A DNA stretch of 64,000 nucleotides, taken from assembly GCA_951406725.2 (NCBI GenBank), contig OX597814.1, positions 160,084,001-160,148,000 on the forward strand. The letters are read 5' to 3'. The notes under the pieces were generated by a model. That model saw only the letters and a list, made by a program, of their open reading frames with translations. It searched no databases and was not told where the DNA came from. The position numbers and the translations under genes were made by a program. This document shows, one piece after another, positions 1 to 64,000 of this stretch (its first letter is position 1; every line of letters starts with the position of its first letter). The stretch is from Octopus vulgaris. Taxonomy: Eukaryota.

Positions 1-105
1 ATTACTAATGTATGTTTAACTAGCATCCATTTGACAAATATGTGGCTAAATACTTATATTGTGAACGATTCATTTTTCTGTCCACAGATAGTTAAATAAA
101 ATAAA

Positions 106-350
106 TGTGCCCTTTTAAAGCCTAGCCAAGCTCATAAACCCGGTTTCCCGGTTTCTATGGGGTATGTATTCCCCAGCTGGACGGGACGCCAGTCCATCGC
201 AGTGTTACTCACTTTGCCAGCTGAGTGGACTGGAGCAACGTGAAATGAAGTGTTTTGCTCAAGAACACAACGCGTCGCCGGCCTAGGAATCGAAACCACA
301 ATATTACAATCATGATGCTGACACTCTAACCACTAAGCCACACGCCTCCA
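106..350 (-). mobile_element. tRNA-derived SINE, family C (CORE-like central block)
   Basis: Minus strand starts GGAGGCGTGTGGCTTAGTGGTTAG (box A) ... GGTTTCGATTCC (box B), then GTGTTCTTGAGCAAAACACTT (CORE-like). The same head recurs at 20286-20521, 25378-25673 and 46362-46527. Confidence 0.85.
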
Positions 351-1146
351 CCCACAGATAGTTACTGCATTGTAAAATTTCTCTTGTCTGCTAAACTAAA
401 TTTAATGTTGACTCGAAGTCCCTTGAACCTTCTGTATATTATTATATTATAATGTAGGTATAATTCCTTTATATAGTGTATACAGAGTAAAAAGAAAAAA
501 AGGTTATCTTTTATATAGACTTGAACTAGCATCAGTTACATTTTACTGCAGAGATCCATCGAGAGAAATTACTACATTCTGATATCCAAAGTTTACCTTT
601 TGGGATCACGTCAGTCCAAAGCTGAAAGATAAATTTGATTATGGCTTTGTTTACGTTCTCCGCTAAACAATAAATAAATGAAGCTACGAGCAGCTATACC
701 ATCCATTATAATTAGCATATATGATATAGAGCCTTGATTCAGACAAGGAAATAATACAGAGAAATAATTTATACAGAAAAGGTAGATGTTTCAAATATAC
801 TGTTGCGTGTTTGACTGGAGCTTGATAAGTTATTTTTCTCATTTTACGGACTGCTTTGATTATTTATGGAACATTAGAGCCAGTCCAGTGTACAAAATGA
901 TGCACCGCAACCACATTTAGCTGATCTCAGCTTCTTTGAGGTAATTTTAGTTGTTTGTTTTCCAAACTAGACTTCTGTACAAAATATCGCACAAACCTTG
1001 CCGAAAAAATGCAGCAGCCGACTTCAATGGGGGAATGAATCTGAGTGGCACCCTTTAACATGAGACTCATCAAGGAAGACCTGGTATCTAGCTTTACTTA
1101 GTGGTGTTATTTGCAACCTGACGTTGATGGTAAATTCGATTCATAG

Positions 1147-1365
1147 ATAGGCGGCGAGCTAGCAGAAACGTTAGCACGCCGGGCGAAATGCTTTGTGGTA
1201 TTTCGTCCGCCGCTGCGTTCTGAGTTCAAATTCCGCCGAGGTCGACTTTGCCTTTCATCCTTTCGGGGTCGATAAATTAAGCACCAGTTACGCAGTGGGG
1301 TCGATGTAATCGACTTAACCTGTTCGTTTGTCCTTGTTTGTCCCCTTGTGGGTAGTAAAGAAATA
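1147..1365 (+). mobile_element. tRNA-derived SINE, family A, with 18-bp target-site duplication
   Basis: GGCGGCGAGCTAGCAGAAACGTTAG head, GAGTTCAAATTCC box B, conserved GCCTTTCATCCTTTCGGGGTCGATAAA block. Flanked by the exact direct repeat GGTAAATTCGATTCATAG at 1129-1146 and 1366-1383. More than 20 related copies in the window. Confidence 0.92.
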
Positions 1366-1915
1366 GGTAAATTCGATTCATAGGATTTCCTCTCGTATCT
1401 GAATACCTAGAGGATCTCGTCTCGGAGCCCGCTGGGCTTTCAGTTTCACCTGCTCTTCTTGCGCACTGGACAGATTGAGCAAAGTGGTCCTCGGCACTAT
1501 GATCTTATTCTTGGTTCTGGTTCTTATTTGACTGGTAAGTTGTTTCAATGCCTTTAGATATAGAACTTTGGGTAGCATCAGGTACTTTGCGTTGTTGCTC
1601 TTTGCACTTAAATTTGCTTTGGTGAATGTTCATGCTGCGTTCATACTTGAATGCCTACCATTCTATTTTTCTTTTTGCAATCATCTTAGCACCCTTCCCC
1701 ACACTGGGTGAAATTATGGTAGGACCTAACGAAGTGCTCGTTCAAACAACCACCTGAGAAGGTGCATTTTACACCTTGGATGCAAGATAATGTTTGCTCA
1801 ACATCTCACCAATGTGCTACGAGTGCAGAAATATGTCGAAACAATTGTAGTGATTTTAGATGAAGAATCTCGTTCATTCCATTTTCTGTAATCAGTCTGT
1901 CTGTCTGTCTGTCGC

Positions 1916-1921
<6 letters not shown>

Positions 1922-2010
<89 letters not shown>
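1922..2010. repeat. (CT)n / (CTAT)n microsatellite
   Basis: Direct reading of sequence. Confidence 0.97.
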
Positions 2011-2168
2011 GCCCGAAATGAGGAGTAGATAGACAGCCGACAACTGATGAAGGGTCGTTTCTCTGTTTTACTTGTCCTGTTTCCCATTTTTTCTCCAGTT
2101 GTTTGCGTATTTAACTCGTCTGTTTCCGTATTTCATTTTGTTTACACAGTTGGTGACGTCCTGTACCC
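2011..2168 (+). mobile_element. Interspersed repeat fragment with hammerhead-like core words, related to 43229-43410
   Basis: Shares GAAATGAGGAGTAGATA...CCGACAA with 43380-43408; contains CTGATGA at 2044-2050; bounded by microsatellites. Confidence 0.55.
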
Positions 2169-2183
2169 ATATATGCATATATG

Positions 2184-2233
<50 letters not shown>

Positions 2234-2273
2234 TCTCTCTCTTAATATATATTTATATACATCTCTCTCTCTC

Positions 2274-2330
<57 letters not shown>

Positions 2331-3189
2331 CCGTCGATTACAGAGTGATCTGTTCGTACTTGCTTGTCCTTTATTTCATCTAATATTTATTTTTCTTTTG
2401 CTTATTTCTCATCTTCTTTTATATCCATCTTCTCTCTCGCACACATTTTCATTCTTTATCAGTTTACGATCAATCTCTTACTACCTTTTCTTTTTTTTTT
2501 TTTTTGGAATGGGTCAATATATATTTGTTGTTTTTACAGTTGTTAGTTTTGTTGTTATTTTCGTCCGTATTGTTGTTTTACTCCCACTTCTCTTTTTCCC
2601 AATCAACAACGCTCACCGTTGCAGCTTCGATTATTTTGTTTTTCTTTTTTTAAGGACATCATGATAGAAAAGTGACGAGAATTAACCGTGCAATTTCCGC
2701 TTTTAATTCAAATTCGATTCGAAAACCTTGATTAGAACACCGCCGATTACAGAGCAATCTCGATTCATTCAAACGCCCATCACCTCTTATATGCTGTTTT
2801 TCAACCGGGGTAGACTGACAAACTGAGCAAGATTACGTCCCTTCCAGCAATGCGACTCCATTTATTTTTCTTCTTTTCCTTTGTAAACGAATTGAGCCGC
2901 GTGCTGCTGTCGTCTGCTGCTCGTCCTGTCAATGGAACGAGCCACAATAACAGTGTAGTAAAAATAAATATAAATGATTAAAAACCAAATAATAATAATA
3001 ATGATAATAAATGGAAGAAAGGTTAAATTCGGCCTCTAGAACACAAAGAAAAACGTGTGGGTGGGGGCTGAAATAAAGGAAGAGAAAGAATAAGGAAATG
3101 AAAGAAAGAGAGAGTGAGAGAGAGAGAGAGAGATGTAATGAAAACTAGAGAGAAAAGAAAGCAAAAATGTTACTCCAATATTCATTGAG

Positions 3190-4070
3190 AGGTGGTAGCA
3201 GTGGCGATCGTAGTCGTGGTGGTTGCGGTGGTCGTGGCCATTTTTGTTATCGTGATGGTCATGGTGGTGGTGACGATTGCGGTCGTATTGCAAGTGGAGA
3301 TGGAGTTGATAATGAAACTGAAGTTATGACTGTAGCAGTGATTGTGATGGAGGTGGTGGTGATGATGGTGCGATATATTGCAAGTGGGGACGGCGGTGAT
3401 GAATCCATTGGAGGTGCAGCATGCGGCAGTGGTGGTTGTAACGACGGTGGTTATGACAGCGTTGGCAGTGGTGGTAGTGGTGATGGTAATGGTGGTAATG
3501 GTATAGTTGTCGTCATCGTCGTCGTAGTATAGTACTGATGTTTATTATAGTTATGAAGTATTTCGTCAGACGCTACGTTCTGAGTTCAAATTCCGCCAAG
3601 GTCGACTTTGCCTTTCATCCTTTCGGGATCGATAAATAAAGTACCAGTTATGCACTGGGGGCGATGTAATCAACTTAATCCCTTTGTCTGTCTTTGTTTT
3701 TCCCCTCTGTGTTTTCCCCTTGTGAGCAATAAAGAAATATATTATAGTTATGATGATGATGTCTCTTAAAAGCGGGGTTGCAGTGCTAAAGAAGATTGAA
3801 ATGGTAACTGTTGTGGTGATGATGTTGGTGGTGATGGTATTGGTGGTGGCCATTGTGGTTGAGATGGTGATAGTGGGGGGGGTGTTGTAAAGGGAGACGG
3901 TGATGAAAATGTATATAGAGGTAGCCAAAGTTACAGTGGTGGTGACGGTGGTGGTGGTGGTGATGGTGGTGGTGGTGGTGGTGGTGGTGGTGGTGGTGGT
4001 GGTGGTGGCGGTAGTGGTGAATTTGACTGTGGATGATTTTTATGTTGTGGTAGTGGACGGAAGTTGCAAT
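3190..4070. repeat. GGT/GAT low-complexity trinucleotide tract, interrupted by a SINE A fragment (~3558-3740)
   Basis: Degenerate (GGT)n with a perfect run at ~3935-4010. Confidence 0.9.
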
Positions 4071-4154
4071 AGGGAAGTACAGAGTCAGAATACGGCATGG
4101 CCACGACGGGGGATTGGTTTTGAGAAAAGGGAAGGAAAAGAAGATGATGATGAT

Positions 4155-4399
4155 GATCCTTTCTACTATAGGTACACGACCTGAAATTTGGGAGAGGAGT
4201 TAGTCGATTACATCGAACCCAGTACTCAACTGGTTCTTTATTTATCGACTATGAAAGGATGAAAAGCAAAGTCGAGCTCGGCGGAATTTGAACTCTGAAT
4301 GTAAAGACGGACGAAATGCCGCTAAGCATTTTGCTCCGTGTGCTAACGATTCCGGCATCTCGCCGCCTTAACAACAACAACAACAACAACAGCAACAAC

Positions 4400-4431
<32 letters not shown>

Positions 4432-4988
4432 TAACAATAACAATAATCCTTTCTATCATAGGCAAAAAGCCTGAAATTTTGGGGATAGTGGACTAGTCGA
4501 TTACATCAACCCCAGTGTTTCACAGGTACTTAATTTATCGACCTCGAAAGGAAGAAAGGTCAAGTCGACCGCGGCGGAATTTGAACTCAGAACGTAAAGA
4601 CGGACGAAATGTCGCTATGCATTTTGCCCGGCATGCAAACAATTCTGTCAGTACGCCAACGATGATGATGATGATGGGCAGTGATGACGTTTGTTGTGGT
4701 ATCGGTGGTGGTGGTCGTGTTGATGGTGTTGATGATGATGAGAGTAATAAGATAGATTCATAATAATAATAATAAAGGTCTTAAAGTTTGGCACAAGGCC
4801 AGCAATCTCGAGGGAGGGGTTAAGTCGATTATACTGACAGCCAGCGGTCAACAGGTACTTAATTTATCGACCCCGAAATAATGAAAGGCAAAATTGACCT
4901 CGGCAGAATTTGATCTTAGAACGTAAAGAGGGAAGAAATATTGCCAAGTATTTTAGCCGACGTGCTAATGAGTCTGCCAAGCTAGCCG

Positions 4989-4990
<2 letters not shown>
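4155..4990 (-). mobile_element. Three consecutive antisense SINE A copies (~4155-4368, ~4447-4650, ~4780-4990) separated by trinucleotide repeats
   Basis: Each contains the reverse complement of the family A core (AAAGTCGAC..CGGCGGAATTTGAACTC.GAA). Confidence 0.85.
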
Positions 4991-5941
<951 letters not shown>

Positions 5942-5968
5942 AATAATAATAATAATAATAATAATAAA

Positions 5969-6497
5969 ATGCCTTGATGCAGTACCAGACAATGGCTCTC
6001 GTGTTATCATGTACATTGTTTTGTCTTGGTATAAAAGGTGGGCTACAGCAAATATTCTGCTCAATACCACAGATTTGCTTGTCAGTTGTTTGATCTTAAC
6101 CAGTTGAGCATTTCCCTTAGTGGCTGACGATATGTGCATCTCTGATCACGAGTAGAAGTAGTGGGAGAGCATCATAGCCAAGTGTTGTGAGGGATTCTTT
6201 GGGGTTTGAATAAATCACCTCTGGAAACATAGGTGTTTCGTTCAACATCTTTAAACAACCATTATTCAGGGACCTTTTGAGCGGGATGGGTAACTCGACC
6301 AGAAGAAAATTCTAACTGGGCGCCACCTGCAAGGTCATGTGCTGTTTATCTTGATATGAGAACACCATATCACGCACATATGGTTGTGTTGCATTTGCGT
6401 GGTGTACCCTTATCAGACGGGTAGTCATGATGAGTATACTGGGCGTCGTATATTTTACCCTAGTGTCACTTTGATGGTATGCACTGCTCTCTCACTC
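5969..6497 (+). mobile_element. Non-coding (TAA)n-embedded element, copy 1 (small internal deletion near the 5' end)
   Basis: Highly similar to 6569-7124 along its whole length; both ends abut (AAT)n. Confidence 0.85.
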
Positions 6498-6568
<71 letters not shown>

Positions 6569-6570
<2 letters not shown>

Positions 6571-7124
6571 GCCCTGATGCAGTACCAGGCAGTGACTCTC
6601 ATGGCCTCTGATCTTAACTGATTGGAAGTGTTATCATGTACATTGTTTTGTCTTGGTATAAAAGGTGGGCTACAGCAAATATTCTGCTCAATACCACAGA
6701 TTTGCTTGTCAGTTGTTTGACCGTAACCAGTTGAGCATGTCCCTTAGTGGCTGACGATATGTGCATCTCTGATCACGAGCAGAAGTAGTGGGGGAGCATC
6801 ATGGCCATGTGTTCGGGGGGATTCTTTGGGGTTTGAATAATTCACCTCTGGAAACATAGGTGGTTCTTTCAACATCCTTAAACAACCCTTATTCAGAGAC
6901 CTTTTGAGCGGGATGGGCTACTCAACCTGAAGAAAATTCTAACTGGGCCCCACCTGCAAGGTCATGTGCTGTTTATCTTGATATGAGATCACCATGTCGC
7001 GCACATATGGTTGTGATGCATGTGCCTGGTGTACCTTTATCAGACGGGTAGTCATGATGGGTATATTGGGCTTCGTATATTTTACCCCAGTGTCACTTTG
7101 ATGGCATGCACTGCTCTCTCACTC
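6569..7124 (+). mobile_element. Non-coding (TAA)n-embedded element, copy 2 (apparently full length, 556 bp)
   Basis: Starts ATGCCCTGATGCAGTACCAGG, ends GCACTGCTCTCTCACTC, with (AAT)n on both sides. Further copies at 12159-12301, 28386-28546 and 60811-61067. Confidence 0.88.
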
Positions 7125-7166
<42 letters not shown>

Positions 7167-7358
7167 CTTTTCTGCTATAAGCACAAGGCCTGAAATTTAA
7201 GGGTTGGGCACTAGTCGATTACATCAACCCCTGTGCTCAACTGGTACTTATTTTACCGACTCCGAAAAGTTGACATCGGCCGAATTTGAACTCAAAACGT
7301 ATAGACGGAAGAAATCATTTTGCCCGGCGTGCTAACAATTCTGCCAAGCTTGCCGCCT
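7167..7358 (-). mobile_element. SINE A, antisense, degenerate
   Basis: Reverse complement of the family A head and core. Confidence 0.8.
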
Positions 7359-7599
7359 AATGATGATGATGATTACTTCAAATTCTGGCAAAAAAAACAA
7401 AAAAAAAAAAAACAATAACTACTACTACTATTATAGCTACTACCGTTATAGACTTTCTATAACCAACTTTTGTTTTCATATATGAAAACAGCAAAATGTT
7501 TCGTACCGGACAGGCGTTTCCACGTACATTTGAAACTATATATATATTTCTGCAAACACTCTATGTCTGTTTTGATGTGAATATGTTTATTTAAGCCTA

Positions 7600-7655
7600 T
7601 TTATATATGCACAATTACATACATAAATACATGCATACATACATACATACATACA

Positions 7656-7686
<31 letters not shown>

Positions 7687-7802
7687 GACGTATATGCGCG
7701 TGTGTGTTTCTGTGTGTGTGTGAGTATATATATATATATATATATTTATATGTATATATGTGTGTGTATATACATGCATAAATTTATACGTACACCCATA
7801 TA

Positions 7803-7840
<38 letters not shown>

Positions 7841-8116
7841 ATTTTCATTACTCTCATTTAATATAAGGTGCACGTGAGTTAATATGTCAAGTACACGTGA
7901 ACTATGCAATCCTGAGATATACGCGGCTGTATAAACTCGTGCACGTGCTTGTATATATACATGCATTGATATGCGCTAATATAAATTGTATAGGTCTTTA
8001 AACACATACACACAAGCCAATACGTGTGAATACATATGTATACGTGTGTGTATGTGTGAGTGTGTGTGTGTATATATGTATACACTCACGCACACAAATA
8101 TATACCGGCATACATT

Positions 8117-8151
<35 letters not shown>

Positions 8152-8678
8152 ACGCACGCACATACACTTTCATTTATATATGTATATACACATACACCTG
8201 TATATTCACCCACACACAAAAGGGTGGGTAAATATATGTATAGGTGTGAATGGGACAGAGAGAATGAGGGAGAGAGAGAGAGAAAGAGATATTTTTGTAT
8301 GTAGTTGTCTTTTTTTTTTACAAGGGTGTATGCGCGCGCGTGGATGTATATTAAGCGCATGCGCACATGCGTTTAGTTACATGCAAACTAATACATGTAT
8401 GTTTACAGAGTTATTACTATATTTAAACATATGTGCAAATGTATATGTCAGTATAATAATTTGAAAGAGCAATGGAAGGAAATGTACACATATATAAATT
8501 AATACGTGCACACAATCGTAGGAACACACACACACACACACACATACACACACACATACACAAATACACACACACAAACACACACACACACACATATATA
8601 TATGCATGCATGTAAGAATGTATGTACGTATGCATTTATGTATGTATGTGTGTGTGTATCTGTGCGTGTATTTGTGTA

Positions 8679-8716
<38 letters not shown>

Positions 8717-8837
8717 GGTGTGTACGTATGTGTATATATACAAATATGAATTAATGTGCAAACAATCCTGAGAACATATATATATATATATATATGTATA
8801 CATATATGTATGTATGCATGTATGTATGTATGTATAT

Positions 8838-8884
<47 letters not shown>

Positions 8885-8920
8885 TGAATATATATATATG
8901 AATATGCGCGCGCACACACC
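7600..8920. repeat. Compound (CA/TG)n, (TA)n, (TACA)n microsatellite field
   Basis: Alternating purine-pyrimidine repeats; explains all overlapping ORF calls. Confidence 0.95.
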
Positions 8921-10019
8921 TACATATGAACATATATTTACATATTGGAAATCAATATAGACGAAACGTGCATATCGTAAGCGTACATCATTGCAGCTAA
9001 ACATATTCTCATACATACATGCATGTATATAAACGCATACATTTACAATGTTGATTATGTAAACAATTTTGGGGGAAGTCAATACATACACACAGTAGCA
9101 CAAAGAAAGTTATATACACACGCTTGCATAGTGTACGAACGTGTGTATAGATTGATGCATACGAGTACTTTGAAGCGTAGAAGTCATCTCATAGCCGCCT
9201 TGTTTAAATTTAAATGACTAAATATGACGTGTTTTCCTATTTTTTCCTTCTCATTTTCTTTCTTTCCTCTCTTTTCGTCGTCGTCGTCGTCCTCTACTTT
9301 TTCCTCCATAGAACTCTCCCTCCAACTTCCTGTGGTCTTCAATTAACTTCCTCACAACAGACAAGTGATTACATCATAGCACCTCCGTGTAAATATATAT
9401 TACACATTCTACAATGGAATACGTCGGGTAGCTAGGTGCACAGCTGATATACTTGTATATTAAAAGCCGCTCTGCAAACCAGTTTTTCCTCCTATTCGAA
9501 GATATTTCTAAGAGAACTTTTGTTTTTCTTTAACGTGTAGATCCCCATTCGCCAATGCCAATAAACACAAATATAACCACACATGCACACACTCCAAAAG
9601 AGGTTAACTCGACACAAATGCGCACATTTCATTTATACACAAACATTTAACGAAGTTAATTGTTGTTCACAAATAAAAGTCTGCGATTTATCCTACTCCT
9701 ACTCCTTTTTCTCATCTAGCTTTATCGCATCATCATCATCATTACCCTCATCCTTCTTATCCTCGTCCTCCTTCTCATCATCATCCCCATTATCAGCGTC
9801 ATCATCATCGATGTCGAGAAAAAGAAATGCATTGCAGTGTTTGTTCTTATCTTTATTTTCCGAGTTCAAATCGCACCGATGTTAAACCCGGCTTTCATCC
9901 TTTCCATGAAATACAAGCAGTAACATAAAGAAGTACCAGTGAAGAATTGGAATTGCTGAGATCGAGTAATACCACCCTCTCCGCCCCACATTTCTGGTCT
10001 CGTGCCTATGTTTGAAAAC

Positions 10020-10700
10020 AAGACGGAGCTGCAGTCCTGGGTGAAGAAAAGACTAAAATTGACAGCCTAGTGCCTGGAATATTATCAGATACTCACTGCC
10101 CGCTACCTGTCGATGAGAGTTCGACAAAGCAACACATAATGATTTAGTGGTTGGTAAGAAGCGCTGTCGAGAATGAACTACCTTGTCTCTTTCAGAGGAC
10201 TTTGGAACCGGAAACTACTAAACATAAATGCTACCGAAGCTTAGTACCACTTCGAAATAAACTGTAAAGGCATGGAGATGTTATCTGGTACAACTGTCCG
10301 AGATGCACACAAAATGACGCAACTGTACTGCATGCACACATACAATATTCGAGCGTCGTTGAATTGTGGAGTTATGTCGACCAACTGTTGTTGCGTGTAG
10401 GACGAATCTGGCTATTAGCTGATTCCGTCGTGATATTCTACTCACCACTTACTTTAACAAAACGGGATAGGAGGTATTCTATCTAGTGTCTATGATGAAA
10501 GAAGTTATGGGCGAACGCGACAGAATCAAAAACAGACACCTATCCTTTCGATCAAGCCTTCATCAACATTTTCAAGCTCCACATGAAAAAGAAAGTGAAA
10601 GTAGAGAGCGAACTAATCAAAAGATAGGGGATTAGCAAAAAATGATTAATGTGAACGGAGCTGTTCTAAGCATGCGCTTGAATATTGGAGAACAGTAGCT
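10020..10700 (+). mobile_element. Decayed L1/Tx1-like LINE C-terminal fragment
   Basis: CPRCTQNDATVLHAHIQ...LWSYVDQLL near 10294-10390 resembles the C-terminal CCHC knuckle of L1/Tx1 ORF2; a paralogous piece lies at ~11325-11430. Boundaries are approximate. Confidence 0.55.
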
Positions 10701-10999
10701 GGACGAAGATTTGTGCCCATGATGTTCGGCGTGATCATGGATCTGTAAGGTGCCTTGATTGGTCCTATTTAGAGTTTCCCTGTATCAGAAAGGCTACAAT
10801 CATCCAAATATACTTTTTTTAATCTCATTTCTTTCTCTCTTCCCTTTCTTCCCTTCATCATTTGAACTAATTGTGTATTCAAATATCAGAGGCCAACATC
10901 GCATTCCATCATGCCAGGGTTGATAATAGAGTACTAGTCAAGTATTAATGCTGATTTAATCTACTATACGTTCCTACTACTAATCTGTGACCCAGAGCC

Positions 11000-11700
11000 A
11001 ATGTAAAAAATCATTATTATTTGCAGTGCTATGTCAAACGCAAACCAAAGTTGGATCTTTCACATGTGGTATGTTGCCAGACGCTCACTACACTCTATCA
11101 GCTAGACAATACAGTCAGTGGAACGTTAATCATCCCATTCTACAGTGGATTAAGAAAAGATGTCATAACGATGGTTTCAGTGCAATCGAAGTAAGTCTGA
11201 GAAATTTATTTGGAGGATTTTCAGGTCGGATTTTATGAACAATTTTCAAAAGCCCTTGACCTAGCAGTGCTTGTTTGGAATAAATTCTATAAATATATAT
11301 TTATTGAAGACGCCAGCAACGGAACCTGTCCGAGATGCGGGCAGGGAAACGAAGCTATCCGGTTAGCACTTGTTCGGTGTCTATGCAATACTAATTTGTG
11401 GTTTGAAGTCGAACAGCTGCCATTGTGAAGGTCGTCCCACTACCTTTCTTTCTCAAGGAAGAGTGAAGAGTCTGATGGCTATTGGCATAAAGTTGTACAA
11501 GGAATGCAAGTGAAAAGTTGTCCTCTGAGATCAAATCCTCATCAGCTTCGCATACCACTTGAAGACGATGATGATGTAGCGAAGCAAACTTCCTTCCAGT
11601 AAATTTTCTGAAAGGTGGACGAAATCAAGAATGTAGCTCAAGATCGCGTCCACTGGTACGAAAGAGTCGCAGCCCTATGTTCCTTACGGAGAAATGTGGA
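11000..11700 (+). mobile_element. Second decayed L1/Tx1-like fragment
   Basis: GTCPRCGQGNEAIRLALVRC...LWFEVEQL in ORF 11210-11428, homologous to the previous feature. Confidence 0.55.
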
Positions 11701-12158
11701 CTAACAAGATTAACTGGGCGAAAATGGTGAAATTGGTGTTGCTACATAGACCTTCACACATGCAGCTGTAGACTGGCGGCAAGCATCTGTGGGTCCTCCC
11801 ATTGATGTGTCGAACTAAGCTGGGGTTTTGTATATCCGATTATCCGAATTGGTTGTTTCTATTTTGGAGAGACTTTATTAGTTTCTTGCTTTTTATTGCT
11901 TTGCTACTTCTTTCTTTATTATTTCTCTAAATTATTATTATTAGATTTCTTTTTGTACCGTATCAGTTTCTGTATTTTGCGCTTGTAAAAGCATTAGTGT
12001 CTCAGAGCCCTTATGACTAATACAGAATTATTATTATTATTATTATTATTTTTGTTTAGCTCAGGTTCGGTCTTATTCCTGGTAGGAATTATGTGGATAG
12101 CGGGTTACTACCTGTAACTTTAGGTATCCACAAAGTTTTCAGCATTATTATTATTGTT

Positions 12159-12301
12159 GAGAGAGAGCAGTGCATGCTATCAAAGTGACACTGGGGTAAA
12201 AATATGCGAAGCCCAATATACCCATCATGACTACCCGTCCGATAAGGGCACACCACGCAAATGCAACACAACCATATGTGCGTGATATGGTGTTCTCATA
12301 T
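12159..12301 (-). mobile_element. 5'-truncated copy of the (TAA)n-embedded element
   Basis: Matches the last ~145 nt of 5969-6497, and its 3' end runs into a short (AAT)n. Confidence 0.85.
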
Positions 12302-13094
12302 AGTAATCATCATCATTATCATCGTCATAATCGCTGTCGTCATCGTCTTTCTGGATCGATGAAATAAGTATCAGTTGAGCACTGAGGTCAACGTAATTGA
12401 CATAAATCCACTCCTAAAAATTTGCAGCCTGATGCCAATATCAGAAACGGATATTATTATCGTTATCATCTTTATTTTGTGGTTTTGGTCTTTTCATATG
12501 ACTTCTTTCATTCAGTGTATCTCTGTGCATAGGAAGTGTGTGCAGCATTACCTTGCAGGAAAAATACGTTGCAGAATTTCCCTTTATGTTTTTTGTGGTG
12601 TTTTAATCTTGCTCTTGAAAGCTTTTATTTCATGGGAAGATTCTTCTATTCTTTTAATGGTTTCAGTAGCCTTAATTTATTTCCTATCAGTTTTGTTGCC
12701 GCTGTATGTCTGGAAGTTGGTCCATGATTGAGTTTGTAACAGCTGATATTCCCTGAGTGTATCCCTGAAAGGTTGGCTGGTCCGTATCATCGCTAGGAGT
12801 ATATCCAATGGGTTTTTTTTTTATGTTTCAGTAAAGGTTTATTTTTATATTTCTGATTTCATTAGGTAGCCAATTGAAAAACTGAGGGACTCAAAATATC
12901 AGAACACAGAATAGAGTGTTCTTGCTTATAATTTCGAAGGTGGTATATTTGGAAGTTAATACTGTCTACCAATTTGTGCATTAAAATTTTCTCAAGGACC
13001 GAAGCTTAGATACGTATATCTTACTCTAAGATAACTATGTACTTAGTTGCTTTACTGAACTGAAAATAGCAATTCTAGAATACGCTTTGTGCCT

Positions 13095-13420
13095 TGAAGA
13101 GATTCTTTTGAATTGTGTGCCGTGTTCTAATAACTAGTTCGGTTTTTATGTCATTATTCACATACTTTTTAATGATATTCAGCGCACCAGTTATTATTGG
13201 CACTAGTTTCTTTTTTTCTTTTTTTTTATCTCAGATCACATACCTTAAATCTATTTCGAGTTTTTGTACTTTTATAGCTTTTCTAATTTCCTGCAGGAGA
13301 TGATAGTAGGAGGAGAGCGAGATGGCTATCAGGGCGCATAAGTTTTCGTATAATCTTTGATAAGGATATTTGGGTTGTATGTCTTGAGTATCGACAATCA
13401 TGTCGAAGCTATATTAGTGA
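13095..13420 (-). mobile_element. Heavily decayed RLE (R4/Dong-type) fragment
   Basis: Minus-strand pieces such as PNILIKD, K.LEID and LVPIITGALNIIKK parallel the RLE C-terminus at 5171-5587. Confidence 0.55.
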
Positions 13421-14688
13421 AACATGTCGAGTTTGGTTTTCACTTACACCACATAAACTCAATAAGTTATTTAACGGTGTTTCTCGAAGCGAATGCGACT
13501 ATAAACAATAGTTTGTGATATACTAGATTAAAAACCAAGTCTTGGATTGACAAGCATATTCTAAAAGTAAACGTAATTTCTGTTTAAAAATAAAGTGACT
13601 ATATATTACCCAATGGATACAACCACGTATCCGGTTTTGTGTTTATATATTTTCTATTTGCGGGGAATGGACAACCGGAAGTGTGTTGGATGATTGTTTA
13701 TATATGTTGATTGCAACCGGAAATGAGGTGATTGAGTATTTATATATGTTGATTACCTCCACTATGCTGGTTATGGTAGTCGAGTTTTATTATTTTAGTT
13801 TGATGTATGCTATATGTGAAGCATTGATCTTCTGCTGCTAAATTGCTTTTAGTCCAGAGCTCTTGAGCCATTGTTAGTTTTCATATGGGGCTATTGTCTC
13901 TCTGCTTCAAATCTTGCCGGATATTGAGCAAGGAGACTACTTTTCTCTGTTTGTTACATATTTTTTTAGTTCAGCATTGAACTTATCTTTTGTTTTTATT
14001 TCCTACTTTTTCTTTTGATTTGCAATTAAACCTTTTCTATCGCAGTAATTAGTTTCTCCTTTACAACTTATTATTTCCTTATAAAGACAGACAAACATTT
14101 TGTTTGTTTTCTTTCGTATTGTTTTATTATACAGTGTACCTTAGCTTGCTTCTAAGTATTTCTGTAGAGACACTTTATCATTTAGTTATAAGACCCATTC
14201 CCCACTATTATCCTGGTAAGTACAACCTATCTATACATCGGCTTAAATACTATGAGTTCAGAGCGTAGTTAACAGTTATCTAGTTCTTCTGTCCCCGTAA
14301 CTTAGTGGTTCGGCAAAACAGATGGATGGAATAACCAGGCTTTAAAAAATAAGTACTGAGGCCGATTCATTTGACTAAACATTCTTCGAGGCGATGCCCC
14401 AGCATGGCCGTAGTTTAATGACTGAAACAAGAAAAAAAAGCTCTTCAGTTCACTAACCTTCAGCTTCGTTTTATTGAACCCGCAGTTTATGGACTAGTTT
14501 TGCTGGTTTGTATATAACTATTATCTAATTTCTAGCATCAAGTTTGTTTCCAATACTCATGGCTCATTTGCACTCCACTTTTTTCTAATTTACTCATTCA
14601 TTTCTGTACACAGTACCATATGTAAGATTCATCAACTCCAAAATGATTATGGTTATTTCGTTCTAATTCTCTGATTTCAGTGTCTAGA

Positions 14689-14825
14689 TCAGTCACGAGG
14701 AAAATGCAACCCGCAGGAATTTTCGGATTGGCACGCCTATCGAAATTACCTTGAATATGTCTAGTAATGCAACATGAACCATGTCTCTAGCGGCCCATTT
14801 CTCGAAAAAGGTTGCACATGCCTGG
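14689..14825. mobile_element. Probable hAT-type MITE remnant
   Basis: CAG... start, ...GCGGCCC...AAAGGTTGCACATGCCTG end, TCTA-containing flanks. A related terminus (GGACAAACTGTGGCCTGCGGGCCACATG) occurs at ~51157-51200. Confidence 0.4.
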
Positions 14826-14918
14826 TCTAAATATAACTCAATTTGAGTTTCAATGAATTACTATTTTCTTTGATAATTTTGTATCCTCACATATGTATTT
14901 TATTATTACCACAGAATA

Positions 14919-15345
14919 AGGCGGTAACCTGGTGCGCCGGACAAAATGCTAAGCGGCATTTCGTTCATCTTTACATTTCGAGTTCAAATTCCGTGGAGGT
15001 CGACTTTGTCTTTCATCCTTCCGGGGTCGATGAAACAAGTACCAGTTGAGTACTGTCGTCGATGTAATCGACAAGCCCCACTTTAAGAATTCTGGACTTG
15101 TGCCCTTAGTAGAAGGGATTAGTACAACAGAATAAGACAGCGAGTTCACAGGATCGTTAGCACGCCGGGGTAAATGTTTAGCAGCATTTCACCGTCTTTA
15201 AGTTCTGTGTTTAAATGCCACTGTGGTGGATTTTGTCTTTCACTCTTTCGGTGTCGATAAAATAAGTACCAATTGAACACTGGGATTTATGTAATCGACT
15301 TCTACCCTCAAAATCTGCTGGTTCTGTGCCTGCTGTAGAAATAAT
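14919..15345 (+). mobile_element. Two tandem SINE A copies
   Basis: Family A head and core at ~14919 and ~15135. Confidence 0.82.
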
Positions 15346-15601
15346 TCACATATAGATTTTTGTAAGTTACCTAGTGGGAACAGTGCATTTTCTACAGTTT
15401 TTTAGTCATTCATATAATATAGATAATACATGATTTGTCTTCAGTGTTTGTTGCTACTTCTGGTTTGAATCACCAAACTTGTTAATAGAATCAATAGAAT
15501 AATAGTTAATAGAAAAAAAAAAACATGGAAGAGAAAAGGGTTCACTGTGGAATGGGTTATTTAAAAAAAAAAAAATTCTTTTCATTTTACAGTATAAGTG
15601 A

Positions 15602-16021
15602 TACTCTTTGCTCTTTTACTCTTTTACTTGTTTCAGTCATTTGACTGCGGCCATGCTGGAGCACAGCCTTTAGTCGAGCAAATCGACCCCGGGAATTATT
15701 CTTTGTAAGCCCAGTACTTATTCTATCGGTCTCTTTTGCCGAACCGCTAAGTGATGGCGACGTAAACACACCAGCATCGGTTGTCAAGCAATGCCAGGGG
15801 TACAAACACAGACACACAAACATACACACACACACATATATATATATATACATATATACGACGGGTTTCTTTCAGTGTCCGTCTACCAAATCCACTCACA
15901 AGGCTTTGGTCGGCCCGAGGCTATAGTAAAAGACACTTGCCCAAGATGCCTCGCAGTGGGACTGAACCCGGAACCATGTGGTTGGTAAGCAAGCGACTTA
16001 CCACACAGCCGCTCCTGCGCC
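15602..16021 (-). mobile_element. tRNA-derived CORE-like SINE, family B, full length
   Basis: Reverse complement of 41505-41906; box A/B, CTTGGGCAAGTGTC core, internal (TA)n(TG)n, (GTAAAAGA)n-like tail. Confidence 0.92.
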
Positions 16022-16539
16022 TGTTTTAGATTTTTATACTCGCTTTGGAGTTTTTTTTTCAATATTTTTTTCATTTATTCAATATACTAAATTCTTATGC
16101 ATTTACAAAGGATTCTAAGCATGTGATTGAGATTAATCGTGGATCTCTTTTTACTTACGTTGCATAGTGAGGGCTATTGTGCTTATTTACTATACAGCAA
16201 TCTTCTAGAATATCTGGATGTTTCGGTGACCGCTCGCCTCTTCATACGGTGTTCAAAGAGCAAGTTACCGCGTAAACTTACAATAAAATGACAGTCACCA
16301 TGAGATATAAAGCGACTAGGACGCATATAAAAACACGGGGACATACAGGAGAAACTAAAAAAAAAAAAGCACACACATCTATATAAAACCGAGAAAATCA
16401 CGTTTTACTAACGCAGTGAAAATATTTCCAGTGTGCTCCGTTGGGAATGATATTGAGTTAGAAAACTTAAAACACCTAAATGTGTGGAGACCTGTATACG
16501 TGGATATGTGTGTATATGGGTAAGCAGATACATGCAAGT

Positions 16540-16554
16540 ACACACACATGCATG

Positions 16555-16593
<39 letters not shown>

Positions 16594-16958
16594 CTGTGTT
16601 TTGTGCTTGTCTGAGCGGCGATGCATGATTACAAGGATGAATACGTGCGTTTTGTAATATGCATGCGATTATGATAGTGTCTAATCAGATTTACATAACT
16701 GTCTAAATAGAAATGTATATGTACATAATGCCTTAAAATAAAAGATGTGTACATTCATGCATAGATGATGCTTCAGCGAATATGCTTCAAAGATTTCGTA
16801 CACAAGCATACCTGAGTGTGTGTGAGTCAACGTACAAATACATGCAAATCTATATACATATACATATTTCAATATATACACATATATAAATACACACACA
16901 CATATATGTACAGATGTATGAACATAAATATACATCAAAGCATGGAATTGCACATGCA

Positions 16959-17018
<60 letters not shown>

Positions 17019-17062
17019 CATATATAGATATAGATGTAGCTAAATATAAACATTTATATATG

Positions 17063-17117
<55 letters not shown>

Positions 17118-17611
17118 CGTATACATATATACATAAGCACACACACATATGCATATGTACACAACCATATACACATATACATATACGTACACAGAGTCAT
17201 CAGCATTGGAAAGTCTATGAGGGGCTAATGAGTGATCCCACAGTAAATTCGCGGTCACCCTTTATGAAATTTAGCTGGAAGCAACAACAGTTAAAGCAGT
17301 AGTAGTAACAACAACAACAACAATAATAGTAAAAAAAAAAGAAAAACGCTGAGAGGAAATTTAGTGTAAAAGACCAACGGCTTCACAGAGTTCAAATCCT
17401 ACGTATGATTACTATTGTAAAAACATCACCTAATAGCTAGGTGAAAGAAACGTGGTCGTAAATACTTGCATGTAGCAACCATTTTTGAAAGAGACTAATT
17501 TCAAAGTCTCTAATAATGCTCATGGTATATAACGTACACATAACCCAATACTACGAGAAAACGCATGTGCACTTATATAATGATATAATGATGCAAATAT
17601 CTATCTATCTG

Positions 17612-17678
<67 letters not shown>

Positions 17679-17809
17679 GTCTGTCTGTCTGTCTGTCTGT
17701 CTGCCTGTCTGTCTGTCTGTCTGTCTATCTATCTCTCTCTCTCTCTATCTATCTATATATCTATCTATCAACCATCTATCTATCTATCTAGCTATCTGTT
17801 TCTATCAAC

Positions 17810-17850
<41 letters not shown>

Positions 17851-17980
17851 TGTAAGTATGTATATATGCATGTATACACATATGCATATATACGCGCACA
17901 CATATATATATATATGTGCCTGGGTATATATGAATATATATATATATATCTATATTTCTGTAATTATGCATGTGTGTATC

Positions 17981-18012
<32 letters not shown>

Positions 18013-19094
18013 CGTGCGTGTGTGTGTGTGTGTGTGTGCGCCGGTCACATAATACGGTGCTTACTAGACGATATCTCTTTCGCGATGGCGATGATTGTTT
18101 TCTCTGTCCAATGAACATAATATATATAATGGGCAGAACAATTTTCTCTGGTCATCATTATCATCATCACAATCACAGCCACCACTGCCACCAACACCAA
18201 CACCACCACCACAGCCACCGCCACCACTGCAAGCAACATTGCTCCCACCAGCACCACACCATTCGCCACCATGATAATGACTACCATTTACTCCCATCAG
18301 CACAATCACTACCACCTGAAAATGGACAGTACGACTTGATTTTAGCCACAGGATGACTCAGGCCCTTAAATTGACCACTTTTGATCCTTGTGACGATCAG
18401 GGAATCGTCGGCTTTCACTCTCCACAATTATGGTTTGGTGTGGCATAATAATGGGGTAAGAACCATTCTATTAACCTTTCTTTTGATTGGTCAGAAAGCT
18501 GGAAGGCTTCTAGGAAACAAGCTTAAAATCTGCCCAGTCTTGCAAAAGGCTGCTACATACGGCATCTGATATGATCGGATCAATTTTCTAACGCTATGTC
18601 CACGAGGAAAGAAGGGAAAAGGGTCGTAAAACAGATTTTAACTCTGAACATTTATCACGCTCGATACACTTATGTACTCGTATATAGATTAGGTCATCCA
18701 TACTTACATTACTTTGCAAGAAGGGATATTCATAGAAAAGCACCACATACAGATGTGACTGCACGCATACACTGACGTGCATATGCATATATGTATACAT
18801 TGCCATACATACATATATACGCTCATTCATCTCTCTCTCTCTCTGTATATATATATGTGTGTGTGTATGTGTGTGTGTATGTGTGTGTGTGTGTGCGTGT
18901 GTATGCGGGCGTGTGTGTGTGTAGACACGTGTATACACACACACATATATATATATATGCATATATATACAGGCCTATATGTGTCTGTGAGCTTATGTGT
19001 GAGGGATATATGTGTGTGTATGTTTGTGTACGTGCACATACACGCATATACAAACACAAGTCCACACACATATATGTGAAACCTAGCCGCTCAG

Positions 19095-19191
<97 letters not shown>

Positions 19192-19209
19192 TGTGCGTGT
19201 ATGTATACG

Positions 19210-19263
<54 letters not shown>

Positions 19264-19300
19264 TGCGTCTGTGTGTATGTATGTACACATACCCTGTAGG
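16540..19300. repeat. Compound microsatellite field ((CA)n, (TA)n, (TATC)n, (CAC)n) with short unique islands
   Basis: Direct reading of sequence. Confidence 0.9.
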
Positions 19301-19714
19301 AGTACTAAAATAAGTTGAATATATTTCTATCAATCAATATCACCATTACATTTATATAGAGAGATGCAGGTATAGCTGTGTATATTAGAAGCTCGCTTCG
19401 CAACAATCAGCTTCTGTCCCGGTTTCAGTCTTGATGCACGGCATCTTGAACAGTTCCCTTCTACTGCAGCCTCGTGCTGACTTTTGATACGCAAGTGAAA
19501 TGTATTAGCTGGAAATTGTGTGGAAATCCGTCCCATATACTGATGCACGTGCGCGGGAGTACTGAGATGTCTACTCGAATCTGGTATTATTTTGTTAAAA
19601 CCTTTTTGTTAAGTGGTTAAGTCATCTTTTCTGACATAAAGGTGCTCAACATGCAAGACAGTATTTCAATCCGTGTATGTGCCAATGTGTATTCGTTTAT
19701 TCTTTTATTTTTTT

Positions 19715-20060
19715 ATTCTTTTATTCTTTTACTTGTTTCAATCATTTGACTGTGACCATGCTGAAGCACCGCCTCAAACGGTTTGAGCCGAAGAAATCAA
19801 CCCCAGGACTTATTCTTTCTAAGCTCAGTACTTATATCGGCTTATTTTGCCGAACCGCTAATTTAAGGGGACGTACACACACCAACATCGGTTGTCAGGT
19901 GATGGTGCTGGGACAAATACAGACACAACGATACACACACATAAATATATACGTATACATACATACATACATACATATATATATATATATGTATGTATGT
20001 ATGTATGTACATATATATACGTATATATTTATGTTTGTCTTTTTTATCTGTATTTGTCCA

Positions 20061-20091
<31 letters not shown>

Positions 20092-20253
20092 GACGGGATT
20101 CTTTCAGTTTCCGTCTACCAAATCCATTCACAAGGCTCTGGTCGGCTCGAGGTGGTAGTGGATGACACTTCCGGAATGTCCTATGCAGTGGGACTGGATC
20201 CGAAACCATGAGGTTGGAAAGCAAGCTTCTTACCACACAGCCAAGCCTGCGCC
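19715..20253 (-). mobile_element. SINE B with expanded internal microsatellite
   Basis: Head at 20253-20092 and tail at ~19920-19715 match family B; about 170 bp of TA/CA repeats lie between them. Confidence 0.88.
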
Positions 20254-20285
20254 TATGTATCTATCAAAAGGATCAACGGTCTTTC

Positions 20286-20521
20286 TCGAGCTATAGGCTA
20301 ATAAGGCTGGTTTTCCCGAATTCTGTGGCGTATTTATTTTGGACTTTGGATGGAACGTCGGCCCGTCGCAGGATTACTCATTTTTGCTGGCTGATTGTAC
20401 TGGAGCAACGTGAAAGGAAGTGTTTTGCTCAAGAAGAAAGCGCATTGTCCTGTCCAGGAATCGAAATCACGATCTTACGATCATGAGTGCAACACCTTAA
20501 ACATTAGGTCACACGCATCCA
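20286..20521 (-). mobile_element. SINE C, degenerate
   Basis: Aligns by eye to 106-350. Confidence 0.8.
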
Positions 20522-21115
20522 ATGTATGTCTGTATACTTATACACGCACGCACACACACACATACACACACACGCACGCACACAAAACACACACATATAT
20601 ATGCACAGACACACACGCATACAGTTATATATGTATACATAGTACGTACATACATACATACATACATACATACATACATACATACATACATACATACATA
20701 CATACATACATACAAATATACAAATATACACACAAACATGCATACATACACACAGCTATTTTTGTATATATGTGTGTGTATGTGTGTGTCTGTGTTTGCA
20801 TGCGTGTCTCTGTGTGTGAGCGTAAATGCGTGTATTCCAGACTGCTAGAGAACTACATTCAAACACAACTTGTCTATTCAATTCGACATTTTTATTATAA
20901 TAACATATATTTACTTGCTCACTTTCGACGAATAAATCATTCATTTACGTTTACGATATTTCAGAGAAGAGTGCATAGTCAGAGTTCTTAGGTTGTTTCA
21001 AAAAGTAGGTTCATGAATTTCAGGTCACACTAATTTTAATGTAGTTATTTTAATGTTATTTTAAATTTAGAAATGATTACATTCCACCCTTATATAAAAA
21101 TCAAATGAAAGATTA

Positions 21116-21764
21116 TCTAGTATATATAAATCGCAGTATGTGTGTGTATATTGACTAACGCATACATTTCCACAATTCTCAACCGATTTTCACCAAACTT
21201 TACATACACATTACTTATGTCCAAGGATGGTCATGCACCATAACATTTTGCCTAGTGCTCCCGCGTAAATGGACAAACCGGGAAAAACGGTGGTTCACAC
21301 GGGCTTTTCTCTAATTTGTTGTATGTACATAGCTTTTTTGTATGTAAGGTCTTCCACACTTTTTAAATCTATATGATCGTATATTGGCATTAGAGAATAC
21401 TTTTTAGTGGTTTTCACATTTTATTATTATTTATTTATATATTGTAATTGTGTATTTTTACTTTCTATGTTTTTTAGTGTGTATTGGTGTGTACTGAGTG
21501 TTTTGGTTAGAGAATATTATAAAAGTGAAAGGATTTTGTCTATTTATTTCGACTGTTTTCCATACTTCTTAAATCTATATGGTCGTATATTTGCATTACA
21601 GAATGCAAATAGTTTAGCTGTGTTCACATTTTTTAAATTCATTATTTATTTATATGTTGTAATTGTATATTATTATTTCCTATATTTTTTAATATGTTTA
21701 TTGTTGTGTATTGTTTGAGGGTTTCGGTTAGAGAATATCATAAAAGTGAAATCATTTTGTCTAT

Positions 21765-21795
<31 letters not shown>

Positions 21796-22402
21796 TTTCG
21801 ATGTCCACCTGCAACGGTGATTAAATTGACTAGAAACACTGTACGCGATGAATGTCCAATACCAAACAGTCTTAATCTCCAGATTTAAACTGCATTAAAC
21901 TTTAGCAAGATTACCTTTACCTATTCTGAGTTGCTTGAAAGGTGATGTTCCCTTCCCTTTCTTCTATTTGTTGATAACTTTGTTTACCTACCAATGTGTT
22001 GTTTCATTTTAAGGATGCTTATTTACCTATCCATTATGATATTTCGATTGTTGTCCATCGTTTCAAATACGTTTTAGCATTGTCATCCTAGCCTTTTTTA
22101 AACAATCATATGAAGTTTCGCTTTCATGAAAAACAACTATATTTTGTAGTCATTATCCGTTATCTATTCCTAAAACACCCCAGTATCTCTACTTTGTATC
22201 GCTTGCAAACTTATATGTTCTACGATCATTAAAGTGCAACGACCTCCACAATAACCAGCTTCAATTTGGTTTTCTGTTCCTAGGTTAATCGGAAACATAG
22301 ATTGCCGTGCTACTTATAAATTTTCTTGGTAGTTCAATTATTTGGAGAAAAAAATATCACCAAAGCAGTTAAAACCGTCCAAAGCACGGGTGCGCTTGCT
22401 AG
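21116..22402 (+). mobile_element. Non-autonomous Helitron
   Basis: Begins A|TCTAGTATATATAAA, contains AACCGATTTTCACCAAACTT, ends with a CCGT-N7-ACGG hairpin (22375-22389) followed by CTAG|T. Inserted between A and T with no TSD. Contains an internal diverged ~205-bp tandem duplication (~21351-21555 / ~21558-21770). Confidence 0.72.
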
Positions 22403-23060
22403 TTTTATATAAAGACCGATTTGAATCACTCTTTTACAATTTTAAGAAATTTTGCATCTAATATCGGTAATCATATATTATTTCTATGTTTCAATGAAGT
22501 TACGTTCAATAGTGCTATTCATTATAATAAATAAACACTTCTTAATAATGATTTCACAGATAAAAACAGTAGACAAATCGTATGAATGCTTCTAAGTGTA
22601 AAAATAGCTCAAGAAATATGTTCTGGTACAATCCAACTGTTAGTCTAAATGTTTTATCCTATATTGCGAGAGAGTTTCTAATTTCGTTTCGTTTTCCGAT
22701 AAATTTTAGATAGCAGAAGCTTTTTTAGCGTGAACACAATGAGGGTAGCCCCTAAATAAACAAACTTACAATCAAAGTGTTCAACGTATAATATATCTGG
22801 GACTATATTAACTTGGATACACATTCTGACATACTTTTACCTAAAGAAATATTAAGATGGTAGGCTATAATTTGAAGTATATTTAGCAACTATTTCTAGC
22901 AGGAAAAGGAAACACATGATATTCCTTCGGTCCGTATTAATATTATTACACTATAATTGTTTAAAGTTGTTGTAGTGATCCATATTATTACCCGAGTCTG
23001 TTCATTTACCCATATATCAAATGATATATGGGTAAATGTACAAACTTACAGACTCAGGTA

Positions 23061-23090
<30 letters not shown>

Positions 23091-23091
<1 letters not shown>

Positions 23092-23750
23092 GACAGAAGT
23101 ATCAGTTGATAAGGCAGCAGTATCACTTTTCTTCTGTAGATTATGCGAAAGATCATATGAAAAAGACATATTTAGTGGATACTCAAAACTGACCCAAAAG
23201 GAGTTTAAAAAACGCTATGACAAAGTGGTAATGCGAATAAACTTGGAGTTGTGTAGGTATTATAGGCTAGAATGTCCCAATAAGTGGTATAAGCACCAAT
23301 TTTTGCAAGAAGCAAAAACTGATCAAGCGAAACTCACGCATGATATGCAAATTTGCACAGATAAGATGCAACATAACCGACCTGATATCACTTTCCTATG
23401 GAAGGAGTCCAAAGAATTGACCTTCATCAATGCAGTTATACCTGCTGACTAGAATATCGTGCAGACAAAGAATGAGACAGTCGAAAGGTACCAAGACCAA
23501 GCATTTGAAGTAAAACGCATCCATAAAGCCTCAAAAGTTAGTGTGATACCTATCGTGATCGATGCACCTGGGGGTCATCTCAAACAAAGCAATATTTTGG
23601 CATAAAAGCTGCAAATACCAAGCTTCATAGTGAGTAATAAGTTGACAGCAATACTTGGGACAGTACATATGTTGTATCTCTAAGCTGCAAGATGGAGTTG
23701 AGACGTGACTTAGACAACTTAGGAAGAGAAAGGATAATAGGACACAATAC
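23091..23750 (+). mobile_element. Decayed RLE non-LTR retrotransposon 3' fragment
   Basis: CRLC...KKRYDKV...LELCRYY...NKWYKH...HNRPDITF...INAVIPAD*NIV...ERYQD...VIPIVIDAPG: Cys knuckle, RHD-like and PD..D motifs, with an in-frame stop. Confidence 0.8.
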
Positions 23751-23796
23751 TAATAATAAAAAGAAGGGAATAAGCTGCATGTGCATATATATATGC

Positions 23797-23998
23797 ATGT
23801 ATGTATGTATGTATGTATGTATGTATGTATGTATGTATGTATGTATGTATGTATGTATGTATGTATGTCCGTCCGTCCGTCTGTATGTGTGTATGTATGT
23901 ATGTATGTATGTATGTATGTCCGTCTGTCTGTCTGTATGTATGTATGTATGTATGTATGTATGTATGTATGTATGTATGTATGCATGCATGTATGTAT
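23797..23998. repeat. (TATG)n compound tetranucleotide repeat
   Basis: Direct reading of sequence. Confidence 0.97.
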
Positions 23999-24698
23999 GG
24001 TAAGAGAACAGGGTGTGTTTACTCTTTAAGTAAAAAAGTAAGGTAGTTAAAGAAGAGGTAGAACGGTAAATAACAGGACGCTCAGACACTACCTCTCATC
24101 CACCAAATACAAACTGGGCTCATGCTGTCTAAACCAATGTTCAATGAGAACGATGCAACTAACGGATAGCATCCGGCTGTGTTTTAATCCAAGGCGGTTT
24201 ACGGAAAATTAAACCTCTTCATACCTACTTGAACTCTGCTATATGTATCTTATCTTATTTTGTTTTATGTTAATTCATTTTCTTTCGCTTTCCTCTTTTA
24301 CTTTTATATCCTCCAACTAATGGTGTTACCCTGTTATCTTACTATACTCTAATCATGTTGCCTGAGATACACCAACACATTATATATATATATATACTTT
24401 TATTCGTTAATTCTATCATGGCGGTATGTATGTATGTATGTATGTATGTATGTATGTATGTATGTATGTATGTATGCATGCATGCATGCATTTATGTATA
24501 CGTAGTCACAGTTAAACTGAACAGTGAAGAAGTTTTTCCCTCAATCTTGAAGTTACGAGTCCAATCACACTGCATGGTTACCTTGAGGAAATTTCTTTCG
24601 CATTCACTTAAGCTTTGTTTCTATGTAGAAGCCTGCTAGTTGAACCATACCCATAATTCAAAGCTCCCTCGTTGTCGTAACTGAAAGAGTGCTATATA

Positions 24699-24767
<69 letters not shown>

Positions 24768-24954
24768 AAGGTGAATGAATTATCCTAGTATGGATAATTC
24801 GGTTAACCGATACCTAGGTAGCAAATTCACGTAAGAAAACACGGTTGAAGCTATATGCCAAGGGCAGGGATCCCGTGTTCTCGTGTGTAAATTTGTGTGT
24901 TTTTTTTTAACTATGAATAAATGAAAGAATGGAGTCGAACGACGATTTTAACAA

Positions 24955-25055
24955 AATTCCTTTACTCTCGACATGTTTCGAAGGCTGCATATTCCTAATT
25001 CCGAAGGAATAAAGGGTGCATTATGCCGCCATCTCATCAGGAAAGACAAGGAACT
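24955..25055 (-). ncRNA. Mirror-image type I hammerhead on the minus strand
   Basis: CTGATGA = complement of 25034-25040; GAAA = 24976-24979; then CATGTC. Helix III is 2 nt shorter than in the right arm. Confidence 0.68.
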
Positions 25056-25196
25056 TATGTCAGCACCATGAAGAGCAAAAACATTTAGATGACTGCCCAA
25101 ATGATGTCCACAGTAATAAATGATTAAATAAATTATTACTGTGGACATCATGTGGGCACTCATCTAAAAGTTTTTGCTCTTCATGGTGCTGACATA

Positions 25197-25299
25197 AGTT
25201 CCTTGTCTTTCCTGATGAGATGGCGGCATAATACACCCTTTATTCCTTCGGAATTAGGAATATGCAGCCTTCGAAACATGCGTCGAGAGTAAAGGAATT
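25197..25299 (+). ncRNA. Type I hammerhead ribozyme (minimal helix III)
   Basis: Stem I CTTTC(25207-11)/GAGAG(25285-89), extended by AGTTCCTT/AAGGAATT; CTGATGA 25212-18; stem II GATGGCGGCATA/TATGCAGCCTTC; GAAA 25273-76; helix III C-ATGC-G; GTC cleavage triplet 25282-84. Confidence 0.8.
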
Positions 25300-25331
25300 T
25301 TGTTAAAATCGTCGTTCGACTCCATTCTTTC

Positions 25332-25368
<37 letters not shown>

Positions 25369-25377
25369 ATGATATGT

Positions 25378-25673
25378 AGCTCTCTGTCGGTTACGACGAC
25401 GAGGTCTCCAACTGATCCGATCTACAGAACAGCCTGCTCGTGAATTAAAATGCAATTAGTTGAGTACTCCACATACACGCGTACACTTAACGTAGTTCTT
25501 AGGGAGATTCAACGTGATAAGGCTGTCCGTGTACTACTCATTTTTGCCAGCTTAGTGGACTGGAGTAACTCGAAATAAAATGTCTTCTTCGACGAAACAA
25601 CGCGTCGCCGTGAATTGAACTCACGTCCTTAGCATCGTGAACCAAATACCCTAACCACTAAGCCACGCGCCTT
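25378..25673 (-). mobile_element. SINE C head with an alternative 3' tail
   Basis: Head and core match 106-350, but the tail is unrelated to that copy. Confidence 0.75.
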
Positions 25674-26619
25674 CATCCAGGAAATGTATGATGTATTTAT
25701 ATATATATAATACATATAACATAATACACACACACACACACACATATAAATATTATTAATCATATATTACATATATATTTATAAATATATATTAATGTAG
25801 TAGACGATGGCTTAGTTGGCCGAAACTTCGAAGTTACTGTCAATAAAATTTGTGTGTGTTCGTATTACATTGATACAAATAAAAAAAAACATGGTCACAG
25901 AAAAAGAATCCGAACAAAATACAGAAGAAAGGTGAAAGGAAAGAAAGGAAAAACGAGCAAAATATTTTCTGTGCTTTTCATTAAGATGTTATAGTTATAG
26001 TGTTCAGTAACATGGTAGAACTTCCTGTGTGACGGACAGCGCTTCCTTTCCATAAGTAGTGCATACATTGTGTTGTGTATATTTGCCTTATTTGCAATGT
26101 CTCTCACCAAAAAGACAAGATAGTTCGTCAAATACACAAATAGGAAGATCCCAAACGAGCTGGCGATAAGTTGGAATTAACGATGGTACAGCTGTGTTGT
26201 TGACATATCTGCAACATGTTAGTTGTGTCAAACATTCACAAGACAATACAATTAGCAGACTGCCAACAACGTCCGGCAGTTGAAACTAGCAGTGAAAGAA
26301 ATAAAATAAACAATTCTATGTTGAAATTCATGAACGCTGGCGCAATTTGAAAACAATAAATACATAAGATTTTTCTTAGCAAACATTGATTCATTAGCTA
26401 AATAAAAATTTAACAAAATAATAAAATAAAATAAAATAAAATGAAACGGATGATTTATTGGCAGAAACGCTAGAATGTCCAACAAAATGCAGGTTCTATT
26501 ACGAAACCATACGGAGGTTAACTTTATCTTCCGATGTCCATAAAATAAATTAGTAGCAGTCAAAAAAGAAAAAAAAACAAGATTGGATATAATAGTTATT
26601 CCTTCCCACTTGTACGTCG

Positions 26620-27260
26620 AGCTGGCAAGAGTCGTTGGAAAACCAACAAAATGCTTAGTGTCATTTCTTTTGACTTTACGTTCTTAATTCAATTTCTGCC
26701 GATATCAGCTTTGCCTTTTATCTTTCCGGGGTTCGATTAAATAAATACCAGTTGAATCTTGGGGTCGATATAATCGACTATACTCCTCTCCTAAAATTTC
26801 AGACAATGTGCATGTAGTAGAAGAGATTATTCCTTCTTACCAAATTCGTAGCTTCGCACTTAATTTAGAAATCATTTACTTTACTTAAGAAGGCGAGCTG
26901 GCAGAATCGTTATTACGCTGGATAAAATGCTTAGCGACATTTTTTTCCGGTTTTACATTCTGAGGTCGGCTTTGCCTTTCGTCCCTTCGGGGTCAATGAA
27001 ATAAGTACCAGTTGAGCATTAGGGTCGATGTAATTGACTAGAACCTCCCCAAAAATTTGAGGCTTTGTGCCTATAGTAGAAAGGATCATTTAATTTATTT
27101 CAGGTGTCCGTATAGCAAAAATAGTAGAGCGACAGATTAGATATTATACTGCAATATATAATGCTTCGAGTTCAAATCCCATCAAGGCCGTTTTTGCTTT
27201 TCATTCTCGATAAGGTCGATAAGGTAAGTACCTTTTATATACTGTATTAATCAATTCATT
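26620..27260 (+). mobile_element. Three diverged SINE A copies
   Basis: Family A core at ~26620-26830, ~26891-27087 and ~27105-27260. Confidence 0.75.
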
Positions 27261-27914
27261 CGCATATATCGGCCCTCCTACACCCTTATGGCCTTGTAGT
27301 AATACCAGAAATTTAGGCACATGAACATGCATGACGCCAGAAATGGCTAGGTGCAATAACATAGAGCTCACAGTACAGTAAACAAAATTAAAGACAGCAA
27401 GTGTTAGTAGGATACTGTGGATATGCAAGCACCAAATCCAATTTAAACAGCAGATTCAACTCTGGGGTTGGTCTTTGTTCTGGTAGAGGTATAAAAAGTG
27501 AACACAAATGGCATTTAAAATTTACAAAGCTGTTTCGGTAAGCTTTTATTAATGCATTCACAGATTTCATAATTAACTAATTTAGATAAATGAATTTAAA
27601 TAGTATGGTTGTTTGATCTCTTTTTTTCTTATTTGTCCGTTTCAGCAACACCTTTTAATCTTCATGTATAATCGAATGTTAAGTTTGATCGAACTACTGA
27701 TCCAACAAACGTTGAACTTGCCCAGATCGATGTAAGAAATCTCACCTGTTTGAAATTTTACCTGATTAAAATTTTATCTGATGGGGGTGGGGGTGGTTTA
27801 TATGTTAAGATGTAATTTTCCATTAATGCATCAATAAAATTCTATCGAAATAGCTGTCGTAAATTTTAATAGCCATTTTTACTTACTTTTTATATGTATT
27901 ATGATATAGTATAG

Positions 27915-28180
27915 GAAACCAACTTCAAGGAATGTGATATTGATACTGAGAACTGGGAGAGAAATGCTCAGGATCAAGATCATCAAGATCGGTGGAGATC
28001 CATCATCATAGGGGGAATAACAACTTTTGAGACCAATAAGACTGCAGAACTAGAAGAAAAAAAGGAGGCACAGTAAAGATATATCAAGAAGGAATCTTCT
28101 AGCCAGAACCTCCAGTTCCACTTGTGGAAGGGGCTTCTGAGCAAGAACTGGGCTCCTCACTTGGGATCCATCAATAACAC
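27915..28180 (+). mobile_element. RTE-clade LINE C-terminal fragment
   Basis: NFKECDIDTENWERNAQD...RWRSIIIGGITTFE...TCGRGF*ARTGLL, typical of the RTE ORF end with a decayed C2H2 finger. Confidence 0.75.
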
Positions 28181-29359
28181 TGTGTAACAAAATTTTTATT
28201 CATTGTCTTTGCTCAGTTAGTGTTATTTCCTATTTATTCTATCTGGAAATCAACGGAAATGACTACTATTCCTTCCAAACTTTGCTTTTGTGACTTGGAC
28301 ATCAATGTTTTGAAACTTACCTATTTTCCATTACATTTAAGACAAATTCAGTGCAGTGTTGCTGAAGCAGAAATATCGTTATAGAAAATATTCTGCTCAA
28401 TATCACAGATTTGCTTGTCAGTTGCTTCAGCTTAACCACTTGAGCATGTCTCTCGGTGGCTGATAATATGTGCATGTCTTATAAATAATAGTAGTGGGGG
28501 AGCATCATAGCCATGTGTTGAGAGAGATTCTTTAGGGTTTGAATAACTATAACGAAAGCAAAGTTTGAAGGACATATTAACCTTTTTGCATACTTTCTAA
28601 GGGGTTAGCAAATAGGAGATAAAATTTGCTACCCAAGGACAAAAATCGTGTTACACAGTGTAATATATAAAAAGGCCATCATCCTTGACTTGAAGGGATA
28701 TACACCATGACGATAATATAGTATAGTATAGTACAGTGTATGGTGTAGTATAGTACCATGACGATATTATAGTATAGTACAGTGTAGTATAGTATAGCAT
28801 TATATCGTATAGTATTCCATAATATATATATAGCATATTTAATAATAGAAAAGTATGAATTCCAGAGCATATAAGGCTGCGTTGCTAAAATTCCATTTAT
28901 GTCAAGATGACTTGACAATTTTGTCAGATGTCTCCGCTGAATTAGAAGTTAGTGTATATCTATGTTAAAAATATTTCACAAATTTTGTCATTTCAAACTA
29001 CACATGCTGATAAATAACTAGCTTTTCTAAAGAGTTCTATAAAAGGTTGTTTTGTATACACAGGAATATACTTCTGACGTTCAAGCATGCATGTGTTTGT
29101 GTATGTGTGAGCGAGCGTGTGCATGTACATGTATGTACATCTATACGTGTGCATGTGAATGTATATATGTATAAATATATATATATATACATATATATTC
29201 ATGCTGCATATATGTGTATGTAGGTGAGGTCTTTTGTGTGCGTGCGTGCGTTTGTGAGTACTTAGACAAATGCATGCAACCTTCAAGCTTGTCCTCCACG
29301 CAAACTTTATATAAATATTACTCTATAAACATTTTGCTGCAATATACTAAGAAAAAGAA

Positions 29360-29379
29360 CAACTACTACTACAACTACA

Positions 29380-29453
<74 letters not shown>

Positions 29454-29745
29454 TAATAATTAAAAGAAGAAGAAGAAGAAGAAGAAGAAGAAGCTCATTA
29501 TTAGACCCAAGGGCAACGTTAATACATTAATATTAGGTTACAGTAACGACTAATAACAATAACAGCAACAATAATTTCTAAGGAAAGGATGAAACGATGA
29601 TTGTTGTTACCATCCTCCTCCTCCTCATCATCGTCGTCGTCATCGTCATCATCATCATCGTCATTATCATCATCATCATCACCATCATCATCAGAGTCGT
29701 CGGCAGCGTCGGCGTCGTCGTCGTCATCATCATCATCATCACCAC

Positions 29746-29795
<50 letters not shown>

Positions 29796-31170
29796 CTGTC
29801 TTTATTAACATCATCATTATCATCAGTTTTATCATTATCATCATCATCGTTATCGTCGTCGACGTCATTATCATCATAATCATCGACGTCGTCATTTCTC
29901 ACATAGACACGGAGACTCAAATATGAAGAAAAATGGAGAGAGACAGACATGATTTCCGTGTTTCTTTCTCTCCCGTTTCCCCTCTCTCTCTCTCTTCTTT
30001 CTCTCTCATCTCTCTCCTTTTCTCCCCCCTCTCTCTCTTTCTCTCTACAAGAATATTTATTAGCGCAGCCGACAGAACCCGACGTTGTCGTCATCACCAT
30101 CATCATCATCATCACCATCATCATCATTAAGAACAACAACAATAACAAAAATAACCACATCGGAGATACAAAATAAATAAAAAAATATAAAAAAACAAAC
30201 AAAAAAAGCAACAACTACAACAACAACAACAACAACAAAAACCCACAGCAGCCATCAAAACAAATATGTTAGAGCCGTGTTGGTGGCGTGTAGAAGTAAA
30301 GGCAAAGTGAAAGTGAAATATTAAAGAATGATAGAATGATAGAATGAAAGAATGATAGAATGATAGAGTGATAGTTGTTTGCCTGCACACATAGCTTTGG
30401 TCTCGTTTCATTCTACACGCATACCTACTCAAGCCTATCATGTGAAGCACACAAACTAACAATAGCCGTTCATTAGCGGAGAGAAATCGAGGCGTTTTCC
30501 ACCATTCATTTATATCCTAGAAGCACAAGTCTTTCGGTGTTTCTAATGATATCTGTACAAGTTTTGGGAAGGTTGTTGGAATCAAAAATGTGTACAGCTT
30601 CAGGCAAAACAGGTTCAGTGATTGGATCTGGAGTGAGTGAGTGAGTGAGCGAGTGAGCGAGTGAGTGAGTGAAAGATATAGGAAGTAGAGAAGGGCTGGC
30701 TGGTTTGGCTGGCTGGATTACTGAAGGGCTGGCTGGTGGGATGGTTGGTGATGACAAAAATGCCATCATATTCATTAGTGAGTGGTGGGGTGGTGGTGGT
30801 AATGTTGGTGGTGGTGGTGGTGATGATGGCGGTGGTGGTAGCAAAGTTGATGGTGGTGACGGGAGTGATGGTGTTTATGGTGGTGGTGGTGGTGGTGGTG
30901 GTGGTGGTGGTGGTGGTGGTGGTGGTAGAAATGGTGGTGGTAACTGTGATGGTTGTGGTGTTGGTGGTGGTGTTAGTGGTAGCTTGTTTGTTACGGCCAT
31001 GGTGGTGTAGGCATGGTGGTACTGGTGGCAATGATGGTGGTGATAGTAATAATGGCGATGATGATGCTGATGGTGGTGGTGGTGGTGGTATTGATGCTTA
31101 TTTATGGTGGTGGTGGTGATGGAGGTTGAGGTTGGAGTGGTGGTGATGATAATGATAATGAATGTGGCGG
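29360..31170. repeat. Trinucleotide low-complexity field ((AAT)n, (AAG)n, (CAT)n, (GGT)n) with a unique island at ~30270-30630
   Basis: Direct reading of sequence. Confidence 0.9.
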
Positions 31171-31360
31171 TTGCAAATACTTTGTTATTTAGCCCTAGGT
31201 CAGTCCTGATCAAGCAGAGAACTACGATAAATGATATTTCAGCCACAACCTTTTCCTCTTTTCAGTATTACCCAAGACTTAGTAATCTAAAGCATCAGTT
31301 CCTTTTTAAGATGGTGAGGTTTGATTTAAGAAAATATTTGATTATTATTCCCAACTGGCT

Positions 31361-31995
31361 AAGGCGGCGCGCTGGTAGAATTGTTAGCACTGCGAATAAA
31401 ATGCTTAGCGGCATTTCGTCCGTCTTTACGTTCAGAGTTCAAATTCCACTGAGATTGACTTAGCTAATCGTTCTTCTGGGTCGATAAAATAAGTATAAGT
31501 ATCAACCGATGTAATCGACTAGTGACCCTCACCCCCACCCAAAAGTTTCAGGTCCTATGTCTATTGTAGAAAGGATTGTTTCCAGCAGGCTAAGGTCGCG
31601 AGCTTAGCATAATTTCGTCCATCTTTAAGCTCTCAGTTCAAATTCTGTTGAGATCGACTTTGCGTTTAATCGTTTCGGGGTCCATAAATTAAGTACCTAT
31701 TTCTTTACTACCCACAAGGGGCTAAACACAGAGAGGACAGATAAGGACAGACAAACGGATTAAGTCGATTACATCGACCCCAGTGCGTAACTGGTACTTA
31801 ATTTATCGACCCCGAAAGGATGAAAGGCAAAGTCGACCTCGGCGGAATTTGAACGGCAGACAAAATACGGCTACGCATTTTGCCCGGCGTGCTAACGATT
31901 CTGCCAGCTCAAATTAAGTACCAGTAAAGCATTAGTGTCGATGTAATCGAATAGCCCCTTTCCACGAAATTTCAGACGTTGTGCTTATAGTAGAA
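31361..31995 (+). mobile_element. Two SINE A copies; the second is interrupted by an antisense SINE A (31698-31910) with a 12-bp TSD
   Basis: AAATTAAGTACC duplicated at 31686-31697 and 31911-31922. Confidence 0.88.
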
Positions 31996-32329
31996 ATAAT
32001 TATTTTCAGCAAGCTGGGCAACCATGTAGAGGCTTATTGGTTGACTTAAACGTCTTGGTGTTGGTGGTAGTGACAATGGTAGCTGTTGTAATAATAGTAG
32101 TGGTTGTAGTAGTAGATGCAATACTAGAAGTGCTAGCTCTTTTGTTGGGTGTGGGTGTGTGTGGTGGGGGTTGCCCTTGTGGTCATTTAGAGTTATGGTT
32201 GTATAGTTGCAGTGGTGGTTCTTGTGTTAATGTAGTGTTAATAGTCTGTTGTTATGGTTGGTTGCTAGTTATTGTTTTAGCGGGGGTAGGCAGTGCCTCT
32301 TGTTCTGATAATATTCTTATAATGGTCAA

Positions 32330-33059
32330 GGCGGCGAGCTAGCAGAAACGTTAGCGCGTCGGACGAAATGCTTAGTGGTATTTCGTCTGTCGCTACGTTC
32401 TGAGTTCAAATTCCGCCGAGGTCGACTTTGCCTTTCATCCTTTCGGGGTCGATTAAATAAGTACCAGTTACACACTAGGGTCGATATAATCGACTTAATC
32501 CGTTTGTCTGTCCTCGTTTGTCCCCTCTGTGTTTAGCCCCTTGTGGGTGGTAAAGAAATAGGTATTTCGTTTGCTGCTACGTTCTGAGGTCAAATTCCGC
32601 ACAGGTTGACTTTGCTTTTCATCCTTTTGGGGTCGATTAAATAAGTACCAGTTACGCACTGGGGTCGATATAATCGACTTAATTCGTTTGTCTGTCCTTG
32701 TTTGTCCTCTCTGTGTTTAGCCCCTTGTGGGTAGTAAAGAAATAGTCATTTCTTGGTAAACACCCACAAAGTTATCAACCACCTCACCAACAACAACACT
32801 GAACACCTTTTTGATCTCCATGTGTCTAACACACGTGGACATGCCTACAAAGTCAGAAAACAACACAGCTCCCATGACTTTCGGAAACATTTTTTCACGC
32901 TCAGAGTTGCTGAAGCATGGAATAAACTGCCTGCGTCAGTTGTTGACTGCCATGACACTGCATCCTTTAAGGCCCTCATGCTTTCCGAAATCCGCCGAAA
33001 CTACACCTGATTATATATACACTTTAGATGAGTTGTAGTGCATCTGAGCACTGTACACA

Positions 33060-33092
<33 letters not shown>

Positions 33093-33470
33093 TTATTTCG
33101 TCTGTCTTTATGTTCTGAGTTCAAATTCCGCCGTGGTCGACTTTGCCTTTCATCTTATCGGGGTCGATTAATTCTGGGATCGATGTAATCGACTGGCCTC
33201 TTCCCCCGAAATTTCAGGCCTTGTGCCTATAGCAGAAAAAATTTAGTTTACTTAAAACGGCGAGCTGGCCGCATCGTTATTACTCTAGATAAAATGCTTA
33301 GCGACATGTTTTCCTGTTTTACATTCTGAGATCAAATTCTGCTGAGGTCGACTTTGCCTTTCATCCTTTCGGGGCCGATAAATTAAATACCAGTTGCGTA
33401 CTGAGGTCGATCTAATCGACTTGTCCCTTCCCCCAAAATTTCGGGCCTTTTGCCTAGAGTAGAAAAGAAT
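32330..33470 (+). mobile_element. SINE A tandem array (head + repeated body units, plus a further copy at ~33257-33470), interrupted by a CR1 fragment
   Basis: The body unit restarts at ...GAAATAGGTATTTCGT (32556-32571) and again at ~33094. Confidence 0.88.
32748..33092 (+). mobile_element. 5'-truncated CR1-clade LINE 3' end with (TTA)n tail
   Basis: NTRGHAYKVRKQHSSHDFRKHFFTLRVAEAWNKLP...SFK is the classic CR1 ORF2 C-terminus, followed by a short 3' UTR and (ATT)n. Confidence 0.88.
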
Positions 33471-35274
33471 ATTCTTACAATAGTCGCTATGATAGTGTTG
33501 AGAGTGACCCATGTTGTAGTGCTGGTTATAGTAGGGGTAGTTGCAGTAGTGTTGGTAGTATCATTTGTTCTTGTTATTGTTGTAGTAGCTACTATGGTGG
33601 TGGTGGTTGTGGTGGTGTGGTGACTCTTGCTGTGATGTTGGTTGTAGTAGAGACGGCTGTGGTAGTATTAGTTTTCTTTGTGTATAGTTGTGATTATTAT
33701 AGTACTTACTGATGTAGTATTGGAGGTAGCTCTTGTGGTACTAGTTGTTGTGGTAGCAGTTATAGTGGTATTGGTTGTGGCTCTTCTTGTGGTGCTAATT
33801 GTTCTAGTGGTGCTTGTTGTGACATAATGATGCCATTGTTAACTATTGCGATGGGAATTGCTATGATGTCAGTGTTGACTCCTCTTGTTGTGATGGGAAT
33901 TGTTATGATGTCAGTGTCGGGTTTTGTTGTGATGAGGATTGCTGTGCTGTAGGTGACGACTTTTGTTGTGGTGGGGATTTTTATGATATCGATGTTGACT
34001 TGTGGTGGAGATTACTATGACGTCGACGGCGAGTCTTGTGGTGGGAATTGCTATCCTGTTGGCGGTAGTTTTCGTTGTGGTGCGAATTGCTATGATGTCA
34101 GTGGTGAGTCTTGTTACGAAATTGCTATAATGCTGGTGGCGAGTCTTATTAATATGGGGATTGCTTTTCTCTGTGATGATTGCTGTGATGTCAGCGGGGA
34201 CTCATGCTGTGGTGTTGTACTAATAATCTTTATGCTGTTGTTGTTGGTTTTGTGACACTGGTTGTTGTTGCGATGTCGGTTGTTAATATATTGGTTTCAG
34301 ATTTTGGCACTAGGCCAGCAATCTTAGGATAGGGATAAGTCGCTTATATCGATCGCAATGTTCAACCGGTACTTATTTTATCGACTCTGAAAGGACGAAA
34401 GACAAAGTCGACCCTGGCAGAATTTGAACTCAGAACGTAGGGATGGACGAAATGCCGTTAAGCAATTTTTCCATCGTGCTAACGAGTCTGCCAGCTCGCC
34501 GCCTAAGTGTTGGTTGTAGTATGGTTTGTGCTGTTGTCTTTGGTTGCTGTTCTGATAGTTGTAGTGTTATTATCACTGATAATTATGATAGTGGTGGTGG
34601 TTCTGATGGTGCTGTGTGGTAGTGGTTGTGGTGACTGTAGTGGTGGTGCTTGTGGTGGTAGTTGCGATGGAGATGGTAGTGGTGGTGGTGATGGGGGTTA
34701 GTAATGGTAGTGGTGGCGGCGGTGGCGGCGATGGCGGCGGCGATGGCGGCGGCGGTGGCGGCGATGGCGGCGGCGATGGCGGCGGCGGTGGCGGCGATGG
34801 CGGCGGCGGCGGCGGTGATGATGGGGATATTATTTTCGTCTATGTTTTTGTTGTTGTTGATGATGTAGGTGGTGGTGGTTGTGGTGGTGATGTGGGCTGG
34901 CCAACCGTGCAGCTGGTCCAAGACCGTAGCCACAAAATCTCCAATGAAAGGCATATTGTACTCCCGAGTCAAAGTCGACGTCCACGAATGATGTGGCGTA
35001 GAATGTGGCGTGATGGTGTTGCGGCAGCGTTTATAGTGTACTAATTAATGGTTGTAGTATTGTTTGCATTGGTAATTGTGGTGGTGATGTTTTGCAGCAA
35101 TTGTTCTGACACTTCATGGGCCTGAGTTCAGATCTTACCGATGTCAGCTGTGCCTCTCATCTTTTGAGGATCAATAACATGAAGTATCAATCTCATACCG
35201 GAATTGATTTAATCGATTAACCTCATCTTTACACACCGGAACCTTCAGCCGATGTTAAAAACAATTATCTATAA

Positions 35275-35416
35275 GGCGCAGGCGTGGCTGTTTGGTAAGA
35301 AACTTGCTTTCTTGCCTCAAGGTTTTGAGGTCAGTCCGACCGTGTGGCACCTTGATCAACTGTCTTCTACTATAGCCTCAGGCAGATCAAAGCCTTGTGA
35401 GTGGATTTGGTAAACG

Positions 35417-35460
<44 letters not shown>

Positions 35461-35695
35461 ATATTTATATATATATATACATACATATGTGTGTGTGTTT
35501 GTTGTTCCCCACCGCCGCTTGACGACCGGTGTTGGTGTATTTGCACCCCTGTAACTTGGCGACTCAGCAAAAGATATCGATAAAATAAGTACCAGGCTTA
35601 AAAGAAAACTAAGTACCGGGGTTGATTCATTCGACTAAAATTTCGTGAAGGCATGGCCGCATTTCAATGACTGAAACCAATAAAAGATAGAAAGG
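35275..35695 (+). mobile_element. SINE B
   Basis: GGCGCAGGCGTGGCTG head, internal (TA)n/(TG)n, family tail. Confidence 0.85.
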
Positions 35696-35930
35696 TAAAA
35701 AATATTGTAGCAGTAAGGCGGTGAGCTAGCAGAATCGTTAGCACTCTGGTCAAAATGTTTAGCAGTATTTCGTCCGACTTTACGTTCCGAGTTCAAATTC
35801 TGCCGAGGTCGACTTTGCTTTTCGTCCCTTTCGGGGTCGATAAAATGAGTACCAGTTGAGCACGGGAGTCGATGTACCTCGAAATTGTTGACCTCATGCC
35901 TAAATTTGAAACCAATAGTGTAATGATTAT

Positions 35931-36298
35931 TTATCTCCGCCTTAGCAAAGCGGAGGTATTGTTTTCAGTCGTGTTTGTTTGTTTGTTTGTCCGTGGACAA
36001 GATATCTCAAGAACCACCCGATGGATTCGGATGAAACTTTCAGGGATGTTTGGCCTTATAAGTAGCACGAACTGATTAGATTTTGGGATCGATCCGGTAC
36101 CAGACAAGGATTCTGGATTATATTTCCTGTTTTTTACTTAATTTTTGAGAGTGGTCGGGATCATTTTTAGTATTCTTGTTTGTGAGAGCAGTCGAGTTTA
36201 TTTCAGATATTCTCATTTTAAAAATTATCCCTGGCTAATCGTTGAGAGGACGTTGGTGTTGTCTTGGCTGAAGTCTGCTCTCTCTGAGTGCTCTTGTT
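35931..36298 (+). mobile_element. Helentron-associated (HINE/DINE-1-like) non-autonomous element
   Basis: 5' TTATCTCCGCC...GCGGAGGTA sub-terminal inverted repeat, (GTTT)n, GGATTCGGATGAAACTT, and a 3' GGCTGAAGT plus GCTCTC/GAGTGC hairpin before a T-rich end. Confidence 0.7.
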
Positions 36299-38150
36299 TG
36301 AATTAATTTTGAAAAAAATTTGCCTCTCACAATATAAAAACATTTCTCATGGCTCCAGCAAACAAAATGGAAAAGGTGCTGCCTCAGAGGATGGCGAGGG
36401 AGGACGAGCTGGCAGAATCGTTAGCACGCCGGGCAAATTGCTTAGTGACATTTTGTCCGTCTTCACGTTCTGAGTTCAAATAACACCAGGGTTGATTCTG
36501 CCTGTTATCTTTTCGGGATCGATAAAATACGTACCAGTTGAAAACTGGGATCAATGTAATTGATTTATCCCACCTTACCTGAACTTGCTGGCCTTGTGCC
36601 AAAATTTGAAGCCAATATTGTGGTGACGTGATAGTTGTTCTTGTTGTTGGTGGTGGTGTTGGTGGTGGTTGTGATGATAACAGACTTGGTTTTGATTCTG
36701 TTGTTGGTGGTACTGGTAGTGGTCTCCGTGGGGTGGTGGGTTAAGGGGTAATGAAGATTGTTCTTGCTATTGCCATTATCGTGGTTGTTGTTGTTATATT
36801 GTTGTTGCTGTTGCCGTTAGCATTGTTGTTGTTGTTGTTGTTATATTGTTGTTGCTGTTGCCGTTAGCATTGTTGTTGTTGTTGTTGTTGTTGGCAACGG
36901 TCGTGAAATTATTTGGCTCTATGTCAGCCCTGATAGGATAGACTTATGATCAAAGGCGATCCAACCGTGACCGGCCGCATTATATAATATGCCATTTTAT
37001 TTTTATAAGACGACAGCGAGTGATCTGAGGAAGGTTTAACTATTTCCTTCCCGTCAAACAAATGTGAAAAGGTTCTGCTACTGGAAGTGGTTTATGGTGG
37101 TGATGGTGGTTGTTGCAGCGTTAGTGGTGGTGGTGGCGACGGCAGTGGTAGTGGCAGTAGAGGAAAAGGTGTTGTTTATGATGGTGGTGATAATGACAGA
37201 AGTAGTGGTAGTGCTGGTAGTGGTAAAGTGCTTACTTTGTTGTTCTTGATGTTGATGATGGTGATGGTGATGGTGGAGATGGTGGTGATAGTGGGGAAGT
37301 TGCTGTGACTGTTGTTGCTGGTAGTGGTGGTGGTGGTGGTGGTGGTTTTGGTGGTGGTGGTGGTAGTGGCGGCGGTGGTAGTGGGAAAGGTGGTTTATGT
37401 TGATGGAGGGTGATGACAGATATAGTGGTGGTGGTGGTGGTGGTAGTGGGAAAGTTGCTGTGGTTGTGGTTGTAATAGTAGTGGTAGTAGTAGTAGTAGT
37501 AGTTGTTGTTGTTGTTGGTGGTGGTGGTGGTGATAATGGTTGGGGGTGATAGAGGTGGTTGTGGTGGTAGCGCAGAAGTTGTTGTTGCTGGTGGTGGTGG
37601 TGGTTGTGGTGGTTGTGGTGGCGGTAAAATTATTTTGCTGATCTTGTTATTGTTGTTGTTGTTTTTGGTGGTAATGGTGGTGGTGTTAGAGATGATGGTT
37701 TTGTAGTGGTTGGTGATATTGGTGGCGTAGATATTGTTATTATAGAGTTGTAGATGCCGCTGTTGTCGTTGTTGTTATTGTTGTTGGGTTGATATTATTA
37801 TTATTATTGTCGTTGGTATTGGTGGTGTGGGAGGGGTGGACATCGGCGGCGTTGGCGGAGGCGGTGGTGACGTTCTTGGAGATTCTGATGATGTAGGTGT
37901 TGTTGTTATTATTGTTGCTGTTGTTGGTTTTATTGTTGATGATGATGATGGTGGTGGGGTTGGTGGGGTTTGAGAAAAGGTAGAGGAGCTATCAGATAGA
38001 GACTGTGTGGAGGGAATCGGGTGGGGCCAAAATTATAAGGAAAGTCTAAGTCTGTCATTAAGAAAGGCAAACAGAGTTCAGTCTAGAATATTCTAAAACT
38101 ACTGGCAAACATAACAAACGAGGGAGTTGCAAAAAAATATATATATATAA

Positions 38151-38151
<1 letters not shown>

Positions 38152-38237
<86 letters not shown>

Positions 38238-38799
38238 GAAAAAAGAAAAATTGGGTTTTAAAAAAAAGACACGTCAAATTTGGAAAAAGAATATATTTGA
38301 GAGAAAAAAATTTTAACGAAGAGATATTTTTAAAAAATACTCGACAAAAGGGAGAAATAATCAAAAATTCTTTCTGTAGGAAAAAATATAAATGAATGGA
38401 TAAATAAAAATTAAAGGGAAAAGTGCTTTCATATATGCTAAAATGGTATGATGGCATTGATGTAGAATATATTCATTAAGCAAGAACGAAATGTAGAAAA
38501 ACAGATAGAAGAAAATATAGCGAGAAAGTGAGAGACGAGTCTGGAGTAGAGGTGGGAGGGGAGGTTGAGGGAGGAGGGGTAGGAAAAGGTGTGGGGAAGA
38601 GATGGGTGGTAAGAGGAGGAGAGAGACGTGAGAATGACATAGAAGAGTGAAAGTGAAAGTGAAAGTACTGAAGAAAAAAGACTTGAGTGGGCGAGAAAGT
38701 GTAGACGAAGAAAGAGAGTGGAATAGAGTGAGATGAGAAAATGTGAGAGAGAAAGTGTGTGAAAGTGTGTGTAAGAGAGAGAGGGGGAAGGAGGGAGAA

Positions 38800-38839
<40 letters not shown>

Positions 38840-39174
38840 GATATGTGCGTGTGATATTGAAATAGAGAGAGAAAAGAAGGGAAGGGGAATCAAGAGAGAG
38901 AAGTGATAAGAAATAAATGAAAAGAATTTCAGGAAAGAGATAGAAAGGAAATTAACAGAATGTAGAAATGAATAGGAAGAGAAAAAAAACTTTAGAAAGG
39001 GGGTAAAAATTGCTAGAAATAGAGGGGATGAGGAGAAATGATAGGAAGAAATAAGTTGGAGTAGGAGGTAAGTAATGTTAGAGAAGAGAGAAGAGAGAGA
39101 GAGAGAGCAGGAAAAATACGAACTGAAATATATATACATACATATATATATGTGTGTATATATATACACACACA

Positions 39175-39240
<66 letters not shown>

Positions 39241-39754
39241 TATATATTATAGTGAGAGAGAGATGGGGGAAAGGAAAGAACAAAATATAATAGAAAGAAA
39301 AATGAAGGAAGGGATAGACTCGTAGAAAGAGAGAGAGAGAGGAAGAGAGAGAGAAAGAGAAAGTATTTTATGATACAAAGATCAAACCTTGTTCTGGTCA
39401 CATAATAAATCAAGGGACACAAATTGAAATACGAACCAGACGACATTTTCAAAATGATTAGATCCGGACATATCTTTTCCTTGTGTAGAACGAAGCGTCA
39501 ATTAAGTGATTTTGATTATAGAGAACAGCTTAACTCCGTTATGGCAAGCAACTGTCATTAAAACTGTCGCTCTATTGATCTTCATTCGGGAACCTCCTTT
39601 CTGTAATGATACCAATTGCTTAACACTCCAACTTGTAATTTTAGTATCTGTTAGTCTTTATTTGAAGACCTTCGAACTGGAATATACATTAGTTACTGAC
39701 GTAGGGTGGAAGAAATCGCTGAGAGTTAAGGTTGAGTTGTTGCTGTCTGTCATG

Positions 39755-39800
<46 letters not shown>

Positions 39801-39942
39801 TTATTTAAATATATATATATAATATTTATAGATAGATATAGATAAATAGATGGATAGATATATACATATGTAGGTATGTGGATATTATCTATATATATGT
39901 ATATGTGTATACATATACATATATGTGTATACATATACCTTG

Positions 39943-40001
<59 letters not shown>

Positions 40002-40203
40002 TACATACTATTATGTAAATATATATATAAATGTATATATACATAAATATATGCGCGCATATATATGCATATATACAAGCATGCACATACACATGTGTAC
40101 GTATATACATACATATATATATATGTCTATGTATGTCTGCATATGTTCATATATATATGTATGTGCATGTCTGTATACTGTACATATATATGTGTATGCG
40201 TGC

Positions 40204-40268
<65 letters not shown>

Positions 40269-40303
40269 GTATGTATATATATACGTCATTATACATATGC
40301 ATG

Positions 40304-40330
<27 letters not shown>
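38152..40330. repeat. (AAT)n followed by a purine-rich (GA) tract and a (TA)/(CA) microsatellite field
   Basis: Direct reading; accounts for the 281-aa pseudo-ORF at 38438-39283. Confidence 0.85.
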
Positions 40331-40334
<4 letters not shown>

Positions 40335-41035
40335 GCACGTATGTTCAATCAGTAAATGATAAATGCACGGTCTTCAGTTGGGTCGTCTGTAAATATGTAT
40401 CTAAGCAAACGTATAAAACCTAATCTCAGTTACGAAAACTTTAGTTAGTTAAAAATGAAACGAAACAGAATATTCGGATGCTTTATATTGTTTATTTTGT
40501 AACTGATCGTGTTACTGTTGACCTCCTTCACTATAGCATAATTAATCAAAAGTTAATCATTAATCATTAATTATTACTACTAGTGTTGTAATGTTACATT
40601 TAGCTGATGTTGTTATTGTTGTTGTTTAAGAGTAAGCCCTGATCAAACTGACCTATGATCAAAAACGTTCTCATCGTGGCCATCTCTTATTTTAAACCAC
40701 AGTTTATCAAAGACTATACAAACTAATATGTCCTTCTCTCTTTACTTTAACATGCTGATTACGAAGAAGTTTGGCGGTTAATTTTAACATGTAGAGCAGT
40801 CCTGGGTAAACAGCAGCTCGCAGGGCTTTCTTAACGGCACGCCCAACAAGAAATTACTTTGTGTTTTTTTTCTTTTTATTAGTGTGGTCTGCCTGATGAT
40901 GATCTATGTTTCATGTCTATGTTTCTCGAAAATGGTTGCCTATGCTTGATGTAGAGCATTTATGTCATGTGTAGCATTTATTTCAATACCAAACGCTACT
41001 CTGAATTATTACTGTTATTATTACAGACTGCAATA

Positions 41036-41412
41036 AGGTAGCAAGCTGGCAGAACCGTTAGCACGCTGGACGAAATCCTTGACGGTGTTTCGTCCGCCGC
41101 TGCGTTCTGAGTTCAAATTCCACCGAGGTCGACTTTGCCTTTCATCCTTTCGGGGTCGATAAATTAAGCACCAGTCGATGTAATCGACTTAATCCGTTCG
41201 TCTATCCATGTTTGTCCTCTCTGTGTTTAGCCCCTCGTGGGTAGTAAAGAAATAAGTATTTCGTCTGCCGCTACGTTCTGATTTCAAATTCCGCCGAGTT
41301 CGACTTTGCCTTTCAGGGTTCATGAATTAAGTACCAGTGAAACACTGGGGTTAATGCAATTGACTAGTCCCTTCCCCCAAAATTTCAGACCTTTTTTATA
41401 GTAAAAAGGATT
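41036..41412 (+). mobile_element. SINE A dimer
   Basis: Head plus body, then the body restarts after GAAATAAGTATTTCG and ends in the alternative tail. Confidence 0.88.
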
Positions 41413-41504
41413 ATTACAGAGTACATTCTGTGAGGGAGAAAGTAAACCTGCCAATAAAACTTGTAACGCAATTTCAATTCCAACACGTATTTAAAATTTT
41501 TATA

Positions 41505-41906
41505 GGCGCAGGAGTGGCTGTGTGGTAAGTAGCTTGCTTACCAGCCACAAGGTTCCGGGTTCAGTCCCACTACGTGACACCTTGGGCAAGTGTCTTCTAC
41601 TATAGCCTCGGGCCGACCAAAGCCTTGTGAGTGGATTTGGTAGACGGAAACTGAAAGAAGCCCGTCGTACATATGTATATATATGTGTGTGTGTTTGTGT
41701 GTCTGTGTTTGTCCCCGCAACATCGCTTGACAACCGATGCTGGTGTGTTTACGTCCCCGTAACTTAGCGGTTCGGCAAAAGAGACAGATAGAATAAGTAC
41801 TAGGCTTACAAAGAATAAGTCCTGAGGGTCGATTTCCTCGACTAAAGGCGGTGCTCCAGCATGGCCACAGTCAAATGACTGAAACAAGCAAAAGAGTAAA
41901 AGAGTA
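41505..41906 (+). mobile_element. tRNA-derived CORE-like SINE, family B, full length
   Basis: Box A GTGGCTGTGTGG, box B GGGTTCAGTCCC, core GACACCTTGGGCAAGTGTCTT, internal microsatellite, AAAAGAGT repeat tail. Confidence 0.92.
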
Positions 41907-42199
41907 TACTGCTCAAGAGAAATGTTCCATTTTCATTATGTACACAGATCTACCTAGACATTGCAATACTTCCGTTTGTACCTTCTCTGAAGATAATCTG
42001 TTTAATGCCTACCCAGAAAAGTAAGTTTTTGTGTAGGATGCTACTCTGGGGTTCATCTTCTCGGAGAAATAAATGAAACAAGAAAGTTGTCCAAGACGGT
42101 TTTGTCTGTTCTTTCCAAGCTGTCTTGCCCTAACACCCTTTCAACACTGTCGATTTACACAAGCCGCTGAGGGGTCTCGGCATGCTAGAAATAGCACCT

Positions 42200-42900
42200 A
42201 AATCAATTTTGAATCACATCCTTATCATTATAAAAAGCAAAGAACACATTAGATAATGAAGTCCCAGACACACAGCATGTTTTTTTTAAAAAAAAGGTGG
42301 GGGCTTTGTTAAATCTCATGCCCTTTATCATGAATGTACGCTCGATTAAGGCTGACCTGGACGAAAAATATACCGGAAACATTTTATTCATTATCATTTA
42401 CTAGTGGCCCCTGAACCTCGAGAGCATCTGCGAGAAGTGTCGTCAACAAAGTCTTTAGCAATATCTAGAATGTAAATTTCCGAGGTTAGTCGTCCGTTTA
42501 TGAACTCTATTCGACGCTTTCCAAGTGTCATATCAAACCACTCCATCAACAGGATTTCCCCGAACATATATTTCACGAGCTCTGGCATATCCCAAGTCCA
42601 GTTAAGACTTGAAGACACTTGATTCTACACATTAATGAGATACTTAATGTTACTTCTAAGTGAAAACTTCCGGGAAGAGAAAAATCTCAGAAAAATTTGT
42701 CAATAGTAACAAGGTAACTTGACCTCTTTTATCAGTGCCACGATTGCTACATATATCAAGGAGGCAGTCATGAAATGTATATACTTGAAGCATGAACAGA
42801 ACGCAGCTTTCACCCTTGTTACGAACTTGTTTATCTTGCAATCTGTGATGTGCTCTTCTGGTGACCCACATATATATCTAACGTTGCCAAAACAGCATCT
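42200..42900 (-). pseudogene. Decayed Tc1/mariner-like transposase
   Basis: Fragments FGEILLMEW...RIEFINGRLTSEIYILDI and SSRSALIER loosely resemble Tc1 GG.SVMVW...L.FI.G.L.S..Y and P.SPDLNPIE; multiple frame breaks. Confidence 0.45.
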
Positions 42901-42997
42901 CGAAAACAAAGCTCTCTCTTCGAAACCAGGAAGTCCAAGTTTTGATCATTCGTTCTCCTTCTACAAATATTTTAGCCTGACTCGCAGTAGAGTATTC

Positions 42998-43038
<41 letters not shown>

Positions 43039-43039
43039 G

Positions 43040-43180
43040 CAGTAATGCCTTTATATACGAGTTAATTCATTCCTGCAGAACGCTCGCAAACGAAAACTCG
43101 TAAGTAGAAAATTAAAGCTCGTAAAACCTCGTGAATCCAGGATCTCGTAAAGCGGGTCCTCGTAAAGTGAGATATCACTG
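43040..43180. mobile_element. Pogo/Tigger-like MITE
   Basis: Imperfect TIRs CAGTAATGCCTTTATATACGAG / CTCGTAAAGTGAGATATCACTG, repeated CTCGTAA motifs, embedded in (TA)n. Confidence 0.6.
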
Positions 43181-43184
43181 TGTT

Positions 43185-43231
<47 letters not shown>

Positions 43232-44180
43232 CCCTCCATGTTTGTTTTCGTTCGGTTTCCTTGTATGTCTCCACTGTCATGTTTTTGTTCCTAACTTTGG
43301 CTCTCCATAGATCCTAAATTTTATTTTAGAATTAATGGGATCAACTGTCTTTGAAGACTTATGTTGTCGTTGACTACTGGAAATGAGGAGTAGATACTCG
43401 ACCGACAATCCGGCAAGATCAAACCGCGGAAACAGTTAAAGACCGGGCGGCATCATAATCTTCCCGTTCTGAAGCGGCAAGACTTTTATCTGCGATACGG
43501 CCCGCAGTGATACCATCTCCAGCGGCAACCTTGTGAAATCAGCATCAGACCAAGGATATGTCGCCGACAAACGGAGCTTCAAGCACCGGCTGTTCTTCGA
43601 TAGTTTCTTCTCTGATTAATAGTAATAGAATCGCCCACAATTCAGGACTCCCGAACCACTGAGTCATGAACGCTGTGAGACGGATTTTCTTTTCGGAGCA
43701 TTTTTGCCCTTTTCTTGGTAATAACACATTCGCCATTTTGTCTGCCATTTCTATGAAATAATAGAATGACTTGATGTAATGTATATCTTAATGAACAAAA
43801 CCTTCAATTAAATTACCAAAAAAGGAAGTAAAACTTAGACTAGAAAAGGGAAAAGAGGGAGCTACTGAGAGAGAAAGAGAGAGTGTGTGTGTGTATGAAA
43901 GAGAGAGAGAGAGAGTGTGTGTGTGTGTGAAAGAGAGAGAGATAACAATAGTAATGTGCGAATCAAAAAATCTTCGGTGATGCAGTGATGCGTGCGTCAT
44001 CCATGTGTTTAGGATTACGTAAAATGTAATTCCTCATCCATCCGATGTTCGCAAAAGAATTACCAGTAATATCCTCAGCTCAATTCAATTGAAAGAGTTT
44101 CAGAATACCATCTTTACAATCATTGGTAGCGATATAAAGATCAATAAATGCAACTATTGTCGTGTCCTCAGAAACGACGG

Positions 44181-44376
44181 TTTCAAATTTTCACTCAACG
44201 CTAGTAATCTTAGGAGGAGGGGTATGTCGACCCCATTGTTCAACTGGTACTTGTTTTATCAAACCCGAAGGGATAAAAGGCAAATTTGACCTTGGCGGAA
44301 TTTGAACGCTGAAGAGCTGGAAAAATGTTGCTAAGCATTTTGTTCAATGTGCTAAATATTTTGCTACTTCGCCACC
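44181..44376 (-). mobile_element. SINE A, antisense, degenerate
   Basis: Reverse complement of the family A core. Confidence 0.72.
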
Positions 44377-45232
44377 TTTGGGTCCTCAGTAATAGTTCAC
44401 AGATTAAAAGATTAACATAGTGTCTCGAAAACATATAAAATTATTTTTAACGGACAAAAATGGTAGACATGAGTTGAAAATGATAGACACGTGATGAAAA
44501 AGACAGATAGACGCTGAAAAACGTAGGCACTCCATAAGCAAAAATATAATACGTATTAACTGATGATTGAACGAAAAATCGAATTGTGACGAACATCAGA
44601 AGCGTTTAACTGAACATACAGTCTCTATCTGTTGAACCTCCTCCATACTTGCAAACTCTATTCTGTCGCTATTTTGCTCAATATATTTTATTAGTTTGTT
44701 TTTATTTATTTCTTTCTTGCTTTTATTCATTTTTATTTCATATTTACTTATTCATCCATCCATCTTTTAAAGTTATATCTGGTTATCCTCCTAGTAAAGA
44801 ATGGTGTTATAGCCAAAGGTTCTTTTTTCTTTTCTTTTTTTTTACATCAGTTGGTTGCATGTAACCGATTTCAACTAGATTTATACATGGCTATTATAAA
44901 CTGGGAAATATATGTCATAAAAAGGAAACCGTCCCTATACAACCTGGTCGGCCTGTGTGAGCTATGAATAGCACTTCGTTAGGGTGTTTAGAGACGAGTT
45001 AGATGAAATGGTAGTTGTGCTTGTTGAACTTTCTTTAGGGACGGTGCTGGTTTCCGGTTCTGTCACGCCCCCTGTTGGTATGGTCACGCAATGACTCTCT
45101 ATGCTCCAAGCCAGGATACATATTAGTGGCATGTTCTACGATGCAAGCACATTCAGAAATCTTCAAAAATGGCTATATTTTCACGAAGAATTGTCATGAA
45201 AAGAGCGAGCAGAAATGAGAAGAGAAAGAAAG

Positions 45233-45269
<37 letters not shown>

Positions 45270-45730
45270 GGGAGGAGAAGAAAGAGAAAGCGATAAGCAG
45301 AGAAATACAAACACACACACACACACACACACATGCATGCACACATACACGCACACAAAAGAAATAATGTGAAAGAAAATAAACACAGAAAAGACAGAAA
45401 AAAGTAACAAAATGTCGAAAACAGATGAAAGCAGACGACAATAACAAAAAGATAGAGAAAGGAAAAACAAACAAAAAGAAAAAAATAGATGACAGAAATA
45501 ACGATTAGAAAATTTGCCGTTAGCCTTATCTCGACTAGAATAAACGGTCTGAAATAATCAACACAGAATATTTGAAAACAGCTTCTGTAAGATAATGTTT
45601 ACAAAACATTAGTGCTGTATTACAAATATTTGCTATGTTACAGCAACAAACTCTGCATGTGGGCAAACGAGACCCAACATGGCAACAAGTCAGTACGAAA
45701 ACAAGAATATATATATATATTGTATATTGA

Positions 45731-45787
<57 letters not shown>

Positions 45788-46152
45788 TCTGTATATGTCC
45801 ACCTTTGAATATGAATGCCTCCGAAACGAAGATGGATTTTTTTGAAGAAATATGTTTATATTTATGAATTTTCAAAGATCATATATACATGGTTAATGAA
45901 AGACTACTAGAAATGAAATAATCCACCTTTCTCACCAACTATACTGATGTATGTATGTATGTATGTATGTATGTATGTATGTATGTATGTATGTATGTAT
46001 GTATGTATGTATGTATGTATGTATGTATGTATGTATGTATGAATAGGCACACATGAATATGCATGTGTATAAATTACTGTTGATTCAATGAGAAGCGATG
46101 ACTGACAGAACACAAAACGTAAATATAGAGTTTTATTTAATATATTGTAAAG

Positions 46153-46527
46153 ACGGCGGAGCTGGCAGAATCGTGAACACGCCGGGCAAAATGCTTTACG
46201 GCATTTCGCTCCTCTTTACGTTCTCAGCACAAACTCCGCCGAGATCGACTTTGCTTTTTATCCTTTCGAGGTTGATAAAATAAGTACCAAAATTGTCAAA
46301 ATTTGAAATCAATATTTGACATATTGTAACAGAAGAGCTCATAATATAAAGTACTTTTGTGAAGGCGCATGGCTCAATGGTTAGAGCATAGTGCTCACAA
46401 TCACGAGGTAGTGACTTCGATTCTTAGACTGGGCTGTGAGTTGTGTTCTTGAGCAAGACACTTCATTTCACAGTGCTCCAGCTCACTCAGTTGTAGATAT
46501 GAGTTGCGACGTCACTGAAGCCAAGCT
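46153..46527 (+). mobile_element. SINE A fragment (~46153-46290) and SINE C head (~46362-46527)
   Basis: Family heads are recognisable; the C copy runs into (TATC)n(TC)n(TA)n. Confidence 0.78.
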
Positions 46528-46538
46528 GTGTCTGTCTG

Positions 46539-46589
<51 letters not shown>

Positions 46590-46616
46590 CTCCTCTCTCT
46601 CCCCGTCTGTCTCTTT

Positions 46617-46695
<79 letters not shown>

Positions 46696-49624
46696 ACGCA
46701 TATGAACTTGGACAGTACACATACTTCATACAGCCTCACAAACAAACATGTGTGTGTGTGTTTGTGTGTATTTACTAAAAGTACGCAATAACTCAACAGA
46801 TAGTGCATGTGGTCGGATTTTTGACTTTAAGACTCGGAAATTGGATCGAAACGAAACATCTGGAGCACCTAAATATTTCAGTGACTGTTTATCTGGTCGA
46901 TTGCTATTAAAATAGTCACACAGACAGAGGATGTGATTCCGCACAGTTTTCCCTCTACCAAATTTTACTAGCAAGGCATTAGTTAACCTGAAGTTATACA
47001 GAAAATAAATACTTGCTGAAGATCCATGCACCGGAAGCGAACTTGAAACCACGTGGCTGTGAAACAAAGTTGTTAACCACACAGCCAATACAAACAACAC
47101 GCAAATGGAAATGAAATCCTACTGCCTATGTTGGATGCCAATGCAAGTAGTAAATTACTCGTTTTATGAGTATGATGTTATTTCTGTTCCTCTTGTATTA
47201 TATTCATATATTTTTACAACCATCCTTACCTTTTCCCCCTGTTCTGAATGTATTATTGGTTGGCACATTCAGCTGGTATAAAAGCCATATGTAGCTTATT
47301 TCCTACCGACTGGTTGTGTATTTTGCATTTTTGTTTTTTGCCTTTTCTTTTTGTACATTCCGTTTTCCTGTCATTGGCTATATGTTTATATGTTTGACTT
47401 GTGTTTTCCCCAATACTTGCTGGACTTAGTCATTTAATCTATAATAAATGTAATTTTATTTGTTCAATGTACTATAGCGAATTAGTCATGTAAAATGCAA
47501 CTCCAACATTACAAAGGAACAAATAATTTCCGTCCGTAAAGCTAACTTCTGCTGCTATGGATCTACATAATGGTTGCTTTGTGCAATGCTTGGACAGTTG
47601 GAATTAAGGAGGAGAAGAGGATAGATTTTAAAAATAGACATAAAAAGGATAAAGGAAAACAGTATCTTGACAGGATAAAAAAATGAAGGAATGTAGGTTG
47701 GTTTTATTTGCTCGGAGCTACTCTAAACCTAAACAGAACATCGATAAATAACAAGAGATATTTTGAAAGATAGACAGATAAACAGACAAACAGATAGATG
47801 TAAAGATAGATGCTGTTTAGCATTGAAAGTATTCAATTGTTGAATATAGCTTAACTTATTGAATACTTTTCAAGTTTTCAAGTTCTGTCGATAGAATCCA
47901 ACTAAATTTGAATTAGTTTTTCTGTCCCGAATTCAAGATGCAATCAAATGGCAGATCAAAGGTAGACCATATCGGAAACGTTGAAGCTTTAAGTTATCTC
48001 TCTCCCTCTTTTTTTTTTTATTTTTTTTTTTTTATCCACAAGTTTGCTAAGCCAGAACTGGCCAAAATCGCCACGCGAAAGCAAAAAAAATCAAGAAAAT
48101 CCATTGGTAGAAATTGAATCTATTATTATAAATGGTGGTGTAGCCAAAAGTCGAAAGATGAAACATAAGTGTAAAGGAGAAATTTGCAACCATATTTCTA
48201 ACATAAGTTTGTCTATTAGCCAAACATCTTGCAAATATCTATAGTTTACATGATAATGGTATGCATATAAGCTTAAATGTGCGTTACGTAGAGGAGAATG
48301 TTAGCTGTGAAGTTGACTTCAATCGAAATCAACAAAGATCTAAAAATATTAGGTTAGCATTCGTCTGATGTGTCACATCATTTATGGATCAATGAATTGT
48401 GCAAAGTTGAGTTTTCGTCAGAAAAGGACAAATGTCATGCACCAGATCTTATAAAACATTTAGTCGAAATCGTTCGAACTTTTATTGGAATGATCCCCAA
48501 CGGAGAAAAAAGAAATCGCCAGATATCTAATTTTGACCGAATACGATACCAATGGATGAAAATCAAACACTTCACTTTTACCCTACTTTATAATTACAAA
48601 AAGAAAATGTCAATAATCAGAGTTAGAAGCCGCTATGAGCTTCCCTGTGACATTCTGTTCGATCGGTATTCGTTCGATATAAATCGTCGTTCAAGCATTT
48701 GACTACGGTCGAAGGGGCCAGCACTCCTTTTGACTTGCCTTTGTTATTACTACTTTCGCTTGAGAGACGCAATGAGAGATAATACATATTTAGAGAGCGC
48801 TGACGTGCATTTGCTATTGAAGACTGCTACTCCACCACTCCCACGAGGCAGACTATGATCCATCAAATTCTCAGCGTGACGTGTAACGAGTGCATAAAAA
48901 TGAAACGCTAAAAGATATTAATGTAGATTTACGGCATGCTTCACTAATTATCGTCTGGCATCGTGAAGCGACATTATCGTCAGCCATCCTGAGGCCACAT
49001 TAAGTCCTTTCACCGGGAAAGTAAGGCGGACCGCCTCATTAGCTAGCTGTAAAAGAACGATATTCTAAGCAGTTGTTACAGTGAACACAGTGAGCTAATT
49101 GAGATGGTGGCAGTACAGGGCAGTGGTGATGGCTGTATTAGAGTTGATATGTTGTTGCTGTCGGTGGTGGTGTGTCGTAGTCGTGGTGATACTGGTGATG
49201 GCGGCGGCAGTGTCGGCTGCAACGATGAATAGCATTGACTACGCGCGCAGGAGAAAATGATGACGGTAGTGGCAGTGATGGTGGTGGTGACGATGGTGGT
49301 GGTAGAGGCGTTGATGCTGCTGATAGTTTTCATGCTCGTAATGAGAAGAATGAAAATGCGCGCTGACGTTGTGTTGGAAGACAGAAGTTGGACGATTTCT
49401 ACGAAATATGTTCATTGAATTACAAAGAAATCATTGGAGATGTGTTGTCACAAAGGAAGCATCTTTAGCCTGAATATTTGGAAATCTGTTGATTATTAAC
49501 AAGGACAATTCCCTACAGCAACACACTTAATATTAAAGCATGTAGAAATGGACTCCTTTGGTATTCATCATGAAGTGGCACTTCATATTTCTGATGAGGG
49601 TAAAAAACTATTCTCGAAATACAA

Positions 49625-50700
<1,076 letters not shown>

Positions 50701-51342
50701 AGAGAGAGGATGAGTTCAGTAACCAAAAGGGTTTGTATAGGAGCCTTTGGAAGAACCAGTACTGTTTAATGTAAATAAGTCGAACTCTTGTTAATGCCAT
50801 TACGTGGCTCCAGTACACCTTTGGCGAAGCACACATTATTCATGCATTTAGTCAGGTCTTCGAACAGAACATAACTAGTTCCCTACGGCCCACGTATCTT
50901 GAAGGCCCTGAAAAGTGCCATGGATGCTGTTATTTTTACTTTGATTAAGCCATGAGAAATAATAATAAGCGCAGAACTCAAACTTTTTCGGGTTTTACAC
51001 ATAAGTGACTTTTAGTTCATCACTCTTATATTTCTTTACCTGTTTCAGCCTGCGGGCTGTAGCCATGCTGAGACATTGCCATTAATATAAACTAAAGAAA
51101 CGTCACATATAAAATGATTTAGCGAGATGATCGAACAATTTAATGCTATTGTTTAAAGCATTAGTGGACAAACTGTGGCCTGCGGGCCACATGCGATCCG
51201 TTCTGCTTTCTGAAGAGCATGCATAATTTCTTAAATTTTGCTTGTTTCTGTTTATTCTTGCTTGTCCACAAATACTCTCTCTCTCTATCTCATTTTCTTT
51301 CTCTCACTCTCTTCTTTCTCTCTATTTCTTCCTTTCTATCTC

Positions 51343-51397
<55 letters not shown>

Positions 51398-52149
51398 GAA
51401 AGCCACTTTGGGAAGTTGGTGTCAAAGAAGAGTAACTAATAACTGCCCAATTAACCTCCCTTACGTATTAATGTCTGTTGCATTGCGGGTACACCATTCA
51501 GATAAAGACATTCGCAGTCGGCAGTCATCCGTATAATTTTCAATGTGCCAAGCAGTTAATTTGCAACCATCCAAACAATCAAGAGTTTCAACTGGCATCT
51601 CTGCTCGGGACACTACATTAACAAATGAAAGTTACTGATTTAATAAATTGCTGTTTCCACCGCTTCTAACGACACTCGTTGCGATTGATCAGTGACTGTA
51701 ATTATACGTGTGTAATGCGTAGCGGTGTCAGGCAGAATTGCCAAAACTTCACTTGCAAAGGGTAAATGTGAAAAGCTGCGCTACACGGTGAAGTCACAGA
51801 GTTATCATATACGCAGTGGAATTAAAATCAATAAGTATTTTTTTAAACTAATTTTTGATATCACAGGTCAGAGCTTTATCCCCCACCCCCACCTCACCAA
51901 AAAAAAAAATAATAAAAGAATGAGAACATTCCAGGAAAAGTTGACAAATAAGAATCTATCCTCGTAGAAGTTTGTTACATTTTTTAAAAATGACCCTGAG
52001 ATGATCAACGGCAAGATTCACCTCGGTGAGGTGTGAACTCAGTTAGCAGAACTGAAATCAGTCGGATGTTCTAACGACTCTGCCAATCGGTCACCTTAAC
52101 ACTGACAAATTATCTGCTTTAATTACAGAAACACCAGAGATGTCTCGGA

Positions 52150-53650
52150 GTACAATGTTTTAAGTTTAATGAAACTTCTTACACTACAACTTAAGGTCGC
52201 GTTCTACTTCACTTTGGACAACTCGGAGATGTTAGACGGAATTGTTCGGGCAGAATTTTAATTGATATTGCTTAGTGTGATCATTTGCATATCTATGAAT
52301 TTATAAAATTCATTCCTTTTCTTTGCACTGATATGCCCTCTACAGTGTTCTTTGCATTTACTTTTCACCTATAGTACTAAAAGGGCTCCATGTTCTGGAG
52401 TGTACAGGTTGTTTTGGGTTAAATTTGACGTTGACAAAATTGTTCGCATCGAAAGGGGTAGAAAACGATTATACAATATCCAATGAAAGATTCCTCAAGA
52501 GTAGGAGTTTTTTTTTAATATTTATAAAGGATGCATACATTTCCTAAATATATAAGCTATTAAATTTAGATATTTAAGGGTTACTCAATTAAATATAAAT
52601 TGTAAAGTGATTAATTCGAGTTCCAAGGAATCAAAAATTTCCAAAGAAATTTTGCATGGTCCAACTACTATTGAAAATTATACAAAAGATTGAAATAAAT
52701 GTACCTTACCGGGCCATCTTTCTAGATTTCTGTTCTTCCAATGTTGGAAAATGTGTCATGCAGTGTTTTCTTTTTTTCTTTCTTTTATTTTATCAATTGG
52801 GTTAGGAAAACTGCATTATTGCTTTAAAACTCCTGCTGTTGGTAATATACTTATTCAGTCATCATTTTTCGATTTTAAATATTTCTTCTGACTAGTAATA
52901 TCCAAAAATGTTAAATCACATAAACGTTTGCCACTTCACTCTCCATACAATTTCTGATCAACGAAAATGGTGACCGATGAATAGTTTCACTTCATTTTTC
53001 ACATTCATAGAAGCGTTTAGGCTTGCATTCTTTGCTTAGCCAACGAACCTCTTAATGGCATTAGCCATCACATTCTGTTTCGAGGAGCTTCAATTTTTTT
53101 CTTATAAAAATTCTGTTGTTGAATCCCTTATTTTTTAATGAAATTAGTACATTTTCTTATAACTTTCATCACATTCTTCAATCATAGAAGATATGCACTT
53201 AGATTTTATTGCCGCATAAGACAATGAAAGTACATACTTCCGTATCAGAAAATTCACCGAAATCCCACGCACATTTATAACCGATACTGCCTATATTTAC
53301 TGTATTTGTCGTCTCACCTACAACTGTCGAATAAAACAAATGCTGAAGTTTCTTGCTTCAGTGACATTTGGCTACAGCAACCTATGACTGTCTTGCAGGC
53401 AGATAATGTCTGAAACTCCTTAACAAATTAGCCTTTGATGAGTGGTTTCACTTTGCTTGGAAGTATCTTACACACTTTACACTTCACAGCGTACTTGCGT
53501 TAGTGATATACTTTCATTAACATCTTTTTAAAATAGTTTGGTTTGCATAAAGGTTCTTTGAAAACTGCTAGCTTGTCTACACGCAGTTTATTCCAGTTGC
53601 TGTTTCCTTAAATTTGGTCAGGTAGAAGTGTTAGAGATTGTAATTTTCAT
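52150..53650 (-). pseudogene. Possible very old DNA-transposase remnant (hAT-like)
   Basis: Microsatellite-free block with minus-strand pieces AVKCKVCK and VVGETTN, reminiscent of a BED finger and the D-E-T-T-D motif; no continuous frame. Confidence 0.3.
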
Positions 53651-54456
53651 AAACACATACACAACATCCAGTTACCTCAAGGAAAAAATAATTATCCGTC
53701 AATTTTATATCGAGCAAAATGTTTTTTAAAAAACCGCCGATAACTACTTTTCTTTAATTAATATTAGCTGTGGTAGAAGTGATTATTTTTATGCAATTTG
53801 TTTTAATGATTTAATATATTTAATAAAAACAGGCAAATGAGCAGTAAATGTTGCCAGCTTTCTAAATTATTGCGCTTAATTTGCAATGTAGCAACCAACT
53901 ACTGAACTTGACAAAGTTTAAATTCACTCTATTCATCGTCAGCAATAGATAATATGAGAGAAGAAATGCCCTCCGGCGAAGCGGGGGTTTTGAGGCAGAA
54001 AGATCTTATGTTAAATGTTAATTAGTTGAATTAAAGATGTCACACAAACGTTGTCAATTCGTACGTACTCCGACTTATAATGAATGTCACAAGTCAAGAA
54101 TTACGGACAGGCAAATATTTGTTATATCGGGGTTTCTTTTTATCTTTTAGTCAGAAGAAAAGGCCAACGATCATTATCCTTTGCAGATCTTCCACGATTG
54201 GTAGGTGGGAGGGAGAAAGTTATTCTCGAACCGGGATCCTTGCCTAGATGCTTGCAACAAAATGGACACTGCGTTGTTCAACCGGGTGGCTCATTAAAAC
54301 TTTCACATAAATAAAGTTTACTACTCAAAAGTATACGAGATGAAAGCAGCTTATATTAATGCTTTAATATGAAGGTTGTAAAAGTTTTTTGTTTCTTTTT
54401 TTCAGCAAGTTATTTCCAAATATGAATTCGGGCGATTAAACTATCGGCTGATCTCT

Positions 54457-54535
<79 letters not shown>

Positions 54536-54548
54536 TCCCTCTCTCTCT

Positions 54549-56097
54549 TGGGTCATGGCATATTCATGCCTTTCAAGAATCATTGCTTGTTCCTCTATTT
54601 ATTTCAATCTCTTGCAGCATCATCCAGGTCTTTCTCGCTCTACACGTTCAATCTCTTCTTTATCCAGTCGAACATCTTCATTCTCTGCCTTCCTTTCGCT
54701 CGCCTTCCCACCCGCTTAGTCTCCACCATGTAACGCTCCATTCCGTCATCCTTTCTGAGAAAATGACCCACAAATCTCCACTGTCTCTCTCAAGTAGTAT
54801 CCGTCAACTGTCTTTTCAGTTTTATCTTCTTCAACACTTCCACATACGTCACCCACTGTACCCACAAGATTCTAAGCATTTTTCTATAAAACCATATTTC
54901 TGCAGGTTTGAGTCTCTTCTCCATGACTTTGCACCGACCAGATCTAGCACTTCAATAGTCTTTTCTTGACTTCCATTCCACTTCACTTCGCACAAAAAAA
55001 TGCTCCTCATATCCATAAAAGTCTTCTTTGATAATCCAATTCTGCACTTGATGTCCTTATCTGACCTTCCATCTGATGCTATCCAACTTCCCAGATATCA
55101 GAAACTGTCCTTCTGCTCTATCCCAGTTCCATTCACCGTCAAGCAATATGCGGGTACCTGTGCTTTCTTGGTACAGACCATTGAGAAGGTTTTCTGGCAG
55201 TTAATCGTCAATCCGAGCTTTCCATTCTCCTCAGTCACGATATTAATCAATCCCTGAAGCTTCTCTTTTGTGTCCACAAACAAAGCCGTATCGTCTGCGT
55301 ACCTGAGATTATTATAATTCCTTTCCCCCAGTTGTAGCCCTGATCTTGCTTAGAGCTTTCTCACTATAGGTTGAATAAATCAGGTAACAAAATACAACCC
55401 TGCCGGACGCCTTTCTGAATGTCAGTCCAGCCGCCCAGTTCTCTATGCACTCTGATGGCTGCTTTCTGATCCCAATACAAATTTAGAATCATTCTTAGGT
55501 CTTTCCCATCAATCTCGAGTTCTTCCAACATTCTCACAAACTTTTCGAGCTTGATACAATCAAATGCATTCACATAGTCAATAAAACAGATGTACAAGTC
55601 TTTTTGTTACTCTATACACTTTTCCACTGACGTCCTCAAGCACAGAATTGCATTTCTCGTCTCCTTTCCTGTTCGATAGTCGAGCTGTTCATCTGATAGG
55701 TTTCCCCTAATAGTAGTTTTCATTCGATTCAACTCCACACTCAAAATAATGTTTGTCATATGACTCATTAGGCTTATCGTTCAGTGATTTTTGCACTCGA
55801 TTAATCCGGACTTTTTAGGCAAGGTGATGAAGATTGATTCCAGCATTTCTTCAGGAACATCCCCCGAATTGCAAGCATTGTTCGCTATCTCTGTTATTTT
55901 TCTACTCCCAAACTCCCCAAAGCATTTACTAGTTCAAACGAGATGTTATTATTTCCCGTCACCTTTCCACTTTTCATCTTGTCCAAAGTCTGCTTGATTT
56001 CAGCTGCTGCAATCATATGGCCATCCATCGGCTTGCTTATCTATGGTTTTTCTTTCCTTCTATCATCAGCGTAAAGACTTTTGATGTAATCAGTCCA
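54549..56097 (-). mobile_element. RTE (BovB-like) LINE fragment, RT domain to 3' end, ending in a (GA)n tract at 54458-54548
   Basis: YICFIDYVNAFD, KGVRQGCILLPDLFNL and NNLRYADDTAL (YADD at ~55291-55302) motifs, with frameshifts and stops. Confidence 0.92.
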
Positions 56098-56108
56098 GGC
56101 CAGTTTAT

Positions 56109-56169
56109 GGGGTAACTCTGGGTTTCCCATCCATAAAGAGTTTAACTTTATGCCGTATCATCAGACCCC
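56109..56169 (-). ncRNA. Mirror hammerhead candidate on the minus strand
   Basis: Minus strand reads GGGGT CTGATGA TACGG CATAAAG ttaaact CTTTATG GATGG GAAA CCCAGAG TT ACCCC. Confidence 0.55.
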
Positions 56170-56184
56170 AAGACCAGTCGGCCT

Positions 56185-56245
56185 GGGGTCTGACGATACG
56201 CCATAAAGTTAAACCCTTTTTTGGACTGGAAACCCAGGTAACCCC
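56185..56245 (+). ncRNA. Type I hammerhead ribozyme candidate
   Basis: Stem I GGGGT(56185-89)/ACCCC(56241-45); CTGACGA 56190-96; stem II around CCATAAAG/CTTTTTTGG; GAAA 56229-32; helix III CC-CA-GG; GTA triplet 56238-40. The base of stem II is non-canonical. Confidence 0.65.
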
Positions 56246-57419
56246 ATAAACCGGCCCCAACCCGGTGCCTGTAGATTGTGAAATGATCTTAATCATACAT
56301 CTATACTGCATCTCCCCTACAAATTCCACTCTTTGTTGCGATGTTTTACCTAGTGTACATCAACAATCCTGAGAATATGCCAGTGGAGTGCAAGATCCTT
56401 GTACGGCCTCCCATGCTCGACAAAGTGAAACGATGGACGCCACACTAGTATGGATAATTTGGACTATTTCTTCCCAAAGTTAAAATGAGTTTGCGTTGAG
56501 CTGATGCTCCTGTACAGCAAAAAAATGAATTAGCCAAGTTGCAGAAGAATCGGTGAAAATTCAAAACCAAAACCTTAACAAGGAGCAAAAAAGATAACCC
56601 AGAGTTAAAACCGGTGGGGAAATGTCGTCGATGGCCTATGCTGCAAAGAGAGTGAGGAGCTTAAATAAAAGTATGCCCCATCAGTTAGAAGCTAAGTAAG
56701 AAAGCGTATCACTCTCGCCACCCTCCAGTGCAACGTCTTTTCCATTTTGTCTTCTGGGACCATGAGACGGTCTGAATTACAGGGAATTCGCGTCCACTCC
56801 TTAATGTAAAGTTACTCCATACAATATATTAGTACCGCAAGAAAAGTGCTTAATAACAGAGTAATTTAAATTTTAAAATGGATTCACGTAAAAAAAAATG
56901 CATGCGTGTGACAGCATTTTTTAACCCTTCGTGTTTGCACTAGCCTATGAGGGGGAAGGCATCTATGCTGTCGCTTAACCTGCAACATATAGCAGTAAAA
57001 TCTTTCTTAAATTACACCCTACTATCTTAAAAAGGAAAAAACTCATCGGTTTTGTGAAATATGAGATACAAGGCCGGAATTGCCACGGTTTGAATGCCTT
57101 TGACTACAGATTTCTTCTGTTCAGAGTTGACCTGAACTAAACACAACGCAATGTACAACTTCTGTGATTACATCTATTTGAATTTGATGTAAAGTTTGTG
57201 GGGGTAAATTCGACTCTAAGCTAAAAATATTTAAATTCAAGATGACATATGTACTTTTCGCCAGAAAATTAATCTTCCATTGAACTAAAATCATTGCTAT
57301 TGTTTAGACCTAGATCAGTTCTCTAACCCAGCTGCCTAAAAGTATTCCAGCTGTAATAACTCCAGCTTTTCAGTATATCTAGGGCTACAATAGGCAATAT
57401 GTTCCTTTATATATATATA

Positions 57420-57850
57420 TATCCAGGCCAATTCCCATTTTTAGGAGGGGGTAGCTACAAGACACACACCAGGCATTCCATTCATTGCCCACCTCAAAGA
57501 GGCAAGCCTCGTTCTATGCTCGGACAAGGTATAGAACGCAACCCCCAATATCAGTTGCGGGGCCCGACAGCATGTGCTGGTTTACCTCCGCCGCATCATG
57601 TTGCTTCCGTACACCTTTGAGCAACATCAAATTCACTTATCTGTCCACAAACACTCTCCAAGATTTCCTATCATTTATAAATTCTCTTGCTTTTCTCACT
57701 CCAACACCTTTAACCGCCAAAGCTTTCCTCACTCCATACACCCACACAAACCGAGGTCTGCCTCTGGTTTTGCTGGCTGCCACTTCTGCCTTCATCACGC
57801 TCCTTACCATCCGCTCTACATCCATCCGCTCCATGTGGCCAAATATTCCT
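57420..57850 (-). mobile_element. RTE-clade LINE 3' fragment
   Basis: FGHMERMDVERMVRSVM...RGRPRFVW...V...DRKSWR, the canonical RTE ORF end, followed by a putative 3' UTR. Confidence 0.85.
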
Positions 57851-57974
57851 ATTTGTTTAAAATAGCAGAAGTTAAACATACACGGCACGACTAAAACTGA
57901 GGTAAGGTGAAACAGTTATACAAAACGAGAGGCATGTAACTAGACAAAAACATAGACGTAAAGACACAGAAGCA

Positions 57975-59365
<1,391 letters not shown>

Positions 59366-59719
59366 ATTCATTAAGGCGTGCATACAAAGGAAGTGAAATG
59401 GCAGGGTTGTGGAGATTAGTTGCTTCCTTTGCAGATCGTTTGTTCGTGTCTCAATGCTCTGAGATCGAATCACACCAATATCAACTAGATTTTTCATACC
59501 TTCGTGATCGATGCAAAAAAGTATCTGTCTAGCATTGTGGAGTGGTGGTAGTTAGACCAGATGCATTGCAATGTCTGTTTTTACTGTTGTGTAGTGACGA
59601 CAGTACCAGCTTTGATACTGATGCACAACTGTAAGGCTTCCAAAATGGTCGTCTTTCCTTTGTATAACACTATTGGTGTTATCTAAGAACGTCGAGGACT
59701 TTTATATAAAGACAACTAA

Positions 59720-59950
59720 GGCGGCGAGCTGGCAGAAACGTTGGCACGCCGGGCGAAATGCGTAGCCATATTTCGTCTGCCGTTACGTTCTGAGTTCAAA
59801 TTCCGCCGAGGTCGACCTTGCCTTTCATCCTTTCGGGGTCGATAAATTAAGTACCAGTCACACACTGGGGTCGATGTAATCGACTTAATTCGTTTGTCTG
59901 TCCTTGTTTGTCCTCTCTGTGTTTAGCCCATTGTGGGTAGTAAAGAAATA
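59720..59950 (+). mobile_element. SINE A, young full monomer
   Basis: Near-identical to the copies at 1150, 32330 and 63691. Confidence 0.92.
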
Positions 59951-60495
59951 TATATAAGCGCAATTGCCAGGCTTCTACAAAAATGTGTGTATATATGCAA
60001 ATAAGCATACACATTGTTAATTGTGTATGTATGTGTGTGCGTGAATATATACATATTGTATGTATGTTCCAAGTTGTAGACCATGAAATTACGCCTATGT
60101 CGGAGAAATTTTACATACAGGCACATCTCATGAAGGAATTCATAGGCCAGGGGACTTTTTCTAGTACCTCCTAGTAAAACACCAAGTCATGCTGTCCACG
60201 GCTGCCAGTGTGTGTGTTTGTGTGTGTATATGGGTGTGCGCGTGCACGCATATATGTGCAGAACACACAAATACACAAACACACTCACAAATACACATAC
60301 GCACACACATATATAATGTATGTGTGTACATATATCATATATGTGCATGTATGTAATTAACCGTATAATATAATTGTTTCATAGACCTTGGACATTTTTT
60401 TTAAGTTCGCTTGCCACTGGCTTAAATTATTATTAATTAATAATATTAATTTCTACCCTCAATATTTAACTTTATATATATATATATATATTTAA

Positions 60496-60550
<55 letters not shown>

Positions 60551-60706
60551 TACAGTTCTATATTAAAGAGATGAGGAATTATGTACATGATTTACATTCG
60601 ACGGATATTTGTCCTCAACGTTTCGGCTGAGATGCCCTACAGCCTTCTTCAGGTGTCTTGGGGAAATTTCGAACCTGGGTTCTCATTGGTAAGGTATTTT
60701 TCGATG
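60551..60706 (-). mobile_element. Penelope-pLTR-like segment with a minimal hammerhead core (stem I 3' strand damaged)
   Basis: Minus strand reads ACAC CTGAAGA A GGCTG tagggcatct CAGCC GAAA CG TT gagg (60656-60613); the end abuts (TA)n. Confidence 0.65.
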
Positions 60707-60742
60707 TTGTTGTTATTATTATTATCATCATTATTATTATTA

Positions 60743-60810
<68 letters not shown>

Positions 60811-61066
60811 GAGTGAGAGAGCAGTTCATGCCATCAAAGTGACACTGGGGTAAAATATACGAAGCCCAATATACCCATCATGACTACCCGTCTGATAAGG
60901 GTACACTAGGCACATGCATCACAACCATATGTGCGCGACATGGTGATCTCATATCAAGATAAACAGCACATGACCTTGCAGGTGGGGCCCAGTTAGAATT
61001 TTCTTCAGGTTGAGTAGCCCATCCCGCTCAAAAGGTCCATGAATAAGCGTTGTTCAAGGATGTTGA

Positions 61067-61067
<1 letters not shown>
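60811..61067 (-). mobile_element. 5'-truncated copy of the (TAA)n-embedded element
   Basis: Matches the 3' ~257 nt of 6569-7124; (TTA)n on both sides. Confidence 0.9.
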
Positions 61068-61141
<74 letters not shown>

Positions 61142-61166
61142 TATTATTATTATTATTATTATTATT

Positions 61167-62520
61167 CTATGTTTGACTTTTGCTTTATATTTGTACAAGT
61201 TGGCTCCAAGTCTTACCCAGAGACCCCAAGAGACAACAGGGTTGGAAGTTCATGTTGTTGTTATGCCTAGTGTGTCATATATTTGGGCGGGGGGTGTTGT
61301 ACTAATGAATGTCTAAAAAAAGTTTTTTTTTTTTTTTTTTTTGTAAACCGAGAATTATGTTTGTTTTAAACCTTGAGATTACATAGAAAGTATTTTGCGT
61401 AGGATATGAGCAGTTCCCATGAGCACTATCTTTTGAATTTCTGCCATTTTTGGGTTTCCTGGTATCTGAGTTAGGTAGCTATCAGCCCCTTTTGCTATCA
61501 TTCCCAGGGCACCTATGACAACAGGTATTGTTTTAGTCTTCAGGTTCCACATTTTGCTGATTTCTGTTTGAAGATCTTTATATTTGCTCAGTTTTTGGTA
61601 GGTCTTGACAGATACGTTTATATCGATTGGGACAGTCATATCAATGAGGAGGCATGTTCTTTGTTTGAAGTCTTTCAATATGATGTCTGGCCTATTTGCA
61701 TCTATCTTTCTGTCAGTTTGAATGGTGAAGTTCCAGAGGAGTGAGATGTGGTCATTTTCAAGCACTGGGGGTGGTTTGTGTTCCCACCAGTTTTTTTCAT
61801 GGGGCAAATCCAGGTTTTTGCAGATTACCCAGTGAATATATTGTGCAGCTCTATCGTGCCTGTTGAGATACTCTGTAGGCGCTAGAAGACTGCACTTGGA
61901 GACCACATGGTCAATGGTTTCATTTTGTTGCTTGCATACACGACACGTTGGACTGCTTCTGATCTTTAATATGTTGGCCTGGTAGTTTCTTGTTGATAGG
62001 CATTGATCTTGAGCTGCTATGATAAACCACTCTGTTTCAGATTTTAAGCCAGAGGCCATTAGCCATTGATGGGTCAGGGCTTTGTCAACATCTGCATTAT
62101 TTGCTCTCTTTGGGTATTTGCCATAGAGAGGTTTTTCTTGCCATTTATCATTCAGAATATCTAAGGCCGCAGATTTAGCACTGGTTTTCATGCGCTTAGC
62201 TTTTTCTGTGCCTGTTTCTTGTATGTCTATCTCTAATTCCGAAATTTGTTGTATTCGGAATTCACTTAGATATTCCTTTGCCTGTTTTGTTACTGAGTAT
62301 GATGCTTTCTTGTTTTCATGTTTTGAGACAAGTTTTAACATCCAGTCCTCAGAGTTTTTCAGGTAGGTGTCTAGGCCAATTGTAGCAATCTTCATTGTTA
62401 TTGCCAGTTGTAAAAGTCCACGGCCTCCCTCTTTTCTTGGCAGATAAAGTCGTTCTGTATCTGCCTTAGGGTGGTGCATTCTATGCATTGTCAACAGTTT
62501 TCGTATTTTCGTATTTTTTC

Positions 62521-62523
<3 letters not shown>
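61167..62523 (-). mobile_element. 5'-truncated R4/Dong-type non-LTR retrotransposon inserted in (TAA)n
   Basis: Intact 371-codon frame plus a ~210-nt 3' UTR; perfect (TTA)n tracts at ~61070-61166 and 62524-62606 on either side. Confidence 0.93.
61379..62494 (-). CDS. C-terminal part of a retrotransposon ORF: post-RT region, CCHC knuckle and restriction-like endonuclease (RT core absent)
   Basis: RLYLPRKEGGRGL, CRVC..ETIDHVVSKC, RHD, RPDII..LIDMTVP, KLSKYKDL, IPVVIGALG. Confidence 0.88.
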   Translation of the reverse strand: MTMHRMHHPKADTERLYLPRKEGGRGLLQLAITMKIATIGLDTYLKNSEDWMLKLVSKHENKKASYSVTKQAKEYLSEFRIQQISELEIDIQETGTEKAKRMKTSAKSAALDILNDKWQEKPLYGKYPKRANNADVDKALTHQWLMASGLKSETEWFIIAAQDQCLSTRNYQANILKIRSSPTCRVCKQQNETIDHVVSKCSLLAPTEYLNRHDRAAQYIHWVICKNLDLPHEKNWWEHKPPPVLENDHISLLWNFTIQTDRKIDANRPDIILKDFKQRTCLLIDMTVPIDINVSVKTYQKLSKYKDLQTEISKMWNLKTKTIPVVIGALGMIAKGADSYLTQIPGNPKMAEIQKIVLMGTAHILRKILSM

Positions 62524-62606
<83 letters not shown>

Positions 62607-62610
<4 letters not shown>

Positions 62611-62681
62611 CCACTGCTTGGAATCGAACTCGGAATCTTGGGGTTAGTAGCCCGCGCTCTTAACCACTATGCCGTATGCCC
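62607..62681 (-). promoter_or_regulatory. tRNA-derived Pol III-type head (not a functional tRNA)
   Basis: GGGCATACGGCATAGTGGTTAAGAGCGCGGGCTACTAACCCCAAGATTCCGAGTTCGATTCCAAGCAGTGGCCTG: box A- and box B-like motifs, imperfect acceptor and T stems, running directly into (AAT)n. Confidence 0.75.
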
Positions 62682-62798
62682 TGGGCATATGGCAAGAGTG
62701 CGTATAACCACGGCTGGAAGACCTTTCTGCAATGTTTGTACGCCCATTGTCAACACAATGGGGTTAATGTATTTCACACCACCACCACCACCACCACC

Positions 62799-62849
<51 letters not shown>

Positions 62850-63690
62850 GCAACAACAGCACTAATCGTCAAGCCTATGAATTTTGCTCTTGTGTAAAAT
62901 ATATATGTTTCTTTTATAGTCTCGTGATTGCTAGCTTCTCCCACATTTTCCAGTTCGTCGTGATCGATATTTCGACGAGTCTTAAGTCAGTATAAGTTAT
63001 TCTTCACTTCCTTTAAAACTCACTGTGTTACAAGCTATGATACAGCTCGTTAAAGACAAACGGACACGCCCCGTTTAATTTCCGCTTTTATGCAAAACTT
63101 GAGATATTGCTCATGCACCAGATACAAGATGAAGGTCAGAGACATATTGCACAAGGAAAATATTTCTATAAAGTCAGTGATTCAGTAAAATATTTGACTT
63201 TTTATTCGCCACAAGAAGAAAAATGTAATGGCGACTGTTGTGCGTATGTCTGCGAAGAGACCCCTCAATCCATCCGTTCTTTTACATATACATATTTTCA
63301 TTGCATACACACATACATACTTCTGTGTGTGTGTGTATGTGTGTGTGTGTGTGTGTGTGTGCATATGTGTGTGCGTGTGTGTGCATGTGTGTGTGAGCGT
63401 GAGTACATTTATGCATGTATACGTACAGGTACAATGGATTAAATTCCTCATGAGAACAGTTATGTGCCAGTGATTAAGCCAGACAACAGAATACACTACT
63501 AGGGAACCATGTAACCTTATTAAAGTTATGTCTACATATTTTCTATAGAAATTAGAACCAGTGCCTGTTTGTTACCTGTAGCAAATCAGTACTGGCTCTA
63601 ATTTCAATCGAAAATCTGTAGAGACAACTTTAAAGTTAGTTAATAGACTGCTTACACAGGTGAGGCATAATATTGACTTATAAGACAAAA

Positions 63691-64000
63691 GGCGGCGAGC
63701 TGGCAGAAACGTTAGCACACCGGGCGAAATACGTAGCCGTATTTCGTCTGCCGTTACGTTCTGAGTTCAAATTACGCCGAGGTCGACCTTGGCTTTCATC
63801 CGTTCGGGGTCGATTAAATAAGTACCAGTTACGCACTAGGGTCGATATAATCGACTTAATCCGTTTGCTTGTCCTTGTTTGTCCTCTCAGTGTTTAACCC
63901 CTAGTGGGTAGTAAAGAAATAGGTATTTCGTCTGCCGTTACGTTCTGAGTTCAAATTCAGCCGAGGTCGACTTTGCCTTTCATCCTTTCGGGGTCGATAA
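63691..64000 (+). mobile_element. SINE A dimer, runs off the window end
   Basis: Head plus body, with the body restarting at GAAATAGGTATTTCGTC (~63916). Confidence 0.92.

Follow-up and report, generated by a model that had tools for sequence, protein, structure and literature searches.

Hammerhead ribozymes of metazoan Penelope-like elements (PLEs) are described, in the parts of the source available to us (PMC4209133), as having a long helix II, an extra base after A9, a palindromic helix III and low activity in vitro; the G10.1-C11.1 pair is highly conserved among them, and pairs of hammerheads on opposite strands lie about 100-700 bp apart. Helix II closings by U-U are known which still cleave, and there are A-U exceptions too. 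In Penelope elements, head-to-head inverted pseudo-LTRs (pLTRs) are the most frequent inverted form and have been ascribed to self-priming, with junctions formed by microhomology without duplication and with insertions into LINEs (PMC3846280), while a 5'-truncated inverted copy with an optional tail is standard (PMC8557442, in the sections available). The optional 3' tail of these elements measures 30-40 nt. A PLE hammerhead cleaved only with protein and was dispensable for insertion in vitro (PMC11167929). Retrozymes, hammerhead core variants and octopus repeats are treated in PMC7229834, PMC3088659, PMC8969392, PMC13282606 and bioRxiv 10.64898/2026.07.22.740005.

The window analysed here is a stretch of 64,000 nucleotides of Octopus vulgaris (contig OX597814.1), in which a palindrome of 159 bases (56098-56256) comprises two 73-nt arms (56098-56170 and 56184-56256) flanking 13 nt. 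The arms are identical at 64 of 74 aligned columns (by BLAST, 83% across 161 nt). We consider it probable that the palindrome consists of two 5'-truncated copies of a high-copy hammerhead repeat, joined head to head at 56184, and that this repeat is the 3' end (pseudo-LTR) of a PLE or of a non-autonomous, retrozyme-type derivative (Table 1). The initial annotation had described a mirrored hammerhead pair with arms of about 73 bp around a 13-nt spacer. The pair is real: a type I hammerhead descriptor gave two matches in the whole window (both strands), one in each arm, whereas 30 order-2 Markov shuffles averaged 0.0 matches per window. The arms stand as described and the spacer as such does not; on the minus strand its 13 nt are the family's 5' leader of the minus copy (with about three changes), and the true junction of the two copies is therefore 56184, a single base common to both. 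No further copy of the repeat or of its leader was found elsewhere in the 64-kb window.

Table 1. Features of the palindrome and its flanks, by position in the window.
Feature	Position	Strand	Evidence
Decayed 3' half of RTE-type LINE with several stops and frameshifts, from about residue 462-470 of 965-997-aa relatives to (GA)n tail	54540..56097	-	Pfam RVT_1, tblastn; 82% to best relative
5'-truncated hammerhead-repeat copy, base of extended helix I (56184) to family 3' end (56097)	56097..56184	-	Closed fold, leader pairs with 3' end; 19-28 contigs per run stop at 56097, mixed flanks
Type I hammerhead: helix I 56170-56165/56113-56108, CUGAUGA 56164-56158, helix II 56157-56127, GAAA 56126-56123, helix III, GUU triplet, predicted cut after 56114	56108..56170	-	Descriptor and fold
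Leader ('13-nt spacer'), outer 5' strand of helix I of minus copy	56171..56184	-	By-eye comparison with loose-end consensus before 56184 in 4 runs; about 3 mismatches
Second copy, truncated at helix I 5' strand, head-to-head join over 1 base (56184)	56184..56256	+	Contig mapping, arm alignment
Type I hammerhead: helix I 56184-56189/56241-56246, CUGACGA 56190-56196, helix II 56197-56228 (3' strand damaged), GAAA 56229-56232, helix III, GUA triplet, predicted cut after 56240	56184..56246	+	Descriptor and fold
Single-copy right flank	56257..56370	.	Depth 15.9 in X1; no tblastn match

Copies were surveyed by mapping contigs of 4 of the 24 listed runs (X1, X5, X7 and X11, with four species labels; X1 may be the window's own source) onto 55801-56700 at 80% likeness, and the results given here draw on 40 of 213 substitution rows, 12 of 45 indel rows and 24 of 498 loose-end rows. 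The palindrome is not an assembly artefact, because contigs of other assemblies bridge it: X5/23 covers 56005-56217 and so spans the central junction, X7/31 crosses the boundary with the LINE, X1/8 and X5/24 connect the plus arm with the right flank, and parts of the locus are bridged by contigs from species A, B and D. Over the arms the summed depth was about 170-510 times that of the single-copy flank in all four runs (5275-6692 vs 15.9 in X1, 1052-1325 vs 6.3 in X5, 1335-1824 vs 5.7 in X7 and 10481-15495 vs 30.3 in X11), depth not being the same as copy number. As it was high in every run, the hammerhead repeat is common.

Contigs ending at 56097 numbered 28, 21, 22 and 19 in the four runs and passed there into unlike, A/T-rich flanks (agreement 0.54-0.57); this sharp end is the fixed 3' end of a repeat with many insertion sites. 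Some of these contigs share a short extension of about 8-14 bases resembling the optional PLE tail. This extension was also seen to resemble the start of the leader, which hints that the unit is circularly permuted and about 110 nt long. Contigs running 5' of 56184 into a single leader numbered 43, 32, 33 and 54 (agreement 0.61-0.72), and in X5 eight contigs turned off the minus arm at position 56171 and went on into unrelated letters (agreement 0.49), an indication of single truncated arms.

At least seven other head-to-head joints were found among those listed, three of them in two species. Left and right arms were joined at 56139>56175, 56143>56195, 56152>56189, 56172>56184 and 56174>56184, and two more joints carried extra letters, 56182>56183 (+31) and 56175>56239 (+20). 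Per run, a joint is seen in a single contig whose sides measure 23-57 nt, contigs break inside palindromes, obscuring the mirrored fraction, and joints placed at 56184 may really sit further out in the leader. Two more listed joints belong to another repeat. Among the joints listed none was tail to tail and none was a full tandem (head-to-tail) joint, contigs breaking in tandem repeats as well; one X11 contig carried two copies in direct order, as a partial repeat. The mirror is probably a by-product of insertion and not a fixed two-ribozyme unit, because the junctions vary between copies and many contigs continue into the leader. A special fixed design behind the back-to-back layout was accordingly not supported, and the question in the initial annotation whether other copies are single, tandem or mirrored was answered in part by the other mirrored joints, the leader-continuing contigs and the partial direct repeat. 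As a separate observation, the right arm of the X1 joint 56175>56239 (a single contig) starts no more than 2 nt from the predicted cut, which is what a template cleaved by the ribozyme would give.

A fixed 3' end, variable 5' truncation and head-to-head inverted copies are hallmarks of Penelope elements and are all present. Membership of the Penelope class is what we infer for the repeat, to which no ORF is linked; no Penelope-like ORF was recognised by eye in six-frame translations of the flanks, and Pfam gave no match (neither Penelope RT nor GIY-YIG) on two right-flank frames. Under this reading a Penelope RT-endonuclease would copy the RNA from its 3' end and halt early, after which the new strand would fold back, or a second priming would occur, leaving a second, inverted copy whose 3' end, like that of the first, faces outward; the arms would drift apart after insertion. 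The hammerhead of the parent RNA would act as a dimer, paired through the short palindromic helix III, and cleavage would probably be slow in view of the weak base of helix II. No paper on the family was found in the literature searched, and repeat libraries beyond that search may contain it; the arm motifs were absent from the available part of the supplement of PMC8557442.

The variability of the central junction also fits internal deletions of a long foldback element. The palindrome would then descend by internal deletion from a DNA transposon of foldback or MITE-like type, in which the long inverted ends once arose from a hammerhead repeat and the ribozyme is a passenger, and the high depth, the symmetric ends starting GGCC and the CCA on both sides of the palindrome (56095-56097 and 56257-56259) would suit such an origin. 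However, the A of the left-hand CCA is itself the end of the repeat, and this end lies exactly at the base of helix I, which is a feature of the RNA. The X5 contigs leaving at 56171 and the X11 contig with copies in direct order argue against it as well, and a hammerhead MITE was not suggested by titles in the literature searched. No convincing target duplication was seen at the locus. We regard a DNA transposon as unlikely and retain the two truncated copies of a Penelope-type repeat.

To the left, the truncated copies adjoin a LINE which we take to belong to the RTE clade and which is probably a neighbour and not part of the hammerhead element. Pfam RVT_1 was detected in two of the five LINE segments tested, and twelve relatives align to 56097 at most (one continuing for three more residues), with no tblastn match to them anywhere further right; the part of the RTE upstream of its truncation point did not turn up at any other place in the window. 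The palindrome had been placed exactly at the truncation of the RTE fragment in the initial annotation; the RTE does stop at 56097, to which the end of the repeat was corrected, but a link of the repeat to RTE was not borne out, the 3'-end flanks of other copies being heterogeneous. Resumption of the RTE to the right of the palindrome was considered and ruled out, with no tblastn match and no joint 56097>56257 listed.

Alternatively, the RTE reverse transcriptase could have copied the RTE 3' half and then switched onto the hammerhead RNA, U6/L1 chimeras being a precedent for template switching of this kind. The minus copy has the orientation of the RTE and abuts its truncation point on the 5' side, the two overlapping by 1 base, and one species-F contig, which matches only from 56259 with 301 unlike letters before it, might fit a joint absence of RTE and palindrome. 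Nevertheless, other copies end in mixed A/T-rich flanks and not in RTE, and a search for a target duplication spanning the RTE tail and the right flank turned up none, just a single 6-mer at a distance of 27 nt. A chimera also leaves unexplained the inverted arm, seen again at other loci, and PLE insertion into LINEs, of the kind cited above, is already described (PMC3846280). A chimera made by the RTE enzyme is thus quite improbable, and insertion of the hammerhead repeat beside a neighbour is preferred.

Two other repeats were observed to the right. Decayed pieces of a multi-copy repeat lie at 56376-56422 and 56521-56670, with flanks common to the four runs and an X1 depth of 480-615 against 16; we assume that they resemble an RTE 5' untranslated region. 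Further away, an open frame of 378 aa at 62605-61382 (minus strand), next to (AAT)n, represents the C-terminal half of a non-LTR retrotransposon ORF, 58% alike to its best relatives and presumably R4/Dong-like.

Both arms of the hammerhead repeat contain CUGANGA, GAAA and UH in order with A15.1-U16.1, and helix I has 6 Watson-Crick pairs in each, extended and closed by pairing of the leader with the 3' end. Helix II has 7 bp in the minus arm and is damaged in the plus arm, and helix III as a monomer has 2 bp. It had been noted that the arms have diverged while the core was kept, with a core difference only at the variable N. Stem I and core are indeed intact in both and N7 is C or U, but H17 differs too (GUA on the plus strand, GUU on the minus), and conservation is a weak argument by itself: the chance that 10 arm differences miss 11 core columns is P=0.18 (P=0.018 with helix I added post hoc). 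The helix III consensus is palindromic, with a pairing-preserving difference between runs (CCCAGGG in X7, CCTAAGG in X11), and helix I shows a G-C to G-U change between consensus lines; these changes come from the consensus of mixed contigs, not from an alignment, and are hints, not a covariation test. Indels among the rows listed concentrate in the helix II 3' strand and the helix III loop.

At the closing position of helix II a U or A faces G in both arms and the R10.1-Y11.1 pair is absent, in agreement with the non-canonical stem II base already noted. U then A after CUGANGA, and G before GAAA, occur in both arms and in all four run consensus lines. When the U is read as the extra base after A9, helix II closes A-G, followed by 2 pairs, a bulge and about 8 pairs. 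Judged from these sequences, helix II apparently does without the usual G10.1-C11.1 pair across the whole family, although outside the core no pair of the hammerhead is more conserved than this one; the closing pair of helix II is the sole unusual point of the repeat. A two-purine closing pair was seen in none of the rows of PMC4209133 Fig. S3 examined by eye.

Could the motif words be incidental, the repeat not being a ribozyme family at all? A hammerhead was absent among the seven Rfam matches in 55900-56500 and neither arm was scored as one (across the whole window, the Rfam matches listed, 150 of 225, were all microRNA-like repeats), and the non-canonical helix II base and the P=0.18 for the arms only would also be in keeping with this. 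Two descriptor matches against 0.0 expected, together with a complete core, three helices, an extended helix I and a palindromic helix III with pairing-preserving changes, make it very improbable. Outside the window, the hammerhead pattern gave 0 matches in metagenome contigs and 0 in prokaryote genomes. Two matches in viral contigs were rejected as chance, the rest of the motif being missing.

Folding predictions bear on what the locus could do. The read-through hairpin has a predicted energy of -103/-131 kcal/mol on the two strands, compared with -38/-57 kcal/mol for the hammerhead fold, and the pairing probability of helix I is 0.00 in read-through RNA of either strand and 0.70-1.0 in isolated arms. 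Single arms fold no better than shuffles (z -0.7 to -1.2). There is one sense ribozyme per strand, and the antisense arm is transcribed first on either strand. A read-through transcript is thus predicted to form a hairpin of about 73 bp burying both ribozymes, and a cleavage assay on the native palindrome would be expected to fail because of the helix I probability of 0.00. The predicted plus-strand cut, after 56240, is the one given previously. A parent RNA would need a second sense copy, and the mirror offers none because its second motif is antisense. The locus is likely inert as a ribozyme, a dead insertion and at most a source of double-stranded RNA, and the activity of the hammerhead of the repeat itself is uncertain given the non-canonical helix II base. 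A hammerhead on each strand inside 159 nt, together with the rod-like fold, would suit a viroid-like circular RNA that carried ribozymes of either polarity and was copied into DNA; this origin is hardly credible, as the arms extend 16-17 nt beyond both cut sites, the junctions vary, the leader occurs in one arm only and no full head-to-tail repeat was among the joints listed.

A second mirror pair was observed in the window at 24917-25337. Its arms are 96% alike and contain type I hammerheads at 25207-25289 (plus) and 25045-24965 (minus), with the canonical G10.1-C11.1, a very long helix II and a palindromic helix III; (TA)n follows on the right. BLAST found no similarity between the two pairs; the palindrome at 56098-56256 was accordingly rightly described as unrelated in sequence and as an independent hammerhead family. 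The pair at 24917-25337 has the same head-to-head layout, is younger and likely comes from another Penelope-type family, and reading palindromes as inverted insertions explains it as the same kind of event in another family.

As the head-to-head layout is already known, the locus is mostly an ordinary retroelement scar. It supplies a minimal, many-copy example of Penelope head-to-head junctions, usable for testing the self-priming model (PMC3846280, as set out in the part available). More speculatively, and with little likelihood, the family may be a very short circular retrozyme of about 110 nt whose hammerhead works with helix II closed by two purines, present in hundreds of copies in no fewer than four species; its mirrored insertions would then supply the genome with long hairpins feeding RNA editing or small-RNA silencing of the family.

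Compared with the hammerheads of metazoan PLE pseudo-LTRs (Cervera and De la Pena 2014, PMC4209133, in the parts available), the palindrome has the same type I fold with an extra base after A9, long helix II and small palindromic helix III, and the same dispersed, high-copy, truncated motifs. Opposite-strand pairs 100-700 bp apart, as in Cercyon of Schistosoma mansoni and in the Cotesia proviral PLE, are like it, and a helix II bulge is also described for Drosophila virilis. It differs from them in its A-G or U-G instead of G10.1-C11.1, in a longer helix I (6 bp plus an outer stem), in having no linked ORF and in cores only about 20 nt apart. With the inverted pLTRs of Penelope it shares a 5'-truncated head-to-head copy joined at the 5' end and perhaps an optional 3' tail (PMC3846280; PMC8557442, Fig. 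2 legend), as well as a microhomology junction without target duplication and insertion into or beside LINEs (PMC3846280); unlike them, it consists solely of two hammerhead-bearing ends, 159 nt in total. Set against retrozymes, whose known monomers are of about 220-350 nt, it shows no full tandem unit. Non-LTR retrozymes, as far as described in the available parts of PMC7229834 and bioRxiv 10.64898/2026.07.22.740005, are likewise short, non-coding type I hammerhead repeats with an extended helix I, often dispersed as monomers and with proposed mobilisation by PLEs, and the axolotl retrozyme has a weak helix II base (U-U) too.

Follow-up and report, generated by a model that had tools for sequence, protein, structure and literature searches.

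The split repeat analysed here very probably represents the pseudo-LTR (pLTR) of an autonomous Penelope/Poseidon element, about 2.6 kb long, together with the beginning of its ORF. It lies in a 64,000-nt stretch of Octopus vulgaris DNA (contig OX597814.1), referred to as the window. We propose with moderate confidence that this pLTR carries a tRNA-derived head as a likely Pol III-type start, and that the element's own RT/GIY-YIG protein made the short copies of the repeat.

Layout of the locus and its nested insertions

On the minus strand, the window reads in the order tRNA-like head, (AAT)n, LINE 3′ fragment, (AAT)n, truncated element, (AAT)n, hammerhead segment and (TA)n. The parts named in the original prediction were all confirmed at their positions. 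The full layout is as follows.

62683..62693, minus strand: inverted (fold-back) 11-nt copy of the first bases of the head, representing a very short second insertion arm
62607..62681, minus strand: tRNA-like head, 5′ part of the pLTR (A box 62674-62664, B box 62631-62620)
62522..62606, minus strand: (AAT)n linker of the pLTR, 5′ part
61167..62521, minus strand: 5′-truncated LINE 3′ end, a later insertion (CCHC finger and putative restriction-like endonuclease region)
61069..61166, minus strand: (AAT)n between the two nested inserts
60811..61068, minus strand: 3′ 258 nt of a non-coding, (AAT)n-tailed element of ~550 nt, a later and young insertion
60713..60810, minus strand: (AAT)n linker of the pLTR, 3′ part
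60553..60712, minus strand: 3′ part of the pLTR and the "tail", which is the start of the Penelope ORF (ATG 60686)
60652-60617, minus strand: minimal hammerhead core within the tail, predicted cut after 60617
About 60585 (short) and 60553 (long), minus strand: the two 3′ ends in the tail
60473..60549, strand not assigned: (TA)n flank, with no TSD visible at this copy

Cutting out the two inserts restores, as had been proposed, a single unit of head, (AAT)n and hammerhead segment of ~270 nt. The first base of the A box is changed from T to C in the window copy, and the palindromic junction seen at 62683..62693 recurs in many copies. Another very abundant SINE-like repeat is located on both sides of the locus (window 59720-59960 and 63690-64000, minus strand).

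The linker contained more than 100 extra nucleotides in 9 of 77 head-bearing arms, seven of which were foreign inserts of several families and two microsatellite growth. Because the same kinds of insert occur in free (AAT)n arrays, for example at window 4990-7170, the linker is regarded as an ordinary (TAA)n target. The idea that the microsatellite serves as a landing pad therefore holds in that it collects (TAA)n-targeted inserts, but this is not special to the element, since free arrays are hit as well. The nested LINE fragment has a 380-aa open frame with a CCHC motif and (AAT)n on both sides; its zf-RVT match (E=1e-5) fell below the cut-off, and its endonuclease motif was recognized by eye, the regular expression giving no match. 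We take the fragment at 61167..62521 to be probably of the R4/Dong clade, from its (TAA)n context. In the part of the literature available, Bombyx Dong is described as lying in TAA repeats.

A second R4/Dong-like LINE 3′ end, 67% identical to the nested one and with an internal partial duplication, was observed in an (AAT)n cluster at window 4990-5870 (plus strand), and this second family was also found inside the linker at loci L008 and L044. The non-coding element of ~550-570 nt was observed at window 5873-7170 (plus strand), 12161-12301 (minus strand) and 60811-61068 (minus strand), and at loci L257, L059 and L019. Its copies are 5′-truncated, have an (AAT)n tail, are always located in (AAT)n arrays and reach 97-100% identity to each other; the insert at 60811..61068 is 97% identical to the copy at window 6868-7124. 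A 12-nt word within the first 30 nt of this element recurs at the 3′ end of the tRNA-like head, and the element is probably a non-autonomous partner of R4/Dong-type LINEs.

Identity of the unit and its insertion pattern

Protein searches with natural fragments gave a constant order of ORF end, head, (AAT)n and tail, and at loci L143 and L207 the order is head, tail and ORF N-terminus. The sequence upstream of the head, common to several copies, translates to the C-terminus of a GIY-YIG endonuclease, while other natural pieces translate to a Penelope-type N-terminal region. In ORF-linked copies the RT and GIY-YIG ORF stops about 30-33 nt upstream of the head, a junction that was constant in the loci seen, and the ATG of the ORF lies inside the tail, overlapping the minimal hammerhead. 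From the constant order and the ATG in the tail, it follows that the unit consists of the pLTR and the first ~50 codons of an autonomous element.

The frame of the tail matches the N-terminus of P0002, a PLE protein of another organism, at 45% over 113 aa (E=8e-31). The homologues are mostly RT proteins of 815-850 aa, including a 49-member Anolis carolinensis cluster at 40%, which we infer to be Poseidon PAc. RVT_1 was above the Pfam cut-off in natural fragments, and the GIY-YIG region, which has no Pfam match of its own, aligns to the Anolis protein. The element thus has a single RT and GIY-YIG ORF, a pLTR on both sides of the ORF that contains the ORF start, a minimal type I hammerhead motif in the pLTR, and an inverted 5′ arm, a tail at one end and a short TSD. 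By these features the element would be a member of Penelope/Poseidon, its clade placement being made by similarity. The suggestions that the tail is pLTR-like and that Penelope machinery moves the unit are upheld. The unit is not the separate non-autonomous passenger that had been envisaged, as it belongs to the autonomous element itself.

The 2.6-kb yardstick used below is a column-majority sequence in which one frame slip was kept from its scaffold. None of 2 x 150 scored matches contained an intact natural ORF, and open frames in them reach 465 aa at most, which argues that the burst is old. Other PLE families obtained by a Pfam GIY-YIG search of the genome were rejected as partners, as none shares the tail. 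Among them is a young PLE family with an intact 781-aa RT and GIY-YIG ORF and many copies of identical score, observed at L091-L093 and L102 (e.g. L091:2745-5087); a second ORF of about 330-380 aa precedes the first, the 3′ region consists of long tandem repeats, and the hammerhead is a U3-A8 variant. A scan of viral contigs gave no relative. Eukaryotic Penelope elements were also observed in contigs of prokaryotic assemblies (MAGs; L391-L402), where they probably represent host contamination.

The head alone and the tail alone were each searched against the octopus genome (2.8 Gb, 227 contigs), giving 29 other loci each. The co-occurrence of the two, which had been put forward as a check, was found: a tail followed within 200 nt on the same strand in 24 of the 29 loci picked by the head, was elsewhere in the locus in four and was lacking in one, and a head lay within 300 nt upstream in 17 of the 29 loci picked by the tail. 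The presence of both parts in these proportions argues that their association is not chance. A 24-nt pattern across the hammerhead had 7,159 exact matches in the genome (reversed control, 0), and an exact match to it is present in 17 of 71 arms that were found independently, from which the number of arms can be roughly estimated at ~30,000. Copies of the tail are about 93-95% identical to the column majority. Rearranged, near-identical copies of the element are present many times on one 12-Mb contig (C31; L153-L155, L160, L162, L176, L177, L196), which suggests a large segmental or tandem amplification.

The arrangement of arms was analyzed in the first pattern matches along contig C1, taken in order, which gave 86 loci after four overlapping neighbours were removed. 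Two arms were positioned head to head in 51 of these loci. The 3′ ends of arms fall at two fixed sites, separated by about 30 nt. The 51 divergent pairs comprised 43 with one long and one short 3′ end, three with two short ends, none with two long ends and five that were unclassified, so that 43 of 46 classifiable pairs were asymmetric (p=2e-10 vs 0.5). Direct repeats of at least 8 nt (8-14 nt) surrounded 21 of the 43 asymmetric pairs, compared to about 2.5% of shuffled pairings. An inverted arm, a tail on one end and a short TSD are a known PLE signature, according to the parts of the sources consulted (Arkhipova et al. 2013, PMC3846280; Craig 2021). For PAc, the available text of Frangieh et al. 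2024 (PMC11167929) describes two internal RT start sites and two-strand cutting in vitro. The two fixed ends and the asymmetry found here would fit these start sites and two-strand cutting, and the asymmetry suggests a separate priming site for each strand.

As far as the portions consulted describe them, Poseidon PAc and Adineta Pen2a (PMC11167929, PMC3846280) share with the octopus element a single ORF with RT and C-terminal GIY-YIG, a pLTR over the ORF start, a hammerhead overlapping the first codons, an optional ~30-nt tail on one end, an inverted 5′ arm and a TSD of about 8-14 nt. Against the same portions, the octopus element differs in that its pLTR starts with a head bearing A and B boxes and (AAT)n rather than a T-rich or TATA-type region, and in that it offers tens of thousands of copies in which to count the asymmetry of long and short ends.

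In the minimal hammerhead of an intact copy of the unit, stem I has 5 bp, an unpaired base precedes stem II, stem III is missing and the centre is palindromic. Stem I, the integrity of which had been in question, is thus intact there but is broken in the window copy by a 20-nt deletion; exact matches genome-wide were 5 for the deleted form and 5,054 for the intact form. Rfam called no hammerhead in the window or in good copies. In 12 relative loci that were parsed, the same minimal core is located behind the ORF; its stems differ in sequence but pair nonetheless, and stem I is 3-4 bp long in 11 of these loci and 1 bp in L314. In the parts consulted of Cervera and de la Pena 2014 (PMC4209133), metazoan PLE minimal hammerheads likewise combine a short helix I (5 bp) with a palindromic centre and an unpaired base on the 5′ side of helix II, lack helix III and occur mostly as solo copies genome-wide; those parts include no tRNA-headed case, unlike the predicted hammerhead unit of the octopus. 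Such hammerheads cleave poorly, as dimers or with protein help, according to the same parts and those of Frangieh et al. 2024 (PMC11167929). The reading of deletions as marks of ribozyme cleavage in vivo was dropped, the 20-nt deletion of the window being rare and present on two variant backgrounds. Small deletions group loosely at +179..+186. A partial tandem of three short units with junctions inside the hammerhead core was observed at L004:1102-1591 (minus strand), the only such array seen.

The tRNA-like head and transcription

The head contains A and B boxes at tRNA spacing. In a comparison with 30 host tRNA loci covering only six isotypes, tRNA-Arg(TCT) was the closest, being identical to the head at 51 of about 75 positions (z about 7 vs shuffles). 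ARAGORN and Rfam called no tRNA or cloverleaf for the head, either in the window or in good copies. A run of four or more T was present just downstream in 23 of the 30 host tRNA loci. Several tRNA-Lys/Thr loci (L289, L299-L303, L306, L309) are followed by a T run and then a common downstream repeat, which suggests either tRNA-headed retroposed copies or a repeat inserting behind tRNA genes.

Relatives of the element were collected from metagenome and genome collections. They amounted to 92 loci, of which 49, many belonging to the same families, continued beyond the ORF end; a pair of A and B boxes behind the ORF was found in none of the 49. The stretch from stop to hammerhead in relatives (16 examined, 15 with a hammerhead) is 100-470 nt long and contains TTTT in 13 of the 15; that of the octopus element is 182 nt long and contains no TTTT. 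The T-rich, often TATA-bearing pLTR region of relatives is absent from the octopus element. The 5′ ends of arms coincide with the head: of 68 arms reaching +25, 59 stop between +25 and -30 and nine run on into the ORF, with an end density of 0.16 per 10 nt at the head vs 0.004-0.013 further upstream and 0.01-0.06 downstream. L143, the one 5′-complete ORF-bearing copy that reaches the head, ends there as well. Since none of the 49 relatives is headed, 59 of 68 arms stop at the head and TTTT is lacking, the head likely marks a working Pol III-type transcription start, as judged from sequence. A Pol III RNA would be uncapped, and its translation would need explaining, which counts against a Pol III start.

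Three raw RNA-seq runs, unstranded and labelled as a related species, followed genomic copy depth, with 76-82% running into unlike flanks. Peaks of loose ends were present at both 3′ ends and no pile of starts at the head, in libraries of a kind that loses short RNAs, so that these runs speak neither for nor against Pol III.

The head may instead be an inert SINE remnant in the 3′ UTR of the same pLTR, the RNA being made by Pol II or read-through and the pile-up of 5′ ends by fold-back; this is possible, although we hold it unlikely. A hairpin of 4-5 bp is present at -7..+5, at the pile-up itself, and fold-back junctions are seen. Palindromes at pLTR 5′ ends (rotifer PLEs, Arkhipova et al. 2013, PMC3846280) and abundant solo motifs (Cervera and de la Pena 2014, PMC4209133) are described for ordinary PLEs in the portions consulted, and the pile-up could therefore be hairpin fold-back. 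The A and B boxes show no extra conservation (5.1% mismatch vs 4.7-4.8% in the rest of the head), although equal decay is also predicted by neutral decay after insertion, and the absence of TTTT is only marginal. However, a 4-5-bp hairpin would be unlikely to halt about 87% of cDNAs, the T-rich and often TATA-bearing pLTR of relatives is missing, just 33 nt separate the stop from the head, and the 5′-complete ORF-bearing copy L143 also ends at the head.

A stronger form of the Pol III start, which we regard as doubtful, is that the whole 2.6-kb coding Penelope is transcribed by Pol III from the captured tRNA promoter and that all TTTT has been purged from its sense strand. The sense strand of the yardstick contains no TTTT, where codon shuffling predicts 2.8 (P=0.03) and base composition 4.7 (P=0.009). 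Such runs number 0, 0, 1 and 1 in four natural near-full copies and 8 each in three other PLE ORFs of the same genome. Runs of four or more G are likewise absent from the yardstick, and the ORF of one headless relative family (L339/L363), which accounts for 2 of the 40 loci at least 1.5 kb long, is free of TTTT too. If full-length Pol III transcription were true, each solo repeat would be a self-promoting SINE, giving a direct route from Penelope to a hammerhead SINE.

Origin of the short copies and likeness to known elements

In the original prediction the unit was an independent non-autonomous SINE, with a tRNA head and a Penelope tail, that has its own masters and is mobilised in trans. This appears improbable. 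In its favour, short copies are much more numerous than ORF-linked ones (the head is passed by 9 of 68 arms), they carry both a promoter-like head and RT start sites, so that a solo unit could be remobilised, and a partial tandem of short units exists (L004). On the other hand, the head is located within the autonomous element itself, and non-CpG variants occur at similar frequencies in 54 ORF-linked and 134 short heads, among which no short-only subfamily or variant was found. Divergence in ORF-linked and short copies is 4.9% vs 4.6% for the head (p=0.67) and 4.3% vs 4.0% for the tail (p=0.27). With variants and divergence in common, the short copies most simply derive from the same masters as the ORF-linked ones. 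In terms of the SINEBase definition, the head is of SINE type, bearing A and B boxes and descending from a Pol III RNA, and neither a separate non-autonomous lineage nor a 3′ simple-repeat tail with a LINE partner was found; the simple repeat is internal in the unit and the fixed 3′ ends fall inside the PLE ORF.

A non-LTR retrozyme, meaning a tandem hammerhead repeat spreading via self-cleaved circular RNA, would agree with the 170-400 nt size range, the type I hammerhead and the proposal, in the part of the source consulted, that retrozymes are PLE derivatives (bioRxiv 10.64898/2026.07.22.740005), but it is very improbable here, as copies are dispersed, head to head and end at fixed RT start sites instead of the cleavage site, direct tandems are rare, the head-to-tail units by which retrozymes are recognized are not the arrangement found, and 5′ ends do not pile up at the predicted cut.

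The pLTR with a Pol III-type start may have arisen and spread as follows. A tRNA-derived SINE that had (AAT)n as its tail probably supplied the head, which the element captured. Transcription would start at the head, and short copies would be made from RNA beginning there by the element's own RT/GIY-YIG protein. The protein may bind the RNA of the ORF start and cut both target strands, priming one cDNA from the short site and the second from the long site, which lies about 30 nt further downstream (cf. PAc in vitro), and the two cDNAs would then be joined at their 3′ ends. Initiation in the pLTR copy nearest the RNA 5′ end would give the ~270-nt solo unit, and initiation in the downstream pLTR would give ORF-bearing copies. 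The hammerhead is the minimal motif usual in PLEs, for which cutting is predicted only in dimers or with the aid of protein. R4/Dong-type elements would have inserted later into the (AAT)n of the pLTR, as in the window.

No description of a tRNA-headed PLE was found in the literature searched, with Repbase, Dfam, subscription papers and supplements outside that search, and the tRNA-headed pLTR is an unusual feature that sets the element apart from its Penelope relatives. Ohshima and Okada reportedly described, in 1994, three octopus tRNA-derived SINEs, namely OK, OR1 and OR2. The short form may be one of these or be present in Repbase or Dfam; like it, they are tRNA-derived octopus repeats, and a link of theirs to Penelope was not found in the literature searched. 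The closest likeness of the head in LTR elements is offered by the Helenus/Ajax/Cassandra "TRIMp3" group, which in the portions of Kojima 2024 (PMC10886601) consulted has a small-RNA-derived Pol III promoter in the terminal repeat, as is the candidate case here, with a proposed origin by SINE insertion into the repeat. On the same portions, Helenus and TRIMp3 are non-autonomous LTR elements with PBS and PPT, in contrast to the autonomous octopus Penelope with its pLTR. The SINE-like SMalpha repeats of schistosomes and animal non-LTR retrozymes (PMC8490949; PMC7229834; bioRxiv 10.64898/2026.07.22.740005) are, in the parts available, short type I hammerhead repeats linked to PLEs, as here, but they are tandem or non-coding and have canonical hammerheads and circular RNAs, whereas the octopus unit is the working end of a coding element.

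Roughly 30,000 tRNA-SINE-like arms in this genome are, in this analysis, Penelope ends. That a long 3′ end is almost always matched with a short one gives the in vitro start sites of Poseidon the form of a testable rule, covering the two ends of an insertion, so far an open point in the PLE cycle. A Pol III start at the head would explain why short copies with the ribozyme number in the tens of thousands. Should the head indeed act as a Pol III promoter, the element would be the Penelope counterpart of tRNA-bearing LTRs such as those of Helenus, here in an autonomous element, and it would show a concrete way in which SINE-like repeats with a hammerhead, SMalpha for example, could have originated.
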